Below are positions 1 to 64,000 of a DNA stretch of 64,000 bases, piece by piece. Numbering within the stretch: the first letter of the stretch is position 1; each line of letters starts with the position of its first letter. Position numbers and translations under genes: made by a program. Origin of the DNA: an uncultured Muribaculaceae bacterium. GTDB lineage: Bacteria; Bacillota_I; Bacilli_A; RF39; UBA660. The DNA lies in contig CAZKSN010000002.1 of the NCBI GenBank assembly GCA_964555585.1, forward strand, positions 1,293 to 65,292, in the 5' to 3' direction. The notes below the pieces were generated by a model. The model was not told where the DNA came from. It saw nothing but the letters and a program-made list of their open reading frames with translations, and made no database searches.

Positions 1-595
1 TCTTTAATATTTTCTTTAGTAATAAAGATACTAAAATCTGTATATGTTCCAATATACTTTGATAAAGATTCCCTTAAAAAGTGATCTTTTGAATTTATAA
101 CAAAAATTACTTTTATTAATTTAAATATGCTTTGTATGGCATCTGCGGCTTCTAAAAATTTATGAACATTTTTATTAATAAGATAATTATTAGATAAATC
201 ACTCTTTTTATCATAAGAAATATTGATAATTAAATATTTTTTGTTATTAAAGTTTCTATCTGTATTATAATATTTCAGTAATTCCTCAGCTTCATTCACT
301 TTATAATTCAATAAATCTTTTTTTGAACCAATAATCTTTTGTCTTTTATCTCTAAAATCATTCTCTATAATCAATACATTATTTAATCCTGTTGTCGTCA
401 TTAATGATTTTACACCAATTATTCTGCCAGATACCGTGGAAAATATATTTTCATTATCTATATTGCTTCCAAGATATGAACCGCAATAAATATTTTTGCT
501 TTTTGGTATTTTCAATGATTCCTTATTATCAAATGGTATATAAATATATTCCGGCATCATAAACGACAAATATCCTAGTTTTACTTCTTTGCTCA
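1..595 (-). CDS. Partial CDS, function unknown. The N-terminus lies inside the window and the gene runs off the 5' edge; the product may have an RnfC-N-like barrel-sandwich domain.
   Basis: The reverse complement of 'cat' at 593-595 gives an ATG (MSKEVKLGYLSFMMPEYIY...). The frame stays open to position 1. It is absent from the ORF track because it is truncated by the window edge. Confidence 0.4.
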
Positions 596-720
596 TAAAT
601 ACTCCTATTAGAATTATATAATAAAAAAAATATTATGTAAATTAAACATAATATTTTTTATTTATTTTTAGATAATGCAAATGGTAATTCTTCTTTTAAT
701 ATTTTGCCTTCAATCAATTT

Positions 721-2481
721 TTATATTTTTTTTAAGAAATTAAATAAAGTCTCTGATACAGCTTTTGGCAGTATTGCTTCCAGTTCTTCAATTGAAGCTT
801 CCTTAATCTTCTTAAGAGAACCAAATGTATTTATCAATTCTTTTTTTCTTTTGTCTCCAATTCCCTCCACTTGATCTAAAATACTGTTTAAACTTCCTTT
901 GCTTCTAATCTGTTTATGATAATTTATTGTGTATCTGTGAACTTCATCACCTATTCTGGACAGTAAATAAAATACATTACTTTTTTTATCTACATTAACA
1001 ATCTGCAGTGAATCTCCATCAATGAGTTCATTTGTTTTATGTTTATCATTCTTTTTCAAACCACATACTTTTATATTAAGATTAAAATCATTCAATACAC
1101 TTTTACATACATTAATTTGATTGATTCCACCATCTACTATGATTAATTCCGGCAACCTTAAATGTTCTTTAATTGCCTTAAAATACCTTCTATAAATTAC
1201 TTCTCTCATTGCCTGCACATCATCATTTTTTTCAAAAGACATTTTAAATTTTCTATACTCTTTCTTACTGGGAAGACCATCAATAAAAACAACCATGCCG
1301 GATACAGTAAAAGTGCCGAATAAATTTGAATTATCAAAGATTTCAATAACATTCAAAGTATCTAATTTCAATAATTCTCTTAACTCCTCATTAGCCTTGT
1401 AACTTCTTTCATCATTTCTGTATATAAGCTCTATTTCATTTTCTAAATTTATTTTTGCATTTTCATAAGCCATATCAAGCAGTCTCTTTTTATTTCCTTT
1501 TTGAACATTCAGTATTCTGGTCTTTAGTAATTCACCCAAAATATTACTGTCTATTCCTGCAGGAACCAGTATTTCCCTAGGAATTAAATTTTTCCTTTGA
1601 TAAAAATCCAGAATATAATACTCTAGTTCATCTTTTTCTGTACTTATTATCGGCTTAATTGAACTGTTGCTTCCAATAAGCTTTCCATTTCTTAAAAAGA
1701 ATACTTGTATGGAAATATATCCTTTATTAGAATAATAGCTGAATATGTCTCTGTTTACCCCATCATTCAATTCTACCTTTTGCCTTTCAAAAACTATAGA
1801 CATATAATCTAATTCTTTTTTCAGTTCCAATGCCTGCTCATAATTTAAACTTTCTGAGTAATATTCTATTTTTTCTCTTATTTTATCAATTAAAATATCA
1901 TCATTTCCATTCAGTATACTAATTATTTCACTTTTCATTGCTGTAATATCTATTTCTTTTTTAATACAGAAACCCAGGCATTCATTAATGTGAAAATACA
2001 AGCATTCTTTTTTAGGCATTGTGATGCATTTTCTAAGAGGATATATTCTGTTTAAGAGATATACCAATCTTCTTGCAGCATATACATTAGGGTATGGTCC
2101 GAATAAAAGTTTTTTCCTTTTGCTTATATTCAACTCTCTTCTTACAATAAGTCTTGGAAATCTTTCATTAGTTAGTTCTATGTACGGATAACTTTTATCA
2201 TCCTTTAATAATATATTATATTTCGGGTTATATTTCTTAATTAAATTTAATTCTAAAATAAAAGCTTCCAGTTCACTTGAAGTCACAATGTATTCAAAAG
2301 ATTTTATCTCACTTACAAGTACTCTGGTCTTTCCTTCCGTTCTTCCAGTGAAATAACTCTTTAATCTATTGAATAAGTTTTTTGCCTTGCCAACATAAAT
2401 AATAGTTCCTATTTCATTTTTCATTAAATAGCAACCGCTTTTTTTAGGAACAATGCTTAATTCAGTTTTAAACATAGACAT
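721..2481 (-). CDS. uvrC: Excinuclease ABC subunit C (UvrC)
   Basis: N-terminal GIY-YIG motif (GCYLMKN...IIYVGKAKNL.NRL.SYF). The 586-aa length and C-terminal HhH region (GIGDKRKKELINTFGSLKKI) fit UvrC. Confidence 0.9.
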   Translation of the reverse strand: MSMFKTELSIVPKKSGCYLMKNEIGTIIYVGKAKNLFNRLKSYFTGRTEGKTRVLVSEIKSFEYIVTSSELEAFILELNLIKKYNPKYNILLKDDKSYPYIELTNERFPRLIVRRELNISKRKKLLFGPYPNVYAARRLVYLLNRIYPLRKCITMPKKECLYFHINECLGFCIKKEIDITAMKSEIISILNGNDDILIDKIREKIEYYSESLNYEQALELKKELDYMSIVFERQKVELNDGVNRDIFSYYSNKGYISIQVFFLRNGKLIGSNSSIKPIISTEKDELEYYILDFYQRKNLIPREILVPAGIDSNILGELLKTRILNVQKGNKKRLLDMAYENAKINLENEIELIYRNDERSYKANEELRELLKLDTLNVIEIFDNSNLFGTFTVSGMVVFIDGLPSKKEYRKFKMSFEKNDDVQAMREVIYRRYFKAIKEHLRLPELIIVDGGINQINVCKSVLNDFNLNIKVCGLKKNDKHKTNELIDGDSLQIVNVDKKSNVFYLLSRIGDEVHRYTINYHKQIRSKGSLNSILDQVEGIGDKRKKELINTFGSLKKIKEASIEELEAILPKAVSETLFNFLKKI

Positions 2482-2533
2482 TCACCATTTATATTATATC
2501 AAATATTATAAATAATTGACTTTAATTTTAACT

Positions 2534-3178
2534 ATGTTAGAATATAAAATTGTAAGAGGTGATACTGTGACCAATAGAACAAGTCCATTAGCTAGAGATT
2601 TAATAAGTGAACAAGTGACAGGTTATTTAAGAGCGGTTATTGAAAGTTCTCAAAAGTATATAAAAGAATATACAAAAAACAGTGCTTATAAATACAGAGT
2701 TATATCTCTTGATGACTATAATTATTTATTAGAGAGTGGTAAGAATAAAAACGAATATTTTGAATTAAGAAACTATTATGACGGCTACGTTGAATTAAAT
2801 AGTGATGATATTGAAGAATTATTAAGTCTAATATATGAATCTTTATTAACTTATGATTTAAGTGAATGTGCTGTTACGGGTAGTTTAAGTTTATTGATTA
2901 CATTGCCACTTAGAAATCTTCAAGCTGAAATTGATAATAAGAAAAAATTATCCATTGATGATCTAAGTAAAAAATATAAATTGAAAAAATGGAGTTATAT
3001 TATTTTAGGTAATAAATGTTGCAGCATTTTAGAAGATTTTTTATGTGGTGTATGTGTTTCCTGGATTCATGATGATGAATTTGCAATCTACAATGATGAA
3101 GCAGATATCTGTAGAATTACTGTTGAAGGAATAGATAAACTAGAAGAAGCTGAAATAAAAAGAAAGCTGGATAAATAA
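2534..3178 (+). CDS. Hypothetical protein
   Basis: The track ORF begins at a TTG at 2516. The first ATG is at 2534 (MLEYKIVRGD...). No recognisable motifs. Confidence 0.45.
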   Translation: MLEYKIVRGDTVTNRTSPLARDLISEQVTGYLRAVIESSQKYIKEYTKNSAYKYRVISLDDYNYLLESGKNKNEYFELRNYYDGYVELNSDDIEELLSLIYESLLTYDLSECAVTGSLSLLITLPLRNLQAEIDNKKKLSIDDLSKKYKLKKWSYIILGNKCCSILEDFLCGVCVSWIHDDEFAIYNDEADICRITVEGIDKLEEAEIKRKLDK

Positions 3179-3209
3179 CTTTCTTTTTAATTTATGTTAT
3201 AATATTAAT

Positions 3210-3554
3210 ATGAAAATGATAAATGAAAGTTTTTATGAAATAAAAAAATCTAAATTCTATGGCTATTCTTATGAAATAAATAATATAAATGAAGTGGAAA
3301 GCATTCTAAATAAAATAAGAAGTGAACATAAGAAGGCAAAACATATTGTTTATGCATATAAAATAAATAATACTGAAAAGAAGTATGAAGCCAAGGAACC
3401 AGCGAACTCTGCCGGTAAACCTATTTTAAATATTATTAATGTTAAAAACTTAAATAATATTTTAATAGTTATTGTAAGATACTTTGGAGGTATACTATTA
3501 GGCAAGGGACCTTTAACGAGAGCTTATTCTAAAGCAACTTCAAAACTTTTTTAA
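3210..3554 (+). CDS. IMPACT/YigZ-family protein (UPF0029), N-terminal domain only
   Basis: Motifs SKFYGY, HIVYAYK, EP.NSAGKP and RYFGGILLG.G.L.RAY are characteristic of the YigZ N-domain. At 114 aa it is about half the usual length. Confidence 0.6.
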   Translation: MKMINESFYEIKKSKFYGYSYEINNINEVESILNKIRSEHKKAKHIVYAYKINNTEKKYEAKEPANSAGKPILNIINVKNLNNILIVIVRYFGGILLGKGPLTRAYSKATSKLF

Positions 3555-3592
3555 TTTTTATGTATATTTTTATCCATAATGAATAATATATT

Positions 3593-3663
3593 AGTAGGAC
3601 TACAATGGTTATAGAAATTCTATAATAAAAAAATTGTAGTCCTACTTTTTTTTAAAAAAAAAA
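3593..3663. terminator. Bidirectional rho-independent terminator
   Basis: Inverted repeat GTAGGACTACAAT...ATTGTAGTCCTAC, followed by a T8 run and then an A10 run. Confidence 0.5.
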
Positions 3664-3767
3664 TGGAATATTTTTATACTATATTGCAATAATATTATTA
3701 GGACCACATTTTAATATATAGATTTAGTTATCTAGTTTATTAAATATAAGTGGTCCTACTTTTTTAT

Positions 3768-4406
3768 TTAAATCTTTTTTAAAAGATAAGATATCCATGA
3801 TTTAGGTTTAGTAATTTCACTATGATAAAACTCTTTTATTATTTTGAAATTATTTTTTAATAATATTTCTTCAAGCTCATTTTTACTCCACTTTTTTCTA
3901 AATCTTAGAATGTTATTGTAATCTTTCTTTTCAAAGTAACCTTCAGCTGTTTTAGTATGAATTGTAGTGCATATTGCAAAAAAGCCATTATTATCCAACC
4001 ATTTATAGACTTTCTTTAATATTAAATCTAAATCCTCAGGTTCAAAACAATGAATAAAAGCCATCGCAACTATCAAATCATATTTGCTTTTAAGTTCAAC
4101 TTTTAAAATATCTTTATTTATAACATTTGTGTTTGGAGAATTCAATCTTATATATTTTACCATTTCATCAGAAAATTCTATAGCAGTTGTTTCAAAATTA
4201 TTTTCTTCCATAACTTTCAAGAATTGACCGGCTCCCGCTCCCAATTCCAAAGCTTTATGGTATTTTGATAGATCAAATTCAGAAAAAATCAGATTTATCC
4301 AAGGTTCATAAAATAAATAATTGTTTCCTCCAAATAAATCTTTATTTGAATATTCTTTTGCAACTAAATCATATGCCTTCTGATTAATTTTTAAATATTT
4401 TTTCAT
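3768..4406 (-). CDS. Class I SAM-dependent methyltransferase
   Basis: Motif I LELGAGAGQF. Length and fold-typical spacing fit the family. Confidence 0.7.
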   Translation of the reverse strand: MKKYLKINQKAYDLVAKEYSNKDLFGGNNYLFYEPWINLIFSEFDLSKYHKALELGAGAGQFLKVMEENNFETTAIEFSDEMVKYIRLNSPNTNVINKDILKVELKSKYDLIVAMAFIHCFEPEDLDLILKKVYKWLDNNGFFAICTTIHTKTAEGYFEKKDYNNILRFRKKWSKNELEEILLKNNFKIIKEFYHSEITKPKSWISYLLKKI

Positions 4407-4435
4407 AACAAGACTATTATATCAAAATAAAAATT

Positions 4436-4771
4436 TTAGTCTACAAATAAAGCTTTAAATACTTTAAATATATTTGAAATACCCTTCGTCATAAATTTTT
4501 CAATAGCTGTACTGGTGTTTTTACCTAAATTTGAAATATTATTTGAATAATCTTTATAGGAACTTGAAACATAGTTTTCCATACTAATTTCTTTGCCTTC
4601 CTGTAAATCCTTTTCAAATTGTTTTATAGCTTCCTCAGTAATTGTCTTCTTATTATATTGAGTAAATTCATAATATCCATTTATTTGAGTCAAATAAAAA
4701 CATATATATATTAAAAACAATATTATTAATACTATCAATACTATATTTTTTTTCTTTTTTTTAGGTTCCAT
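4436..4771 (-). CDS. Small membrane protein, hypothetical
   Basis: Lysine-rich N-terminus followed by one hydrophobic helix (IVLIVLIILFLIYICFYL). It overlaps the start of spoIIP. Confidence 0.4.
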   Translation of the reverse strand: MEPKKKKKNIVLIVLIILFLIYICFYLTQINGYYEFTQYNKKTITEEAIKQFEKDLQEGKEISMENYVSSSYKDYSNNISNLGKNTSTAIEKFMTKGISNIFKVFKALFVD

Positions 4772-5738
4772 TTTTCACTTCCTTTATAAATTCACTAATC
4801 TTCTTAGCTAAAACTTCACATGTATTGTAAACTTGTTCAATAGTGTTATCTACACCACCTATTTCAATAAGCATTGAATTCGGACTTAAATCTTGATTAT
4901 ATACACCATTTACATTCTTACCGCTTTTTTTAAGTATTCCCCTACTTATGCCAGGATATTCTTTTTTTATATATTCATTTAATTTTGTTGCCAAGTCTAA
5001 ATTCTTTTTATAATTTTTATTATCAAGCCCAACTACAAACAAGATTCTTGCAAATTCCTTTCCATCCTTTTCATACAGTGTTCCTTTTAATCTTGTAGAG
5101 TCTCTATGAATATCAATTAAATATTCTATGGTTTTATTTTTATTTAAAGTTATTTCTGCAAAATATCTACTTGCAACATAACTGTAATTGTATTTTAATT
5201 TACGTTTGTCCAGATATTCTTTTATATTAGCTGTTTCCACTATTGAAGGCATATTAAGTTCATTTAATTTTTCTTTCAATATGTATGAGGCTATCATCAC
5301 ATTAGGTTTTATACTGTAGTCGTAAAGAGTTTCTAGACTATACTCCTCCAGTTGATGCGTATTATATATATAAACAATTGGTTCTTTGACTTTTATTGGA
5401 TTGGGATCTTCCACATACTCTGTTAAACTGTTTTCATAATTGAATAAATCTGTTTCCTCATCTGCTGAAAATACTTCTAAATCCTTTTTAGGTATAATTT
5501 TATTTAAAGAAACATATAAAATGTTTTTTGGAGTGGTAAGATTTATATCTAATTTCTTTATAAAATAATTTTCCTCATTCAAAATTTCCTTTAATGAACT
5601 ATTCATTAAGATATCCTTAATGTTTATAATTTTCCCATTAAATAATATTCCTAAAAATATATAAAATGAAAAAAATAATATTAAAACATTTAATATAAAT
5701 TTAATTTTATTTTTTTTAAATATAAATTTTCTTTTCAT
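4761..5738 (-). CDS. spoIIP: Stage II sporulation protein P (SpoIIP)
   Basis: IYNTHQLEEY and DIHRDS motifs and a C-terminal MurNAc-LAA-like region. It sits upstream of rpsT, as in other Firmicutes. Confidence 0.7.
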   Translation of the reverse strand: MKRKFIFKKNKIKFILNVLILFFSFYIFLGILFNGKIINIKDILMNSSLKEILNEENYFIKKLDINLTTPKNILYVSLNKIIPKKDLEVFSADEETDLFNYENSLTEYVEDPNPIKVKEPIVYIYNTHQLEEYSLETLYDYSIKPNVMIASYILKEKLNELNMPSIVETANIKEYLDKRKLKYNYSYVASRYFAEITLNKNKTIEYLIDIHRDSTRLKGTLYEKDGKEFARILFVVGLDNKNYKKNLDLATKLNEYIKKEYPGISRGILKKSGKNVNGVYNQDLSPNSMLIEIGGVDNTIEQVYNTCEVLAKKISEFIKEVKNGT

Positions 5739-5770
5739 AGTATAATTATATTAATTGCTTTATTAAAATT

Positions 5771-5840
5771 TTGTAGAAAAAAAGTAAAATAATAAATTTG
5801 GGAATAAAGATTGATTTTTCTACAATATTCTGGTAATATT
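5771..5840 (+). promoter_or_regulatory. Putative sigma-A promoter of rpsT overlapped by an 11-bp inverted repeat
   Basis: TTGATT (5810-5815), an 18-nt spacer, then TAATAT (5834-5839). The inverted repeat TTGTAGAAAAA (5771-5781) / TTTTTCTACAA (5815-5825) brackets the -35. Confidence 0.35.
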
Positions 5841-5866
5841 ATAACAGTTTCTAAGGAGGTGACTTT

Positions 5867-6130
5867 ATGGCAAATATTAAAAGTGCAAAGAAAAGAATAC
5901 GTACAATTAAGAAAAAAACTATATTAAATAATGATGTTAATACTAGCATGAAAACTGCAATTAAGAAATTTAATAAATTAGTTCAGGAAGGTAAAATTGA
6001 AGAAGCTAAAAATAATTTAAGTAATGTCGTTAAAAAAATTGACAAAGCTCAAGTTTCAGGCATAATCAAAAAAAATGCTGGCAATAGATACAAATCAAAT
6101 TTATCAAAGAAAGTTAATAATAAAAAGTAG
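5867..6130 (+). CDS. rpsT: 30S ribosomal protein S20
   Basis: MANIKSAKKRIRT... is a typical S20 N-terminus. An AGGAGG RBS precedes it. Confidence 0.9.
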   Translation: MANIKSAKKRIRTIKKKTILNNDVNTSMKTAIKKFNKLVQEGKIEEAKNNLSNVVKKIDKAQVSGIIKKNAGNRYKSNLSKKVNNKK

Positions 6131-6194
6131 GAGTTTAATACTACTTTTTTTTGATTATAATAAAAATATTTGATATAATGAGTTTGGTGGCTTT

Positions 6195-7100
6195 ATGAAA
6201 CAATTTAAAAGTGGAGTCTTAGTAGTTGTGATTTTATTATCAATTTATACAATCAGATTAAATTATAATGATGTGATTTTTTTATTTAATTATATATTTA
6301 ATAAAGAACAAAAAATCATAATATCTGAGATAAATGATTATCAAAGAAATTATACTTATGAAAAATTCTATAATTCTGATGATTATACTCCTGAAAATAT
6401 AGATGATTTGAAAAACATATATTATAATGTTTTAAATAACGGATGGAGCAGCTTTACCTTTTACTGTCCTACAGAATATAAGGATTGTCTACATGAATTG
6501 GAGCTGATTAGTTCAGATGAAAACATGTTAAGTAATATTAATAATTACGTTAATCCATATAACAGCTTTAAAATAATTGATACCACTATCACTTCATTTG
6601 GTGAAATAACAATCAATGTTCAAAAAAATTATTCAGCTGAAGATATAGATACTCTTAAAGCCAAAGTATTGGAGATATCAGAGAATTTAGGCTTACAAAT
6701 GTTAAATGATAAGAAAAGTATTACTGAAATTCACAAATATATTATAAATAATACGAAATATGATTTGGAAAGAGCAGACAATGGTTCAAGTGTTTATAAT
6801 TCAGATACAGCTTATGGTGTATTAATCCAAGGATATGGAGTCTGTAGTGGCTACAGTGATGCTTTCGCCTTGTTTATGGATTATTTAAATATTCCAAACA
6901 TAAAGGTATCAAGTAAGGAACATATATGGAATTTGATATATATAGATAATAAATGGTTGCATGTTGATGTAACTTGGGATGATAATGACAATTCTCCATT
7001 AATAAAATCAAATTTTCTTTTAATTAATACAAAAGAATTAAAAAGTATTGATGATGAATATCATGAATTTGATGAATCGTTCTTTATAGAAACAAATTAA
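6195..7100 (+). CDS. Transglutaminase-like (Cys-His-Asp) domain protein with an N-terminal membrane anchor
   Basis: GYGVCSGYSDAF (catalytic Cys), followed by WNLIYIDNKWLHVDVTWDD (His/Asp). Confidence 0.6.
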   Translation: MKQFKSGVLVVVILLSIYTIRLNYNDVIFLFNYIFNKEQKIIISEINDYQRNYTYEKFYNSDDYTPENIDDLKNIYYNVLNNGWSSFTFYCPTEYKDCLHELELISSDENMLSNINNYVNPYNSFKIIDTTITSFGEITINVQKNYSAEDIDTLKAKVLEISENLGLQMLNDKKSITEIHKYIINNTKYDLERADNGSSVYNSDTAYGVLIQGYGVCSGYSDAFALFMDYLNIPNIKVSSKEHIWNLIYIDNKWLHVDVTWDDNDNSPLIKSNFLLINTKELKSIDDEYHEFDESFFIETN

Positions 7101-7981
7101 ATATATTTACATACTTCTTTTACAGTGTTTTCAAAATTATTGAAATCAACATTAAACCAGATTACATTTTTAATTTTATTATTAAACCAGGTATATTGTC
7201 TTTTAGCATATTTTCTTGAATTGGATTTAATTAAATTAACTGCTTCTTCCAAGGAAATTTCATTATTAAAATATTTATATAATTCTTTGTAGCCTATTCC
7301 ATTGATTATTGGCTTACTTAGAATTTTTTTATCATATAAATTTCTTACTTCTTCAAGCAAACCATTTCTTATCATAATATCAACTCTGTTATTTATAATC
7401 TCATATAATTTTTCTCTATTAGTAGTAAGCCCAATAAAAGTGACATCATAAAGTAGATTATCTCCTTTATTGTTCTCATTTATGGACTTATTATTTTTTA
7501 TATAATAACTTAATGCTCTTATTAATCTTCTCTTGTTGTTTTTATCTATAACAATATTCTTATCCAAGTTTATAAGCATTTTATACAGTTCTTCAGCAGA
7601 ATAATTTTCAAAATCATTATCAGTATTTTCCTTTTCAAAGGTATAATCGTACAGTAATGCCTTTATATAAAGTCCTGTTCCACCAACTATGATAACCTGC
7701 TTATTCCTTTCTTGAATTTCCTTTATTTTACTTCTTGCAGTTTTTTGATAGTCAAAAACTGAATAATTATCATTAACTTCTCTTATATCAAATAAATGAT
7801 GAATTATCCCTTCTTTTTCAGTTTCTTTTATTTTAGCAGTACCTATATTTAATTCTTTATATACCTGCATGGAATCTGCATTAATTATTTCTCCATTCAG
7901 CCTTTTAGCAAGTTCAACAGATAACTTGGTTTTACCTACTCCTGTGGGTCCAACAATAACTATGATCTTATTATTATTCAT
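7097..7981 (-). CDS. miaA: tRNA dimethylallyltransferase
   Basis: P-loop GPTGVGKT, ADSMQVYK and ELNIGTAK motifs. The track ORF starts at a TTG at 7993. The ATG at 7981 has a GGAG RBS. Confidence 0.9.
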   Translation of the reverse strand: MNNNKIIVIVGPTGVGKTKLSVELAKRLNGEIINADSMQVYKELNIGTAKIKETEKEGIIHHLFDIREVNDNYSVFDYQKTARSKIKEIQERNKQVIIVGGTGLYIKALLYDYTFEKENTDNDFENYSAEELYKMLINLDKNIVIDKNNKRRLIRALSYYIKNNKSINENNKGDNLLYDVTFIGLTTNREKLYEIINNRVDIMIRNGLLEEVRNLYDKKILSKPIINGIGYKELYKYFNNEISLEEAVNLIKSNSRKYAKRQYTWFNNKIKNVIWFNVDFNNFENTVKEVCKYI

Positions 7982-8020
7982 AAAATTCTCCAAATAAATT
8001 ATAGCAAAAACAAACTATAA

Positions 8021-8620
8021 TTAATATAATTTTCTTTTTAAAGTATTTACTTCTTCAGATACAAAATATAATTTTTTCAAATCTTTCATTATTCTTTTGT
8101 TTCTCGTATAATTTCTTAGTAAAGGACTATATAAAGGAATAATATATTTTTCCTCTTCATTTATTATTATTTTACGAGGTAAACCAACTATATCATTAAA
8201 ATCTCTATATTCTAATAAAGATCTAGTTGCTTTATCTCCTAAGGTAAAAATGATCTTAGGGTTAATTATATTTATTTGTGCTAATAAAAAATTTCTACAA
8301 TTGTTTATACATTTATTAATATTTCTTTTATCATTTAAAAAACATTTCATAGCCTCTATATAGAAAATTTCATTTAATTCAAGATTCAATATTTCAAATA
8401 GTTTCTTAACTGTAGCATCCAGAGAATATAATTTTTCATTTATTTGAGAAAATTCTTTATTCTCTTTTCTTATTGGAGCATCTCCGATGAGAAGTATTTG
8501 ATTGCTTTTTCCAAATGATACAGTAGTTATACCCACATATTTATCAACCATATTATCACACAGTTTACAGCATCTTATCTCATTATCTATTTCTATTATT
8601 TTTTCAACTATATTTGACAT
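8021..8620 (-). CDS. Uracil-DNA glycosylase superfamily protein (family 4-like)
   Basis: Cysteine cluster CCKLCDN, then LLIGDAPIRKE (compare GEAPG..E). GAGGTG RBS. Confidence 0.45.
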   Translation of the reverse strand: MSNIVEKIIEIDNEIRCCKLCDNMVDKYVGITTVSFGKSNQILLIGDAPIRKENKEFSQINEKLYSLDATVKKLFEILNLELNEIFYIEAMKCFLNDKRNINKCINNCRNFLLAQINIINPKIIFTLGDKATRSLLEYRDFNDIVGLPRKIIINEEEKYIIPLYSPLLRNYTRNKRIMKDLKKLYFVSEEVNTLKRKLY

Positions 8621-8681
8621 TTTTTATCACCTCTTTATTTATTTATATTCACAAATAAAAAAGTAGTTATTATCTACTTCT

Positions 8682-8915
8682 TTATCTTCTAGGAGTATAA
8701 GTATGACTACCGGTTTGATATACTGTTTTAGCTAAAGCAAGTTTTTGAGTTTCTATGTCATTATGTTTCTCAATTGCCGCTGCTAATCGGTTAAAATCAT
8801 CTGAAGATACATTTAAAATTTCACTTTTTATTAATTTTTCTAAATATACTTTTATATGAAATAATTGATCATCTGTATACATACCCATTTCTATTCCCCC
8901 TTTTGAATAGTTCAA
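8682..8915 (-). CDS. Small hypothetical protein. It sits where hfq would be, but is not Hfq-like.
   Basis: ORF only. No Sm motif is present. Confidence 0.3.
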   Translation of the reverse strand: MNYSKGGIEMGMYTDDQLFHIKVYLEKLIKSEILNVSSDDFNRLAAAIEKHNDIETQKLALAKTVYQTGSHTYTPRR

Positions 8916-8946
8916 TATTATAATCTTTTTTTAATGAAAAGTCAAT

Positions 8947-10635
8947 TTATACTACTCTTTTAAATAATTTTTCCAATTCATATTTTTTATATTCCACTAT
9001 TGTAGGTCTTCCATGAGGGCATGTATAGGGAAATTCACATTTAAAAAGCCTCTTTATCAAAGTTTCCTGTTCCTCATAGGAAATATTTGTATTTGCTTTA
9101 ACACTCATCCTGCATGAAAGAGTAATTGCCACATTTTCATTGAATTTCACTCTGTCAAATTTCTCATTGATATTATATATTAAATCAAATATTTTTCTAA
9201 TGCTCTCTTCTTCAAAGCCTTCCTTTATCCAGGTTGGATGAGCAGTAATTCTATATGTATTAATTCCAAATTCCTCAAATTCAAATTTTAATTCTTTTAG
9301 TATATATTCATATTCCTTAATGATTAGAAATTCATTTTTAGACAGTTCAATGTTTATAGGAAATAACATATTAATTGAATTTACATTGGATTCCTTTAAA
9401 GCTTTTAAATAGGTTTCATAATTGATTCTTTCATTTGCAGCATGAATATCTATTAAATACATTATATCCTCTGCCTGTGCTATTAAATAAGTTCCCAAAG
9501 CTAATCCTACCGGAGTAATCAAACTCTTTGCTTCTATATCATATTCATTCAATTGATCAGCCAAGTTGAAATCCAAGATCATTTCTTTATATTCTTTTGC
9601 TTCTGTATTGCTTACTGTTTCCTCTACTTCATTATATGCCTTGTATGTATTATCACTATTATTAAGAGTATTCCTTATCATACTAAATAGCAAGTCCTCC
9701 AGTGTATCAATTTTACTTAATTTAATATCCTGTTTTGTCGGATGAATATTTACATCTATTAAAGTCGGATCTGTTTCAATATTTAATACCACTACTGGAA
9801 ATTTATTTTCCGCTAAAAAAGTATGATATGCATCTTTAATGATTCTGTTTATTACTGAATTCTGGATAACTCTTTTATTCACTAAAACTATCATTCCACT
9901 TTTAGAACTTTTATTTATATTTATATTTCCTATATATCCATCAATACTGTAGTCAATATTTTCTCCAGCAACATTTATCATATTCTTACTTGTGCTGTAT
10001 CCAAAGATTTCATGAATCACCTTCAGTAAATCATTACTTCCACTTGTTTTTAATATTTCCTTTTCATCATTTATAAGTGTAAAAGAAATATTGGGATGAG
10101 AAAGACTCAATCTTTCCATATACATTGTTACATTAGCCAGTTCTGTATTTAAACTTTTCAAGAACTTTAATCTTGCAGGTGTGTTATAAAATAAATTATC
10201 TACTGTTATTGAAGTGCCTCTTCTTATTTTTCCTTTTTTAACTGAAATAAGTTTTCCACCTTTAATTAAAACATTTGTAGCCTCACTGGAATTATAAGTA
10301 TCCAGCTCAACTTCACTAACAGAAGCTATTGAAGCTAGGGCTTCACCTCTAAAACCCAAGGTATTTATAAAATACAAATCATTTTCAGTTTTTATTTTAC
10401 TAGTGGCATGACGACTGAAAGCAAGAATGGCATCTTCTTTATCCATACCAATTCCATTATCAGTTACTTTAATTCTTTTAATTCCGGAGGAAATAAGTTC
10501 AACTTTTATAACATCACTACTTGCATCTATACTGTTTTCCACCAGTTCTTTGACAACACTTGCAATTTTTTCTACAACTTCTCCAGCTGCTATTTTATTA
10601 GCAAGCACTTCATCCATTACTTTAATAACACCCAT
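8947..10635 (-). CDS. mutL: DNA mismatch repair protein MutL
   Basis: NKIAAGEVVE...VKELVENSIDA GHKL ATPase motifs. The 562-aa length fits. Confidence 0.9.
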   Translation of the reverse strand: MGVIKVMDEVLANKIAAGEVVEKIASVVKELVENSIDASSDVIKVELISSGIKRIKVTDNGIGMDKEDAILAFSRHATSKIKTENDLYFINTLGFRGEALASIASVSEVELDTYNSSEATNVLIKGGKLISVKKGKIRRGTSITVDNLFYNTPARLKFLKSLNTELANVTMYMERLSLSHPNISFTLINDEKEILKTSGSNDLLKVIHEIFGYSTSKNMINVAGENIDYSIDGYIGNININKSSKSGMIVLVNKRVIQNSVINRIIKDAYHTFLAENKFPVVVLNIETDPTLIDVNIHPTKQDIKLSKIDTLEDLLFSMIRNTLNNSDNTYKAYNEVEETVSNTEAKEYKEMILDFNLADQLNEYDIEAKSLITPVGLALGTYLIAQAEDIMYLIDIHAANERINYETYLKALKESNVNSINMLFPINIELSKNEFLIIKEYEYILKELKFEFEEFGINTYRITAHPTWIKEGFEEESIRKIFDLIYNINEKFDRVKFNENVAITLSCRMSVKANTNISYEEQETLIKRLFKCEFPYTCPHGRPTIVEYKKYELEKLFKRVV

Positions 10636-10636
10636 A

Positions 10637-11635
10637 CTACACCATATTTTTTCTTACACTAATCAGATTTTCATCCAAAGTGTATACCACAACATCTGCT
10701 TCAGATACGATTTTCACAAATCCAAGTCCATTTACTACAATATCTTCTTTTCCCTTTATATGAATGTTCTTCTTAGGTAAAACTTTTAATTTATCGCTTG
10801 TGGTGATTTTTATCTTATCAAAATTAAGATTGTTATTCATATAAAAACTGAAGCTATTTGTCTTACCTTTCTCATAATCTATTCTTAAAAGGTTTTCAAC
10901 TATCACACAGAAACCCGGTTTAATTTGTAATGTCTTAACTTTTATTTCCTTTTTAGGAGTAATTCTTTTTATATCCTTTAAATTTAAATAATTATAGATG
11001 GAATTTTTAAGTAAAAAACCAGGTGTATCTATAACTGTCAAATCATTATTCAATTTAATTTTTATATAATCTATTGTAGTATTTGGAATGATACTGGTTG
11101 TAATCAGAGATTTACTTCCGACACTTCCAAGAAGAGCATTTATGAATGTGCTTTTTCCACTGTTTGACAAGCCTACAATATAAAGGTTTTTTATATTTAA
11201 TTTTTCTACACTTTTCAAAAATTTATCTATGCTTAACTTTTTATGACTGCTTATACACATTACTTCTGTATTTTCATAAAAATTCTCCTTAAAGTACTTA
11301 ACGATTTTTTTATCATTTACACTTTTTGGCAATAAGTCTCTTTTTGTAAGAAGAATAAAGACATTATTATTAAAATATTTGATGAACTCCAAAGATTCAT
11401 TTGTAATATTCAATATATCAATTAAATATACAACAGAGGCATTTGATTTATTTATATCACTTATTATTTGATTAAAGTCTTTTGCCTTTTCAATAATGCT
11501 GCATTCACCATAATTTTTTATCTTAAAGCATCTTTCACAAAAATCTTTGTTTTTTACATTCTCATTCACATAGCCTTCTTTATCTTTAAAAATGCTTTGT
11601 AAAACTGCTCCGCAGCCTTTACAATTTCTACTCAT
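10637..11635 (-). CDS. yqeH: Ribosome biogenesis GTPase YqeH (circularly permuted GTPase with an N-terminal zinc ribbon)
   Basis: CKGCG...CERCF zinc ribbon, then LLTKRDLLP and GLSNSGKSTFINALLG in permuted G4-G1 order. Confidence 0.85.
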   Translation of the reverse strand: MSRNCKGCGAVLQSIFKDKEGYVNENVKNKDFCERCFKIKNYGECSIIEKAKDFNQIISDINKSNASVVYLIDILNITNESLEFIKYFNNNVFILLTKRDLLPKSVNDKKIVKYFKENFYENTEVMCISSHKKLSIDKFLKSVEKLNIKNLYIVGLSNSGKSTFINALLGSVGSKSLITTSIIPNTTIDYIKIKLNNDLTVIDTPGFLLKNSIYNYLNLKDIKRITPKKEIKVKTLQIKPGFCVIVENLLRIDYEKGKTNSFSFYMNNNLNFDKIKITTSDKLKVLPKKNIHIKGKEDIVVNGLGFVKIVSEADVVVYTLDENLISVRKNMV

Positions 11636-12152
11636 AATATTTTCCCCTTACAAATAATTCTTTTCTGGTTAAAAATTTAAATATAAATTTTTCAATCGTT
11701 TTATTAAAGAATGAAGTAAAAAAATCCTTTTCACTCATGGAATTTACCAGTATGGAAGTTATATTCATTCTATTGGCACCATAAATATCAGTTGCCAGCT
11801 TATCTCCAATGGCAGCTATTTCATTAGCTTTAAATCCATAAGTATTGATTATTTTCATATATTTATCTTTTCTTGGTTTGAAAGAAAAAGCAGCTGAATC
11901 CACTTGCAGTTCATCTTTAAAAACCTCTACTCTTGTTTTAGGAGAATTGGAAATTATTATTAATTTGAAACCCATTTTTTTTAAATCATAAAACAGCTTT
12001 TTTAATCTCTTATCCGGTTTATCGACTGAAGTAGGAATAATAGTGTTGTTCAAACTGAAAAGAATACATTTTATTCCCATTTTTTTAAGTTTTTTATAAT
12101 CAATTGTATATATACTTTTCTGATACATATCAGGTACAAATTTATCAAACAC
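11628..12152 (-). CDS. yqeG: YqeG-family HAD-IIIA phosphatase
   Basis: It aligns to B. subtilis YqeG (FVPD...ILFSLNNTI, IISNS, IGDKLATDI). GTG start with a GAGGTG RBS. yqeG-yqeH synteny is conserved. Confidence 0.8.
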   Translation of the reverse strand: MFDKFVPDMYQKSIYTIDYKKLKKMGIKCILFSLNNTIIPTSVDKPDKRLKKLFYDLKKMGFKLIIISNSPKTRVEVFKDELQVDSAAFSFKPRKDKYMKIINTYGFKANEIAAIGDKLATDIYGANRMNITSILVNSMSEKDFFTSFFNKTIEKFIFKFLTRKELFVRGKYYE

Positions 12153-12214
12153 TATTAACTCACCTCTTTATTCAATTATAACTTTTTTACAAAGAAAAAT
12201 AAACACTTTTGTGT

Positions 12215-13849
12215 TTATTTTATTTTTACTAATTCTTTAACAGATCTAGCATTTACCTTTAAACTTGCTTCAATCAATGAATTGAATAAAGGGTGACATC
12301 TTGTAGGTCTGCTCTTAAATTCCGGATGAAACTGACAGGCTATAAAATGTGGATGAGATGGATATTCAATGATTTCAACCAATTCACTTTCTTTATTTAT
12401 TCCAGAGAATACTAATCCATGCTCTTCTAGAACCGCTTTATATTTATTATTAAATTCATAACGATGACGATGTCTTTCATAAATTATTTTTTTATTGTAA
12501 CATTTATAAGCTAATGTCTTTTCCCTAATATTGCATTTATAATTGCCTAATCTCATAGTTGCACCCAGATTTATAATGTTTTTTTGCTCTTCCATTATAT
12601 CAATAACCGGATTACTGGTATTTTCATCAAATTCAGTAGAATTCGCATCTTTTATTCCACAAACATTTCTACAAAATTCTATAACAGATAATTGAAGTCC
12701 CAGGCAAAGTCCCAGGAAAGGAATATTATTTTCTCTGGCATATTTTATTGCTTTAATCTTACCTTCAATGCCTCTGTTACCAAATCCACCTGGAACAACC
12801 ATTCCATCAATGTTTTTGAATACTAAACTTAAATTCTTGTTTTTTTCCAACTTTTCAGAATCTATCCAGTTAATTTTAATTTTTGTATTGTGATAGTAAC
12901 CTGCATGTTTTAATGATTCAGTTACTGAAATATATGCGTCATGCAGCTCCACATATTTTCCTACTATAGCAATTTCAACTTCATTTTCTAAAGATTCAAC
13001 TAAAGTGGTAAGTTTTTTCCAATCTGTTAAATTTATTCTCTTTAGAGGAAGTTTAAATTGATTCAATATGACTTCATCAATTTTCTGTTCATAAAAATTT
13101 AATGGAATTTGATATATATTCTTTACATTTATTGCCTCTATAATGTTGTATTCAGGTAAACTGCAGTACAATGATATCTTCTTTTTTAATTCTTCTCCCA
13201 TTTTAATTGGAGTTCTACATACTATTGCATCAGGCTGTATTCCCAGACCTCTCAATTCTATTACACTATGCTGTGTTGGCTTCGTTTTAAGTTCTCCAGA
13301 ACCATATATACTTGGCACTAAAGTTGTATGAACAAAAAATGTATTTTCAGCACCTAATTCATATCTGATCTGTCTTAATGCTTCCAAATATGCAAGTGAT
13401 TCTATATCACCTATGGTACCACCTATTTCAGTAATGACAACATCCGCTTTAGAAGTACTTCCAGCCTCATACACTTTACTTTTTATTTCATTGGTAATAT
13501 GGGGAACTATCTGAACAGTCGCTCCTAAGAATTCACCACGTCTTTCTTTTTCAATCACAGAATGATAAACTTTTCCAGTAGTGACACTGGAAGTATAATT
13601 CAATTCTTCATCTATAAATCTTTCATAATGACCTAAATCTAAATCAGTCTCACTTCCATCAGCTGTTACAAATACCTCACCATGCTGATATGGTGACATA
13701 GTTCCAGGATCTACATTGATATAAGGATCAAATTTCTGCATAAAAACCTTATATCCCCTGGATTTCAATAACAATCCAATTGATGATGCGGTTATCCCTT
13801 TTCCTAAACCAGAAACAACCCCTCCTGTTACAAACACATATTTAGTCAT
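12215..13849 (-). CDS. pyrG: CTP synthase
   Basis: MTKYVFVTGGVVSGLGKGI, followed by a glutamine amidotransferase C-domain (GLCLGLQ). The GGAGGT RBS precedes the ATG at 13849. The track's upstream ATG at 13864 lies inside that RBS. Confidence 0.95.
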   Translation of the reverse strand: MTKYVFVTGGVVSGLGKGITASSIGLLLKSRGYKVFMQKFDPYINVDPGTMSPYQHGEVFVTADGSETDLDLGHYERFIDEELNYTSSVTTGKVYHSVIEKERRGEFLGATVQIVPHITNEIKSKVYEAGSTSKADVVITEIGGTIGDIESLAYLEALRQIRYELGAENTFFVHTTLVPSIYGSGELKTKPTQHSVIELRGLGIQPDAIVCRTPIKMGEELKKKISLYCSLPEYNIIEAINVKNIYQIPLNFYEQKIDEVILNQFKLPLKRINLTDWKKLTTLVESLENEVEIAIVGKYVELHDAYISVTESLKHAGYYHNTKIKINWIDSEKLEKNKNLSLVFKNIDGMVVPGGFGNRGIEGKIKAIKYARENNIPFLGLCLGLQLSVIEFCRNVCGIKDANSTEFDENTSNPVIDIMEEQKNIINLGATMRLGNYKCNIREKTLAYKCYNKKIIYERHRHRYEFNNKYKAVLEEHGLVFSGINKESELVEIIEYPSHPHFIACQFHPEFKSRPTRCHPLFNSLIEASLKVNARSVKELVKIK

Positions 13850-13885
13850 TAGTATTACCTCCATAAATAAATAACATAAATAAAT

Positions 13886-13912
13886 AAAAAGAGCCGTGAG
13901 AACTTCTAGGCT
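13886..13912 (-). terminator. Hairpin plus U-tract in the pyrG leader. It acts as the terminator of the upstream gene and may also be a pyrG attenuator.
   Basis: On the minus strand: AGAGCC-tagaagttctcac-GGCTCT, then TTTTTATTTATTT. A TATAAT-like box lies just upstream. Confidence 0.45.
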
Positions 13913-13954
13913 CTATTTCATTATATCATATTTTTTTAAAAAGCAATAAATTTT

Positions 13955-14542
13955 TTAATTTTTTTTTCTTTTCAGTTTTGATATTTTCTCTATCAAAGGT
14001 TTACCGTATATTTCAGGATTTTCATTTAATATTTTCAGTATTTTTCTTTGAACTGTATTATATGTACCATATTCTGATTCATTAAAAATATATGCATAAT
14101 CAATTTCATTAATATTATTAAACAGCTTTGACAAGTAAATAGCAGTAAGTTCATCACATTCATCAGAAATTCCTGTAAATAAAATAACTGAAGTAACAGG
14201 GGCATCTTTTTTTATACTTTTCCATAAAGCTATTTCACCATACATTACTTTTATTAAAAATCTTTTTTTTAATAAATCCAACATATTTTTTACATTTTCA
14301 TGAACTTTATTAATGATATGCTGAACAGCTGCTGAACAATTCTTAAAATTTTCATCTATGTATTCATCTATTACAAGAACATGATAAACATTGCCCTGTT
14401 CCTCATCTTCAATTGAATCAAGAAAATCTGAAAAAAATTCACTATCTAATATTTCAATCACATTTTCTGCTATATCTTCTATTTTATCCTCAATCGCAGC
14501 AATTCCTTCTTCTTTAAAGTCTACTATTTTATCCATTAACAT
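13955..14542 (-). CDS. Hypothetical acidic protein
   Basis: ORF only; Glu/Asp-rich N-terminus. Confidence 0.45.
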   Translation of the reverse strand: MLMDKIVDFKEEGIAAIEDKIEDIAENVIEILDSEFFSDFLDSIEDEEQGNVYHVLVIDEYIDENFKNCSAAVQHIINKVHENVKNMLDLLKKRFLIKVMYGEIALWKSIKKDAPVTSVILFTGISDECDELTAIYLSKLFNNINEIDYAYIFNESEYGTYNTVQRKILKILNENPEIYGKPLIEKISKLKRKKN

Positions 14543-14771
14543 ACCTACTGAATTATTTTTTTAATGCCGCTTGTACCACAGCAATATTAGGTGGGCGAAT
14601 AACAACACAAACAACTTTTATGCATATATATTACCACAAAAATATTTATATATAAACACCTAAGTTTTGACTGATAACTAAAAACTGTATTGTATTCATA
14701 TATTTTAATTGTGTAGGTCTTTCAAAGCAATTTACTACATATATATTGGTAAAAAACAGTTTTTAATTGTA

Positions 14772-15179
14772 TTATTTAAAATCGTGTCTAATTATCTCAT
14801 ATACATAATCGTCATATCTAATAATTGCCCCAAGATGACTTCCAACTAATAACTTACCAATTTCTGAATCAGACGATATTGTAGGGTCTACTGAATCAGT
14901 AGGATTTCCTCCATAAACTTTCTTTAGAATATTATTATATTTTGGTCCATATTTGCCAAAACCAACAAAAACGCTTGAATATTCAATATATGTAGTTACA
15001 ATCCTATAATGATTTATTTCACCCGTTTTCATATTTTTCAAGTTTACAGTATCACCGACTTCTATTAAACCGCTTCTTGTATATTTGCATTCCGGATAAT
15101 TAGAACAACCATAGAAACTTCCAAATTTACCCATTCTATATCTTAACTTACCACCACATTTTGGACAATTATTTGGCAT
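14772..15179 (-). CDS. Topoisomerase-type C4 zinc-ribbon protein with a GreA/GreB C-terminal-like domain
   Basis: CPKCGGKLRYRMGKFGSFYGCSNYPECKYT matches the zf-C4_Topoisom pattern. The C-terminus SSDSEIGKLLVGSHLGAIIRYDDYVYEIIRHDF resembles the GreA FKBP-like tail. Confidence 0.55.
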   Translation of the reverse strand: MPNNCPKCGGKLRYRMGKFGSFYGCSNYPECKYTRSGLIEVGDTVNLKNMKTGEINHYRIVTTYIEYSSVFVGFGKYGPKYNNILKKVYGGNPTDSVDPTISSDSEIGKLLVGSHLGAIIRYDDYVYEIIRHDFK

Positions 15180-15220
15180 GAAATCCCTCCTTATTGAAAT
15201 ATATCTTTTTAAATTTATAC

Positions 15221-17095
15221 TTATACTAGATATATTAGAATTTCAGATATCATTTTTAATGTTTGATTTCTTATTTCTAAAGCTTTATTTTTTGAAAGAA
15301 TTAGATCCCTATGAAAATGTGAATTTCTGATTTCTTTAATCCAATACTCTAATAATTCAATAAAATCTGTTTGAGAATAACCATCTTTTATTATTGAGGA
15401 CTCTCTTTTTATATACTTACACATTTCCCCAAGTGTAAAATTTTCACCCCAATTAGATGTTTCCATATCGACAACTTCACTTTTTACATTATATATTTTT
15501 TTTACCTGAATTCCTTTTTTACTTCTATCTAAATAAAAATCTCTGATTTTTCTAGCTAATAAGATTTCTACAGCTTTAAAATAGTTTGCTACTATAGGTG
15601 TGTATTCTTGTCCATCTTTATCTATATTCATATTTTGTGTAGATTCATACAAACTCCAAAAGTAAGTTGCTGATAATAGTGTCTTTTTGACCTTAGAATA
15701 TTTTAATATATTGTTTATTAATTCTTCTGAATTACATATATTTAAATTTTCATACATAATTCGTAGCGAATCAATAACTTTAGATTCATCATATTCAGCA
15801 GTTAAAACTCGCTTATTAGCAAACTCAGAAATTTCTTTTAAATCACAAATGTTTACCAACTCGAGAGTATCTTTCAATGCACAATCAAAAAAATTCGAGT
15901 CCAATATATCTTTTTTAAAATCTAAAGCTTCATTCTTAGAAAAATCAAATATATTATTCATTTTACTAAATAAAGATGCCATTTCAGAATAAATTTTTAC
16001 TAATTCAAAGTATAATACATTATCTTCTATCATTCGTTTACTATTATTTTCAAATAATTCTTCTATATTGTCATTAATATCTTCTTCTATCGTATTTTCT
16101 TGAAAAAATTTTGTAAATATATTGCTAATTCTTAACTTGAAATCTTTTCCAATCCTAAGTTTTAAAAATAGTTCTTTTTCTATATTATTAAAAAGTTTTA
16201 CTTTTTCAGTAAAAGAAAAGTTTGAGATGTCTGTATATTTTAAAAGTCCTTCTAACTTTTTTAATTCACTAAAATCTAAAACAATATTTTTTATTTTAAG
16301 ATAATAAGTATCTAATTTTTTATTTAAATTTTTCCATCTAATTTTTGACTTTTCAGTATATGAATATAACATTTGAGCATGTTCACTATTTTCTACTAGT
16401 GGCAATATATTATAAATGTTCAATCCATAACTATCAATGTGAATCCCATTAATAGAAATAAATTCAAACAAAAGATTCCCCATTTTGAATCGAATTAAGA
16501 GATTTAAAATATCATACTCAAAATTTCGAACAATATTTGGATAAATATTTTCTAAACCAAGTTCAGCGTAATTTTTAATAAAATAATATAAATCGATATA
16601 TTCTTTTATAAAATCAGAATCTAGGTTATTCATTATATTTATAATAAAATAACTCATAATATCCTCTATCCCTAAACTGATTTTTAATTCATTATCATCA
16701 AAATTTTTCCAAACATTAGGGTCTGATAACTCTTCAATTGTTTTATCAATAGGCTGATCAGATTGTGGAAAAACACTATCAATGTATTCGGAATATTTAA
16801 TAACTTTGTTAACTATACTTTCAAACAGACATACTATATGTAAATAGTCAAAATGATCATACTCCTTGCTCTTTATATCATTATATAACATGTTCCATAT
16901 TTTATCATATCTAATCAATGCGTTGAAATCTTGTTCTAAAAATTTACCTTTTAAAAACCCCACATGAGAATTATACTTAAATACTAACTCATCATAGCGA
17001 TTAAAATTATCATTGTATATTGTTGAAAATAGTGGATTAAATTCTACTGGTTTCAATTTTATATATTCTTCTATCTTATTAATTCTATTATCCAT
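15221..17095 (-). CDS. Large hypothetical protein (624 aa) with a C-terminal Rx4H (HEPN-like) motif
   Basis: No housekeeping homolog recognised. The C-terminus reads ...EYWIKEIRNSHFHRDLIL. Confidence 0.5.
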   Translation of the reverse strand: MDNRINKIEEYIKLKPVEFNPLFSTIYNDNFNRYDELVFKYNSHVGFLKGKFLEQDFNALIRYDKIWNMLYNDIKSKEYDHFDYLHIVCLFESIVNKVIKYSEYIDSVFPQSDQPIDKTIEELSDPNVWKNFDDNELKISLGIEDIMSYFIINIMNNLDSDFIKEYIDLYYFIKNYAELGLENIYPNIVRNFEYDILNLLIRFKMGNLLFEFISINGIHIDSYGLNIYNILPLVENSEHAQMLYSYTEKSKIRWKNLNKKLDTYYLKIKNIVLDFSELKKLEGLLKYTDISNFSFTEKVKLFNNIEKELFLKLRIGKDFKLRISNIFTKFFQENTIEEDINDNIEELFENNSKRMIEDNVLYFELVKIYSEMASLFSKMNNIFDFSKNEALDFKKDILDSNFFDCALKDTLELVNICDLKEISEFANKRVLTAEYDESKVIDSLRIMYENLNICNSEELINNILKYSKVKKTLLSATYFWSLYESTQNMNIDKDGQEYTPIVANYFKAVEILLARKIRDFYLDRSKKGIQVKKIYNVKSEVVDMETSNWGENFTLGEMCKYIKRESSIIKDGYSQTDFIELLEYWIKEIRNSHFHRDLILSKNKALEIRNQTLKMISEILIYLV

Positions 17096-17289
17096 ATAAT
17101 ATTATCTCCTATATATTTCATATTATATCATGTATTATATTGAACATAAAGATTTCAAACTTAATAATTTGATTTTTTGTATTCCTTTATCGTTGTTATT
17201 ATATATTATTCTATATATCTTTTATCTCTTTTTAATAAATCAAAGGGTAACACTTCTTCTATTCTTTACTTATTAAATTTTATTTGTTC

Positions 17290-17598
17290 TTATTGATTAC
17301 CTTTTGGTTCTTTCAATATTTTTTCTACTTCATCATATGTTAATTTATCTTCATTACTTAACTTTCTTATTTGTCTAGATTGCATAATACTAGGTGTACA
17401 TTCATAATATTTGATTGCTGAGTAAACTAACTTTTGACTTTCATTATTTAAATATGATAATTCTTCCGCAGCATTAAGACCCAATAAGACCAAGTTCATT
17501 TGAAACATCATCTTGAGTAAGTTTTCTAAATCTTCTAATGTAGTTGATTCTTAAACCTTGAGATAAATCATCAATAGTTGCTATAAAAAATCTTTTCA
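17290..17598 (-). pseudogene. Possible frameshifted small HTH-domain gene
   Basis: The ATG at 17598 gives MKRFFIATIDDLSQGLRINYIRRFRKLTQDDVSNELGLIGS*. The +1 frame continues as the track ORF 17290..17511. An 8-bp inverted repeat CTAAGATA/TATCTTAG lies upstream (17648-17680). Confidence 0.3.
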
Positions 17599-17737
17599 TC
17601 TTATTTCACCACCTTTCCGCAATATCGCATAAACACTAAAAAAAGACTAAGATATGCGACATACATTCTCTATCTTAGTCTATTATTTATAATTTAATAG
17701 TATACTACAGCAAGTGGTGCAAAAATTTTGTTATTTA

Positions 17738-17768
17738 TTACAATCAAAAAAGCCCGTAAATACAGGCT
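17738..17768 (-). terminator. Rho-independent terminator of ppdK
   Basis: On the minus strand: AAAGCC-tgtatttac-GGGCTTTTTT. Confidence 0.5.
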
Positions 17769-17793
17769 TTTCTTGACTTTTTAATTTAATTTT

Positions 17794-20427
17794 TTATTGA
17801 TTATTTTTAGTTTTTATGGCAGCTTGAGCTGCAGCTAATCTTGCTATTGGAACTCTGTATGGACTGCATGATACATAATTCAATCCAGCTCTATGACAGA
17901 ATTCAACACTGCTTGGATCTCCACCATGTTCTCCGCAAATACCTAGTTTAATATCTGCTCTTGTTGATTTACCCTTTTCAGCAGCCATTTGAATCAGCTG
18001 CCCAACTCCCTCTTGATCTAATTTTGCAAAAGGATCGGATTCAAATATATTTTTCTCATAGTAATCAACCAGGAATTTTCCAGCATCATCTCTTGAAAAA
18101 CCATAGGTCATTTGAGTTAAATCATTAGTACCGAAACTAAAGAATTCAGCTTCTTTTGCAATTTCATCTGCTAATAATGCCGCTCTTGGCAATTCAATCA
18201 TAGTACCAACTTTATATTCCAAAGCTACATTATTTTCTTTAATAACACTCTCTGCGGTTTCAACTACTATATTCTTAACAAATTTTAATTCTTTTACTTC
18301 TCCGACTAAAGGTATCATTATTTCAGGAATCACATTCATTCCTTCTTTATTAACATTAATGGCAGCTTCAATAACCGCTCTTGTTTGCATTTTAGCTATT
18401 TCTGGATATGTAACTGCCAGTCTGCATCCACGATGTCCCATCATTGGATTAAACTCATGCAGTGAATCAATTCTTGCTTTTAAAGCCTCAAAAGTCATAT
18501 CAAGAGATTCAGCAAGTTCTTTAATTTCTCCAGCTTCATGAGGTAAGAATTCATGTAAAGGAGGATCCAAATAACGAATAGTTACCGGAAATCCCTTTAA
18601 TGTTTTAAATAATTCTTCAAAATCTCCTCTTTGCATTGGAAGAATTTTATTCAAGGCTGCTTCTCTTTGTTCTACAGTTTCAGCAACAATCATTTGTCTT
18701 ACAGCAAAAATTCTATCTTCCTCAAAAAACATATGTTCTGTACGACACAATCCTATTCCTTCAGCTCCAAACTTTACTGCCTGAAGAGCATCTCTAGGAG
18801 TATCTGCATTAGTCCTTACTTTTAATTTACGAACACTATCAGCCCAAGCCATGAATTTTTCAAAATCTCCACTTATCTCCGGTTCAACAGTTTTAATTTT
18901 TTCTCCGTAGACGTTTCCAGTAGAACCATTTAAAGACAAGTAGTCACCTTCTTTATATATTTTACCAGTTTTTGTAGTTAAAGTTTTTGCTTCTTCATCT
19001 ATTTTTAGTTCTCCACAGCCACATACACAGCATCTTCCCATGCCACGAGCAACTACTGCTGCATGACTTGTCATACCACCGCGAATTGTCAAGATACCAC
19101 TAGCATCATTCATACCTTCTATGTCTTCTGGAGAAGTTTCAAGACGAACAAGTAATATTTCTTTTTCTCCGTTTTTACGCGCTTCTACAACATCTTCAGC
19201 ATTAAAATATATCTTTCCGGTAGCCGCTCCAGGAGATGCAGCTAAACCTGTTGCAATAGGTTCTGCTTCCTTTAAAGCATTTGCATCAAAATTAGGATGC
19301 AAAAGCTGGTCTAATTGCTTTGGTTCAACTTTTAATAAAGCTTCTTCCTTTGTAAGCATTCCCTCTTCTACTAAATCCACTGCTATTTTCAATGCAGCCG
19401 CAGCTGTTCTTTTACCATTTCTAGTTTGAAGCATGAATAATTTACCGTTTTCTATTGTAAATTCCATATCTTGCATATCTTTATAATGTTTTTCAAGAAT
19501 ATCAGCTATTTTAATAAATTCATTGTATACTTCAGGCATTTCATCCTTTAAAGTATCAATTACCTGAGGAGTTCTTATTCCTGCAACTACATCTTCACCT
19601 TGAGCATTTATTAAGTATTCTCCATATAAATGTTTTTCTCCAGTAGATGGATTCCTTGTGAAAGCCACTCCAGTTCCACAGTCATTTCCACGATTACCGT
19701 AAACCATTTCTTGAACATTAACCGCAGTACCCCAGTTGTTTGGAATATCATTAAGTCTTCTGTAAGTAATAGCTCTATCATTCATCCATGATCTAAATAC
19801 TGCTTTAATAGCTTCTAATAATTGAACTTTTGGATCTTGTGGAAAATCTTCATTAGATAATTCTTTATAGTTAGCTTTAAATTTTTCAGTTACTTCCATC
19901 ATATCTTCAGCAGTCAATTCCAAATCACTTTTAACTCCCTTTTCTTCTTTAATTTTATCAAAATATCTTTCAAATGAAGCTTTTGAATACCCTTTAACAA
20001 CATCTGCAAACATTTGAATAAACCTACGATAAGAGTCATAAGCAAATCTAGGATTATTTGTTGCCTCTGCAAATCCTTTGGCAACTTCATCATTAAGTCC
20101 TAGGTTTAATACAGTATCCATCATACCGGGCATACTTGCTCTTGATCCGCTTCTAACTGAAACCAATAAAGGATTATTAATGTTTCCCATCTGCTTTCCA
20201 GTTTCTTTTTCCAAAGTATCCAGTTGTTCAAATATTTCTTTAACAATACTTTCATTAATTTCCTGTTTGTCATCATAATATTTTGTACAAGCTTCAGTAG
20301 TAATAGTAAAACCTCTTGGAACAGGCAGTCCAATGTTAGTCATTTCCGCTAAATTGGCACCTTTTCCTCCAAGAAGATTCTTCATGTCCTTATTTCCTTC
20401 TTTAAACATATATACATATTTTTCCAT
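17794..20427 (-). CDS. ppdK: Pyruvate, phosphate dikinase
   Basis: N-terminus KNLLGGKGANLAEM, phospho-His region GGMTSHAAVVARG and the PEP-utilising C-domain. 877 aa. AGGAGG RBS. Confidence 0.95.
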   Translation of the reverse strand: MEKYVYMFKEGNKDMKNLLGGKGANLAEMTNIGLPVPRGFTITTEACTKYYDDKQEINESIVKEIFEQLDTLEKETGKQMGNINNPLLVSVRSGSRASMPGMMDTVLNLGLNDEVAKGFAEATNNPRFAYDSYRRFIQMFADVVKGYSKASFERYFDKIKEEKGVKSDLELTAEDMMEVTEKFKANYKELSNEDFPQDPKVQLLEAIKAVFRSWMNDRAITYRRLNDIPNNWGTAVNVQEMVYGNRGNDCGTGVAFTRNPSTGEKHLYGEYLINAQGEDVVAGIRTPQVIDTLKDEMPEVYNEFIKIADILEKHYKDMQDMEFTIENGKLFMLQTRNGKRTAAAALKIAVDLVEEGMLTKEEALLKVEPKQLDQLLHPNFDANALKEAEPIATGLAASPGAATGKIYFNAEDVVEARKNGEKEILLVRLETSPEDIEGMNDASGILTIRGGMTSHAAVVARGMGRCCVCGCGELKIDEEAKTLTTKTGKIYKEGDYLSLNGSTGNVYGEKIKTVEPEISGDFEKFMAWADSVRKLKVRTNADTPRDALQAVKFGAEGIGLCRTEHMFFEEDRIFAVRQMIVAETVEQREAALNKILPMQRGDFEELFKTLKGFPVTIRYLDPPLHEFLPHEAGEIKELAESLDMTFEALKARIDSLHEFNPMMGHRGCRLAVTYPEIAKMQTRAVIEAAINVNKEGMNVIPEIMIPLVGEVKELKFVKNIVVETAESVIKENNVALEYKVGTMIELPRAALLADEIAKEAEFFSFGTNDLTQMTYGFSRDDAGKFLVDYYEKNIFESDPFAKLDQEGVGQLIQMAAEKGKSTRADIKLGICGEHGGDPSSVEFCHRAGLNYVSCSPYRVPIARLAAAQAAIKTKNNQ

Positions 20428-20493
20428 TGTATTTTTTCCTCCTTGTCATACTTACTGATTATAACATAATTTCTTTATTGTAAGCAACAAAAC

Positions 20494-21450
20494 TTATTTG
20501 TATTTCCTTTTTAAAATTGCATCATCAATATTAAACATTGAAGCAATTAAAGCCACTCTTATCCACATTCCATTGTTTACCTGTTCCCAGTATTTTGCCT
20601 TACTGCTTTTATCTACAGCTTCTGATATTTCATCCAGTCTTGGAAGAGGATGCATTATTATAGCGTTATCTTTTAATCTATCAAGATTATTTGAATTTAT
20701 ACTATATATACTTCTATCTAAATCAAAATCAATTCCTCCATATTCTTTTTGAAGTCTTGTCATATAAACGACATCTAGTTCACTTATTATTCCATTAAAG
20801 TCTTCCGTCATTTCATAATCTACATTTAATTCATTTAAGATGTCAGCTTTTATTTGAAATGGTTTAGGTGCTATAAAGTATAATTTTAAATTTCCAACTT
20901 TATTTAATAAGAGTGCCAAGGATCTGACAGTTCTTCCTCTGTACAAATCTCCTACAAAACCAATTTTTTTATTATCCAAACCATATTTGTATATAGTGTA
21001 AAAATCCAATAATGCTTGAGTGGGATGCTGATCAGTTCCGGAACCTCCATTTATTATTCTTATATCATCACTTAATTCCTTAGATATTACTTTTATAAAT
21101 TTCTCATCTGTATGTCTCATTATTATTAAATCAACCATTTGAGAAAATGTCTTAACTGAATCTAATTCACTTTCTCCTTTAGCAAATGAAGATGTTCTCA
21201 CATCTCTTATTTCAGAACATTTTATTCCCAGAATATAGCAAGCATTTTGAAAAGATAGGAATGTTCTGGTTGACGGCTGATTAAAATAAAGCATCGCCCT
21301 TTTGTCATCAAGCATTGATGAAATAAATCTCCTCCCTTCTTTAGTTTCACAAATTTTTCTTATTTTATCAGTTAATTCACAAAGATAAAATAAATTTTTT
21401 AATTCATACTGCTGTGAGTTGATACATCTTGTATTTTTTTCTTTTTCCAT
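20494..21450 (-). CDS. pyrB: Aspartate carbamoyltransferase catalytic-subunit-like (PyrB family)
   Basis: STRT, HPTQALLD and HPLPR motifs. No pyrI or other pyr genes are adjacent. Confidence 0.7.
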   Translation of the reverse strand: MEKEKNTRCINSQQYELKNLFYLCELTDKIRKICETKEGRRFISSMLDDKRAMLYFNQPSTRTFLSFQNACYILGIKCSEIRDVRTSSFAKGESELDSVKTFSQMVDLIIMRHTDEKFIKVISKELSDDIRIINGGSGTDQHPTQALLDFYTIYKYGLDNKKIGFVGDLYRGRTVRSLALLLNKVGNLKLYFIAPKPFQIKADILNELNVDYEMTEDFNGIISELDVVYMTRLQKEYGGIDFDLDRSIYSINSNNLDRLKDNAIIMHPLPRLDEISEAVDKSSKAKYWEQVNNGMWIRVALIASMFNIDDAILKRKYK

Positions 21451-21477
21451 AAATATTTTCCTTTCTAAACATAAAAA

Positions 21478-21512
21478 AAATACTAATTGAACTAATTAGT
21501 ATTTTTTAATAA
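21478..21512. terminator. Bidirectional terminator hairpin
   Basis: ATACTAATT-gaac-TAATTAGTAT, flanked by an A-run and a T-run. Confidence 0.5.
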
Positions 21513-21648
21513 ACGATTAAGAATAATAAAGTTAAAAAGAATGTGATCAATATCAATAAATATATTAAATTTATTTTCTTTCATAATTACCACTCCCATA
21601 ATTTATTATTAGAAGTATAACATATAATTTATAAAAATGAAATAAAAA

Positions 21649-22323
21649 TTATAATTTATATGTATCGTTAATGAATCTTTTTAAACTTAAACTTTCTGCG
21701 GCTTCTTTTTCTCTTTGCATTTTAATTTTTTCTGCAAGCATTCTTACTGCCTGAGATACAGTAGGATATGTAGTTTCATTTAAATAAGAATTCATTGGAC
21801 GACCTGTTGTTCCTTTTTTTGAATCACAGTCAGGAGAATGAAATACAGCCACCTGCTGACAAAGCTGTTCAGCATTTACATAAATAGTGTCATAAAAGGT
21901 TGAAAATTTTTCTTTATTTCTTTCACTTGCCCAAGAATTATATTTAAGCACTACTCCATATTGAGACAATAATTCTTTATCAGTTTTAAAATTTCTTGGA
22001 GTAGGCATTTTTTCAAGCAAAGCTGCAGCTAATTCTAATTCCTCCAGTGAAACTATTTGAAATTCAGAAGCCATCTCAATAAATTTTTCTGTTACTTTAT
22101 ATGTTTCTCCTACCTTATTCAAAAATTCATTCTTACATATTGCAATATCACGATAAACTGTAGCTGTTGTAATCAATTCCGGAGTAATAACAGTTTCCCA
22201 ACTATTTCCATTTTCTATTAAATAAATTATTATTTTGTATACAAAACCTTCTAAATCTGCATCTTGAAGTAAACTATCACAAAACCATCCCAACTTAACC
22301 TGACTAGGTAAAAATTTTCTCAT
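21649..22323 (-). CDS. Hypothetical protein
   Basis: ORF only. Its codon usage looks slightly less AT-biased than the neighbours. Confidence 0.45.
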   Translation of the reverse strand: MRKFLPSQVKLGWFCDSLLQDADLEGFVYKIIIYLIENGNSWETVITPELITTATVYRDIAICKNEFLNKVGETYKVTEKFIEMASEFQIVSLEELELAAALLEKMPTPRNFKTDKELLSQYGVVLKYNSWASERNKEKFSTFYDTIYVNAEQLCQQVAVFHSPDCDSKKGTTGRPMNSYLNETTYPTVSQAVRMLAEKIKMQREKEAAESLSLKRFINDTYKL

Positions 22324-22408
22324 ACACTTTCCCTTTCACTGAAAAATAATGTTTTTTATTATAATACATATAACAAAAAAATTCAATAATTTTAAAATAT
22401 TGAATTTC

Positions 22409-23029
22409 TTATTCCTTCTTATTCTCAATGGACATATCTATTCCCAATACTTTTTCCAAATAGCATTTTCCACAAAGAGATTCATAAGTTACAGAATCTT
22501 TTCCATCAATAGCAACCTGGTCACCTGTGATTGTAAATTTATTATTCACTTTTCTTGCATTGAATTTAGCTCTTTTGCCACATCTGCATATGGTATACAA
22601 TTCCTCTATTTCATCAGCGATTTCAAAAAGTCTTAGAGCACCGGGAAATACATTTGTTTTAAAATCACTTCTTAAGCCATAACAGATGACCGGAGTATCA
22701 TATTTTTTAGTAAATAAAAACAATTCATCAATTTGCTCTCTGTTTAAAAATTGTGCCTCCTCTATCAAAACACATGAAATATTGCTCTCATAACAATTTT
22801 CTAAATATCTTCTTAAATTATCAGCTTCTTCAATAAGGTAGTCCACTTTTCTTTTACTTCCCATTCTGTTTACAATACTGTCTTCACCTTTAGTATCTTT
22901 CTTAGGCTTTAAGATTCTTACATTCATTTCTCTTTCTTCATAGTTGTGTGCCACTTGAAGTAAAGCTGTGGTTTTACCACAATTCATGGCTCCATATCTG
23001 AAATACAGTTTACTCATTTTTTTTACCAC
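22409..23029 (-). CDS. tdk: Thymidine kinase
   Basis: GAMNCGKTT P-loop and a C-terminal zinc ribbon (C..C...C..C). Confidence 0.9.
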   Translation of the reverse strand: MVKKMSKLYFRYGAMNCGKTTALLQVAHNYEEREMNVRILKPKKDTKGEDSIVNRMGSKRKVDYLIEEADNLRRYLENCYESNISCVLIEEAQFLNREQIDELFLFTKKYDTPVICYGLRSDFKTNVFPGALRLFEIADEIEELYTICRCGKRAKFNARKVNNKFTITGDQVAIDGKDSVTYESLCGKCYLEKVLGIDMSIENKKE

Positions 23030-23900
23030 TCCTTGGATGACATTTATAATACACCTCTCTTAGTCTTTCATTACTAACATGTGTATAAATCTCTGTAGCT
23101 GAGAGATGCTTATGTCCCAATAATTCCTGAACCACTTTTATATCACAACCATTATCTAATAAATGAGTTGCAAATGTATGTCTAATTGAATGCGGACTAA
23201 TCTTTGTTTTTACACTTACATTCTTGAGAATTTTATCTAGGATCAATCTAACCCCTCTATCCGTTATTTTATCACCATTTTTATTTATAAACAAGTAATC
23301 GTGTTTTTTATTTTTTACATTTATATTTCTAAAACTATTTAAATATTTATTTAATATTTCACCAGCACATTCTCCATAATATACTACTCTTTCATAACTG
23401 CCTTTTCCTAATACGGTTATTTTTCTACTACTTAAATCTATATCATTTAATTTTATATTCACAAGTTCACTAACTCTTAATCCGGTAGCGTATAGTAATT
23501 CAATTATTAAAGAATTTCTTAATCCAAATTTACCAGATTTACTTTCCTCAATTATATGCTCCAATTCATCATAAAATAAAAATTTAGGAAGCTTTTTTTC
23601 CTTCTTGGGATATCCAATGTATTCCAATGGATTTATTGTAATAATATTTTTTGTTATTAAATAACTGTAAAAACTCTTTAAGGCACTTATTTTTCTACTT
23701 ATTGAACTTACTTTTAAATTTCTGTTATACAATTCATTTAAGTAGTTCTTAATGTCTGATTCCAATATATCCAATTCATTTTTATTAATAAATTTAAAAA
23801 ATTCAAGTAAATCATTCTTATAGGAAACTATAGTATAAGAAGAATAGTTTTTTTCATTAATTAAATATTCAAAAAAATTATTAATATAAATGTATTTCAT
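23010..23900 (-). CDS. Tyrosine recombinase, XerC/XerD family
   Basis: N-terminal SAM-like domain (YL...KNYS..T..SY..DL..F). Catalytic box HSIRHTFATHLL...LLGH...TEIYTHV. It overlaps tdk by 20 nt. Confidence 0.85.
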   Translation of the reverse strand: MKYIYINNFFEYLINEKNYSSYTIVSYKNDLLEFFKFINKNELDILESDIKNYLNELYNRNLKVSSISRKISALKSFYSYLITKNIITINPLEYIGYPKKEKKLPKFLFYDELEHIIEESKSGKFGLRNSLIIELLYATGLRVSELVNIKLNDIDLSSRKITVLGKGSYERVVYYGECAGEILNKYLNSFRNINVKNKKHDYLFINKNGDKITDRGVRLILDKILKNVSVKTKISPHSIRHTFATHLLDNGCDIKVVQELLGHKHLSATEIYTHVSNERLREVYYKCHPRSGKKNE

Positions 23901-23965
23901 AATTCAATTATAACATTTATCTAAAAAAAAAGAGAAATATTTATTCTCTTTAATTAATTAATAAA

Positions 23966-24361
23966 TTAATTGTTTAATCTTCTTTTTAATTGATTATCTT
24001 CTTGAATTTGATTATATGTCCAAAGTTGAAAATAATCATCATCAGGAAAAAATATAATTATTTTATCATCAATAAACATTAAATATTGATAACTTCCATC
24101 AAAACCGTGAGAATATCCAAGTGTTGCTTTTTCACCAAAAGATTCTATTATACTATCACGTAAATCTTTACATAAATTATCTGTATTTATAATATCTACT
24201 GGAAAAGGTTCAGCTATAAAACCACCATTAATAAATCCAAATACCCAACCTAAATTAGGATAGCGTTTCACACTTATTCCTAGAGCTTCTGGTAATTCAA
24301 TAGCGTCTGTAATTAAATTAATTAACCCACTAAAATCATTTTTTATTTCATTATTCCTCAT
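23966..24361 (-). CDS. Hypothetical protein
   Basis: ORF only. Confidence 0.4.
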   Translation of the reverse strand: MRNNEIKNDFSGLINLITDAIELPEALGISVKRYPNLGWVFGFINGGFIAEPFPVDIINTDNLCKDLRDSIIESFGEKATLGYSHGFDGSYQYLMFIDDKIIIFFPDDDYFQLWTYNQIQEDNQLKRRLNN

Positions 24362-24410
24362 AAATCCCCCATAAAATTGATCTTTATTATACTACTTTTT
24401 ATTATTTATT

Positions 24411-25316
24411 TCAAGTTCTTTTATTTTCACTTACTAGTTCCATCTCAATAGTCAACTGCTTTATTCTTTCAATAATTCTTCTTGCTTTAACATTATCCAT
24501 AGATTTATTAACAATTTTTAAATGTTCTTCCAATTCTTTAATATCCAAATTTGAAGTAAAGAAAGTTGTAAGATTATTATCCATTCTATATTGAAGAATG
24601 GTTCCCAATATTTCATCTCTGCTCCATTCAGTGTTTTTTTCAGCTCCAATGTCATCAAGCAATAAAATATCTGCAGTTATTATTTCATTTATTTTATCTT
24701 CAAAATCATCATTAAAAGATTCCTTTAAGCTTCTCAACAATGAAGGATAATATATGTTAACACATTTTGCGCCCTTTTTAGATAATTCATTTAATAAAGC
24801 ACTTATTATATAGCTTTTACCACTTCCAAAAGAGCCATGAAGATATAAACCTTTTTGTTTATCTTCTTTATTATAGTTATTCAAAAACTCTTTAATATAT
24901 TTTTTTATCTCAAGTCTTTCTTTTTCAGGATAAAACTCACTTAATTTAGCCTCTCTTAGAAATTTGGGAGTTTCAAAGAATATTACATTGTTTTCTTCAG
25001 TAATCTTGTTTTTTTCATATTTACAAGGTTTATAGACAAAAACCAAAGAATCATTATCTTCCTTTGGATATTCCACGTATCCGATTACTTTATTCTTACA
25101 GAACTCTAAACCTTTGCATCCCCTGCAATTGCTTAGTTCTTTAACAGTATTTTCCAATTTAGAAGTATTCTTTTCTAAACACTCTTCACCTACATTTAAA
25201 GAATTAACTAATTTAACAAAATTATTATCTTCTAATGCTTCTATATAACTCTTTTTTAATATTGAGATTAAATTTCTTCTTTTATAAGGATGATTTAATT
25301 CATTAAAATTCTTCAT
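24411..25316 (-). CDS. dnaI: Primosomal protein DnaI (helicase loader)
   Basis: N-terminal Cys-rich zinc domain (CRGCKG...C...C.Y). AAA+ Walker A GSFGSGKSY and Walker B LLLDDIG. Confidence 0.8.
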   Translation of the reverse strand: MKNFNELNHPYKRRNLISILKKSYIEALEDNNFVKLVNSLNVGEECLEKNTSKLENTVKELSNCRGCKGLEFCKNKVIGYVEYPKEDNDSLVFVYKPCKYEKNKITEENNVIFFETPKFLREAKLSEFYPEKERLEIKKYIKEFLNNYNKEDKQKGLYLHGSFGSGKSYIISALLNELSKKGAKCVNIYYPSLLRSLKESFNDDFEDKINEIITADILLLDDIGAEKNTEWSRDEILGTILQYRMDNNLTTFFTSNLDIKELEEHLKIVNKSMDNVKARRIIERIKQLTIEMELVSENKRT

Positions 25317-26599
25317 TATTTAAACTCCTTTACAAAATCTTCAAACTCCATTTTTTCTTCCTCACTCAAGGAGCTTGATTTTATATTCCTATTAAACCAG
25401 GTAGGTGTTTTCTCTTCTTTTTTGAAATTACTACTATTTTTCAAATATTTCTTATGTTCTTTTTCTGCGATTTCCATAGCTTCCTTAGCAGTTTCAATTC
25501 CGCTTCTCTTCCATTGACCGGCGATTGTTTCAACGTAAGCCTTTGTAAGTTTATTATTATTACTTCTTAGTGAATAGTCAATTAAAACATTCACCACTGC
25601 TGGATTTAGTTTTAAATCCATTAGTAGTGTTTCTAGTAGATTCATATCTCTGGAAGTCGGTCTTACACCTTTATATTTAGCTTTTAAAAATTCATATGGA
25701 GAGATCTTTTCAAAAACCTTTATCATTCTTCCTCTGTTTGAATTATCTCCAGAAGGACTTTTTAAATATTCTGGCTGACTTTTAAATAATAAACTAGGAA
25801 GTCTATTGTCATTATTAAATTGATAATATTTTCTGACATTTTTTCTTAAGACTTCTTTATCTATCAAGCCTTTTTCATTTATTGAAGTTTTAACAAGATC
25901 TGACATGGTAACTGGATCCAGCTCATAAAGAAATGCCAAATCAGTTATAAGTTCTTTAGTCAGTTTATTTAATGTTTTTGGATTAAATAAGTTCTTTGGC
26001 ATAGAACTTATCAATAAATCAAAATCAAAATCCATTTCATAATTCAATTTCAATTTATTTTTATTAACTATATCCACATTTTCATTTTCCAGTGAAGTAT
26101 AGCTTTTACTTTTATATGCCATGTCAAAAGCAGTTGTAATATCCTCATAATCCTTTAGATTAATACTCGGCATTTTAAAGTAATTTAAAATTCTGTTATA
26201 TTCTTCCTTGCCAACATTGTTATATAAAACTATATTGAAAATTGGATGATTAAAAAATTCCTGGGCACTTATCGGACTATATAATTCATAAACATATGAA
26301 TTTACATTTCCCTCCATAAAATATGTCTTTAAGAGACCTATTCCTTCCAGTTTAATTCTTGATTCTTTTATACTTTCTAAATTCAAACTCATACAGGTCA
26401 TTAAATGATGATGATTAAATTCATTTGATATATAACTGGAAGCCTTTAATTCATTAAACAATGTCAAATACAAAGTTACTGCTATATTACCGATTACAGG
26501 CATATACAGCATGGTTAAAATTAGTTTATCCTGTTCAGTAAGTAAACTTTTATTAACTACCTGATAAATATCCGCTGGTAATAAAGAAACTTTTTTCAT
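25316..26599 (-). CDS. dnaB: Replication initiation/membrane attachment protein DnaB (Firmicute type, DnaD-like domains)
   Basis: It shares a 1-nt overlap with the downstream dnaI, giving the dnaB-dnaI operon arrangement. It is a DnaD-like-domain protein of about 430 aa. Confidence 0.7.
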   Translation of the reverse strand: MKKVSLLPADIYQVVNKSLLTEQDKLILTMLYMPVIGNIAVTLYLTLFNELKASSYISNEFNHHHLMTCMSLNLESIKESRIKLEGIGLLKTYFMEGNVNSYVYELYSPISAQEFFNHPIFNIVLYNNVGKEEYNRILNYFKMPSINLKDYEDITTAFDMAYKSKSYTSLENENVDIVNKNKLKLNYEMDFDFDLLISSMPKNLFNPKTLNKLTKELITDLAFLYELDPVTMSDLVKTSINEKGLIDKEVLRKNVRKYYQFNNDNRLPSLLFKSQPEYLKSPSGDNSNRGRMIKVFEKISPYEFLKAKYKGVRPTSRDMNLLETLLMDLKLNPAVVNVLIDYSLRSNNNKLTKAYVETIAGQWKRSGIETAKEAMEIAEKEHKKYLKNSSNFKKEEKTPTWFNRNIKSSSLSEEEKMEFEDFVKEFK

Positions 26600-26659
26600 A
26601 AAAGACTCCTTAACTATATTTTATATTAATGTGAGTTTTTGTGCAAGAAAAAATGAGTA

Positions 26660-26869
26660 TTATTGATATCTACTCATTTGTTTCATCAATTGATTAACCT
26701 GTTTTTGACTTGGATTTCTTCCCATACCCCTCATTAAAGCTTTTATCATTTCCTCATTAACAGGTGGATTTTCTTTTAACTGTTTTGTCATTAATTTTTT
26801 TGCAATTAGAAATCCTGCAACTAAACCAAGAACAATTCCTCCCAATACATATAAAATATCAATAATCAT
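26660..26869 (-). CDS. yneF: UPF0154 family membrane protein YneF
   Basis: N-terminal transmembrane helix, then MIKALMRGMGRNPSQKQVNQLMKQM. Confidence 0.7.
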   Translation of the reverse strand: MIIDILYVLGGIVLGLVAGFLIAKKLMTKQLKENPPVNEEMIKALMRGMGRNPSQKQVNQLMKQMSRYQ

Positions 26870-26904
26870 TATTTATCTCCTCTTCTTTTTTATTCTATCA
26901 AAGT

Positions 26905-27339
26905 TTATACCTTTACGCAAGTATGACTGCTTATCTCAGACAGATAAAAATAATCCATATTTATAAAGTCACAGACAAATAAATTAGGTATATTTTTTAT
27001 GTCTTTAAAGAAAGAAGGAAAACTGGCATTACTCTTTACTTTAATATACGTATTGTTTATTATTAACTTAGTACTTTCGTTTGTATAAAAATCATTTATT
27101 ATATGACTGTTATTATAGCAAGTATAATTAATATTATCTTTATTTATAGATTTTAATAATAAATCTATATTTTTTTTATCAATGGTCTTTATTAATTTTT
27201 CATACATTTTTATACTTAATGATAACTCATCATTACTCATTAAATGAATTCTCTCTAAAGCAATGTAAAGATTTGAAGGTTTGTTTTTAGTAACCTCATA
27301 AATATCATTTTTAATAGAAAAAATATAATATATTCTCAT
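26905..27339 (-). CDS. Hypothetical protein, possible SirA/YneE-like sporulation inhibitor of replication
   Basis: About 144 aa, lying immediately upstream of yneF as in the B. subtilis yneE(sirA)-yneF pair. Its N-terminus MRIYYIFSIKNDIY can be compared with B. subtilis SirA MERHYYTYLIKEEF. Confidence 0.3.
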   Translation of the reverse strand: MRIYYIFSIKNDIYEVTKNKPSNLYIALERIHLMSNDELSLSIKMYEKLIKTIDKKNIDLLLKSINKDNINYTCYNNSHIINDFYTNESTKLIINNTYIKVKSNASFPSFFKDIKNIPNLFVCDFINMDYFYLSEISSHTCVKV

Positions 27340-27417
27340 TAAATCACCAAATATATTATATGCTTTAAATTATTAATTTTTTGTCGAAAAAAATAAATTA
27401 ATAATTTTTTTATTAAT

Positions 27418-29550
27418 TTATTCTTCTTCAGTCGTTTCTTCCTTAATGTATTTCTGTTCTAAAGTTAATTCCAGGGTTTCTGACAAATTTATTTCAGAAC
27501 CGGCTTTTTTATTCATTGAAGTTACATAACCATAACCATTGAATGTTACACTTAAGTTTATCAGATTTGAATAATTGGTAACATCAAGTTTTGACCATCC
27601 AATTAAATTTGGATATTTGTAAGAAGTACTGTTAGTAAGTAAATATAATTTTTCATTAGTAATAAGTGTTGAGGATTTTTTTGGATACTGATTGATAATT
27701 TTCTCTCCGTCACCTATCAGAACATATTTTACTTTATCTGTTTTTAATTGACTCACTACTTCTTCAGTGTTTTTATTAATATAACTATCTACCTGGTAGT
27801 TTGCATTGCTGTTTAATTCTGAATCATCGTAGATATTTAAATAGGTTGCAGTGTCTTCCATAAGAGTTTTGGCTGCCTTTGATAAAGCTGAAGAGTTATG
27901 AAGTTTGCTTACTGCCATATATACTATTATTTCAGGATCATCTCCTGGAAATAAACCTGCAAAACTTCTTATATAATTTAGTGAACCTTTCAAATATCCG
28001 CCTGAAGCCGCCGGTATCTGAGCAGTACCAGTCTTTCCTATAATGTCATAGCCTTCAATATAATAACTCTTACCTGTAGACATTGTTTCTCTTCCATCAA
28101 CAACACCTCTCATTAAATCCTTAATTTTTTCAATTGTTTCATTATCTGCTACTTTATTTACTTCAGTTCTTTCTGCTTCATAGACTATTTTATTGTTTGA
28201 TGGATTTACAACTTTTGAAATTATATATGGCTTTATAATTGTTCCTTCATTTGCAAGACATGTTAATGCTTGAAGCATTTGAACTGGAGTTATTGACATA
28301 CCTTGACCAAAAGCAGCGCTTGCAACTTCAGTAGCATACATGAAGTTTAATCTTCCCGTTAATTCATTTGGTAATTTTATTCCGGTTTTTTTACCAAATC
28401 CCAGAGAAATATAAAAATCTTTTAATTTTTCTTTTCCCAATCGTTTGGATAATATTGTTGCTGCAACGTTACTTGAAGCCATAAATCCCTGATTAAAAGT
28501 TATTGTGCCCCAGCCATAGTCATTCCAGTCTTTAATTTTAGCATCATCAACTTTTATAGTACCTGACTTATATGTCTCTTCCCCATCATAATACCCATTC
28601 TCCATAGCTGCCATAAAACTAAATATTTTCATAACTGAACCTGGTTCATAAACATATGAAACCAAAGGATCATAATAGGATGTTATATCCTTAATATTAG
28701 GATTGAAGCTCGGTGAAGTGGCAACTGCCAATATTTCTCCAGTCTTCGCATTTAAAACATTTACCGAAGCCCATTCCACACCAACGGCTTCCAAAGAAGT
28801 TACCGCCTGCTCCGCAAACATCTGAATATTGGTGTCAATAGTTAAATATACATCATTTCCCGGTATTGATTCTTCTGTATAAGAATAGGTGGTTGCAATT
28901 TGATACCCATATAAATCTCTTTGATATTCTTTATAGCCATTTTTACCGGTCAGTTTATCATTATAATAAAGTTCAACTCCAAATTCACCTGCAATATTTC
29001 CTTCATCATCTGTTTTTGCATAACCCAATGTATAAGATAAAAAATCTGCATTTGGATAATACCTTTTTGTACTTGAAATAAATCCAATTCCAGGCAAATC
29101 TAAAGCTTCAATCTCTTCTTTCACTAATTCAGTAAGACCTCTGCCGCCTGGTCCCAACTCCACCTGATAAGCATCATAATTGAGTAATTCCAGCACTCTT
29201 TCCTTAGTCATATTTATAATGGGTGCCAGTACTTCTGCGGTATGCTCTTTATCTACCACATGATGTGGATTATCTGGATCAGTTGTCCTTGACTCACTTA
29301 AAAAAGCAATGACTGTGTAACTATTTACATTTCTAGCTAGTACTTCACCATTTTTATCATAAATGATGCCTCTATCAGCCACTATTGTTTCCTTTACAGT
29401 ATCTCTAGAAGAGGCAAAACTTTTTAAATCTATTCCGTCAACTTTTGCACTGACAGACACATAAAGTAATTTTAATATTATTATTACAAATAAAAAAGCA
29501 ACACCAATCATAAAAAATACATTTATTTTAACTGTTCTTGCTTTTTTCAT
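27418..29550 (-). CDS. Class B penicillin-binding protein (FtsI/SpoVD-type transpeptidase)
   Basis: S-V-M-K (EPGSVMKIF), S-S-N and K-T-G-T motifs. It follows ftsL in the dcw cluster. Confidence 0.9.
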   Translation of the reverse strand: MKKARTVKINVFFMIGVAFLFVIIILKLLYVSVSAKVDGIDLKSFASSRDTVKETIVADRGIIYDKNGEVLARNVNSYTVIAFLSESRTTDPDNPHHVVDKEHTAEVLAPIINMTKERVLELLNYDAYQVELGPGGRGLTELVKEEIEALDLPGIGFISSTKRYYPNADFLSYTLGYAKTDDEGNIAGEFGVELYYNDKLTGKNGYKEYQRDLYGYQIATTYSYTEESIPGNDVYLTIDTNIQMFAEQAVTSLEAVGVEWASVNVLNAKTGEILAVATSPSFNPNIKDITSYYDPLVSYVYEPGSVMKIFSFMAAMENGYYDGEETYKSGTIKVDDAKIKDWNDYGWGTITFNQGFMASSNVAATILSKRLGKEKLKDFYISLGFGKKTGIKLPNELTGRLNFMYATEVASAAFGQGMSITPVQMLQALTCLANEGTIIKPYIISKVVNPSNNKIVYEAERTEVNKVADNETIEKIKDLMRGVVDGRETMSTGKSYYIEGYDIIGKTGTAQIPAASGGYLKGSLNYIRSFAGLFPGDDPEIIVYMAVSKLHNSSALSKAAKTLMEDTATYLNIYDDSELNSNANYQVDSYINKNTEEVVSQLKTDKVKYVLIGDGEKIINQYPKKSSTLITNEKLYLLTNSTSYKYPNLIGWSKLDVTNYSNLINLSVTFNGYGYVTSMNKKAGSEINLSETLELTLEQKYIKEETTEEE

Positions 29551-29565
29551 AATAAAAAAGTACTC

Positions 29566-29856
29566 CTATTCAGATATTATTTTAACGTTATTATTATTAT
29601 ACTCTAATCCAAATAATGTTGCAACTTCCTCTACATTATCCAAAGATGCTAGTTCATTTATCTTCATAGATAGGCTTTCATTTATACTTTCTTGTTTATT
29701 TATTTTACTTTTAATACTTTCTAGTTCAATATTTGTTTTAGAAAGATATGCCATCGAAAAAGCTTGTCCTAAAAAATTAAATACTACCAATAAAAATATT
29801 AAAAAATATAATAATTTTTCTCCTCTCAATAAATTTGTTCTCTTGATTGTCTTCAT
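29566..29856 (-). CDS. ftsL: Cell division protein FtsL-like (septum formation initiator)
   Basis: Short bitopic protein with a coiled-coil, located between rsmH and the PBP gene. Confidence 0.6.
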   Translation of the reverse strand: MKTIKRTNLLRGEKLLYFLIFLLVVFNFLGQAFSMAYLSKTNIELESIKSKINKQESINESLSMKINELASLDNVEEVATLFGLEYNNNNVKIISE

Positions 29857-30758
29857 TCTATCACCTTTTCGATTACTCTTAACTTAGCACTTCTGCTTCT
29901 CCTGTTATCTTCTATTTCTTCTTTAGTTGGTTCTAAAGCATTTTTTAATATATACTTTGCTTTTAGAATATCTTTGTTTATATAAGGTAAATTATTATAA
30001 ACATTATCCGCTTCACATAATTTTTTAAACGTATTCTTCACTATTCTGTCTTCCAGTGAATGAAATGTTATAATAACTAATCTTCCATTTTTATTTAATA
30101 AATCAAATGCATCCATGATTGAATCTTCTAATATTTCTAATTCATTGTTTACTTCAATGCGTATAGCTTGAAATACCTTTCTTGCTGGATGATGTGACTT
30201 TCTATAACTGACTGGAACGCTATTCTGAATTAATTCCACTAATTCATCAGTAGTACTTATTGGTCTGTTTTTCACTATTGAAAGGGCAATACTTTTAGCA
30301 TATTTTTCTTCACCATACTCATAAAATATCTTTGTAAGCTTTTCTGATGAATAATCATTTACTACTTCATATGCACTTAATTTCTGTCTTTTGTCCATTC
30401 TCATGTCCAATTTGGCATTTTTATGATAACTAAAACCTCTGGAATCTTCATCTAGCTGTGGACTACTTACTCCTAAATCAAACAGTATTCCATCAACATT
30501 TTCACTTATAAAATTCTTCATATTCTTAAAATTGCTATGAAAAATTTTAAAGTTTTTATTTATATCTGATAGTCTTTCCTGACTATACTTTACTGCTTCC
30601 TCATCTTGATCAAAGGCGAAAAGGAACCCCTCATTCTTTATTCTCCTAAGTATTTCACTTGAATGACCTGCATAACCAACTGTCGCATCAATATACTTTC
30701 CATTCTCTTTAATGTTTAAGTATTCAATTACCTCTTTCTTAAATACACTCTTATGCAT
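29853..30758 (-). CDS. rsmH: 16S rRNA (cytosine1402-N4)-methyltransferase RsmH/MraW
   Basis: YIDATVGYAGHSSEIL, FDLGVSSPQLD and a full-length match to RsmH. Confidence 0.9.
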   Translation of the reverse strand: MHKSVFKKEVIEYLNIKENGKYIDATVGYAGHSSEILRRIKNEGFLFAFDQDEEAVKYSQERLSDINKNFKIFHSNFKNMKNFISENVDGILFDLGVSSPQLDEDSRGFSYHKNAKLDMRMDKRQKLSAYEVVNDYSSEKLTKIFYEYGEEKYAKSIALSIVKNRPISTTDELVELIQNSVPVSYRKSHHPARKVFQAIRIEVNNELEILEDSIMDAFDLLNKNGRLVIITFHSLEDRIVKNTFKKLCEADNVYNNLPYINKDILKAKYILKNALEPTKEEIEDNRRSRSAKLRVIEKVIE

Positions 30759-31191
30759 CTTTTAAATCCGTTTCAAATAAATTTTCAGCTATTTCAGAAA
30801 GATTATCTTCATTTGATTTAAAGTAATTTTCAAACTCTACCTTATCCCAAATTTCTAGTCGTTCATTTACGCCAATTATCACACATTCATGCTTTAAATT
30901 GGCGTAATGAACTAACGGTGAGGTAATATTGATTCGACCTTGTTTATCGAAATCATTTAGAGTAGCGCCACCAATGAAAGATCTTTCAAAAGCTCGTACA
31001 TTTTTCTTAGTAAATGGAAGAGAATTAACCTTGTTTATTATTTTATTCCATTCATTAACTGAATAAACAAATAAACATTTTTCAAGTCCTCTTGTTATAA
31101 TGAATTGATTTCCCAATTCTGTCCTAAACTTAGCAGGAATAATAAGACGACTCTTTTCGTCAATGCTATGATGATATTCACCCATTAACAT
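30751..31191 (-). CDS. mraZ: Transcriptional regulator MraZ
   Basis: MLMGEYHHSIDEKSRLIIPAKFR, with two MraZ repeats. The likely start is the internal Met at 31191; the track ORF extends to 31224. Confidence 0.85.
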   Translation of the reverse strand: MLMGEYHHSIDEKSRLIIPAKFRTELGNQFIITRGLEKCLFVYSVNEWNKIINKVNSLPFTKKNVRAFERSFIGGATLNDFDKQGRINITSPLVHYANLKHECVIIGVNERLEIWDKVEFENYFKSNEDNLSEIAENLFETDLKDA

Positions 31192-31354
31192 TCTTATCCC
31201 CCACTTTCCACCACTATGTGTCACCCTCTACCACTATATTACTATTTATAAATATATTTGTAAAGAGTTTTTTAAATATTTTTTTAAAAAAATGTAAATG
31301 AATTTTAAATAACAAAAAAAGGACTACATTATATAATCCTTTTTTAATTTTTAA

Positions 31355-31573
31355 TTATTCTTTATCTTCTTTTTTTGAAGTTTTTATTGCTTCTTTACCT
31401 TTATAGTATCCACATTTTGAACACGCTCTATGAGGAGCTACTACTTCTCCACAATTAGAACATTTGCTAACTGTTGGTGCACTCTTTTTTAAATGAGTTC
31501 TTCTTTGTCTTTTAGCAGTTTTACTTACTCTTCTTGCAGGTAAAGCACCAAATAATTGAATATCTAATTTCAT
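31355..31573 (-). CDS. rpmF: 50S ribosomal protein L32, with a short N-terminal extension
   Basis: ALPARRVSKTAKRQRRTH...C.NCG...HR.C..CG.YKGK. A GGAGGAGG RBS precedes the ATG at 31573. Confidence 0.8.
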   Translation of the reverse strand: MKLDIQLFGALPARRVSKTAKRQRRTHLKKSAPTVSKCSNCGEVVAPHRACSKCGYYKGKEAIKTSKKEDKE

Positions 31574-32025
31574 TTTTCCTCCTCCATATTCTTTATTTCA
31601 TCATCTGTAATTAAATTCCATCCATTTCCACTTGTTTTTATATTAACATCTTCTTTAACAATTCGACTTGGAATTTCTAGTACTATATTTTCCCATACAA
31701 TTGGAAAAATATCAAGTGTATTTGCTAAATTATTTAAATTTTCTTGCTCAACTGTATTATTTATATTTATATTAAAAGGATATTCAACTTCTTCTAAACT
31801 TAATGCACATAATAAAATCATAACTCCAGTTACATTTAAATTTAATTCAAAAAGACCATCATCGAGTTTATAAACATTTCCATTAACTTTTATTTTACTT
31901 ATTCTTTTTATATCTGTATTCTTAATATCTTCTTCGGATATTTCAAATTCTCCATTTATTTCATATACTTCTTCATTCAAACTTAAATCTATTTTCATAA
32001 CTGCCTCCTTGCTTTTATTATACAA
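31570..32025 (-). CDS. yceD: YceD/DUF177 family protein (23S rRNA accumulation protein)
   Basis: Conserved position upstream of rpmF. A DUF177-like acidic protein. Confidence 0.65.
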   Translation of the reverse strand: MYNKSKEAVMKIDLSLNEEVYEINGEFEISEEDIKNTDIKRISKIKVNGNVYKLDDGLFELNLNVTGVMILLCALSLEEVEYPFNININNTVEQENLNNLANTLDIFPIVWENIVLEIPSRIVKEDVNIKTSGNGWNLITDDEIKNMEEEK

Positions 32026-32092
32026 CTTATAACTATTTATAACAATTGAATTTAATTAATTTGTAAAGTATAATCTTATTGAGAGGTTGTTT

Positions 32093-33232
32093 ATGAATAC
32101 AATTGGAATAGTGGTAGAATATAATCCATTTCACAATGGTCATTTATATCAGATTAATAAAGTTAAAGAATTATATCCGGGCTCAACAATAATAGTCGTA
32201 ATGAGTTCTTCTTTTACTCAAAGAGGAGAAATATCTGTTTTGGATAAATGGACAAAGACAGAAATAGCTTTATATTATAAAGTAGATTTGGTTGTAGAAC
32301 TACCTTATGTATTTTCAGTTCAAGGAGCTGATGTGTTTGCTAAAGGAGCTATTAGTATTTTAAATGCTTTAAAAATAGATACCTTAGTATTTGGAAGTGA
32401 AACAATTGACTTAAATAAATTATTAACAGTTGCTAGAACTCAATTAAATAATAAAAGATTTGATAATAAGTTAAAAAAATATTTAAATGAAGGAATAAGT
32501 TATCCTAATGCGATATCTAAGACAATAAAAGATATTACAAATTATTCAGTATCTGAATCAAATGAATTATTAGCTATTTCATATATTAAAGAGATTTTAA
32601 AACAAAATGATAAAATTAATATAGTACCTTTATTAAGAAATAAAAATTATGAAGATATTAAATTAAGTGAAAAAATCATTAGTGCGACTGATATTAGAAA
32701 TAGATTAAAAACTAAAGAAAATATAAAAAGTTATGTACCTGCCTATACATATAAATATTTAAAAAATATTAACATTGATTATGATAAATATTTCTTTTTA
32801 TTAAAATATAAAATTCTTTCATGCAAAGATCTTACAATATACTTAGATGTAAACGAAGGAATAGAAAACAGAATTATAAAAGCGGCTACTATATCAACTA
32901 ACCTTGAAGAATTAATAAGCAATATTAAATCCAAAAGATATGCATTTAATAAAATATGTAGAATGTTAAATCATATTTTAACTGACTTTACTAAAGAAGA
33001 TACTAAAAAATATAAAGATATAGAATATATAAGAATTTTAGGTTTTAACAATAATGGTAAAATGCATTTAAATAAAATAAAAAAAGATATGAAATATCCT
33101 ATTATTTCTAAGTTTGATAATAAATATAATTTACTTCAATATGAATTAAAAATAACTAAAATATACTCTTTAATTTTAAATAATAACTGTCTAATTGAAA
33201 AAGAATATAAAAGTAAGCCATTGATTTTATAA
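32093..33232 (+). CDS. tmcAL: tRNA(Met) cytidine acetate ligase TmcAL (YlbM/UPF0348 nucleotidyltransferase)
   Basis: IVVEYNPFHNGHLYQI (HxGH-type) and a UPF0348 signature. The track starts at a TTG at 32087. The ATG at 32093 has a GAGAGG RBS. Confidence 0.8.
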   Translation: MNTIGIVVEYNPFHNGHLYQINKVKELYPGSTIIVVMSSSFTQRGEISVLDKWTKTEIALYYKVDLVVELPYVFSVQGADVFAKGAISILNALKIDTLVFGSETIDLNKLLTVARTQLNNKRFDNKLKKYLNEGISYPNAISKTIKDITNYSVSESNELLAISYIKEILKQNDKINIVPLLRNKNYEDIKLSEKIISATDIRNRLKTKENIKSYVPAYTYKYLKNINIDYDKYFFLLKYKILSCKDLTIYLDVNEGIENRIIKAATISTNLEELISNIKSKRYAFNKICRMLNHILTDFTKEDTKKYKDIEYIRILGFNNNGKMHLNKIKKDMKYPIISKFDNKYNLLQYELKITKIYSLILNNNCLIEKEYKSKPLIL

Positions 33233-33292
33233 CTTTTTATTGAATTATTTTTTTAAAAGTGATATAATATATAACATTTTCAAGGGGGATTT

Positions 33293-34282
33293 ATGTACGA
33301 GAATAACAGTGATGAAGCTGATTATTATAATATTATATATTGCGCTACTAGTGAATTTAAAAATTTTTTATTACATGCAATAAATATATTCGAACAAATT
33401 ATATTAAATTCAGATACTTTTTGTTATACTTTTCCTGTTAAAGCTTCAAAAAAATATGAAAATGCACAATTAAATACTATTGATGCAGCAGGTATTTCTT
33501 TATTTTTATCAGCAATTATTACAAATCAAGAATTAGCTAAAGTATTAAGTGATTCAAATATCACTTTTGAAAGAGTATTAGAATATGTAAAAATTAAAGA
33601 TTTTACAATGAAATTTAATTTTGGTGGTAAAGAAGCTTTAATTGTTTTTAATGAATATTTTCTTAACATTATAAAGAAACACATGGAATTAAACAATATT
33701 TCAGATACTAGTTTACTTAATTCTAATCAACTGATATTTGATTTGTATAAAAAAGAAAATTTTAATACAGATATAATTAATTTGATATATAAATTTTTAT
33801 TTATTTTTGAATATGATGATGATGCAGCTAAACATAAAAGTTATAAAAAAATCAAGAAATTATTGGAAGACACAAAATTATATAATGAAATTAAAAAAGA
33901 AGAAAATTCTGTTCCAATTACTAAACAAATGAATGATAATATAAATATAAAGTCAGAGAAAAAATTAACAAAAAATGATACAAGTATTAAAAATAAAATA
34001 TTAAAATTAGAAACTGACTATAATAAAAAAATTGATATAGATTATTCTACTTTTTTTGAAATATTAAATTATATTTCAAATATTTCAAAAAGTCTATCTT
34101 CTAGAAAAGTTGAATTTATAAAATCTATTATTGAAAGTACTTTTAAAAATTCTGATAAAGAAACTGTAACTGTAGAAGATTTTATAACTTCAATATTAAA
34201 TAGTGATAGATTATTATCTTCTCAAAAAGAACAATATGCTATTGAGATGTTTGATAATTGGTATCCTACTTTAAGTAAATAA
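33293..34282 (+). CDS. Hypothetical protein (Asn/Lys-rich)
   Basis: ORF only. Confidence 0.4.
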   Translation: MYENNSDEADYYNIIYCATSEFKNFLLHAINIFEQIILNSDTFCYTFPVKASKKYENAQLNTIDAAGISLFLSAIITNQELAKVLSDSNITFERVLEYVKIKDFTMKFNFGGKEALIVFNEYFLNIIKKHMELNNISDTSLLNSNQLIFDLYKKENFNTDIINLIYKFLFIFEYDDDAAKHKSYKKIKKLLEDTKLYNEIKKEENSVPITKQMNDNINIKSEKKLTKNDTSIKNKILKLETDYNKKIDIDYSTFFEILNYISNISKSLSSRKVEFIKSIIESTFKNSDKETVTVEDFITSILNSDRLLSSQKEQYAIEMFDNWYPTLSK

Positions 34283-34303
34283 AAGAAAAGAATTTAATTA
34301 ATA

Positions 34304-35158
34304 TTATTTATTAGGTTTTACATCTATAAAAATATATTTAATATCATTAAATTCTTTTTTTATTTTTTTAATAATTTTTTCTTTAATTCTATATATATTT
34401 TTCAATTTTATATTTTTATCCATTATTATTTCTAAGTTCATTGACATATAAGAACCATATTTCAATAAAGTTATATTTTTTATTTCAAGTACTTTATCAT
34501 AATTTAAAATAATATTTTTTATTATTTCATTTTTTTCTGGATCTATATCTTTTTCTCCCAATACACTTTTTATATTTTCAGTAAATATTTTAAGTCCAAC
34601 TTTTAAAGTTAATATAGATATAACTATACTTCCTATCATATCTGCATATCTTAAAACATATATATATTTTTGAAAATAAGAAATTATTACTATAAATAAA
34701 GCAAATGTTGTGTTAACAGCGTCAAATCTACTTTCATAACCACTTGAAATTAATATATTACTATTAATTTTTTTTCCATTCTTTAATAAATAATTTGATA
34801 TTAATATTTTTAATACTAGAGATGCAATTATTAATATAAATACATAAAAAGAATAGTTAATTTTTCTAATAGAAAACGAATTTAAGAATATCATTACTCC
34901 TAATGAAATAACAAATAAACTTATAAAAATGCTTGTAACATATTCCATTTTGCCATGTCCATAAGGATGAGTTTTATCTGGTTTTTTTGCTGCTATTTTA
35001 GAACCTGTTAAAGCAACTATGTCAGTAGAAAAATCAGATAATCCATGAACTGCATCTGCAAGTAAAGTTTTAGAATTAGTAAGTAAACTTACTATAATTT
35101 TTATAATTGCTAAAAAAAGATTAACAAAAAAACTTTTTAACATAATTTTAAATGTCAT
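34304..35158 (-). CDS. Cation diffusion facilitator family transporter
   Basis: Transmembrane helices with HGLSDFSTD and HPYGHGKME motifs, plus a C-terminal cytoplasmic domain. Confidence 0.8.
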   Translation of the reverse strand: MTFKIMLKSFFVNLFLAIIKIIVSLLTNSKTLLADAVHGLSDFSTDIVALTGSKIAAKKPDKTHPYGHGKMEYVTSIFISLFVISLGVMIFLNSFSIRKINYSFYVFILIIASLVLKILISNYLLKNGKKINSNILISSGYESRFDAVNTTFALFIVIISYFQKYIYVLRYADMIGSIVISILTLKVGLKIFTENIKSVLGEKDIDPEKNEIIKNIILNYDKVLEIKNITLLKYGSYMSMNLEIIMDKNIKLKNIYRIKEKIIKKIKKEFNDIKYIFIDVKPNK

Positions 35159-35166
35159 ATTATAAC

Positions 35167-37731
35167 CTACTTTGCTTCATACCAATTATTCCCAAAATCT
35201 ATTTCAACTTTTAAAGGGACTAATAATTTATATGCACTTTCCATAATTTCTTTAACTACTTCTTGAACTTTTTGTTTTTCATTTATATCCACATTAAATA
35301 ATAATTCATCATGTACTTGTAATATCATTTTACTTTTAAATTTTAATTCATTAAATTTATCAAATATTCTTATCATTGCAATTTTTATTATATCTGCTTC
35401 AGTGGATTGAATTGGAGTATTTAAAGCAATTCTTTCACCTGCAGCTCTAATCATATAATTTGTATTATTCAATTCTTCTATTACTCTTTTTCTATTCATT
35501 AAGCTAGTTACAAAGCCTTTTGATTTAGCTTCAATTACAATTTTTTCCATATAATTTTTTACACCAGGATAAAGATTTAAATATTTTTCAATAAATTTCT
35601 TTGCTTCATTTACAGGCAAATCCAAATTTTCTCCTAATCCATAACCACTTATTCCATAAACTATTCCAAATATAACTGCCTTTGCAGTTCTTCTCATGTT
35701 TTTTGTAACTGCTTTTTCTTCAATACCAAATATATCAGAAGCTACTTTTGTATGTATATCTTCATGATTATTAAATGCATCAATTAAATTTTCACATTTT
35801 GAAATATGTGCCAGTATTCTTAATTCTAATTGAGAATAATCACAACTCATAATAATAAAATTTTTTTCTGGAAAAAAAGCTTTTCTGATATTTCTTCCTT
35901 CTTCACTTCTTATAGGAATATTTTGTAAATTAGGTTCTATAGAACTTAATCTACCTGTTCTAGTAATATTCTGCTTATATATAGTGTGAATTTTTCCATC
36001 ATTCATAATAAATTCAATTAAGCTATCCATATATGTACTCATTAATTTTGTTAAATTTCTATACTCCAATATTTTTTCAATAATTGGATGAGTATTCACC
36101 AATTTCACTAAAACATCATGACTCGTACTAAATCCTGTTTTACCTTTTTTACCATAATAAGGCAAATGTAATTTTTCAAATAATATTTCACCTAATTGTT
36201 TGGGAGAACTTATATTAAAATTAATACCTGCATAATTATATATATCTCTCGTAATGTTATTTATTTTAATTTCAAGTTCTTCTTTCATATCAAAGAGTTT
36301 TTCCTTACTGACATTAATTCCTTCAATTTCCATATCAGCAAGTACAGGAATCAGAGGCATTTCAATATCATAAAATAAATTTTTCATATCTTCTTCCATT
36401 AATTTATTTTCATATTTTTCTTTTGTTTCATATAAAAACTTTGCTTTAAGACAAATATTTTCTTCTATTTCTTTTTCACTCATTGTTTTCTTTTTTCCAA
36501 ACATATTTTCATAAAACATTATTTTATAATTTTCTGTATTGGCTAAATATGCAATATCATCTCTCGCATTATAATTTAATAAATAAGCTGCGATCATTGT
36601 ATCAAATTCAGAATTAACTTTTATATTGTATTTATTTAAAGTAACAATAACTTTTTTTAAATCATAAGTCACTAATATATTATCAAATAATTCCTTTTTA
36701 TTTAAAACTTCTTCCTTTGTTAAATAATAAGAGTGTTTTCCATCATAAATACCAGCACCTATTATATCTGCTTTATGATAATTTTCATTATCTATTTCTA
36801 AATAAAAAGATATTTTATTTTCAATATTAATATTACTTACTTTTTTATATTCAATTTTTTCTTCTAATTTTTTTTGTGTCTTCTTAATAAATGAGTAGAA
36901 TTCTAATTCTTCATATAGATTATAAAGCTTTTCTTCATTTATATCTTTTATTTTAATATCTTCAAAAGTCATTCCTAAATCTATATCTTTATATATAGTT
37001 GCCAACTTTTTTGAAAAAAAAGCCATCTCTTTATCATTGATTAATTTTTCTTTTAATTTACCTGTTATACTTTCAATATTATTATATATTTCTTCTAAAG
37101 TTCCATATTTTTGCAATAAAGTTAATGCGGTCTTTTCACCTATTCCATTAACTCCTGGAATATTATCACTAGGATCTCCTTGTAATGACTTCAAATCTAT
37201 CATATTAATTGGAGCTATTCCATATGTTTCTTTAAAAGTTTTTTCATTCATAATTATATAATCTTTTTGCTTTAATAATTTTACATTTACGTCACTCGAT
37301 ATCAATTGTAATAAGTCTTTATCACTACTTATAATTGTAGCATCATAAAGTCTATCTTCATCAGCCATTCTCGCAAAAGTACCTATTATATCATCTGCTT
37401 CATAATTATCTACTTCTAAATAATTGATTCCCATGTATTCCAATATTTGTTTTGCTATCGGAAATTGCTCTAATAATTCCTTAGGAGTTTCAATTCTTCC
37501 ATCTTTATAGTTTTTATATAATTCATGTCTAAAATTCTTTCCTTTATCAAAAGCCACCACAATATATTCTGGCTTTTCTTCTGCAAGTACTTTATTAATC
37601 ATACTTACAAAACCAAAAAGAGCATTTGTTGGAAAACCTTTAGAATTTTTCAATGTATTGCCTGTATAGGCAGTGGCATAATAACTCCTAAAAAGTAAAT
37701 TATTACCATCTATTAAAATCGCTCTTTTCAT
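35167..37731 (-). CDS. polA: DNA polymerase I
   Basis: 5'-3' exonuclease N-terminus, polymerase motif A (DYSQLELRILAH) and motif B (RR.AK..FGI.YG). Motif C is QVHDEL. The probable start is MKRAIL at 37731; the track starts at 37749. Confidence 0.95.
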   Translation of the reverse strand: MKRAILIDGNNLLFRSYYATAYTGNTLKNSKGFPTNALFGFVSMINKVLAEEKPEYIVVAFDKGKNFRHELYKNYKDGRIETPKELLEQFPIAKQILEYMGINYLEVDNYEADDIIGTFARMADEDRLYDATIISSDKDLLQLISSDVNVKLLKQKDYIIMNEKTFKETYGIAPINMIDLKSLQGDPSDNIPGVNGIGEKTALTLLQKYGTLEEIYNNIESITGKLKEKLINDKEMAFFSKKLATIYKDIDLGMTFEDIKIKDINEEKLYNLYEELEFYSFIKKTQKKLEEKIEYKKVSNINIENKISFYLEIDNENYHKADIIGAGIYDGKHSYYLTKEEVLNKKELFDNILVTYDLKKVIVTLNKYNIKVNSEFDTMIAAYLLNYNARDDIAYLANTENYKIMFYENMFGKKKTMSEKEIEENICLKAKFLYETKEKYENKLMEEDMKNLFYDIEMPLIPVLADMEIEGINVSKEKLFDMKEELEIKINNITRDIYNYAGINFNISSPKQLGEILFEKLHLPYYGKKGKTGFSTSHDVLVKLVNTHPIIEKILEYRNLTKLMSTYMDSLIEFIMNDGKIHTIYKQNITRTGRLSSIEPNLQNIPIRSEEGRNIRKAFFPEKNFIIMSCDYSQLELRILAHISKCENLIDAFNNHEDIHTKVASDIFGIEEKAVTKNMRRTAKAVIFGIVYGISGYGLGENLDLPVNEAKKFIEKYLNLYPGVKNYMEKIVIEAKSKGFVTSLMNRKRVIEELNNTNYMIRAAGERIALNTPIQSTEADIIKIAMIRIFDKFNELKFKSKMILQVHDELLFNVDINEKQKVQEVVKEIMESAYKLLVPLKVEIDFGNNWYEAK

Positions 37732-37991
37732 TTTTATCACCAATAACATTATATCATATATTACTTTTCTATTTTTCTAATATTTTTAATTTTTTTAACA
37801 GATATAATAAATTCTTTACCTATTCTTTAATATTATTGTAATTTCTGCAACTTCTATAAAACTTAAAGCTAAAAGTCTTGTTCTTTCTTCATCAGTTATA
37901 TTTATTTATGCTATCATTACTTTATCATTTTTATTACAAATTATTAAAGGAAACATAATTATCACCTAAATTAATTTTATCATAAAAAAAA

Positions 37992-38016
37992 TGGAAATAT
38001 ATTAAATATTTCCACC
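37992..38016 (-). terminator. Terminator hairpin downstream of the 38140..39105 gene
   Basis: TGGAAATAT-attaa-ATATTTCCA, preceded on the plus strand by an A8 run. Confidence 0.45.
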
Positions 38017-38139
38017 ATTTATGATATTTATACAAATCGATAAAGAATATGTATAAAATCAGTAAATATGTAACTAAACTTAATTTAATAAATTTAATTA
38101 CTAGTTAATCGTATCATTTATTTTTTTATTTGTCAACAA

Positions 38140-39105
38140 TTAATTATTTTTTTCTAATCTTTTACACCAATCTATACCAATATTATTATCTTTTGAATTA
38201 TTTTTTTGATAATATTGATTTTTTAAAGAATTTATAATCTGTTTTAAATTATATTTGAAATAAACATCATTAAGTGAATAAGGATGACCAACTTCATGAA
38301 ATTTACCTGTTGGCCAGGGACCATTATTATGAGAGCCACAACCAAAAAAAGAGTCTTCAAATATTTCCTCCTTATGTAAAGTAGATTCAGTTTCATCCTT
38401 TTCAAATATTATATAAAATGGAAAATATTTTTCAAAAAAATTTTCTAATTTTTCCTTACCTACTTCATAATACAAATTAATAGGTATACGAATTGCATTC
38501 ATATTATCTTTTTCAAACGAGATAAGATTAAATTTGATTGTATTAAAAAATTCGTTTTTAATTCTATAAAGTTTTTTATATGCATTAGAACTATATAAAG
38601 TTTTTGAATTATGTTCTTTAACTTTTAAAGTAAAATACTCAGAAAAATCTTTTTTTAAATTATACAATAAATTTTCTTTTGCTAAAATTTTTATTTCCTT
38701 TATTATTATTTCAAAAATCTTTACTATACTATCATTTGAAAATTCATCAGATTTTATTTGATTTAAACAATAGTAAAATTTGCTTTCAAGAATTTTAAAT
38801 TCTTTCAACATTTTAATATATTCTTCTAAAAATTTTTGAATTTGTTCAGAACTAAATATTTCTTCATATTTATTATGAATTGTTCCACCAATAATATCAT
38901 TAAACATATTTATTATTTTGATAAATTCATTTATTTCATATTCATTTAATTCATTATTTGGAAAAATTTCTGATATTTTCACTATTTTTAATTCTTTATT
39001 TATGTTATTACAAGGCACTAAACCTTCTAAATAATAAATAACATAAAATTTTCCATTAAAATCAAATGCTGAAAACATTAAATTTTCTTTTAATTTTGTT
39101 TCCAT
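38140..39105 (-). CDS. Hypothetical protein
   Basis: ORF only. The C-terminal segment CGSHNNGPWPTGKFHEVGHP is Cys/His-rich. Confidence 0.45.
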   Translation of the reverse strand: METKLKENLMFSAFDFNGKFYVIYYLEGLVPCNNINKELKIVKISEIFPNNELNEYEINEFIKIINMFNDIIGGTIHNKYEEIFSSEQIQKFLEEYIKMLKEFKILESKFYYCLNQIKSDEFSNDSIVKIFEIIIKEIKILAKENLLYNLKKDFSEYFTLKVKEHNSKTLYSSNAYKKLYRIKNEFFNTIKFNLISFEKDNMNAIRIPINLYYEVGKEKLENFFEKYFPFYIIFEKDETESTLHKEEIFEDSFFGCGSHNNGPWPTGKFHEVGHPYSLNDVYFKYNLKQIINSLKNQYYQKNNSKDNNIGIDWCKRLEKNN

Positions 39106-39166
39106 AAAACCTCCTACAAATCTTTGATATTTATGTTAACATTGTAAAATATAATTGTCAATAAAT

Positions 39167-42100
39167 TTAAAATAAACTTAATTGAGAGCTTTCAGGTAAT
39201 TCATCAAGTACTTTCATTGACCTTAATTTATCTATAATAGTTTGAGATACTTTTCCTCTCATTTGTAGGTCTTCAATACTTACAAAAGGTTTTTGATCTC
39301 TTTCTTCCACTAATTTATTAGCTGCTGTTTCTCCCATACCATCTAAAGTGTTAAATGGTGGTATTAATCCAGTTCTATCTTTATTTATTTTAAACATTAC
39401 TGCATCACTTTCTGTAAGAGATATATTTTCAAAATAAAAACCTCTTTCAAGCATTTCTTTAGCAACTTCTAATGTAGAATAAACTGCTTCTTCTTTATTG
39501 GAAATAGCATAACCTTTTTCTTTTAATTCTATCATTACTCTTTCAATTTCTTTTTTACCATTTATCATTGCTTCTATATCAAAAGCATCTTTTCTAATTG
39601 AAAGAAATACTCTGTAATATTCTAATGGATGATATATTTTAAACCATGCAACCCTACATGAATTTGTAACATATGCTGCTGCATGAGCTTTAGGAAATAA
39701 GTATTTTATTTTTTCACAAGAAGTAATAAACCAGTCTGGAACATTTTTTTCTTTTAAAGTCTTTTTAAATTCATTCCATGCATCAACTTCTTTTGAGGCT
39801 TTACCTTTACGTATAAATTCACTAATTTTAAATGAAAGACCTTTATCAACTCCTGCTTTTATTAGATTTATCATAATATCATCACGACAACCAATAACAT
39901 CTTTGAATTCACAAGTACCATTTAATATTAAGTCACGAACATTTCCAGCCCATACATCTGTTCCGTGAGCAAGTCCGCAGACTTTGATTAAATCTGAAAA
40001 TGATTGAGGTTTAATTTCATCTAACATTTTAATAGCAAAGTTTGTTCCAAATTCTGGAACTCCGATTGTACTTAAATTAAGTTTATTATTTGGTTTAAAT
40101 ATTTCAATAATATTTTTATCATCAAGAGGAATATCTTCTACTTTAATATTAACATCATCACAAAGATATTTTAATGCAGTTGGATCATCATGACCTAATA
40201 TATCTAATTTTAAAACATTGCTTTCAATGTCATGAAATTCAAAGTGAGTAGTATACCAATTTGAACTGGTATTTTCTGCTGGATATTGAAATGGAGTAAA
40301 ATCATGTACATCTTTATAATCAGGTATTACGATAATACCACCTGGATGTTGTCCACTTGTTCTTTTAATTCCGGTTATTCCCTGAGCTAATCTTTCAATT
40401 TCTGCACTTCTTAATGTAAGAGCTTTATCTTCAGCATAAGCCTTAACAAAACCGTAGGCAGTTTTTTCTGCAATCGTAGAAACTGTGCCTGCTCTATAAA
40501 CATTTTCCTCCCCAAATAATACTTTAGTATAATCATGAGCTTTAGATTGATATTCCCCTGAAAAGTTTAAGTCAATATCTGGTGTTTTATCCGCATTAAA
40601 TCCTAAGAAAGTTTCGAAAGGAATATTTTGACCCTGTTTAATTAACATTGCTCCACATTCACATTTTCTATCAGGCATATCAAAACCACTGCCATAATTG
40701 TATGCTAAAGGCTCACCATTGTCTTCAAAAACACTTTTTTTACATACTGGACATATATAATGCGGAGGTAGTGGATTTACTTCAGTAATATTTAAAAATG
40801 TAGCTACCAAACTAGATCCTACTGAACCTCTTGAACCAACTATATATCCATCATCATTAGATATCTTAACTAATTTTTGAGCAATAAGATAAATAACATC
40901 ATATTCTCCACTAATAATACCAGTTAATTCTTTATTCAATCTTTCTGAAATTATTTCAGGCAATTCTTCTCCATAAGTACCAGTAGCATTCTTATATACT
41001 AGTTCCTTTATTATTTCAGCAGAATTTTCCATTTTAGGAGAATATAAATCCTTTTTAATTACTTCTACTTCTTCAATAGAATCTGCTATTTTATTTGTAT
41101 TGGTTATTACAATTTCTTTTGCTTTTGATTCATCTATGAAATCAAATTCTTCTAGCATTTCTTTTGTTGTTCTAAGATATGCATTAGGAATTGTTTTTAT
41201 ATTACTTCTATATAACGGATGAAAACCTCCGCCTGGCTGCTTTTGAGTAACAAGAATTTCTCTATAAATATTGTCGTCCGGATCTAAAGTATGAACATCT
41301 CCAGTTGCACACACTAACTTTCCAACACTGTCAGCACAATTAATTATTTTTTTAATATTTTCTTTTAATTCAAATATATTTGAGAAATCTTCACTTTCAA
41401 TTAAATGAGTTAATATACCTGGAGGATTTACTTCTATAAAATCATAAAACATCATTAAATTTACCAAATCATCTTCACTCTTTGTCTTAGCCGCAGTAAA
41501 TATTTCGCCATTAGCACATCCAGAGCCTATTAATAAACCTTCTCTTAAATTATTTAATTCACTTTTTAAAATTCTAGGAGTTTTATAAAAATATTTTGTA
41601 TTACAATAACTTATTATCTTAAATAAATTTTTTAATCCTATATTATTTTTTGCAAAAACAGTTATATGAAAAGGTCTGCTTGTTTTAACAATATTTTCTA
41701 CATTAATTAAGTTATTTAAATCTTTTACAAGATTATAATTGCTTCCTAGTTCATCAATCATTTTATGAAAAATCAAACCAGTTGCTTCAGCATCATAATC
41801 AGCTCTATGATGAGCATTTTCATCAAATTCTATATTATATTTTTTTACCAGATTACTTAAACTATGACTTCTTGAATCAGGATCTATTGCCCTACTCAAT
41901 TCTAAAGTATCAATTACCGTATTTTTAAATTCTCCTAATGAATACTTTTTATATGCACTCTTTATAAACGAAACATCAAATTTAGCATTATGAGCTATCA
42001 TAGGTAAATCCTCACACCAGTTCAAAAATCTTTTAAATACTATTTCTTCAGATTCTTTATCTTTTAACATAGCATCAGTAATTTTTGTAATGTTAGTAAT

Positions 42101-43402
42101 AACTTCTCTTAATTTAGTACCGGGATTTATTAATTCATTAAACTTATCAATTATTTTCCCATTTTTTATTTTAACTGCTCCAATTTCAATAATTGAATCA
42201 TCACCAAAAGCATTAAGACCAGTAGTTTCAAAGTCAAAAACTACAAATATATCTTTTAAAGATTCTGTTGTTTCTTTAGTTATTATATTTACTTCATCAT
42301 CAATAACATATATTTCTGCTCCGAATAATACTTTTATATCTCCTTTATTGTTATACAATTTAGGAAATATTTGAATACTGTTTTTATCTGTTACTCCAAC
42401 TGCCCTATGTCCTAAAGTTGATATTTTCTTTAATAATTTTTTAGGATCAATCAAACCATCCATTTGACTCATGATTGTATGTAAATGAAGTTCAACTCTT
42501 TTTTCTTCAGCTTCATCCACTCTTCTAGGCATTTTTTTATTTACTTTTTCAATATCTCTAATATTTAATGAATAATCATTTAATCTGAAATCATGCTTAA
42601 TATAACCTCTAAATTTATACCATTCACCAACTAATAATGATTCGGTTAGCATATCTATTTCTTGCTTACTTGTAGAAAAAATCTTAGCTACAATACTATC
42701 AGAATAATCACTTATTTTTAAAGTAATAATAGTAAATTTTCCACTAGTTTCTTTTACTTCTAAACCAAAAATAAATGCTTCAAAAATAACATTATTGTCT
42801 TCTGCAATAACATTCTTTATCTTAGTTGTTTCACCTTTTATGGCATAACCTTTTATTAATGAAATATCTTTTTTTGTAAAAGTCGGTTTTACTTCAGAAG
42901 TTTTTTCTAACATTTTCTTTACTTCACTTCTTGCTTCCTCATTTATATATGTTTCTATTTCTATGTTAAATCCTAAATCTTCAAGAAATGTAATAATTTT
43001 TTGAATACATGATTTTATTTTATTTTCTTGGACCTTGTTAATTGTTTCAATTATAATTTTATTATTTTCTAATCTTATATTATTATTTTTAATTGCTTCT
43101 AGCATTGGGTATTTTAATAATAACTTTTCAAAATAATACCAAAAATAATCAAGAAGCAGTTCATTTCCAGTTTCAAATTTAAATTTAAAATACACTTTAT
43201 CTATTTTATTAATTTTTTTACTTTCTTCACATAATAAATCAAACAGCTTTACATTAATTAGCTTTTCAAAGGAAATATAAATAATCCAAGCTTTTTTCTT
43301 AGTATTTACTTCTACTTTTTCAATTTTAGAATTTAAAAAATATTCATGATATTTTTCATCAAAATTTATTTCATTAAAAAAACGTAACAACTTGTTATCC
43401 AT
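39167..43402 (-). CDS. polC: DNA polymerase III PolC-type (Gram-positive replicative polymerase)
   Basis: 1411 aa. PHP domain (HLHTIMSQMDG), DEDDh exonuclease (FVVFDFETTGL) and a polymerase core. It shows the OB-PHP-Exo-Pol architecture. Confidence 0.95.
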   Translation of the reverse strand: MDNKLLRFFNEINFDEKYHEYFLNSKIEKVEVNTKKKAWIIYISFEKLINVKLFDLLCEESKKINKIDKVYFKFKFETGNELLLDYFWYYFEKLLLKYPMLEAIKNNNIRLENNKIIIETINKVQENKIKSCIQKIITFLEDLGFNIEIETYINEEARSEVKKMLEKTSEVKPTFTKKDISLIKGYAIKGETTKIKNVIAEDNNVIFEAFIFGLEVKETSGKFTIITLKISDYSDSIVAKIFSTSKQEIDMLTESLLVGEWYKFRGYIKHDFRLNDYSLNIRDIEKVNKKMPRRVDEAEEKRVELHLHTIMSQMDGLIDPKKLLKKISTLGHRAVGVTDKNSIQIFPKLYNNKGDIKVLFGAEIYVIDDEVNIITKETTESLKDIFVVFDFETTGLNAFGDDSIIEIGAVKIKNGKIIDKFNELINPGTKLREVITNITKITDAMLKDKESEEIVFKRFLNWCEDLPMIAHNAKFDVSFIKSAYKKYSLGEFKNTVIDTLELSRAIDPDSRSHSLSNLVKKYNIEFDENAHHRADYDAEATGLIFHKMIDELGSNYNLVKDLNNLINVENIVKTSRPFHITVFAKNNIGLKNLFKIISYCNTKYFYKTPRILKSELNNLREGLLIGSGCANGEIFTAAKTKSEDDLVNLMMFYDFIEVNPPGILTHLIESEDFSNIFELKENIKKIINCADSVGKLVCATGDVHTLDPDDNIYREILVTQKQPGGGFHPLYRSNIKTIPNAYLRTTKEMLEEFDFIDESKAKEIVITNTNKIADSIEEVEVIKKDLYSPKMENSAEIIKELVYKNATGTYGEELPEIISERLNKELTGIISGEYDVIYLIAQKLVKISNDDGYIVGSRGSVGSSLVATFLNITEVNPLPPHYICPVCKKSVFEDNGEPLAYNYGSGFDMPDRKCECGAMLIKQGQNIPFETFLGFNADKTPDIDLNFSGEYQSKAHDYTKVLFGEENVYRAGTVSTIAEKTAYGFVKAYAEDKALTLRSAEIERLAQGITGIKRTSGQHPGGIIVIPDYKDVHDFTPFQYPAENTSSNWYTTHFEFHDIESNVLKLDILGHDDPTALKYLCDDVNIKVEDIPLDDKNIIEIFKPNNKLNLSTIGVPEFGTNFAIKMLDEIKPQSFSDLIKVCGLAHGTDVWAGNVRDLILNGTCEFKDVIGCRDDIMINLIKAGVDKGLSFKISEFIRKGKASKEVDAWNEFKKTLKEKNVPDWFITSCEKIKYLFPKAHAAAYVTNSCRVAWFKIYHPLEYYRVFLSIRKDAFDIEAMINGKKEIERVMIELKEKGYAISNKEEAVYSTLEVAKEMLERGFYFENISLTESDAVMFKINKDRTGLIPPFNTLDGMGETAANKLVEERDQKPFVSIEDLQMRGKVSQTIIDKLRSMKVLDELPESSQLSLF

Positions 43403-43484
43403 AATACCTCACTACTTTAATTATACAAATATGACAAAATATATGCAATTAAATAAAATACTTTTTTCTATAAATTTTTATTTT

Positions 43485-43727
43485 TTATGCTTTCATTAAC
43501 TTTTTTTTAGCATTTTCAAATGTTTCACAACTTATTTCCTCAGCAAACTTATAACTCATACTTTCATTTTGTTTTCTATAGTTTTCAATGTCTGATAACA
43601 CTTCATTTAATGCATTTAATACTCTTTCTTTATCAATAATAATTTCACATACCTGCATTTTTATATTAGCGCATAATAGGATTGAATTTATAATCAAATC
43701 ATATCTCATATTTTTAAATCCTTTCAA
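43485..43727 (-). CDS. Small hypothetical protein
   Basis: ORF only. Confidence 0.3.
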   Translation of the reverse strand: MKGFKNMRYDLIINSILLCANIKMQVCEIIIDKERVLNALNEVLSDIENYRKQNESMSYKFAEEISCETFENAKKKLMKA

Positions 43728-43765
43728 TATAATAATTTTAACAAAAATTTATTATTCTTTCAAAT

Positions 43766-43790
43766 AAAAAAGTCAGTATAAACTGACTTT
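43766..43790 (-). terminator. Terminator hairpin, copy 1 of a 25-nt repeated element
   Basis: AAAAAAGTCAGT-ataa-ACTGACTTT. On the minus strand it reads as hairpin plus T-run. Its 25-nt core is identical to 44966-44992. Confidence 0.5.
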
Positions 43791-43796
43791 AATAAG

Positions 43797-44840
43797 TTAT
43801 CTTTTATTCTCCTTTGAAATCTCATAGTTCATAATCATATTATTTATAATAACAGGATAAAATTCTTCAATATTTTTATATGTATCTCGATTGTTTTCAT
43901 ACATGATTAGAGAATTAAGTATATTGTCTATATAAATAAATCCTAATCCTCTTTCTGCATTAGTTCTTTGTTCATACCTAGAAATATCTCCTGTTACATG
44001 AAGTCTATATCTTAAAGTAAGAGCTCTAATTATATGTTCATTAATTATTGTTAAATTATCTCCATAGGCTTGATTCTCCATAATTTCAAATATTTCACTA
44101 AATATTGTATCATCATCTTTAATAATATTATACTTATCAGTTAAAGGATTAATAAAACTATGACTAAATTCGTGATGTAACAAATAAATTAAGCCATTAG
44201 GAATTGTTTCATCCGGAAATATTTCAGTTTCTTTATCTGTTTCATGAGAACCACAAATATTTGAATATAAATCATTGTTAATATGAATACCATAATTTCC
44301 CCAAGTTTGAAATGGTAAAAGATTTACTATAAAATTATTTTTATTTGGTAAATTATAATAATTTAATATATATTCTATTAAATTGTTACTACCAAGTTGA
44401 GATAAAGTATTATTAATAAACATGCTATATCTTGCTTTATTCTGTTCATAAAATTTTTCGAAATCTATCTCTTTTGCAAAACTTTGAAGTAAATCTAACA
44501 TTTCTATTACTCTAGAATCACTTTCCAGCCTTGTTTTAAATGGATAATCTTTTAAACTCGTATATGAGAAATCATCATTTAACTGCAGAAATAAATCAAC
44601 TGGAGCATCATAGCTAAAATTATCATTTAAAACTATTTCATCAAATAGTTTTACAACCCTATGATCTTTATACTTACCGAATTGTCTCTCAATCTGTTCT
44701 ACATAGTCCTTATTACCATGTTTTTCTAATAATTGTGGAAACTTTTTTCTATAATTACTTATTATTTGGATTATTCCTAACAATTCTGTTTTTCTATCTA
44801 CTCTAATTTCAATAAAACCACTTTTTGCACTTACATTCAT
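43797..44840 (-). CDS. HExxH-motif protein (putative zinc metallopeptidase-like, DUF4932-like)
   Basis: LIYLLHHEFSHSF contains an HExxH motif. No transmembrane helices or signal peptide are evident. Confidence 0.45.
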   Translation of the reverse strand: MNVSAKSGFIEIRVDRKTELLGIIQIISNYRKKFPQLLEKHGNKDYVEQIERQFGKYKDHRVVKLFDEIVLNDNFSYDAPVDLFLQLNDDFSYTSLKDYPFKTRLESDSRVIEMLDLLQSFAKEIDFEKFYEQNKARYSMFINNTLSQLGSNNLIEYILNYYNLPNKNNFIVNLLPFQTWGNYGIHINNDLYSNICGSHETDKETEIFPDETIPNGLIYLLHHEFSHSFINPLTDKYNIIKDDDTIFSEIFEIMENQAYGDNLTIINEHIIRALTLRYRLHVTGDISRYEQRTNAERGLGFIYIDNILNSLIMYENNRDTYKNIEEFYPVIINNMIMNYEISKENKR

Positions 44841-44965
44841 AATATTACATCAAACTCCATAATACTTATTAAATTAAGTATATCATATTTATAATAAGTA
44901 TTGAATCATGATTTGTCTTATTCATTCTATTTACTTTAATTAACATATATAATTAATATTTATAC

Positions 44966-44992
44966 AAAAAAAGTCAGTATAAACTGACTTTT
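44966..44992 (-). terminator. Terminator hairpin, copy 2, directly abutting the stop of bacteriocin peptide B
   Basis: AGTCAGT-ataa-ACTGACT with flanking A/T runs. It is identical to copy 1. Confidence 0.5.
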
Positions 44993-45152
44993 ATAAACTA
45001 CAAGTATTTTTATTAATTAGTCTTCTAATTGCAGTTCCTAAACATCTTCCTACATCTAAAGCGGCGTTTATAGCTCTTACAAAAGCATTTATTAATGTTC
45101 CTGATATTAGTGAACCACCATTAATATAAAATAGTTCTTCTTTTTCTAACAT
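44991..45152 (-). CDS. Bacteriocin-like prepeptide B with a double-glycine leader (53 aa). It is not in the ORF track.
   Basis: Manual minus-strand translation gives MLEKEELFYINGG|SLISGTLINAFVRAINAALDVGRCLGTAIRRLINKNTCSL*. The leader has GG at -2/-1, hydrophobics at -4/-7/-12 and E at -8. The mature part is 40 aa, cationic, with 2 Cys. Confidence 0.6.
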   Translation of the reverse strand: MLEKEELFYINGGSLISGTLINAFVRAINAALDVGRCLGTAIRRLINKNTCSL

Positions 45153-45158
45153 ATAATT

Positions 45159-45293
45159 TTAACGGCATTTAAGAGGTCTAAGGTATCCATCCACTACTCC
45201 AATTAAGAAAACAATTATTCCAGTCATCGCAGTAATAAAACCCCAACTTACTGCTCCAGCAGATACATTTAGTAGTTCCTCTGTTGTTAGCAT
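45159..45293 (-). CDS. Bacteriocin-like prepeptide A with a double-glycine-type leader in AG/GA variant (44 aa). It is not in the ORF track.
   Basis: MLTTEELLNVSAG(A)|VSWGFITAMTGIIVFLIGVVDGYLRPLKCR*. Its leader is homologous to that of peptide B. An AGGAGA RBS precedes it. The ATG overlaps the ABC gene stop (ATGCTAA). Confidence 0.55.
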   Translation of the reverse strand: MLTTEELLNVSAGAVSWGFITAMTGIIVFLIGVVDGYLRPLKCR

Positions 45294-47362
45294 ACTTCTC
45301 CTTTCTGATAAAACTCATATTTATGCTCAAATAATTTTTTTATTTCTTTTTTATGAGATATATAAATTATAGTTTTATCTTTATATTTATTAAATATTCC
45401 TTTTATAATTTCAATTTCTTCTTTTAAACCGACTTCACTTAAAGCTTCATCTAAAATTATATAATTACTATTCTTCAATAAAGCTCTTGCTAAAATAATT
45501 TTTTGTCTTTCACCTCCACTTAAGTTAAAACCATTTTCTTCAATATAAAACATATTTCTAAATTTTTTATCATCTCTTATTTTATTCACTTTACATAATT
45601 TAATAATTCTCTCATATTCTTTCAAAGAAATATTTCTATCCAGAATAATATTATTAATTAAAGTATCTGAAAATAAAATTTCATTTTGCGAAACATAAGT
45701 AAAAGAATTTTTAATTATATCATTATCTATATCTAATAAATTATAATTATTAATATATATATCCCCCTCATAGTTATTTATATATTTTAATATAATTTTT
45801 ATTAAAGTACTTTTTCCTATCCCACTTTTTCCATATATTAATAACTTGTCTGTCTTCTTTATTTCTAAGTTTATATTACTAAAAGCATAATTTAAGTCAT
45901 TATATGAAAATTTTAAATTTTTAATTAAAATATTTCCTTCAATCATTTTTTTATTTAAATAATTTGAATTTTCTGGAGTTATCATTATTAAATCATTAAT
46001 TCTGTCATATGCTGTTTTTAAATACCTTAAATTTGGTTCTAAATCCATTAATTGTTTTATCGGCTCTAAAAATAGTAACAGTAACGTATTAAAAACGACT
46101 AAATCCCCAAGAGTAATTATATTTTTATTTACGTAATATGTACCGATACTTAGAATAAATAAAACTCCGATTTCAAAAATATTGTTTTTAATAAAACCTT
46201 GTTTTATTATTGAATCTTCAAAACTCTTAATTTTTTGCATAAAACCAATGAAATTTACTTTTAATTTTTCAATAATTTTAGAAGTTATATTTAAATTTTT
46301 TATTGTTTCAAATCCTTCAACAGCTTCAGTTAGATTTTTATTAAATTCTCCCTCAGCTGTTTGAATCAAATATATTTTTCTCTTATAAATATTTGAAAAT
46401 ATTACTACAACAAATATATACAATACCACCATTAATAATAAAATATATAATAAATTTTTATTTATAATAAATAATACTGTTAAACTAATAATAATTAGAA
46501 ATATATCAATAAATATATTTATAAATATTTGGGAAGCAATTTCTCTAAAATTATTTAATTCATTGATTCTACTTATTACTTCTCCAGTTGGTTTAGATTT
46601 AAAAAATTGATATGGGAGGAACATAATATGTTTAATGGATGAATTTGTTAAATAAATATTTATTAGATTATTTATTTCAATCAGCAATTTACCTCTAATA
46701 AAACTAAACATATTTTTCAGGAATATGATAACTAAAAAAATGAGTGTTGCACTTATTAAAACAGTATTTGAATAACTAATTAAGAATATATCAATAACGA
46801 GTTTAAAATAATAATTGTTTATAATTGTAAAAATTATTATAAATAATGAAAGTATAGATATATTAATAATTGTTTGCCTTTTTGTCATTATTAATTCAAA
46901 AATATCTTTTATTATATTTTTTTTATTATTTAATTCAGGTATTGTTTTTATAGGATAAAAATATAGAATAGTGCCTAAAAACATTTCATTGAATTCATTA
47001 AAAGAAACTTTTTTAATTCCATATGAAGGATCCATTAGCTTTATATATTTTTTATTTTTATTTATTTCATATATAACAATAAAATGTAATAAATTATTTG
47101 TTCTTACATGTGCAATTACCGGTAATATCTCACAGTTTTCAAATAATTCTCTAGAAGTTTTTCTCATTCCATAGCCATCAAATCCTATTTTTTTCATTCC
47201 TTCAATCATATTTAAAGCATTTGCTCCATTCTGATCCGTCTTTATTAAATACGATAATTCCTCTCTGGCAATATCTCCATTATAATACCTAATTATTGAT
47301 AATAAACAACTGACACCGCAATCCTTGATACCATTTTGTCTTACTATGTATTTTCTACTCAT
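45287..47362 (-). CDS. Bacteriocin-processing ABC transporter with an N-terminal C39 peptidase domain (LagD/SunT/ComA-like)
   Basis: C39 motifs QNGIKDCGVSCL (Gln/Cys) and LLHFIVIY (His). A six-helix transmembrane domain follows. Walker A GKSGIGKST, signature LSGGERQK and Walker B ILDEA. GGGAGG RBS. Confidence 0.85.
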   Translation of the reverse strand: MSRKYIVRQNGIKDCGVSCLLSIIRYYNGDIAREELSYLIKTDQNGANALNMIEGMKKIGFDGYGMRKTSRELFENCEILPVIAHVRTNNLLHFIVIYEINKNKKYIKLMDPSYGIKKVSFNEFNEMFLGTILYFYPIKTIPELNNKKNIIKDIFELIMTKRQTIINISILSLFIIIFTIINNYYFKLVIDIFLISYSNTVLISATLIFLVIIFLKNMFSFIRGKLLIEINNLINIYLTNSSIKHIMFLPYQFFKSKPTGEVISRINELNNFREIASQIFINIFIDIFLIIISLTVLFIINKNLLYILLLMVVLYIFVVVIFSNIYKRKIYLIQTAEGEFNKNLTEAVEGFETIKNLNITSKIIEKLKVNFIGFMQKIKSFEDSIIKQGFIKNNIFEIGVLFILSIGTYYVNKNIITLGDLVVFNTLLLLFLEPIKQLMDLEPNLRYLKTAYDRINDLIMITPENSNYLNKKMIEGNILIKNLKFSYNDLNYAFSNINLEIKKTDKLLIYGKSGIGKSTLIKIILKYINNYEGDIYINNYNLLDIDNDIIKNSFTYVSQNEILFSDTLINNIILDRNISLKEYERIIKLCKVNKIRDDKKFRNMFYIEENGFNLSGGERQKIILARALLKNSNYIILDEALSEVGLKEEIEIIKGIFNKYKDKTIIYISHKKEIKKLFEHKYEFYQKGEVC

Positions 47363-47414
47363 TTTTCCTCCCTAATATTATATAATTGATTGATTGATAA
47401 AACTCTTTTAGAAA

Positions 47415-47444
47415 ATAAAAAAACTACATCATATGTAGTTTTTA
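47415..47444 (-). terminator. Terminator hairpin between the epimerase gene and the bacteriocin operon promoter
   Basis: AACTACAT-cat-ATGTAGTT, flanked by A7 and T4 runs. It overlaps the stop of 47429..48448. Confidence 0.45.
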
Positions 47445-48448
47445 TATTCTTTACAAAATTTTGATAATAATTTCAAATTATGTGTTTTCTTTGCAATTAA
47501 AGGTTCGGATTTTTTTTGTAAAATATTTATTATAAGAAAACTTATCATTCTAGTAAAAAATCTTGTTATATTTTTTGTTTCTTTTCTTACTTTTCTATAA
47601 TAATCATCTAAATTTTCACTTCTGTGATGCAATAAAACTTCCAAATCATCTCCATCCTGTAAATAACCACAATGAAAATTATAATTTGCAAAAGCCACTG
47701 CTTTCAAATATTTAAAGTTTAATCCATAATGTTTAAACATATTCTTCAATAAGTCTCTATAAGTAGTTCTGCACAATTTTCCACCACTTAAATTAAATGT
47801 TTTATTATTTAATAAATCAGTTTTTTCAATTGCATTTACAAAAGCTCTGGCAGCATCTTCTGAAGTCAAGATCTCCATACAAGTATCAAGTGGCATATGA
47901 AACATCAATGGATCAACAGCTGGCTTATAATTCATTATAGCAGTTAATCTGAATATAGAATAATCTATATTTGATTTTCTAATAAGTTCCTCACATTTAA
48001 TTTTTAATTCAGCATAATAGTCATTTCCGGAATTTAATTTATCAGTAACTTTTATATACGGATTTTCAATTCTGTCTCCATAAACCGCTATTGAAGAAGA
48101 AAACAACAAAAATCCTTTACCATTTTCTTTTATTGCTTCCACTACATTTTTTGTTCCTTCGAAGTTTACTTTATATGCCTTGGTTGGATTTTTATCAGCA
48201 GCTGGAGGAATAATTGCAGCCAAATGTATTATAACATCAAAATCTTTTATAATTTTTTTAACTAAGTCTTCATCAGTTATATCCCCATACTTAATATCTA
48301 TTTTCCCTTCAAATGATGCAAACTTCTTTCTTACATTTCCTTTATCAACATCAAAGACTGTAATATCATATTTATCTTTTTCCACTAATTGCTCCAATAC
48401 TTCATAACCAACATTTCCACTTGCACCAGTTAATAATATTTTCTTCAT
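47429..48448 (-). CDS. NAD-dependent epimerase/dehydratase family protein (atypical SDR)
   Basis: N-terminal TGASGNVG Rossmann motif and a YAELK catalytic Y-x3-K. Confidence 0.7.
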   Translation of the reverse strand: MKKILLTGASGNVGYEVLEQLVEKDKYDITVFDVDKGNVRKKFASFEGKIDIKYGDITDEDLVKKIIKDFDVIIHLAAIIPPAADKNPTKAYKVNFEGTKNVVEAIKENGKGFLLFSSSIAVYGDRIENPYIKVTDKLNSGNDYYAELKIKCEELIRKSNIDYSIFRLTAIMNYKPAVDPLMFHMPLDTCMEILTSEDAARAFVNAIEKTDLLNNKTFNLSGGKLCRTTYRDLLKNMFKHYGLNFKYLKAVAFANYNFHCGYLQDGDDLEVLLHHRSENLDDYYRKVRKETKNITRFFTRMISFLIINILQKKSEPLIAKKTHNLKLLSKFCKEYKNYI

Positions 48449-48455
48449 TTTTCTC

Positions 48456-49142
48456 CTATTCCTTTATTTCAAAATAGTTTCCACTGTCTAAATACAATAT
48501 TCCCTTATGACCATCTAACTGTTTCACTATCTCAAAATATTTATTTAAACTATCTATTTTATTTAATGAAATATATACTTCATTTTCATCTACCATATAA
48601 AGAAGAAATCTCTCTTCATCATATTCATTAGGAGTATATTCGATTTCACTTATTTTAGCTATTATATCTATATCCAGTTTATTGAATTTATCATTTAATT
48701 TTTCAGTAATTTCATCAGTAACATAATTTATTAAGGTTGGAATTCCATCAATATCTTCAGTTATATCTAAAGATTTTCCATTTTCCAATACGTATAAATT
48801 ATTACTTCTTAGTTTATATAATATTTTATATTCTGTTACATCTATCTCTACTATATAATTAAACTTCTTTTTTACTTTAACTTCCTTTACAAGATTTATT
48901 TTTTTAATTCTTTTTTCTATAGAACTTTTTAAAGTTTTAAAGAAAGAAGGATAATTTTCTATTTTTGCTTTTTCTATAATTTCAATATCATCCAAATAAT
49001 AATTATTTAATATAATTATATTCTTTATAGGTTTATTAAAAAAATACAATATTATTGAAAACAATAAATAAATAAAAAGACAAAATATTATAAATTTTAA
49101 TAAATTAAATTTCTTCTTTTTTATTCTTTTCGTTTCCTGCAT
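48456..49142 (-). CDS. ftsQ: Cell division protein FtsQ/DivIB
   Basis: N-terminal transmembrane anchor plus a POTRA-like region. It lies immediately downstream of murG. Confidence 0.6.
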   Translation of the reverse strand: MQETKRIKKKKFNLLKFIIFCLFIYLLFSIILYFFNKPIKNIIILNNYYLDDIEIIEKAKIENYPSFFKTLKSSIEKRIKKINLVKEVKVKKKFNYIVEIDVTEYKILYKLRSNNLYVLENGKSLDITEDIDGIPTLINYVTDEITEKLNDKFNKLDIDIIAKISEIEYTPNEYDEERFLLYMVDENEVYISLNKIDSLNKYFEIVKQLDGHKGILYLDSGNYFEIKE

Positions 49143-49153
49143 GATATCTCCTA

Positions 49154-50227
49154 TTATTTTATCATTTGCTTTACTTCTTCATAAATAATTGTTCTAGATA
49201 AAGGTTTTTCTATTGCTTTTAAATTACTAATTATTTCTAGATTTCTTTTTTTATTATCTAATATTTCTTTTATTTTTTCTTTTAATACTGATTGATTTAG
49301 ATTTTCCTGCTCAATTAAAATACTAACATTTTTATTTACTAAATCTAATGCATTATAATATTGATGATTATTAGGAACATATGGACTTGGTATTAAAATT
49401 GATGGAATGTTGGTAGCTAATATTTCACTTATGGTTGAAGCTCCTGCCCTTGATATAATTAAATCCGCACTTTTCATTATACTAGGCAAATTTTCAAAAT
49501 AATCAACTATATGAGTACTTTTTGGTACAATTAAATTATTAATTAAAGAATCATAACTTTTCTTTCCTGTAATAAATAATATCTCTTTATCTTTTTCTTC
49601 AAAAGTTCTTAAAAAGTCTAATAATTTATCATTGACTACACTGCTTCCTAAACTTCCCATAACAATAATAATAAGTTTTTTAGTTTTATCAAATCCTAAT
49701 TTTGTCTTATCTTCTTTTATAATATTCTTTGCCTCTTCTAATCTTGGATTTCCAGAATATATAATATTACTATTTTTAAAATATTTTCTACTTTCTTCAA
49801 ATGAAATAAATATTTTATCAGAAAATCTTGCTAAAAACTTATTCGCTTTTCCCGGTATAACATTTTGCTCATGAAGCGCTACTTTTATCTTTAGTTTTCT
49901 TGCAGCAAGTACAACTGGAAAAGTAACATAACCTCCAAAAGCTAATACTAAGTCAGGTTTAAATTCTTTTAAAATTTTTTTACATTGTTGATAAGATTTA
50001 TAAATTAAACCTATATTTTTAACATTGCTTATTATATTTTTTTTAAGTCCATATATTTCAATAGCTTCATATGGAATATTTAAAGCTGGAACAATATCAC
50101 TTTCCATTCTATCCTTTGTTCCAATATATAAATATTTATTATTTTTAGCTTTCTTTAACTCATTAATAATTGATAAAGCTGGATATATATGTCCACCTGT
50201 ACCACCTGCAGAAACAACAATTCTCAT
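49154..50227 (-). CDS. murG: Undecaprenyldiphospho-muramoylpentapeptide beta-N-acetylglucosaminyltransferase MurG
   Basis: SAGGTGGHIYPAL and a GT-B fold. 357 aa. Confidence 0.9.
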   Translation of the reverse strand: MRIVVSAGGTGGHIYPALSIINELKKAKNNKYLYIGTKDRMESDIVPALNIPYEAIEIYGLKKNIISNVKNIGLIYKSYQQCKKILKEFKPDLVLAFGGYVTFPVVLAARKLKIKVALHEQNVIPGKANKFLARFSDKIFISFEESRKYFKNSNIIYSGNPRLEEAKNIIKEDKTKLGFDKTKKLIIIVMGSLGSSVVNDKLLDFLRTFEEKDKEILFITGKKSYDSLINNLIVPKSTHIVDYFENLPSIMKSADLIISRAGASTISEILATNIPSILIPSPYVPNNHQYYNALDLVNKNVSILIEQENLNQSVLKEKIKEILDNKKRNLEIISNLKAIEKPLSRTIIYEEVKQMIK

Positions 50228-50279
50228 TAGAGCCTCCTAATTAATATTATACAATAAAAAAAACATATTTTAAATATGT

Positions 50280-51014
50280 TTAATTACTAACTTTAATTTC
50301 TTTTAAAAATTTTTTACTTTTAATATATATACCTGTAAAGTGTTCATAATAATTTGTTAAAAATTTATCTATTTCATTTACAACTATGTCACTTATTTCT
50401 AATTTAGATATTTTACTAATATCAACATAATAATACATTCTTAACATTTTTAATATCTTTTCATCTAATATGGGTTCATTATCTCTACATTTTGCACATA
50501 CATAACCACCTTTAAAAAATGATAATGTCACAATACTCTTACTTCCACAAATTACACATTCATCAAGATTAAAATTCACACCTAAATAATCCAGATATTT
50601 TAATTCCAATATATTAGTAATTATTAAGGGATTAAAATCTTCATCTATTTTATTTAATGCACTCATAAATAAATCATATATATCATTTTCTTCACTTTGC
50701 TTATATACATTTTTAGTAAGTTCACTTAAATAAGTCATATAACTCACTTTTAATATATCACTTTTAATATTAAAAAAATAATTTAATATATCTGCTCCAA
50801 TTAATGTAGAAAGTTTATCCTTAGAATAATAAATATGGAAAACCGCATAAGTGAAATTTGCACTTATATTCTTTAATTTACTTTTATTGCCTTTGCATCC
50901 CTTAGAAATAACACCTAATATTCCATATTCTTTAGTAAAAATATTTAAAATTTTACTGTTCTCTTTGTAAGGTATACTGTTTAATATAAATCCCTCTACA
51001 CTAACTATTTTCAT
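50280..51014 (-). CDS. recO: DNA repair protein RecO
   Basis: OB-fold N-terminus and a C-terminal zinc finger CVICG...CAKC. The era-recO synteny is conserved. Confidence 0.85.
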   Translation of the reverse strand: MKIVSVEGFILNSIPYKENSKILNIFTKEYGILGVISKGCKGNKSKLKNISANFTYAVFHIYYSKDKLSTLIGADILNYFFNIKSDILKVSYMTYLSELTKNVYKQSEENDIYDLFMSALNKIDEDFNPLIITNILELKYLDYLGVNFNLDECVICGSKSIVTLSFFKGGYVCAKCRDNEPILDEKILKMLRMYYYVDISKISKLEISDIVVNEIDKFLTNYYEHFTGIYIKSKKFLKEIKVSN

Positions 51015-51156
51015 AATTTAACTACTGTTTTTCTTCATTGCCTTTCTTATATTTTAAATAATACTCTATTTTTCCTGTTTTTGAAAATTCTTTCCAAACA
51101 TCTTTCTTATTCATTTTTATCTCCTCTATAATTATTTTGAGGAAAATAAAACTCTT

Positions 51157-52044
51157 TTATTCAATATTTTCTTTAAAACCCAGTTCTTTTAAATATTTTT
51201 CCTTATCTCTCCATTTTTTAAGAACTCTTACATATAATTCTAAATATATATGCTTTTTTAATATTTTTTCTATATCACATCTGGCATCAATACCTATTTT
51301 TTTTATTTTCAATCCATTCTTGCCTATTATTATTTTTCTAATAGAATCTCTATCCACAATAATATCAATATTTATATGTGTAACATCAGTCTCTTCTTTA
51401 AAATCAGTTAATATACAAGTAATAGAATGAGGAATTTCATCATTAGTTTGTTCAAATATTTTTTCTCTTACTATTTCACAAATTCTGAAATTTAAAGACA
51501 ATGTTGTTTTTTCATTATCTAAGAAATATTTTACATTATCGCTCAAATAGTTCTTTATTACACTTACCAGTCTACATACATTATCATTTTTTAAAGCTGA
51601 AATAGGTACTATTTCAGAAAAATCATATAAGTCTTTATATTCAGTAATCTTTTTTAATATCTCTTCATCAGTCAATTTATCTATCTTGTTTAAGACTAAT
51701 ATTACCGGTTTATTAATCTCAGACAATTTATCAATTACATATAAGTCCCCTTTACCAAGAGCTTCACTGGCATCAACTAAAAAAAGAATTACATCGACAT
51801 CATTTATTGAATAATAAGTCTGACTGTTAAGTAAATTCCCCAATTTATTTTTGGGTTTATGTATTCCAGGAGTATCAATAAAAACTATCTGAGTCTCTTC
51901 ATCATTATATATTCCCTGAATTAAATTTCTTGTTGTCTGAGGCTTGTCCGAAATTATAGATATTTTTTCATCAACAAGTGAATTTATAAGTGTGCTTTTT
52001 CCGACATTTGGTCTTCCTACTAAGCTTACAAAACCACTTTTCAT
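51157..52044 (-). CDS. era: GTPase Era
   Basis: GRPNVGKST, DTPG and NKID motifs, with a C-terminal KH domain. Confidence 0.9.
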   Translation of the reverse strand: MKSGFVSLVGRPNVGKSTLINSLVDEKISIISDKPQTTRNLIQGIYNDEETQIVFIDTPGIHKPKNKLGNLLNSQTYYSINDVDVILFLVDASEALGKGDLYVIDKLSEINKPVILVLNKIDKLTDEEILKKITEYKDLYDFSEIVPISALKNDNVCRLVSVIKNYLSDNVKYFLDNEKTTLSLNFRICEIVREKIFEQTNDEIPHSITCILTDFKEETDVTHINIDIIVDRDSIRKIIIGKNGLKIKKIGIDARCDIEKILKKHIYLELYVRVLKKWRDKEKYLKELGFKENIE

Positions 52045-52433
52045 ATAATGTCTTCCTTGCTGAATATTGTGTTCATAATCTCTTTATATGTAAGTACCTT
52101 CATATCTCCCTTTATGTTCATTATATTAAATATCACATTTTCATCAAAAAACTCTGTAAAAGCTTGCTTACAAATATGACAAGGAAAAATAATATTTTCA
52201 CTATTATTCATTAGATATAAGGCTCTAAACTTATTTTCTCCATGACTTACCGCATTATTAATGGCATTTCTTTCAGCACATATAGTTCCTCCATAGGAAG
52301 CATTCTCTACATTAACTCCTTCATAGAACTTTCCTGATTTTGTTTCAACTATACAGGCAAAATTCATATTTGAATAAGGTGCATAACTATTTTTTATTAA
52401 TTCTTTTAATTTATCTTTCATCTTTACCTCCAC
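52041..52433 (-). CDS. cdd: Cytidine deaminase
   Basis: CAERNA and PCHIC(K)Q zinc-binding motifs. Confidence 0.9.
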   Translation of the reverse strand: MEVKMKDKLKELIKNSYAPYSNMNFACIVETKSGKFYEGVNVENASYGGTICAERNAINNAVSHGENKFRALYLMNNSENIIFPCHICKQAFTEFFDENVIFNIMNIKGDMKVLTYKEIMNTIFSKEDII

Positions 52434-52873
52434 TACCTTTTAACATCATATTCAGTTAATATCTTTTCCTCTAATTCTCTCATTATCCTCTCAGCTTCTT
52501 CATTCATGTGATCATAACCAAGTAAATGCAGTAATCCATGAACTGTAAGAAAACATATCTCCCTTTTTAATGAATGATTATATTCATCAGATTGTTCAAT
52601 TGCCTTATCAATTGATATATATATTTCACCAAGAAATCTAATATTTTTTTCTTTAATTAAGTTACTTTCTTCAAAAGCAAACGATATAACATCCGTCTCC
52701 TTATCTATTCCTCTGTAATTTTTATTAATGTCTCTTATTTTATCATTATTAACTATTATTATATCAAATATAGGATTTCTAACTTTTAAAAATTTAAAAG
52801 TAATATCGCATATGTTTTTTATGTCAACAGTGTCTATCTCCTTATCACTTATATTCACAATATTATAATCCAT
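52433..52873 (-). CDS. ybeY: rRNA maturation endoribonuclease YbeY
   Basis: HGLLHLLGYDH zinc motif. Confidence 0.9.
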   Translation of the reverse strand: MDYNIVNISDKEIDTVDIKNICDITFKFLKVRNPIFDIIIVNNDKIRDINKNYRGIDKETDVISFAFEESNLIKEKNIRFLGEIYISIDKAIEQSDEYNHSLKREICFLTVHGLLHLLGYDHMNEEAERIMRELEEKILTEYDVKR

Positions 52874-53482
52874 TTAAAAACTCCATTTAAATATTCCTAG
52901 AAAATATAATACTATAAATAATATAAAAAGGAAACAGATAAAGCTATAAAAAGCATCCTTCTGAAAAAGTTTTGGCAAATGATTCTTAATGGCAGATAAG
53001 CCTACATACAGTAAGAATCCTATAATGCCACCTAAAACATTTAATATGATATCATCTATGTCAAAGCATCTGCCAATAAAATACTGTGTACTCTCAATAA
53101 CCAGGCTGGTTAACAATGTAAGAAAAAATATTATTCTCAATTTAGTGATTTTTACATAGTCAGTAACAAAAAAACCAAATGGAATTAATAATAAAATATT
53201 TCCAAGTACTTGATTATAGAAGCCTTTAGAACCTAATTCATATCTTAATATTTCTCTAAATGGAATTAAATTACTGCTGCTGAATTCAATTTCCTTAAAT
53301 GTAACCAGCTGATATAAAAGTAATAAATATGCCAAAAATACCAAAAATAAGATTTCTTTATAAAATATTATTTTTTTACTATTATGTTTCAAATAAGCTA
53401 TTCTTAAAATTACCACTATTGACAAAAAAATCACCAATGTTGGCCAAGAAGTCTCAAATATTGCTAAGACTGTTTCTTTCAC
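52874..53482 (-). CDS. VanZ-like family membrane protein
   Basis: NLIPF...NILLLIPFGF...ESTQYFIGRCFDIDDIILNVLGG pattern. Confidence 0.6.
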   Translation of the reverse strand: MKETVLAIFETSWPTLVIFLSIVVILRIAYLKHNSKKIIFYKEILFLVFLAYLLLLYQLVTFKEIEFSSSNLIPFREILRYELGSKGFYNQVLGNILLLIPFGFFVTDYVKITKLRIIFFLTLLTSLVIESTQYFIGRCFDIDDIILNVLGGIIGFLLYVGLSAIKNHLPKLFQKDAFYSFICFLFILFIVLYFLGIFKWSF

Positions 53483-53484
53483 TG

Positions 53485-54654
53485 CTACTCATTCTCCTTT
53501 TTAATCTCTTCCAAAAGCGAAGTATCTGTTATATTCTCATATACCTTAAAAAACACCTCTATATTTATTTTACTACTATACTCTTCAATTTTCAAAACTT
53601 TTTTATCTAATATATATTCATTGTTATTTAATTTCACTTCCACACTCTTTACACTCCTATTTATTGCTTCTTTCAATGCCTCTTCTTTATTTAAAGTATA
53701 TTCCTTATATTCATATATCTCTTTTTTTTCTTTAATAACCTTAAAAAATAAATATGGCTTGTCTATTAAAACTTCTTTTTCAATATGAGAATATTTTGAA
53801 TTATATTTTCCTATTAAAGTCATTTTCTTACCAAAAATATCTATATATACATGATTAATAATCTCTCCAGATGGAGAATACTCAGTAAATTTATATGGCA
53901 CTGTAGTATTTACGGTATACCATACTTCACCGAATACCTTTCCGGAAGCTTTGACCTGAGAAACCAAAGTCTCCTCATTTCTCATAATGTTTCCACTTAT
54001 TATTACATCGCCTTTTTTAACATATTCATTTATTTCTTTTACAATTTCACCCTTATCAGATTCAATATGCTTAATTACCGCATCCTTTTTAGCAACTATA
54101 TTTTGAGGCTTCATATCTTCAGTATTATCTTCAGGTATAATTCTTGGAGTAAAATTGACAATATACTTTGTACCATGGCTTTCTATTTCAATCCATTCTA
54201 AAATATCTTTATTCTCATTTAATATATTGTTTTTTATTTTATTCAATTCAGAATAACTCTTTTTAAATCTATATTTTTCTATCCCGTTATATTCTAATTC
54301 CCTTAATAGAATTTTTATCATTTTATTATCATTGGAAACAATTTCAATCTCAAAAATAGTATTGGATAACAAAGTCAATAAGATATATCCCCACAATAGA
54401 CAGATTAGTATTATATAATGTTTCTTAATAAACTTGATGATTCCTAATTTACCAAAATACCTTACTACCTTGACATTCTTTTTTCCGAATATAATTCTTA
54501 TTTTTGAAAAATCACTATAATTGACTTTAATTAAAAAAGAATTCTTATCTTCTTTAAATTCATAATAAAGTATTTCTCTATTTAATAGTTTTCTGACAAC
54601 ATTTAATTTATCACTATTTTTTATACGAATTAATACAGTACTTTTATTAATCAA
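53485..54654 (-). CDS. yqfD: Sporulation protein YqfD
   Basis: Positionally conserved downstream of yqfC. Its length and central transmembrane segment fit YqfD. Confidence 0.65.
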   Translation of the reverse strand: MINKSTVLIRIKNSDKLNVVRKLLNREILYYEFKEDKNSFLIKVNYSDFSKIRIIFGKKNVKVVRYFGKLGIIKFIKKHYIILICLLWGYILLTLLSNTIFEIEIVSNDNKMIKILLRELEYNGIEKYRFKKSYSELNKIKNNILNENKDILEWIEIESHGTKYIVNFTPRIIPEDNTEDMKPQNIVAKKDAVIKHIESDKGEIVKEINEYVKKGDVIISGNIMRNEETLVSQVKASGKVFGEVWYTVNTTVPYKFTEYSPSGEIINHVYIDIFGKKMTLIGKYNSKYSHIEKEVLIDKPYLFFKVIKEKKEIYEYKEYTLNKEEALKEAINRSVKSVEVKLNNNEYILDKKVLKIEEYSSKINIEVFFKVYENITDTSLLEEIKKENE

Positions 54655-54883
54655 TTAAATCAACCCTTTTTATATTACCGTTAATAAGTATTTCATTTTT
54701 ATCCAATTTTTTAATTGTTAAACTTTGTCCTTTCACTTCAATTTTCTTATCTTTTACTAATACAGTAATCTTATCAACATTTATATCTATTATTTTTCTG
54801 TAATTAAAAATATGTATTTTTTTTTCAAATACACCTATTAAAAATTCATCGGCTTTTAAAAAGTTAATAAGATTTTCAATCAT
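54647..54883 (-). CDS. yqfC: Sporulation protein YqfC
   Basis: About 80 aa, in the conserved rpsU-yqeY-yqfC-yqfD order. Confidence 0.6.
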   Translation of the reverse strand: MIENLINFLKADEFLIGVFEKKIHIFNYRKIIDINVDKITVLVKDKKIEVKGQSLTIKKLDKNEILINGNIKRVDLID

Positions 54884-54951
54884 ATTAGCACCTAAAAAAG
54901 TATATGAAAAAAAGCATATTAAAAGAAGTAATCACATTACTTCTTTAATAT

Positions 54952-55398
54952 TTAATTTAATTTACTTTGAACAATTTCACTTACTAACTTAAAATCTGCT
55001 TTACCTTTTAATCTATTAGTAACTTCTTTCATAACTTTACCTAAATCGCTTCTTCCATTAGGTTTCACTTCATCAATTATTCTATCAATTTCATTATTTA
55101 TTTCTTCTTCTGTTAATTGAGTTGGAAGATATTTTTCTAATAGATTTATTTCTTTTTCCAGCTTAGAAACTAAATCATTTCTATTAGCACTCTGAAACTG
55201 AATAATTGACTCCTTGTGAGTTTTAATTTGTTTACTTGCCACATCTATTACCACTTCATCTGAAATAGATTCTAATCTATTGTTAATCTTATATAAATCA
55301 ATAGCACTCTTAAGAAGTCTGATTGTTCCCAGACTTTCCTTATCACTATTTTTTAAAGCATTAATCATATCTGATGATACTTTTTCATATAAAGTCAT
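54952..55398 (-). CDS. yqeY: GatB/YqeY domain protein
   Basis: MTLYEKVSSDMINALKNSDK... and a position adjacent to rpsU. Confidence 0.8.
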   Translation of the reverse strand: MTLYEKVSSDMINALKNSDKESLGTIRLLKSAIDLYKINNRLESISDEVVIDVASKQIKTHKESIIQFQSANRNDLVSKLEKEINLLEKYLPTQLTEEEINNEIDRIIDEVKPNGRSDLGKVMKEVTNRLKGKADFKLVSEIVQSKLN

Positions 55399-55412
55399 AT
55401 TTATTCCCCTTT

Positions 55413-55607
55413 TTAGTAATTATTGTTTTTATTATGCTTTCTAGCATTTTTAATGGCATTCTTTTTTGCTTCTCTTCTAATAATTCCTGGTTTAGAGTAT
55501 TCCTTTCTCTTTTTAATTTCAGAAGGGGTACCACTTCTTTGCACTTTAATTTTCCATCTTTTTAAAGCACTTTCAACATTACCATCTTTTACTTCAACGT
55601 GAGTCAT
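55413..55607 (-). CDS. rpsU: 30S ribosomal protein S21
   Basis: ESALKRWK...SGTPSEIKKRKEYSKP...RREAKKNA. Confidence 0.9.
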   Translation of the reverse strand: MTHVEVKDGNVESALKRWKIKVQRSGTPSEIKKRKEYSKPGIIRREAKKNAIKNARKHNKNNNY

Positions 55608-55761
55608 TTTACAACCCTCCCTTCATTTACCAGAAAAATTATACAACATTTTGTAAATAAATTCAAGTAAATTAAAAACTATTAGTCTAAAACCAATAGT
55701 TTATTTAATATTTATTTATTTTAAAACAAAAATTCAACAAATTTCTTGATTTTTAATTTTA

Positions 55762-55989
55762 TTAATCATGTATTTTGTGTAAAGTCCTTACTACTGCATC
55801 AATTTCATATTTTTCTTCAGTATTAAGTTCTGGCCATCTTACCTTTAATTCTTCTATCCCAGCTGCAGTGTTTCTTCCAAGAACATTCATTGATTCTCTG
55901 TTATCAAGAGACACATCGCCATTTATTACACGAACTCCTCCAATGTTAGAAATTAAACTTACAATTATTTTAGTTATTTCTTCTCTCAT
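55762..55989 (-). CDS. Small hypothetical protein
   Basis: ORF only. Confidence 0.35.
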   Translation of the reverse strand: MREEITKIIVSLISNIGGVRVINGDVSLDNRESMNVLGRNTAAGIEELKVRWPELNTEEKYEIDAVVRTLHKIHD

Positions 55990-56124
55990 TAATTTTTCCT
56001 CTCCTTTTCAAATAATGTTGAATATCATATCAATATCTTAATAGGTTGTCAATATTTGAATTTCTATTTTCATTATATAAATAAAAACTATTAGTTTGTT
56101 TATAACTAATAGTTTATTTGATAT

Positions 56125-57003
56125 TTATTTATTTTCTAATTGACTCATTACTTCTTCAGCAAAGTTATCAACTCTTTTTTCTATTCCTTCTCCTACTTCA
56201 TATCTAGTCATAAATTTAGCTTCAGATTTTGATTGTTCTAATACTTTGCTAATAGTCAATGAACCATCTTTAATGTAAGTTTGATCTACTAAACACACAT
56301 CCTGATAATACTTTTCAACCTTTCCTACAAGAATTCTATCAGCCATCTCAGCTGGTTTTCCTTCATTAAGAATTTGTTCCCTTAAAACAGCTTTTTCATG
56401 TTCCAATACATCTGGTTGAACTTCTTCCCTGTTAATGTATTTTGGATTCATAGCTGCGATTTGCATAGCTAAATCTTTAGCAAGTGATTCATTATCTCCA
56501 GTTATTACAATAAGTGAAGCTATTTTTCCACCCATATGCAGATAAGATCCGAATGTCTCATCATCATTTTTAATATATTTTACAAATCTTCTAAAGTCTA
56601 TTTTTTCTCCAATATTTGAAGTTGCTTCAATAACTAAGTCATTTATAGTTTTTCCTTCAACTTTAACTAACAGAGCTTCTTCTTTAGTTGTAGCATCACT
56701 GTTTAATATTGCATTACCTATTTTATCAACTAAATTTATAAAATCTACATTTTTTGCTACAAAGTCTGTTTCTGAATTTACTTCAACAACAACTGCTTTA
56801 TTTCCAGAAACATAGATATTGGTAAGTCCTTCTGCTGCAATACGATCAGCCTTTTTAGCTGCTTTTGAAATACCTTTTTCTCTTAAGTAATCCAAGGCTT
56901 TATCCATGTCTCCAGCACTTTCAACCAAAGCCTTTTTGCAATCCATCATTCCTGCACCAGTCTTGTCTCTCAATTCTTTTACTAAACTTGCATTAATCTC
57001 CAT
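56125..57003 (-). CDS. tsf: Elongation factor Ts
   Basis: MEINASLVKELRDKTGAGMMDCKKAL UBA-like N-terminus. 292 aa. Confidence 0.95.
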   Translation of the reverse strand: MEINASLVKELRDKTGAGMMDCKKALVESAGDMDKALDYLREKGISKAAKKADRIAAEGLTNIYVSGNKAVVVEVNSETDFVAKNVDFINLVDKIGNAILNSDATTKEEALLVKVEGKTINDLVIEATSNIGEKIDFRRFVKYIKNDDETFGSYLHMGGKIASLIVITGDNESLAKDLAMQIAAMNPKYINREEVQPDVLEHEKAVLREQILNEGKPAEMADRILVGKVEKYYQDVCLVDQTYIKDGSLTISKVLEQSKSEAKFMTRYEVGEGIEKRVDNFAEEVMSQLENK

Positions 57004-57013
57004 GATATTCTCC

Positions 57014-57997
57014 TTATTTTAAAGCTTTTAATAACTCATCTTTTTTCATAGTACTGTAACCTTTTATATCTTTTTCTTTTGCTAATTTTTTTAATTCAGT
57101 CACAGTTAATGAAGATAAATCCTGTTTAACTTCTTTCTTAGTTTCCTTTTTAACTTTTACTTCTTTTATTTCTTTTACTTCTTTTACTTCAGTCTTTTTA
57201 ATATTTTCCTTATCAGAAACTTTATCTTCATCTTCTTTAACATTTCTGATTACTACTTCTTCTTTTTTAGGTTTTCTTGAAGAAAATTCGTCTTCAGAAA
57301 CATAATCTACTAAAGGTAATCCATTAGCTTCACATACCGCATTAGCCAATACACCTAAAACCACTTTAACACTTCTAACAGCATCATCATTTCCAGGAAT
57401 TACAAAATCAACATCATCAGGATCACAATTAGTGTCAACTATTCCAAATACAGGAATATTCAATCTTCTTGCTTCCTTAATAGAATTAATTTCAATTCTA
57501 GGATCAACTATTATAATTGCTTTAGGTAATTTTTCCATATCTCTAATACCAGAAAGTAACTTAATTAACTTATCATATTCTTTTTGTATTTTAGCTACTT
57601 CTTTTTTAGGTAAAACTTCAAATGTACCTGCTTCTTTCATTTTTTCTATTGTTGTCAGTCTTTTCACTCTATCTCTAATTGTTTTAAAATTAGTAAGAAT
57701 TCCTCCCAACCAACGTTCTGTTACATAATAGCTGTTGCATCTTTTAGATTCTTCAACACAAGCTTCTTGAGCCTGTTTTTTAGTACCTACGAATAAAACT
57801 TTTCCACCGTTTTCGCAGACTTTAAGAAGTTCGGCGTAAGCTTCTTCTATTTTTTCAACAGTTTTTTGTAAATCTATAATGTATATATCATCTCTTGATG
57901 TAAAAATGTACTCTGCCATTTTTGGGTTCCATCTCTTTGTCTGATGACCAAAATGTACACCCGCTTCTAATAAATAACTTTTAGCAATAACTGCCAT
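57014..57997 (-). CDS. rpsB: 30S ribosomal protein S2 with a long Lys/Glu-rich C-terminal extension ending in a Rho-N/SAP-like motif
   Basis: [34 protein letters not shown] precedes the ATG at 57997. About 90 extra residues sit at the C-terminus, ending [31 protein letters not shown]. Confidence 0.9.
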
Positions 57998-58179
57998 ATA
58001 ATTTCCTCCTTCGTTTTTTTCACCCACTTATCTCTTCTTTATTTTCTCACCTATAAGGCACTAGAGAAAATAAATCAAAAAGTGTGAATATTTCTTAAAG
58101 TCAAATGTATTTTATCATAATATATGCAAAAACACAAATAAAATTTATAAATTTCAAAAAATTCTAATATAGATAAAAT

Positions 58180-58992
58180 TTACTTAATTTTATTTATGAT
58201 ACTTTCTTTTGAATCAAAAGTATAACTATTAACAAAATCTATAAATTCGTAAATATTTAAGTTATTTAAATTATTATCAAAAACACGAAGATTTTTTAAA
58301 TTATCAAATTTCATTCGGTCCATTTTCTCCTCTTTTGTCAATCCTAAATAATCCAACCATAATGGATAAACTTCTAATTTGCTTTTTTCTAAAAGAGAAT
58401 GTCCTTCTTTTATTTTTGATTCATTAGATAATATAGAATATAATTCATAGTCTGAAATTAATTCAATAATTGCATGCTGATTTTCCATTTGTTCATACGT
58501 CATTCCTTCTTTATAAGGTAAAATATTATGCAAAGCCTCATGAACTAAATAAACTATGTTATAGTTTGCATCTTCTTGTCCTATCCGATGTCCCCAATAA
58601 ATTACATCGTTGCCTCTTGAAGTACCAATACAAGTAAAAGGATGCGAAATATAAACTTTTATTTCTCTATCAATGGATATCCTAAGTATATTTTTTAAAA
58701 AGTTATTAACATATTCTTCTTTGCTTTTCCAATACTCTTCAATATTATTGCAATAAACTTCAGTTTCTTTTAAATATTCTTTAAAATAATCAGTTGCCAT
58801 AAAAATCTTAAGAAATTCATTTTTTAAATTATTAATATAATCATACCTTGATAAGCTCATTATTTCTTCATATTCTTTTAAATGATCTTCTTTTAAGTCA
58901 TTTATTATTGAAAGAAGTTTTTCATTAAATTCACACCTAGCAATCAATAAAATTGCAATAAATTTAGGATTGATAATAAATTTTATTTTCAT
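58180..58992 (-). CDS. HExxH-motif hypothetical protein
   Basis: IVYLVHEALHNIL. The local pattern resembles the protein at 43797..44840. Confidence 0.45.
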   Translation of the reverse strand: MKIKFIINPKFIAILLIARCEFNEKLLSIINDLKEDHLKEYEEIMSLSRYDYINNLKNEFLKIFMATDYFKEYLKETEVYCNNIEEYWKSKEEYVNNFLKNILRISIDREIKVYISHPFTCIGTSRGNDVIYWGHRIGQEDANYNIVYLVHEALHNILPYKEGMTYEQMENQHAIIELISDYELYSILSNESKIKEGHSLLEKSKLEVYPLWLDYLGLTKEEKMDRMKFDNLKNLRVFDNNLNNLNIYEFIDFVNSYTFDSKESIINKIK

Positions 58993-59113
58993 TCATAACT
59001 CCATTATCATTATTATAACATAATAAATTTTTTATTTACAAATTATAAAATACTATAAGATTTTAAGTAGATAAAAATTTTTATAAGTAGTATAATTATA
59101 AAAGGTGAAACGC

Positions 59114-59641
59114 ATGAAAAACATTTCTTATAAAAATAGAGGTATGTTTTTAGAAAAGTTAATAAATGATACTAATACATTCTATTTAAGTAAGGATAAG
59201 GCATTAATATTTAAAAAGCCTACTCCAATAAAAGTAATTAATGTTTGTTATCCAAGCAATAAGGCTATTATTGATAAGGCTGTATTTGAAAATATTTCAA
59301 CTTTAGATTATAATGGTATATACAAAGGAAAATATATAGAATTTGATGCTAAGGAATGTAGAAATATTTCGTCATTTCCATTATCAAATATTAAAAAACA
59401 TCAATTGGAGCATATAAAAAATGCTATTAAACATGGTGGAATTATTTTCCTTATTATATATATAAATAAAAATTTTTATTTATTAAAGGGAGAAACCTTA
59501 CTGGAATTTATAAAAATAAATGAAAGAAAATCTATTCCAATTTCATACATTAAGGAATATGCATATAAAATAAATGAAGGATATATCCCAAGTATTGATT
59601 ATTTAAAAGTGATAGATTCTGTATATATGGAGGAAAAATGA
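59114..59641 (+). CDS. recU: Holliday junction resolvase RecU
   Basis: YKNRGMFLEKLINDTNTFY aligns to the B. subtilis RecU N-region. It has a DAKE-type active-site region and is in recU-ponA synteny. Confidence 0.8.
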   Translation: MKNISYKNRGMFLEKLINDTNTFYLSKDKALIFKKPTPIKVINVCYPSNKAIIDKAVFENISTLDYNGIYKGKYIEFDAKECRNISSFPLSNIKKHQLEHIKNAIKHGGIIFLIIYINKNFYLLKGETLLEFIKINERKSIPISYIKEYAYKINEGYIPSIDYLKVIDSVYMEEK

Positions 59642-62472
59642 AAAGGTTAAATTTTGAAAAGATTAAAAAAAGTAAATTAAGTAAATTAAATTTTAAAAAA
59701 TCAAGGGTAAAAAAAGTAAAGGAACCTAAAGAAAAAAATTCTAAAATTAAAAGAAAAAAGAATAAATTACTGAATTTAATATTAATAGTAATTACAATAT
59801 TAGGCATTTGTGCAATATTGGTTACTGTTGGTTTTGGATATTACATAGTTAAAAGCGCACCTGAGTTTGATCCAACAAAACTATATGAAAAAGAAGCTAC
59901 ATTAATTTATGATGCTGAAAATAAACTTATTGCTACTTTAGGTACAGAAAAAAGAGAAAAAGTTACTTATGATGAACTACCTGAAATACTGGTTGATGCG
60001 ATAGTTGCAACAGAGGATTCAAGGTTTTTTCAACACAATGGATTTGATTTGCCAAGATTCTTAAAAGCTAGCTTAGGACAATTAATGGGTAACAGCAGTG
60101 CAGGTGGAGGTTCAACTCTTACAATGCAAGTATCAAAGAATACATTTACATCTGTTGAAGCAGAAGGTATTGCAGGAATAATTAGAAAATTCACCGATAT
60201 CTACATGGCAATATTTAAAATAGAAAAATATTATACAAAGGAAGAAATATTGGAATTTTATGTAAATGCTCCCTATTTAGGAAGCGGTGCTTATGGAGTT
60301 GAACAGGCCAGTCAAACTTTCTTTGGTAAAAGCGTTAATAACCTTTCACTACCTGAAGCTGCATTAATTGCAGGTTTATTTCAGGCTCCTGGAGCATATG
60401 ATCCTTATATTAATCCTGAAGCTGCTGAAGCAAGACGCAATCAGGTTTTAAACCTAATGGTGAGACATGGTTATATTTCTGAAAAAGAAGCTAATGCAGC
60501 TAAGGAAATATCAGTTGAAAGCCTACTCAGAGATGACTATACAACAGTTGTAAGTGAATATCAGGGATTCATTGATACAGTTGTGCAAGAGGTTATAGAT
60601 AATACTGGAAGTAATCCATATGACGTGCCTATGGAAATATATTCTACCATGGTTACGGAAAAACAAGATGTGATCAATGATCTATATAATGGAAGTCTTG
60701 GATATAAATTTAAAGATAATGTTGTTCAACTTGGAGTTGCAGTCATTGATAATGACTCTGGAGCTCTTATAGCAATCGGAGCCGGAAGAAATAAGACAAA
60801 AGAAATGACATTCAACTACGCTACAATGACAGATGCTCATCCAGGTTCAACAGCAAAACCTATATTTGATTACGGACCTGGAATAGAATATTTAAAATGG
60901 TCTACCTATACTCCATTCTTTGATGATAAAGAAACAAAATATTCAAGTGGAAAAAGAATGAACAACTGGGATGGAAAATTCATGGGAATGCTTTCTTTAT
61001 CTGATTGTTTGTCAAAATCAAGGAATACATGTGCTCTTCAAGCTTTTCAGCAAATAGACAATGCAAAAATATACGATTTTGTCACTTCATTGGGTATTAA
61101 ACCGGAAACTACTGGACTTGATGATACATTTATAAATGAGGCACATTCTGTAGGAGGATTTACTGGAGTGTCTCCAGTTCAATTGGCAGGTGCCTACACA
61201 GCATTTGCAAACGGTGGCTACTATACTAAACCATATTCATATACAAAAATAGTTCTTAGAGAAACTGATGAAGAATATGAGGCTGACGTTACAAAGAAAA
61301 GAGTTATGTCTCCTCAAACAGCATATCTAATTACAAATATATTGTTTGATGTAACACCTAGTACAGTAAAAGTATCTGGAACTCAGATTGCTACAAAGAC
61401 AGGTACTAGTAGTTATGATTCAGATTTATTAGAATCATTAGGTTTAACCACTTCAGTAATTAGAGACAGCTGGATCGCAACTTATAGTCCTGATTACACT
61501 ATGACCATGTGGTATGGATATGATAAAATAGATCAGGAAATGGTAAAAAATAAATATTACAACTTAATGAGTGCCACTACTGTACAGAGAAATAAAATAC
61601 AGGGATATTTGGTAAATAATATAATGGAAAAAAATTCTAAGTTTAAATCACCTGGAGGTGTAGTGAGTTCCAAAGTGGAATTTGGAACGATACCTGCTCA
61701 ACTGCCTAGTGATTATACTCCAAGTAGTTTAGTAAAATCATATTTATTTATCAGCGGAACAGAACCTACAGAAATATCAACCAGATATTCTAAGTTAACA
61801 AATCCTTCAAATGTTACTGTTGCTGAAGATCTGAACATTGTTAATATTTCTTGGACTTCTCCCGGAATTCCTTCTGCAATTGATACAGCATATTTAACAG
61901 ATTACTTTAATAATAATTATGGAGCATTCGCAACCAAATATTATAATGAAAGAATAACATATAATAATAAGAATATCGGCTCATTCGGATTTGACATATA
62001 TCTAGTACACGGAAATTCAAAAACTTATGTTGGATGGACTCAAAATACTAACTATAACGTTGATTTAACAAAATATTCAGGAACTTATGATTCAATACTT
62101 GTAAAATCTGCTTATTCAATATTTAAGTCCAATGCAAGTGAAGGAGTTAAAAAGAACTTGGAAAGTTATGAAGGAGCTCCCGTAATAAATATTTCATTTA
62201 ATCCAAAGAACCTATTAAAAGATGCAGCATGGCCAGGAATAAGTGAAAGTGAAATAGCTTCAATATCTATTACTGTAAATGGAGTAAATGTTACTGAATA
62301 CGATATAACAGATATCAATTTTCACTCAGCAATTAAAGACGGTGAAGAAATAACTTCAGTAAATGACATTACAAAAGCAGTCGGAGTATATCAGGTAAAA
62401 TATATTGTTTCAATAGATATCAATGGTACGATATATACAAAGACTATCACACAAACTGTAAATGTAACTTAA
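59638..62472 (+). CDS. ponA: Class A penicillin-binding protein 1A (transglycosylase/transpeptidase)
   Basis: GT51 motifs (EDSRFFQHNGFD) and transpeptidase SxxK (GSTAKP), SxN and KTGT motifs. Confidence 0.9.
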   Translation: MKRLNFEKIKKSKLSKLNFKKSRVKKVKEPKEKNSKIKRKKNKLLNLILIVITILGICAILVTVGFGYYIVKSAPEFDPTKLYEKEATLIYDAENKLIATLGTEKREKVTYDELPEILVDAIVATEDSRFFQHNGFDLPRFLKASLGQLMGNSSAGGGSTLTMQVSKNTFTSVEAEGIAGIIRKFTDIYMAIFKIEKYYTKEEILEFYVNAPYLGSGAYGVEQASQTFFGKSVNNLSLPEAALIAGLFQAPGAYDPYINPEAAEARRNQVLNLMVRHGYISEKEANAAKEISVESLLRDDYTTVVSEYQGFIDTVVQEVIDNTGSNPYDVPMEIYSTMVTEKQDVINDLYNGSLGYKFKDNVVQLGVAVIDNDSGALIAIGAGRNKTKEMTFNYATMTDAHPGSTAKPIFDYGPGIEYLKWSTYTPFFDDKETKYSSGKRMNNWDGKFMGMLSLSDCLSKSRNTCALQAFQQIDNAKIYDFVTSLGIKPETTGLDDTFINEAHSVGGFTGVSPVQLAGAYTAFANGGYYTKPYSYTKIVLRETDEEYEADVTKKRVMSPQTAYLITNILFDVTPSTVKVSGTQIATKTGTSSYDSDLLESLGLTTSVIRDSWIATYSPDYTMTMWYGYDKIDQEMVKNKYYNLMSATTVQRNKIQGYLVNNIMEKNSKFKSPGGVVSSKVEFGTIPAQLPSDYTPSSLVKSYLFISGTEPTEISTRYSKLTNPSNVTVAEDLNIVNISWTSPGIPSAIDTAYLTDYFNNNYGAFATKYYNERITYNNKNIGSFGFDIYLVHGNSKTYVGWTQNTNYNVDLTKYSGTYDSILVKSAYSIFKSNASEGVKKNLESYEGAPVINISFNPKNLLKDAAWPGISESEIASISITVNGVNVTEYDITDINFHSAIKDGEEITSVNDITKAVGVYQVKYIVSIDINGTIYTKTITQTVNVT

Positions 62473-62485
62473 AAAAGAACAATCG

Positions 62486-63139
62486 TTATTGATTGTTCTT
62501 TTCTTTATAATATCTACAAATATCTTTTAATAAACATTCACTGCATAAAGGCTTCTTAGCTGTGCATCTATATCTTCCAAAAAGAACTATTTGAAAATGA
62601 ACATTTGACCATATTTCTTTCGGAAAAAAATCCATTAATTTTTTTTCAATAGCCAGTACATCATCTTTTTCTTCTGCTAGAGCTAATCTTTTGCTGACCC
62701 TTGTAACATGAGTATCAACTGCAATGCAAGGTTCTCCATATATCTGAGATAGTATTAAATTAGTACTCTTTCTTCCAACACCGGATAAGCTTTCCAATAT
62801 GGCTCTATCATTAGGAACCTTACCTATTTTAATAAGTGACTCAACTATATTTTTAAAATGTTTTGCTTTATTCTTATATAATCCAATACTTTTTATTTTT
62901 TCTTCCACTTCAGATAAAGTCAACTGATTCAATTTTTCCAATGTATCATATTCTTTAAACAACTTTTCAGTTACCATATTTACTCTCTTATCTGTTGTCT
63001 GAGCACTTAACATAACTGCCAACACCAATTCATAGTCTTTTTTATAATTTAGTTCACATCTGGGATCAGGATAGTAGTAATTTAATGCCCCAATAATTTT
63101 ATCTTGTTTCATCATTATCCTCCAACCAGTTATAATCAA
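62486..63139 (-). CDS. nth: Endonuclease III
   Basis: HhH-GPD (LSGVGRKSTNLIL) and a C-terminal 4Fe-4S cluster C-x6-C-x2-C-x5-C. Confidence 0.9.
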   Translation of the reverse strand: MIITGWRIMMKQDKIIGALNYYYPDPRCELNYKKDYELVLAVMLSAQTTDKRVNMVTEKLFKEYDTLEKLNQLTLSEVEEKIKSIGLYKNKAKHFKNIVESLIKIGKVPNDRAILESLSGVGRKSTNLILSQIYGEPCIAVDTHVTRVSKRLALAEEKDDVLAIEKKLMDFFPKEIWSNVHFQIVLFGRYRCTAKKPLCSECLLKDICRYYKEKNNQ

Positions 63140-63713
63140 ATAATTCTATTTCATTTTCTTTAGAAAAACTTTTATTTATTTTTTTCTTATTCCATTCATA
63201 AATAATCTTATCTATGTATCTTAAATTCGTAACTCCATTTAATACAGCTTCCTTCAAAGCTTTTTTTATTAAATCCTCATCTATTTTTTTATCTAACCAG
63301 GAATTGATAGTCTCATATTCAATTGGAGACAATGTTCTGCCGAATTCATTTTCAAACATTAAAAAAATATCTGAATTATCTTTAACTTCATCTTTTTTAT
63401 TCAATATCAGTTTATCATAAAACACTTCAAGAGAAATCTCTTCTTCTAATTGTTTTCCATCCTTTTTTACTATAATTTCTATTAGATTTTTATTAATTAA
63501 ACTGTTAAATATATTCAGGACTTCTTCTTCAGTAAAATTTAAATATTTATTTATTAATTTTATATTTAAAGTATTTGAAATATTAATAAAATATAAAATT
63601 AGTAGAAATTCATTTAGATTAATATCTAGATTTTTAATATTTCTTAATAAAAATTCATTTACAACAAAAGCTTTACTCTTTATTACTTCCTTCATTTCTT
63701 TCATAAAAATCAC
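63099..63713 (-). CDS. dnaD: DnaD-domain replication initiation protein
   Basis: C-terminal DnaD-domain signature (LSPIEYETINSWL...). The dnaD-nth synteny is conserved. Confidence 0.7.
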   Translation of the reverse strand: MIFMKEMKEVIKSKAFVVNEFLLRNIKNLDINLNEFLLILYFINISNTLNIKLINKYLNFTEEEVLNIFNSLINKNLIEIIVKKDGKQLEEEISLEVFYDKLILNKKDEVKDNSDIFLMFENEFGRTLSPIEYETINSWLDKKIDEDLIKKALKEAVLNGVTNLRYIDKIIYEWNKKKINKSFSKENEIELFDYNWLEDNDETR

Positions 63714-63715
63714 CT

Positions 63716-64000
63716 TCAGTTATTTTCTATTATTTCATATATTTCAAGAATATTAAACCCCTTTTTTAAATAATCTTTATATTTTTGATATAATCTTCTT
63801 TCTTTTCTATTAAAAGGAAACTTATCACTTATTTTCATTTGAGAATACATTCCTATTCTACTGTTAAAAATTATAAAATCTTCTTTAATTCCAAAAAGCT
63901 TTTCCATATTGTTAATTTTTAAGAAATCTATAAATATTTTCGGATTGCTTTCAAATATCATATCCAGTTCTTCCTTTATCTTATTGAAACTGATTCTTCT
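63716..64000 (-). CDS. Hypothetical protein, possibly truncated at the window edge
   Basis: ORF only. Confidence 0.3.
   Translation of the reverse strand, partial: RRISFNKIKEELDMIFESNPKIFIDFLKINNMEKLFGIKEDFIIFNSRIGMYSQMKISDKFPFNRKERRLYQKYKDYLKKGFNILEIYEIIENN

What the first reader, a model, noticed from the sequence alone, without database searches (positions are those of the whole stretch)
44966..47444. Compact bacteriocin operon: a C39-peptidase ABC exporter coupled to two unannotated double-glycine-leader peptides
The 691-aa protein at 45287..47362 has the complete catalytic signature of a bacteriocin-processing C39 peptidase (Q..DCG and HF-IV) fused to an ABC exporter. Directly downstream on the same strand are two small ORFs that the six-frame track does not list. 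Their N-termini are mutually homologous double-glycine-type leaders (MLTTEELLNVSAG-A and MLEKEELFYINGG). Peptide A's start codon overlaps the exporter's stop (ATGCTAA) and has an AGGAGA RBS. Peptide B begins 6 nt after peptide A's stop. A hairpin terminator abuts B's stop. A separate promoter-like region and terminator hairpin sit upstream of the exporter. This is the classical layout of a class II, unmodified bacteriocin locus. The two peptides suggest a two-peptide (IIb-like) system: mature A is hydrophobic with a GxxxG-type motif (LIGVVDG), and mature B is cationic with AxxxA motifs and two Cys. No modification enzymes, accessory HlyD-like protein, obvious immunity gene or quorum-sensing two-component system are nearby. 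The locus is inserted between polC and the murG-ftsQ/recO-era housekeeping block.
Basis: partly seen in the sequence, partly recalled or inferred. Interest (0 to 1): 0.85.

Follow-up and report, generated by a model that had tools for sequence, protein, structure and literature searches.

The report
Exporter plus two secreted-peptide genes
A three-gene operon in an uncultured, very AT-rich Bacilli-type bacterium encodes a peptide-cutting exporter and two small peptides that most likely work together as a membrane-attacking antibacterial toxin; the peptides belong to two large uncharacterised families that have been inherited next to housekeeping genes for a very long time.

Summary
On the minus strand, a 691-aa exporter (C39 peptidase + ABC membrane domain + ATPase) is followed by a 44-aa ORF (A) and a 53-aa ORF (B). 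Both carry 13-residue double-glycine-type leaders. Terminator-like hairpins flank the unit.

Both peptides belong to large families found only in metagenomes and MAGs:
- A has 62 clusters at 90% identity.
- B has 114 such clusters, and 469 representatives at 50% identity.
- In 71 loci the order exporter-A-B is almost invariant.

The mature peptides are predicted helices. Each has an invariant GxxxG motif and one invariant Cys near the C-terminus. This fits a two-peptide (class IIb-like) bacteriocin, but that function is untested.

- About half of related loci also carry a ~150-aa single-pass accessory gene. About 60% carry a ~50-aa membrane protein (C), a leaderless paralogue of B and a candidate immunity protein. 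The window's polC-adjacent subtype lacks both.
- The locus is not a recent insertion. It abuts polC in genomes whose PolC is only 50% identical.
- The mature peptides are more conserved than the exporter (52% and 49% versus 38%).
- No relatives were found on plasmids or viral contigs.

I rate it a new variant of a known kind, of moderate interest.

The parts
45287..47362 (-). Peptidase-containing ABC exporter (691 aa). It has an N-terminal C39 cysteine peptidase (Q9, C15, H93, D111), a six-helix ABC membrane domain and an ATPase domain (Walker A GKSGIGKST, signature LSGGERQ, Walker B IILDEA).
   Evidence: Pfam gives C39 95.1 bits, ABC_membrane 99.1 and ABC_tran 83.4. TIGR01193 scores 366.8 bits, below its 523.85 cut-off. 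The best PDB relatives are ComA 8hf4 at E = 3.7e-86 and PCAT1 4ry2 at 1.1e-84, with the DCG and LLH motifs aligned.
47367..47373 (-). Shine-Dalgarno-like AGGGAGG, 4 nt upstream of the exporter ATG
   Evidence: Read directly from the sequence.
47413..47449 (-). Terminator-like hairpin plus U-run at the end of the upstream epimerase gene. It separates the operon from upstream transcription.
   Evidence: Folds at -12 kcal/mol, z = -4.4, with 0 of 200 shuffles as stable. The consensus scan missed it because it has fewer than 3 G-C pairs.
45159..45293 (-). Peptide A precursor (44 aa). The leader MLTTEELLNVSAG spans 45255..45293. The predicted mature peptide is 31 aa (45162..45254), a hydrophobic helix with net charge +2. 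Its invariant features are F29, I31, G32-x-x-D35-G36, R39 and C43. The ATG overlaps the exporter stop, and the RBS AGGAGA is at 45297..45302.
   Evidence: Coordinates. The family has 62 clusters; invariant columns come. AlphaFold2 predicts a helix over residues 4-38, pLDDT 86.8. TIGR03949 gives 14.2 bits, below the cut-off.
44991..45152 (-). Peptide B precursor (53 aa). The leader MLEKEELFYINGG spans 45114..45152. The predicted mature peptide is 40 aa (44994..45113), an amphipathic cationic helix with net charge +4. Conserved features are SGTLIN, G35-R-x-L-G39, R43 R44 and the invariant C51. It starts 6 nt after A's stop and has no Shine-Dalgarno sequence of its own, so it is probably translationally coupled to A.
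   Evidence: Coordinates. The family has 114 clusters and 469 representatives at E <= 1e-3. AlphaFold2 predicts a helix over residues 18-47, pLDDT 77. The gene callers missed it on this contig.
44969..44992 (-). Intrinsic-terminator-like hairpin (10-bp stem, 4-nt loop, T-run) that overlaps B's stop codon and ends the operon
   Evidence: Found by the terminator scan, which gave 2 hits against 0.4 expected. Folds at -12.6 kcal/mol, z = -4.3.

Best explanation
The unit is a self-contained three-gene operon, exporter-A-B, flanked by terminator-like hairpins.

Proposed steps:
1. The two precursors are made from tightly coupled genes, so in roughly equal amounts.
2. The exporter's N-terminal C39 peptidase recognises their 13-residue double-glycine-type leaders. 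These have hydrophobic residues at -4, -7 and -12 and Glu at -8.
3. The peptidase cuts after AG (A) or GG (B), and the ABC part pumps the mature peptides out.
4. Mature A is a 31-residue hydrophobic helix. Mature B is a 40-residue cationic amphipathic helix.
5. The two then act together on a target membrane. Their invariant GxxxG motifs (GVxDG in A, GRxLG in B) pack into a helix-helix pair that perturbs the membrane or a conserved membrane protein. This is the mode of a two-peptide (class IIb-like) bacteriocin.
6. The single invariant Cys in each flexible C-terminal tail may link the two chains or contact the target.

What is shown: the gene structure, the domain content, the catalytic residues, the conservation and pairing of A and B, and the predicted helices.

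What is inferred: the cleavage site, export, A-B cooperation, antibacterial activity and any disulfide.

The window carries the minimal form of a wider cassette, exporter-(accessory)-A-B-(C). In that cassette C is a membrane-anchored paralogue of B and a candidate immunity protein. How this producer protects itself is unknown. It may lack the target, or its immunity gene may lie elsewhere in the genome.
For: - The exporter has all three domains, and its catalytic residues align with ComA and PCAT1.
- The leaders match the double-glycine pattern.
- The pairing is obligate. A lies next to B in 62 of 65 evaluable loci, and the 3 misses are artefacts of my distance rule. The exporter lies upstream in 47 of 49. 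The median A-to-B spacer is 9 nt.
- In A, the GxxxG motif and one Cys are invariant. In B, the second Gly of GxxxG and one Cys are invariant, and the first Gly is nearly so.
- Both mature peptides are predicted to be single long helices.
- 46 of 58 A-family members hit the class IIb model TIGR03949 at E <= 0.01, and 28 hit the lactococcin G-beta model. Some reach the curated cut-off, and NCBI and JGI name them accordingly.
- The full cassette maps one-to-one onto the class IIb gene set of transporter, accessory protein, two peptides and a small membrane protein, as described in the review PMC2850506.
- C is homologous to B (hhalign probability 92%, E = 6.5e-7) and not to A.
Against: - No immunity or accessory gene is present in the operon or anywhere in the 64-kb window. 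The review says an immunity gene always accompanies class IIb peptide genes.
- The window's own peptides do not reach any curated bacteriocin model.
- Leader-stripped mature peptides hit nothing, so the link to known class IIb families rests on the leader.
- The mature peptides are more conserved than the exporter (52% and 49% versus 38% mean pairwise identity).
- The locus has stayed beside polC across roughly 50% PolC divergence, and no mobile-element copies exist. By my own knowledge, this core-gene behaviour is unusual for bacteriocins, which are usually accessory and fast-evolving.
- Peptide A has Ala at -2 (AG), and both leaders are 13 residues, shorter than the 15-30 quoted for class IIb.
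- No activity, expression or cleavage data exist.
Confidence: 0.62

Rival explanations
1. The same processing and export take place, but the A/B pair is not a weapon. It is a lineage-core secreted or membrane-inserted two-peptide factor. Possible roles include an envelope or membrane component, a host-directed or cytolytic factor, or a self-recognition signal. It would be kept by purifying selection because it meets a conserved partner.
For: - The locus sits at two fixed housekeeping positions: upstream of polC, or between rsmD and rpsU-yqeY. This holds in genomes with only 50-55% identity in PolC or RsmD.
- The mature peptides evolve more slowly than their exporter.
- One genome that retains it is a single 1.49-Mb contig, so probably small.
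- No immunity gene is present in the window subtype.
- No copies were found on plasmids or in viral contigs.
Against: - No precedent is known to me for a housekeeping role of double-glycine peptide pairs.
- The GxxxG, cationic, helical design and the adjacent B-like membrane protein in many loci are what a toxin-immunity pair looks like.
- How widespread the locus is within the lineage was not measured, so 'core' status is not shown.
Confidence: 0.2
2. A and/or B are quorum-sensing or competence-type pheromones like ComC or BlpC. They would be exported by a ComA-like transporter and sensed by a histidine kinase.
For: - ComA is the best solved relative of the exporter.
- A few family members weakly hit pheromone leader models such as ComC, VP1 and EntF.
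Against: - No histidine kinase or response regulator appears among the genes called within about 6 kb here or in L010 and L011.
- The mature peptides are 31 and 40 residues long, hydrophobic or amphipathic, carry GxxxG, and always occur as a fixed pair.
- By my own knowledge, pheromones diversify into pherotypes, whereas these mature regions are highly conserved.
- The pheromone-model hits are leader-only.
Confidence: 0.07
3. The window's locus is a decaying remnant of the full cassette. It has lost the accessory and C genes, is no longer functional, or serves only as an orphan exporter.
For: - All 7 polC-adjacent loci lack the accessory and C genes that co-occur in 19 other loci.
- A DUF4932 gene has been inserted directly downstream, with a duplicated terminator.
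Against: - All three genes are intact here and in six other polC-type loci spanning 44-65% exporter identity.
- The catalytic residues, leaders, GxxxG motifs and Cys are all preserved. That pattern means long-term purifying selection on the minimal form.
Confidence: 0.05

Closest known systems
Two-peptide (class IIb) bacteriocins such as lactococcin G, enterocin 1071 and plantaricin EF/JK
   Same: - Two different adjacent precursor genes lie in one operon.
- Both have double-glycine leaders cut by a dedicated C39-ABC transporter.
- The mature peptides are cationic helical peptides of 30-40 residues with GxxxG motifs (review PMC2850506).
- 28 of 58 A-family members weakly hit the lactococcin G-beta model.
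   Different: - The mature sequences have no detectable similarity to any known class IIb peptide.
- The window has no immunity gene and no accessory gene.
- The leaders are 13 residues long, and A has AG at the cleavage site.
- Each peptide has one invariant C-terminal Cys.
- The locus is chromosomal, deeply syntenic and slowly evolving.
Lactobin A/cerein 7B family (NCBIfam TIGR03949)
   Same: - This is the only curated bacteriocin model that peptide A approaches.
- Several relatives pass its cut-off and are named after it in NCBI and JGI records.
   Different: - Window peptide A scores 14.2 bits against a cut-off of 21.5.
- The match needs the leader. Mature-only sequences give no hit.
- The FIIGVIDGYLRPxxC core is not part of that model's signal.
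ComA (Streptococcus pneumoniae) and PCAT1 (Clostridium thermocellum) peptidase-containing ABC transporters
   Same: - Full-length alignment at E about 1e-85.
- The same three-domain order.
- The catalytic Cys and His, the conserved Asp and the upstream Gln are conserved.
   Different: - It scores below the curated TIGR01193 cut-off (367 versus 524 bits).
- No ComB/HlyD-type partner is present.
- The related full cassettes use an unrelated ~150-aa single-pass protein with no Pfam match.
Mbov_0121 family peptidase-domain ABC transporters of mycoplasmas (NCBIfam NF045998)
   Same: This is the third-best NCBIfam hit (284 bits, full length). It shows that similar exporters exist in other low-GC, reduced-genome Bacilli-derived lineages.
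   Different: The score is below that family's 500-bit cut-off. I did not examine that family's substrates.

Membership tests
Peptidase-containing ABC transporter (PCAT; C39 + ABC exporter) | N-terminal Peptidase_C39 domain above the Pfam gathering score | tested here: met
   95.1 bits against a cut-off of 22, residues 4-137.
Peptidase-containing ABC transporter (PCAT; C39 + ABC exporter) | Catalytic Cys and His (plus Asp, and the oxyanion Gln six residues before Cys) are present. This separates it from the degenerate C39-like domain of HlyB-type exporters. | tested here: met
   Q9, C15 (DCG), H93 (LLHF) and D111 (MDP) are read from the sequence. Cys, His and Asp align with ComA 8hf4.
Peptidase-containing ABC transporter (PCAT; C39 + ABC exporter) | ABC transmembrane domain and ATPase domain with Walker A, signature, Walker B and H-loop | tested here: met
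   ABC_membrane 99.1 bits and ABC_tran 83.4 bits. GKSGIGKST, LSGGERQ, IILDEA and ISHK are read from the translation.
Peptidase-containing ABC transporter (PCAT; C39 + ABC exporter) | Reaches the curated cut-off of NCBIfam TIGR01193 (peptide cleavage/export ABC transporter) | tested here: not met
   366.8 bits against a cut-off of 523.85. It is the best hit but divergent.
Double-glycine (GG) leader peptides | Gly at -1 and Gly (or Ala/Ser) at -2, hydrophobic residues at -4, -7 and -12, an acidic residue at -8, and a gene next to a C39 exporter | tested here: met
   - B has G-1, G-2, I-4, L-7, E-8 and L-12.
- A has G-1, A-2, V-4, L-7, E-8 and L-12.
- GG occupies the same place in most relatives, and AG recurs in the window's close relatives.
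- The consensus positions themselves are from my own knowledge of the family.
Double-glycine (GG) leader peptides | Hit to a curated leader model (TIGR01847 bacteriocin_sig) | tested here: not met
   The window's A and B give no hit at E <= 1. Only 8 of 58 A relatives and 8 of 98 B relatives hit at E <= 0.01.
Double-glycine (GG) leader peptides | Actual cleavage after the GG/AG motif by the C39 domain | not testable with these tools
   This needs an in-vitro cleavage assay with mass spectrometry.
Class IIb two-peptide bacteriocins | Two different precursor genes adjacent in the same operon | tested here: met
   The spacer is 6 nt here. The median is 9 nt over 65 loci. A is next to B in 62 of 65 loci.
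Class IIb two-peptide bacteriocins | GxxxG (or AxxxA/SxxxS) helix-packing motif in both peptides | tested here: met
   A has G32-V-V-D-G36, with both Gly invariant. B has G35-R-C-L-G39, where G39 is invariant and G35 is conserved in at least 90% of sequences. The criterion comes from PMC2850506.
Class IIb two-peptide bacteriocins | Helical, cationic, amphiphilic or hydrophobic mature peptides | tested here: met
   AlphaFold2 predicts helices A 4-38 and B 18-47. Net charges are +2 and +4. This is prediction only.
Class IIb two-peptide bacteriocins | Immunity gene in the same operon as the two peptide genes | tested here: not met
   - A terminator follows B directly.
- No small membrane ORF is present, and the 64-kb window has no homologue of the candidate C family.
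- C follows B in 41 of 67 related loci, but in none of the 7 polC-type loci.
Class IIb two-peptide bacteriocins | Dedicated ABC transporter plus accessory protein | tested here: inconclusive
   The transporter is present. No accessory gene is present, since the exporter's stop overlaps A's start. A ~150-aa accessory-like gene is present in 23 of 53 related loci.
Class IIb two-peptide bacteriocins | Both peptides required, in about equal amounts, for antibacterial activity | not testable with these tools
   This needs peptide synthesis and activity assays.
Lactobin A/cerein 7B family (TIGR03949) | Score at or above the curated cut-off (21.5 bits) | tested here: not met
   Window A scores 14.2 bits, E = 0.027. 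The relatives P0053, P0030 and P0027 score 23.7, 27.8 and 22.5. Mature-only sequences give no hit.
ComC/BlpC-type peptide pheromone systems | Histidine kinase and response regulator genes next to the peptide and transporter genes | tested here: not met
   The genes called within about 6 kb are recO, murG, ftsQ, an epimerase, DUF4932 and polC. None is a two-component gene. The same holds in L010 and L011. The rest of the window was not scanned for them.

The most novel reading that the evidence does not exclude
The A/B(/C) module is an ancient, vertically inherited, lineage-wide peptide system of uncultured low-GC Bacilli or Mollicutes-like bacteria, rather than an ordinary accessory bacteriocin.

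- The two exported helices would form an obligate heterodimer, possibly joined covalently through their single invariant C-terminal cysteines.
- The heterodimer would engage a conserved membrane partner.
- In the full cassette, the producer would be protected, or the complex regulated, by C. C is a leaderless, membrane-anchored paralogue of B that mimics B's GxxxG-Arg-Cys half.
- The polC-adjacent subtype in this window has dispensed with both C and the accessory protein.

This would imply immunity by molecular mimicry, which I have not seen described for class IIb systems. It would also imply either a target absent from the producer or a non-antibiotic function.
Probability: 0.2. Interest if true: 0.75.

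Novelty: new variant of a known kind. Interest (0 to 1): 0.55.

Why it matters
If A+B are active, they define a new and very large two-peptide bacteriocin family. B alone has hundreds of 50%-identity clusters. The family comes from bacteria that have never been cultured, living in guts, rumens and anaerobic digesters. Because the peptides are unmodified and only 31 and 40 residues long, they can be synthesised directly.

Their unusual conservation implies a conserved target. That would make them useful probes or narrow-spectrum agents against these hard-to-study lineages.

Finding that the putative immunity protein is a membrane-anchored paralogue of one toxin chain, and that a whole sub-lineage does without it, offers a testable entry into how two-peptide bacteriocin immunity works. 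That mechanism is still poorly understood.

In practical terms, peptide B and its relatives are missed by gene callers and have no family model. The alignments made here could seed one.

Tried and rejected
- **Rfam, whole window:** no RNA family was found, so no riboswitch or leader RNA is involved.
- **Sigma-70 promoter scan:** hits were at chance level in this 23% GC DNA (48 against 52 expected).
- **Pfam and NCBIfam on the two peptides:** no significant hits.
- **Pfam on the accessory-like and C proteins of relatives:** nothing.
- **PADLOC:** only generic ABC-ATPase matches, so no link to phage defence.
- **Accessory-protein and C homologues in the window, L002 and L003:** none found by tblastn or HMM search.
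- **DUF4932 gene and the 80-aa ORF downstream of B as immunity candidates:** rejected. Neither has a transmembrane segment on reading the sequence, and both are absent from every other locus. The DUF4932 gene is bracketed by a duplicated terminator, so the two look like a local insertion.
- **The epimerase upstream as a modification enzyme (glycocin idea):** rejected. It is present only in the window and L002.
- **Metagenome scan with the 98-sequence B alignment:** the first attempt failed for lack of a conserved stretch. It worked with a 19-sequence subset.
- **Viral contigs and PLSDB plasmids:** no relatives.
- **Literature search for the motif strings (GVIDGY, ISGTLINS, GRSLGTAIRR):** no paper. 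The gut class II bacteriocin survey PMC12648112 holds no supplementary text and does not mention these lineages.
- **Naming the organism through its Era GTPase:** 8000 hits, none named among the 120 listed. The nearest non-identical hit is 89% identical and most are about 70%. The lineage therefore stays 'uncultured Bacilli/Mollicutes-like'.


Full report
**1. What is in the sequence.** Everything lies on the minus strand.
- A 691-aa ORF (45287..47362) is preceded by AGGGAGG.
- A 44-aa ORF follows (A, 45159..45293). Its ATG sits inside the exporter's last codons (ATGCTAA), and AGGAGA lies 3 nt upstream.
- A 53-aa ORF follows that (B, 44991..45152), starting 6 nt after A's stop.
- A 10-bp hairpin with a T-run overlaps B's stop (44969..44992). 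It folds at -12.6 kcal/mol, z = -4.3.
- A second hairpin with a U-run (47413..47449; -12 kcal/mol, z = -4.4) closes the upstream epimerase gene.
- The three genes therefore form a unit of their own.
In this roughly 23% GC DNA, promoter-like hits are at chance level, 48 against 52 expected.

**2. The exporter.**
- Pfam finds Peptidase_C39 (95.1 bits), ABC_membrane (99.1) and ABC_tran (83.4), in that order.
- The best NCBIfam model is TIGR01193, 'peptide cleavage/export ABC transporter'. The score of 366.8 bits is below its 523.85 cut-off, so this is a divergent member.
- The best solved relatives are pneumococcal ComA (8hf4, E = 3.7e-86) and PCAT1 (4ry2, E = 1.1e-84), aligned over the full length.
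- Q9, C15 (DCG), H93 and D111 are in place, as are Walker A, the ABC signature, Walker B and the H-loop.
- The peptidase domain is therefore the catalytic type, not the degenerate HlyB type.

**3. The two peptides are real genes.**
- Their leaders, MLTTEELLNVSAG and MLEKEELFYINGG, fit the double-glycine pattern: hydrophobic at -4, -7 and -12, and Glu at -8.
- A leader regex over all six frames of the window finds only these two and one unrelated YneF-like ORF.
- Two related genomes have the same pair directly after the exporter: L002 (exporter 65% identical) and L003 (44%).
- Profile searches of 5.8 billion proteins find 62 clusters for A and 114 for B. All come from metagenomes or MAGs labelled 'Bacilli bacterium' or 'Mollicutes bacterium'.
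- An exhaustive HMMER search with the B profile finds 469 representatives at 50% clustering, 209 of them at E <= 1e-10.
- Gene callers found A on the public contigs but missed B on this one.

**4. Anatomy of the families.**
- In A the invariant columns are L7, G13 (the cleavage Gly), F29, I31, G32, D35, G36, R39 and C43. The core reads ITFIIGVIDGYLRPxxC.
- In B the invariant columns are G13, G39 and C51. G12, G18, T19, N22, G35, R36, R43 and R44 are conserved in at least 90% of sequences. The core reads ISGTLINS...LGRSLGTAIRR......C.
- Each mature peptide thus carries a conserved GxxxG motif and exactly one invariant Cys, a few residues beyond the end of its helix.
- The window's second Cys in B (GRC) is not conserved.
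- AlphaFold2 with the family alignments predicts one long helix in each: A residues 4-38 (pLDDT 87) and B residues 18-47 (pLDDT 77).
- Net charges of the predicted mature peptides are +2 and +4.

**5. Relation to known bacteriocin models.**
- 46 of 58 A-family members hit TIGR03949 (class IIb, lactobin A/cerein 7B) at E <= 0.01. 28 hit the lactococcin G-beta model.
- A few pass the curated cut-off and are named accordingly by NCBI and JGI.
- The window's A scores only 14.2 bits against 21.5.
- Few B members hit anything.
- With the leader removed, neither A nor B hits any model.
- The link to known families therefore rests on the leader plus a generic Gly-rich hydrophobic start. The mature peptides are new families.
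- No paper in the library contains their motif strings.

**6. Survey of 71 loci.** The set comprises the window, 2 genome loci, 2 distinct loci obtained by exact look-up, and 66 metagenome loci.
- A lies directly upstream of B in 62 of 65 evaluable loci. The three misses are artefacts of my distance rule.
- The median A-to-B spacer is 9 nt.
- The exporter is upstream in 47 of 49 loci.

Two further genes recur:
- *An accessory-like gene.* A ~150-aa protein with one N-terminal membrane helix and no Pfam match lies between the exporter and A in 23 of 53 loci.
- *Protein C.* A 43-59-aa hydrophobic protein usually has a start that overlaps B's end by 13-16 nt. It is present in 41 of 67 loci.
- The two co-occur: 19 loci have both, 20 have neither, 9 have C only and 1 has the accessory gene only.

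C is a paralogue of B:
- hhalign gives 92% probability, E = 6.5e-7, over 33 columns. These cover B's helix, its GxxxG, the Arg and the terminal Cys.
- C shows no relation to A.
- C has a basic N-terminus and a membrane helix instead of a leader.

The full cassette is therefore exporter-accessory-A-B-C. This is the class IIb gene set described in the review PMC2850506, and C sits where the immunity gene normally lies.

**7. The window carries the minimal form.**
- All seven polC-adjacent loci (window, L002, L003, L013, L018, L024, L025) have only exporter-A-B.
- The 64-kb window holds no homologue of the accessory protein or of C.
- The minimal form is not decaying. All three genes are intact across this group, with exporter identities of 44-65% to the window.

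**8. Evolutionary behaviour.** The cassette occupies two fixed positions:
- immediately upstream of polC;
- between ylbD-ylbE-rsmD and rpsU-yqeY.

Further points:
- PolC of L013, L024 and L025 is only 50% identical to the window's, yet the cassette still abuts polC, and the exporters are 53-54% identical.
- Over 496 pairs of loci, mean identity is 38% for the exporter, 52% for mature A and 49% for mature B.
- No relatives exist in the viral-contig collection or in PLSDB plasmids.
- This is old vertical inheritance under strong purifying selection on the mature peptides.

**9. Interpretation.**
- The best-supported mechanism is export and leader cleavage by the C39-ABC protein, followed by joint action of A and B on a membrane through GxxxG helix packing. 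That is a class IIb-like two-peptide bacteriocin.
- I put about 0.9 on the processing-and-export part and about 0.6 on antibacterial function.
- The points against are listed under the best explanation. The main ones are the missing immunity gene, the leader-only similarity to known bacteriocins, and the core-gene-like conservation.
- The main rival is a conserved secreted or membrane two-peptide factor with another role (0.2).
- A pheromone role is unlikely. There is no two-component system nearby, the two long peptides form a fixed pair, and there is no pherotype-like diversification.
- The invariant single Cys in each chain suggests an inter-chain disulfide or a shared contact. This is inference only.

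**10. Verdict.** It is a new variant of a known kind: a minimal, immunity-less, deeply conserved member of a large uncharacterised two-peptide system from uncultured low-GC Bacilli. Interest is moderate (0.55).

Noticed in passing
window 43751-43795 and 44952-44996: A 45-nt direct repeat (84% identical) contains the terminator hairpin. One copy follows peptide B and the other follows the DUF4932 gene. This suggests the DUF4932 segment was inserted between B and polC with duplication of the terminator.
   Followed up: partly
window 43797-44840 (-) and 43485-43727 (-): A 347-aa DUF4932 protein (150.6 bits) with an HExxH-like HHEFSH motif and an 80-aa ORF lie between the operon and polC. Both are absent from all other polC-type loci, so they are not part of the system.
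   Followed up: partly
L002 (CAZMCS010000006.1): The record is titled 'uncultured Muribaculaceae'. However, it encodes PolC (72% identical to the window's), FtsQ, the same epimerase and the same peptide operon. The bin is probably mislabelled or contaminated.
   Followed up: no
L010 7168-7818: In a single 1.49-Mb contig (OW818670.1), a UbiE-type methyltransferase gene sits between the A and B genes. This is one of only three loci where A and B are not adjacent.
   Followed up: no
L051 532-830, L053 268-566: Two tandem A-family genes precede a single B gene (A-A-B). This may reflect diversification of the hydrophobic partner.
   Followed up: no
L072 6370-7170, L076 6234-7046: In some minimal loci, the gene after B encodes a ~270-aa protein with a prepilin-like N-terminus (MKxxKGF..LIYSF..).
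   Followed up: no
L066 5097-6767, L068 4671-6347, L048 10619-11365, L040 1344-1997: A second ABC-type gene lies downstream of the cassette in several loci. It could be a self-protection pump, but this was not examined.
   Followed up: no
window 1-64000: No Rfam family reaches its gathering score anywhere in 64 kb. Among the 120 Era homologues listed, the closest non-identical one is 89% identical and none comes from a named organism. The lineage has no cultured or named close relative in these collections.
   Followed up: partly
window 26660-26869 (-): A 69-aa ORF with an N-terminal membrane helix (YneF/UPF0154-like by eye) matched my loose leader regex. It is a false positive, not a third precursor.
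   Followed up: no

Follow-up and report, generated by a model that had tools for sequence, protein, structure and literature searches.

The class IIb (two-peptide) bacteriocins of Gram-positive bacteria are the closest described systems to the locus reported here, and the criteria of Nissen-Meyer et al. (PMC2850506) are used for the comparison. Known examples include lactococcin G, plantaricin EF/JK, lactacin F, and ABP-118. Their peptides carry double-glycine leaders of 15–30 residues, which are cleaved after GG, and contain a GxxxG, or AxxxA/SxxxS, helix-helix motif. A dedicated ABC transporter with a proteolytic (C39) domain belongs to each system, and the operons normally carry an immunity gene (PMC2850506). 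Among solved structures, the best relatives of the exporter encoded at the locus are ComA of S. pneumoniae (PDB 8hf4) and PCAT1 of C. thermocellum (PDB 4ry2, substrate CtA), with E ~1e-85 across the full length. The PCAT1 entries comprise the transporter and its CtA substrate only, and likewise no accessory-protein gene adjoins the exporter described here.

The locus lies on the minus strand of a 64-kb window, which is the whole stretch of 64,000 nucleotides that was analysed, and consists of an exporter gene followed by two precursor genes, A and B. Like class IIb systems, it encodes two different small peptides by neighbouring genes of a single operon, together with a C39-ABC exporter dedicated to them, and it has the double-glycine consensus positions in the leaders, GxxxG in both peptides, and a gene geometry favouring equimolar production; the mature peptides are modelled as helical, and are cationic or hydrophobic and of 30–40 aa. 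In contrast to class IIb, the operon in the window lacks an immunity or accessory gene, the leaders of the A/B family are only 12–15 aa long, and each peptide has one near-invariant C-terminal Cys, a feature that is absent from the review (PMC2850506). Moreover, over a wide lineage the mature sequences show unusual conservation, and the organisms carrying them are uncultured gut Bacilli or 'Tenericutes', not lactic acid bacteria. Systems of this type are well known; what appears to be new, and undescribed in the sources searched, is the A/B family alone. The features of the locus are as follows.

47419..47443 (-): AT-rich terminator-like hairpin with T-run; upstream boundary, overlapping the stop of the upstream epimerase gene
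45287..47362 (-): peptidase-containing ABC transporter (PCAT), 691 aa; predicted leader-cleaving exporter of A and B
45298..45303 (-): Shine-Dalgarno (SD) sequence of A, AAGGAG, 4 nt before the ATG of A and inside the 3' end of the exporter gene
45159..45293 (-): peptide A precursor gene, 44 aa, ATG start, TAA stop: MLTTEELLNVSAGAVSWGFITAMTGIIVFLIGVVDGYLRPLKCR
45255..45293 (-): peptide A leader: MLTTEELLNVSAG
45162..45254 (-): predicted mature peptide A, 31 aa: AVSWGFITAMTGIIVFLIGVVDGYLRPLKCR
44991..45152 (-): peptide B precursor gene, 53 aa, ATG start, TAA stop: MLEKEELFYINGGSLISGTLINAFVRAINAALDVGRCLGTAIRRLINKNTCSL
45114..45152 (-): peptide B leader: MLEKEELFYINGG
44994..45113 (-): predicted mature peptide B, 40 aa: SLISGTLINAFVRAINAALDVGRCLGTAIRRLINKNTCSL
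44969..44992 (-): intrinsic-terminator-like hairpin with T-run; downstream boundary, with a 2-nt overlap with the B stop codon (44991-44992)

Organization of the exporter and precursor genes

The span 47362..44991(-) is best explained as a three-gene operon of the exporter and two translationally coupled precursor peptides, and the hairpins on both sides make it a self-contained unit. The upstream hairpin folds at -12 kcal/mol (z = -5.1 against shuffles) and was not listed by the terminator scan because it falls under the G+C criterion of that scan. The downstream hairpin, directly behind B, folds at -12.6 kcal/mol (z = -4.3). The terminator scan found 2 sites, where 0.2 were expected, and a sigma-70 promoter scan was uninformative in this 23%-GC DNA, with 46 sites against 51 expected. 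Searching Rfam with the whole 64-kb window gave no match. The flanking genes are of the housekeeping kind, with Era, RecO, MurG, FtsQ, and the epimerase upstream, and DUF4932, an 80-aa ORF, and PolC downstream. The G+C content of the locus is ~22–23%, which does not differ from that of the flanks.

The three-domain PCAT architecture (C39 + ABC_membrane + ABC_tran) is complete in the 691-aa exporter, with Pfam scores of 95 bits for Peptidase_C39, 99 bits for ABC_membrane, and 83 bits for ABC_tran, all above the cutoffs. The exporter has the same domains, Gln/Cys/His residues, and ATPase motifs as ComA and PCAT1, at only ~30% identity. Its Q9, C15, and H93 align with Q11, C17, and H96 of ComA, and Q9 stands six residues ahead of the Cys, as in ComA. 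The residue D111, within a DPxxG motif, is the putative catalytic Asp, an assignment qualified by a 2-residue offset in the ungapped alignment. The ATPase motifs are GKSGIGKS (Walker A), LSGG, and IILDE. Against the TIGR01193 model of peptide cleavage/export ABC transporters, the exporter scores 366.8 bits, below the cutoff of 523.85, and is thus a divergent relative. A GGGAGG SD sequence is located upstream of its ATG. Unlike ComA, whose substrate is a competence pheromone, the exporter has a peptide pair as its predicted substrates.

The original prediction described two short ORFs, and both are real, since their translations and coordinates were reproduced exactly from the minus strand of 44800..45500 and the ORF list. 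Both fall short of a 60-aa ORF threshold. They share a common frame with a start-to-start distance of 141 nt, and the claimed separation of TAA plus two codons is borne out by the 6 nt AATTAT that follow the TAA of A. The ATG of A lies within the last 7 nt of the exporter ORF 45287..47362(-). A relaxed double-glycine-leader regex matched just three ORFs in the 64-kb window, namely A, B, and one for an unrelated membrane protein, whereas the same regex gave a mean of 0.01 matches on 200 shuffles. Homologues of A and B were found at E 1e-12 to 1e-31. In codon comparisons pN is lower than pS, and the median dN/dS is 0.35 in A and 0.43 in B, as expected of genuine coding genes subject to purifying selection. 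Public gene calls include A on both contigs, with an identical sequence, but B on one only; the exact B sequence is on record from Logan only, not from NCBI. Frameshifts from sequencing errors had been named as a possible refutation of the two ORFs, and the frames are intact in independent assemblies.

A strong SD precedes A in almost all loci, and the AAGGAG motif itself stands before A in most related loci. B is without an SD in the window and in ~22 of the 33 relatives' loci, and in exactly those ~22 the stop of A overlaps or abuts the start of B. In loci where A and B are ~10 nt apart, B has its own strong SD; the spacing across loci ranges from -35 to +38 nt. Termination-reinitiation of B, which had been proposed from the missing SD, is plausible, since the absence of the SD together with the geometry of the A stop and B start fits it in the window as well as in the relatives. 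This coupling geometry is consistent with generally equimolar synthesis of the two peptides.

Leaders, predicted cleavage site, and predicted mature peptides

Both leaders carry G at -1, V/I at -4, L at -7, E at -8, and L at -12, which is how the original alignment had set the hydrophobic residues and the Glu. The consensus positions -1, -2, -4, -7, -8, and -12 are conserved in the two families. The B family has an invariant G13, and in A the conservation of this residue is at least 90%. The preceding position, 12, is usually occupied by G in the families, and the A of the window, which has Ala here and so AG instead of GG, is a minor variant. By the class IIb measure of a double-glycine leader, the consensus positions are conserved, the length is 13 aa in both peptides against 15–30, and A has AG. 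In a PDB profile search the A leader weakly matches CtA, the PCAT1 substrate. Cleavage after G13 was predicted earlier and fits the family alignments of both A and B; cores of 31 aa for A and 40 aa for B follow from it arithmetically. The alternative cut after the GA pair in A is disfavoured, as G13 is conserved and position 14 varies among A/G/K/I/E/F, which places the predicted cut after G13 and not after GA.

The mature A family is 30–34 aa long with the signature F-x-I-G-V-V-D-G-[YF]-x-R-P-L-K-C. In the precursor, the invariant or near-invariant residues are G13, F29, G32, D35, G36, R39, P40, and C43, of which G36 and C43 are invariant and F29, G32, D35, R39, and P40 are at least 90% conserved. 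The mature B family is 37–44 aa long and has the pattern I-S-G-T-L-I-N...V-G-R-S-L-G-x-A-I-R-R...C, with G12, G13, G18, G35, R36, G39, A41, I42, R43, and C51 invariant in the precursor. The GxxxG analysis that had been suggested as a check yields one family-conserved motif per peptide, GVVDG in A (G32-V-V-D-G36) and GR(S/C)LG in B (G35-R-C-L-G39 in the window), and the glycines are invariant or at least 90% conserved.

AlphaFold2 models built with the family alignments have a short leader helix in each precursor. In A, a single long helix at residues 17–38 (pLDDT 94–96) is followed by a flexible tail bearing the Cys. In B, one long helix extends over residues 14–46 (pLDDT ~90 at 21–40) and a disordered tail contains Cys51. 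The computed properties of mature A are a GRAVY of 1.15, a net charge of +2, a pI of 9.3, and a monoisotopic mass of 3394.87 Da; mature B has a net charge of +4, a hydrophobic moment of up to 0.67, and a monoisotopic mass of 4227.35 Da. The two peptides are physicochemically complementary, with A hydrophobic and B cationic and amphipathic.

The cysteines form a pattern that was absent from the original prediction, namely one near-invariant C-terminal Cys per peptide. The single Cys of A, correctly described there as near the C-terminus, is C43 and is invariant in the family. At the loci, 30 of 31 distinct A sequences have a single Cys near the C-terminus, as do all 29 distinct B sequences; for the 150 A representatives among the matches listed in the profile search described below, the figure is 143. 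The suggested disulfide between the two Cys of B is not a family feature: only Cys51 is invariant, and Cys37 is lineage-specific, being found only in the window sequence and replaced by Ser in more than 90% of the relatives. An interchain disulfide between A and B via the conserved Cys would be an attractive reading of the pattern, and a pair linked in this way would have a mass of 7620.20 Da. No thiol-oxidoreductase gene is linked to the locus, and in a literature search no two-peptide bacteriocin with an intermolecular disulfide was apparent from titles or abstracts. Cys-less A variants are uninformative as a test of this disulfide, as the genes of two of them (P0071 and P0154) are shortened by an inserted element; a third (P0068) has the same ...DGQIKLK ending as these two.

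Conservation of the triad and relation to known families

Word-indexed searches returned five A homologues and three B homologues. In GCA_964477325.1 the triad of exporter, A, and B is found with identical geometry and at the same site between FtsQ and PolC. A pattern scan for related loci, with one genome per GTDB species, gave 33 loci in MAGs labelled as uncultured Bacilli, Tenericutes, Mollicutes, or Bacillales. A few are labelled Muribaculaceae, and this label may be a mislabelling. The samples come from humans (Hadza), mouse, rabbit, reindeer, rumen, and digester. The original prediction stood to be refuted if relatives lacked homologous peptide pairs beside C39-ABC genes, and such pairs were found: when all ORFs were mapped with HMM and phmmer searches, the order exporter, A, B was present in 31 of 31 evaluable loci of other species-level MAGs, that is, those not cut by a contig end. 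The same order is kept on a 633-kb metagenome contig (L037) beyond these 31. One locus (L013) has an extra A-like gene upstream of A.

The A profile, in a full HMMER scan of 1.84 billion representatives, matched at least 311 clusters (50% identity) at E <= 1e-3. The 150 A representatives among the matches listed are mostly of 40–50 aa, and nearly all were matched over their full length. The B profile found 92 clusters at 90% identity, which are annotated as 'hypothetical protein' except for one cluster named 'bacteriocin-like protein'. Identity is 40–70% for A, 33–68% for B, and 31–54% for the ABC protein, so the precursors are conserved as much as the exporter or more. In the clade of the window, the locus stays beside PolC/FtsQ among housekeeping genes, while PolC itself has diverged to ~50% identity.

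A natural A-B fusion (P0153) was considered as Rosetta-stone evidence and rejected, since its DNA has a TAG stop between A and B and the fusion comes from a source gene call reading through the stop. A second putative A-B fusion (P0082) was considered at the protein level.

Searches of Pfam with A and B of the window gave no match. The B core has no match to any family in Pfam, NCBIfam, or PDB profile searches, and the PDB searches of both peptides returned nothing beyond the weak leader match to CtA. Against TIGR03949, the class IIb model of lactobin A/cerein 7B, the A of the window reaches 14.2 bits (E 0.027), below the cutoff of 21.5. The family as a whole gives a stronger picture: of 60 A members, 48 match TIGR03949 (E <= 0.01), and scores above the cutoff are reached by several, for instance P0051 with 32.6 bits and P0003, 70% identical to the A of the window, with 27.5 bits. 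The lactococcin G-beta model is matched by 40 of the 60, below its cutoff, and Pfam Bacteriocin_IIc by 24 of the 60. All of these alignments span the leader and the N-terminal, Gly-rich half of the core, which is hydrophobic, and they stop at or before the point where the C-terminal signature begins. For TIGR03949, the matched stretches reach residues 33–39 of the proteins, with the signature F-x-I-G-V-V-D-G-Y-x-R-P-L-K-C of the A family mostly beyond them, and the model has no counterpart of the B partner. B relatives show only weak matches, in the leader. No paper on the GVVDGY motif was found in the literature search, and neither RF39 nor Tenericutes is named in the main text of the IIBacFinder gut survey (PMC12648112).

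No immunity gene or accessory-protein gene was found in the operon or elsewhere in the 64-kb window. The DUF4932 gene and the 80-aa ORF downstream do not encode membrane proteins, and were rejected as candidate immunity genes because their products lack a hydrophobic segment and are missing at related loci. Compact loci without an immunity or accessory gene comprise the window and ~20 others, whereas ~10 loci have an extended architecture. At the extended loci, an accessory protein of 123–153 aa (152 aa in L037), which has a single hydrophobic segment and does not match Pfam, is encoded between the exporter and A. In addition, a 'C' protein of 48–60 aa overlaps the end of B, a position typical of an immunity gene. 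In the C protein, a hydrophobic segment at the N-terminus precedes a motif that resembles the one in B, G-R-x-x-G-T-x-I-R...C, and profile-profile comparison of B with C (hhalign) gives a probability of 84% and E 7e-6 over 29 columns that include the motif and the terminal Cys. The motif and the profile match make C a plausible immunity protein that would be derived from B. HMMs of the C protein (~55 aa) and the accessory protein (~140 aa) had no match in the 64-kb window.

The comparison to known two-peptide bacteriocins had been suggested as a check in the original prediction. The two genes are adjacent (6 nt apart on one strand, bounded by hairpins, and adjacent in 31 of 31 loci), a PCAT with Q9, C15, H93, and D111 is encoded directly upstream and overlaps A by 7 nt, and both peptides have GxxxG. 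The leaders carry the GG-type consensus positions, with AG in A, and their length is marginal. The immunity gene is missing from the operon of the window.

Proposed function and competing explanations

The main reading is that A and B are a double-glycine peptide pair, the predicted substrate of the adjacent C39-ABC exporter and similar to two-peptide bacteriocins, and it is supported by strong comparative evidence. According to the proposed mechanism, the C39 cysteine-protease domain of the exporter would recognise the short amphipathic leaders through the hydrophobic residues at -4, -7, and -12 and the Glu at -8. The domain would cut after Gly13, and both mature peptides would be exported in roughly equal amounts. 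Mature A is predicted to be a 31-aa hydrophobic membrane-spanning helix, and mature B a 40-aa cationic amphipathic helix. The helices would pack via the GxxxG motifs (GVVDG in A, GRxLG in B), and the conserved C-terminal Cys, one per flexible tail, may join the two chains. Outside the cell, A and B would most likely act jointly on the membranes of competitors as a class IIb-like bacteriocin. A probability of about 0.6 is given to the full proposal, in which the operon encodes PCAT-processed peptides acting as a class IIb-like two-peptide bacteriocin. The A/B pair is probably a new family within this known kind, with a predicted antibacterial activity.

The absence of an immunity gene is a real gap in the bacteriocin reading. 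No immunity or accessory gene is present in the 64-kb window, 13-aa leaders are short for class IIb, the A of the window stays below the TIGR03949 cutoff, and the B core is without a family match. In addition, conservation of the precursors equals or exceeds that of the exporter, and a fixed site beside PolC/FtsQ is less typical of fast-evolving accessory toxins.

A somewhat unlikely alternative is that the PCAT exports and processes A and B, but that the two are not toxins and serve the producer itself or signalling, for example as a signal pair or as a heterodimeric component of the membrane or cell surface. It would account for the missing immunity and accessory genes in the window and ~20 other compact loci, for peptides conserved at least as much as their exporter, for the stable FtsQ-PolC position in a clade whose PolC has diverged to ~50% identity, and for a G+C content equal to that of the flanks. 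However, no histidine kinase or response regulator adjoins the locus in the Pfam context, and the extreme hydrophobicity of A (GRAVY 1.15) suits a diffusible signal poorly. The pairing of a hydrophobic with a cationic amphipathic peptide, the GxxxG motifs, and the family-level class IIb matches point instead to membrane-active bacteriocins, and a subset of loci has a small membrane protein right after B in an immunity-gene-like position.

A further possibility, distinctly doubtful, is a separate type of two-peptide system in which A and B are joined by a disulfide via the C-terminal Cys, and self-protection, where encoded, is provided by the C protein as a membrane-anchored B paralogue. The C protein could mimic B and neutralise A, while compact loci without C would use another form of immunity, such as absence of the receptor, or the pair would have a role that is not self-toxic.

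It is very unlikely that one peptide alone is the active bacteriocin (a one-peptide class IId type) and the other a second bacteriocin in its own right or an inducer. Several independent bacteriocins are encoded at some PCAT loci, and the extra A-like gene upstream of A in L013 would agree with such an arrangement. On the other hand, A and B occur strictly together in all 31 loci, always in the same order and with coupled translation, their physicochemistry is complementary, and each has one invariant GxxxG and one invariant Cys. The weakest explanation, that these short ORFs (44 and 53 aa, with B called inconsistently by public gene callers) are chance open frames in AT-rich DNA or sequencing-error artefacts, has a negligible probability and is refuted by hundreds of full-length homologues, pN < pS, identical gene order, and intact frames in independent assemblies.

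The results also bear on annotation. Gene callers omit B inconsistently, and only some members of the A family are named by current family models. A and B are short and unmodified, so they can be synthesised and directly tested. The conserved Cys of each chain and the B-like membrane protein lead to concrete hypotheses on assembly and immunity. To our knowledge, almost nothing is known about competition among these uncultured gut Bacilli. If the pair is active, it would define a large two-peptide bacteriocin family that is absent from Pfam, PDB, and the literature searched, with sequence clusters in the hundreds and a range restricted to uncultured gut Bacilli with small genomes from humans, mice, rabbits, ruminants, and reindeer.

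Other leader-like, seemingly fused and split genes

In the window, only one ORF besides A and B, the paired double-glycine-leader peptide precursors, matches the relaxed double-glycine regex:

26660..26869 (-), 69-aa ORF, sequence beginning MIIDILYVLGGIVLGLVAGFLIAKK...

This ORF appears to encode a small membrane protein with an N-terminal anchor and not a leader peptide. Among the A-family cluster representatives, P0153 appears in a public protein collection as a 102-aa A-B fusion. At its source (L038 112-420), a TAG stop separates A from B, and B has a strong SD of its own after this stop; the fusion protein is thus dismissed as a gene-calling artefact. P0082 appears to be a putative read-through of the same kind. 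One rumen MAG (L013) has an extra divergent A-like gene directly upstream of A and B (9851-9991, MSKLDNEEMLNVKGGGAALLTAFEVTSIFIFVMGFIKGYKKAPRCP), which makes this a three-peptide locus. In a reindeer MAG (L005 1131-3175), A and B are intact and the gene of the C39-peptidase ABC exporter is divided into two ORFs of 189 and 475 aa; the cause could be a frameshift, decay into a pseudogene or a misassembly.

Foreign DNA within A genes

In three A-family clusters, P0068, P0071, and P0154, the peptide stops immediately past the conserved G-V-V-D-G. P0071 originates from contigs L039 and L040, and P0154 from L041; the DNA of L039 and L041 was inspected, and the stretches concerned are:

L039 840-983, stretch with interrupted A gene
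L041 128-1691, stretch with interrupted A gene

In both contigs the A gene is split by foreign DNA that is related between the two and encodes a small basic ORF, MTKSQKYRIQREFRRKTFDTNPKKRLNYVHKVVRFNAYLIIE. In L041 this ORF is followed by a protein of 263 aa that matches HTH_36 faintly. The insert looks like a mobile element with site-specific integration into the conserved 3' part of A.

Additional genes of extended loci

Extended versions of the locus (L009, L011, L026, L027, L028, L031, L032, L033, L035, and L037) carry two additional genes, both mostly absent from the gene callers' output, as exemplified by L037:

L037 5390-5848, first extra gene, between exporter and A, single-pass membrane protein (123-153 aa as ORFs)
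L037 6156-6335, second extra gene, overlapping the end of B, 48-60-aa membrane protein

The exceptions are L033, which has the second gene without the first, and L032, where the first is a degenerate copy; L012 and L013 have the first without the second. The larger protein has no Pfam match, and the C-terminal half of the smaller one is B-like (hhalign probability 84%). The two are candidate accessory and immunity proteins.

The interval between FtsQ and PolC

Three features of the window concern the surroundings of the peptide operon:

43797..44840 (-), DUF4932 gene, ~1.2-kb, with a HEFSH metalloprotease-like motif
43751-43795 and 44952-44996, direct repeat, copies of a terminator hairpin sequence
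47429..48448 (-), NAD-dependent epimerase/dehydratase gene, between FtsQ and exporter

The 3' terminator hairpin of peptide B occurs again 3' of the DUF4932 gene, and therefore a direct repeat brackets this gene. The two copies, the only ones within the 64 kb window, share an identical core of 22 nt and 84% identity over 45 nt. Because of this repeat on both sides, and because the gene is absent from the corresponding site of the related genome L001 (GCA_964477325.1), the DUF4932 gene appears to be a cassette that arose beside the peptide operon by insertion or duplication. The epimerase/dehydratase gene is likewise missing between FtsQ and the exporter in L001, where the exporter directly follows FtsQ. 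Together with the putative DUF4932 cassette, this absence suggests that the FtsQ-PolC interval may be a hotspot of gene gain and loss.
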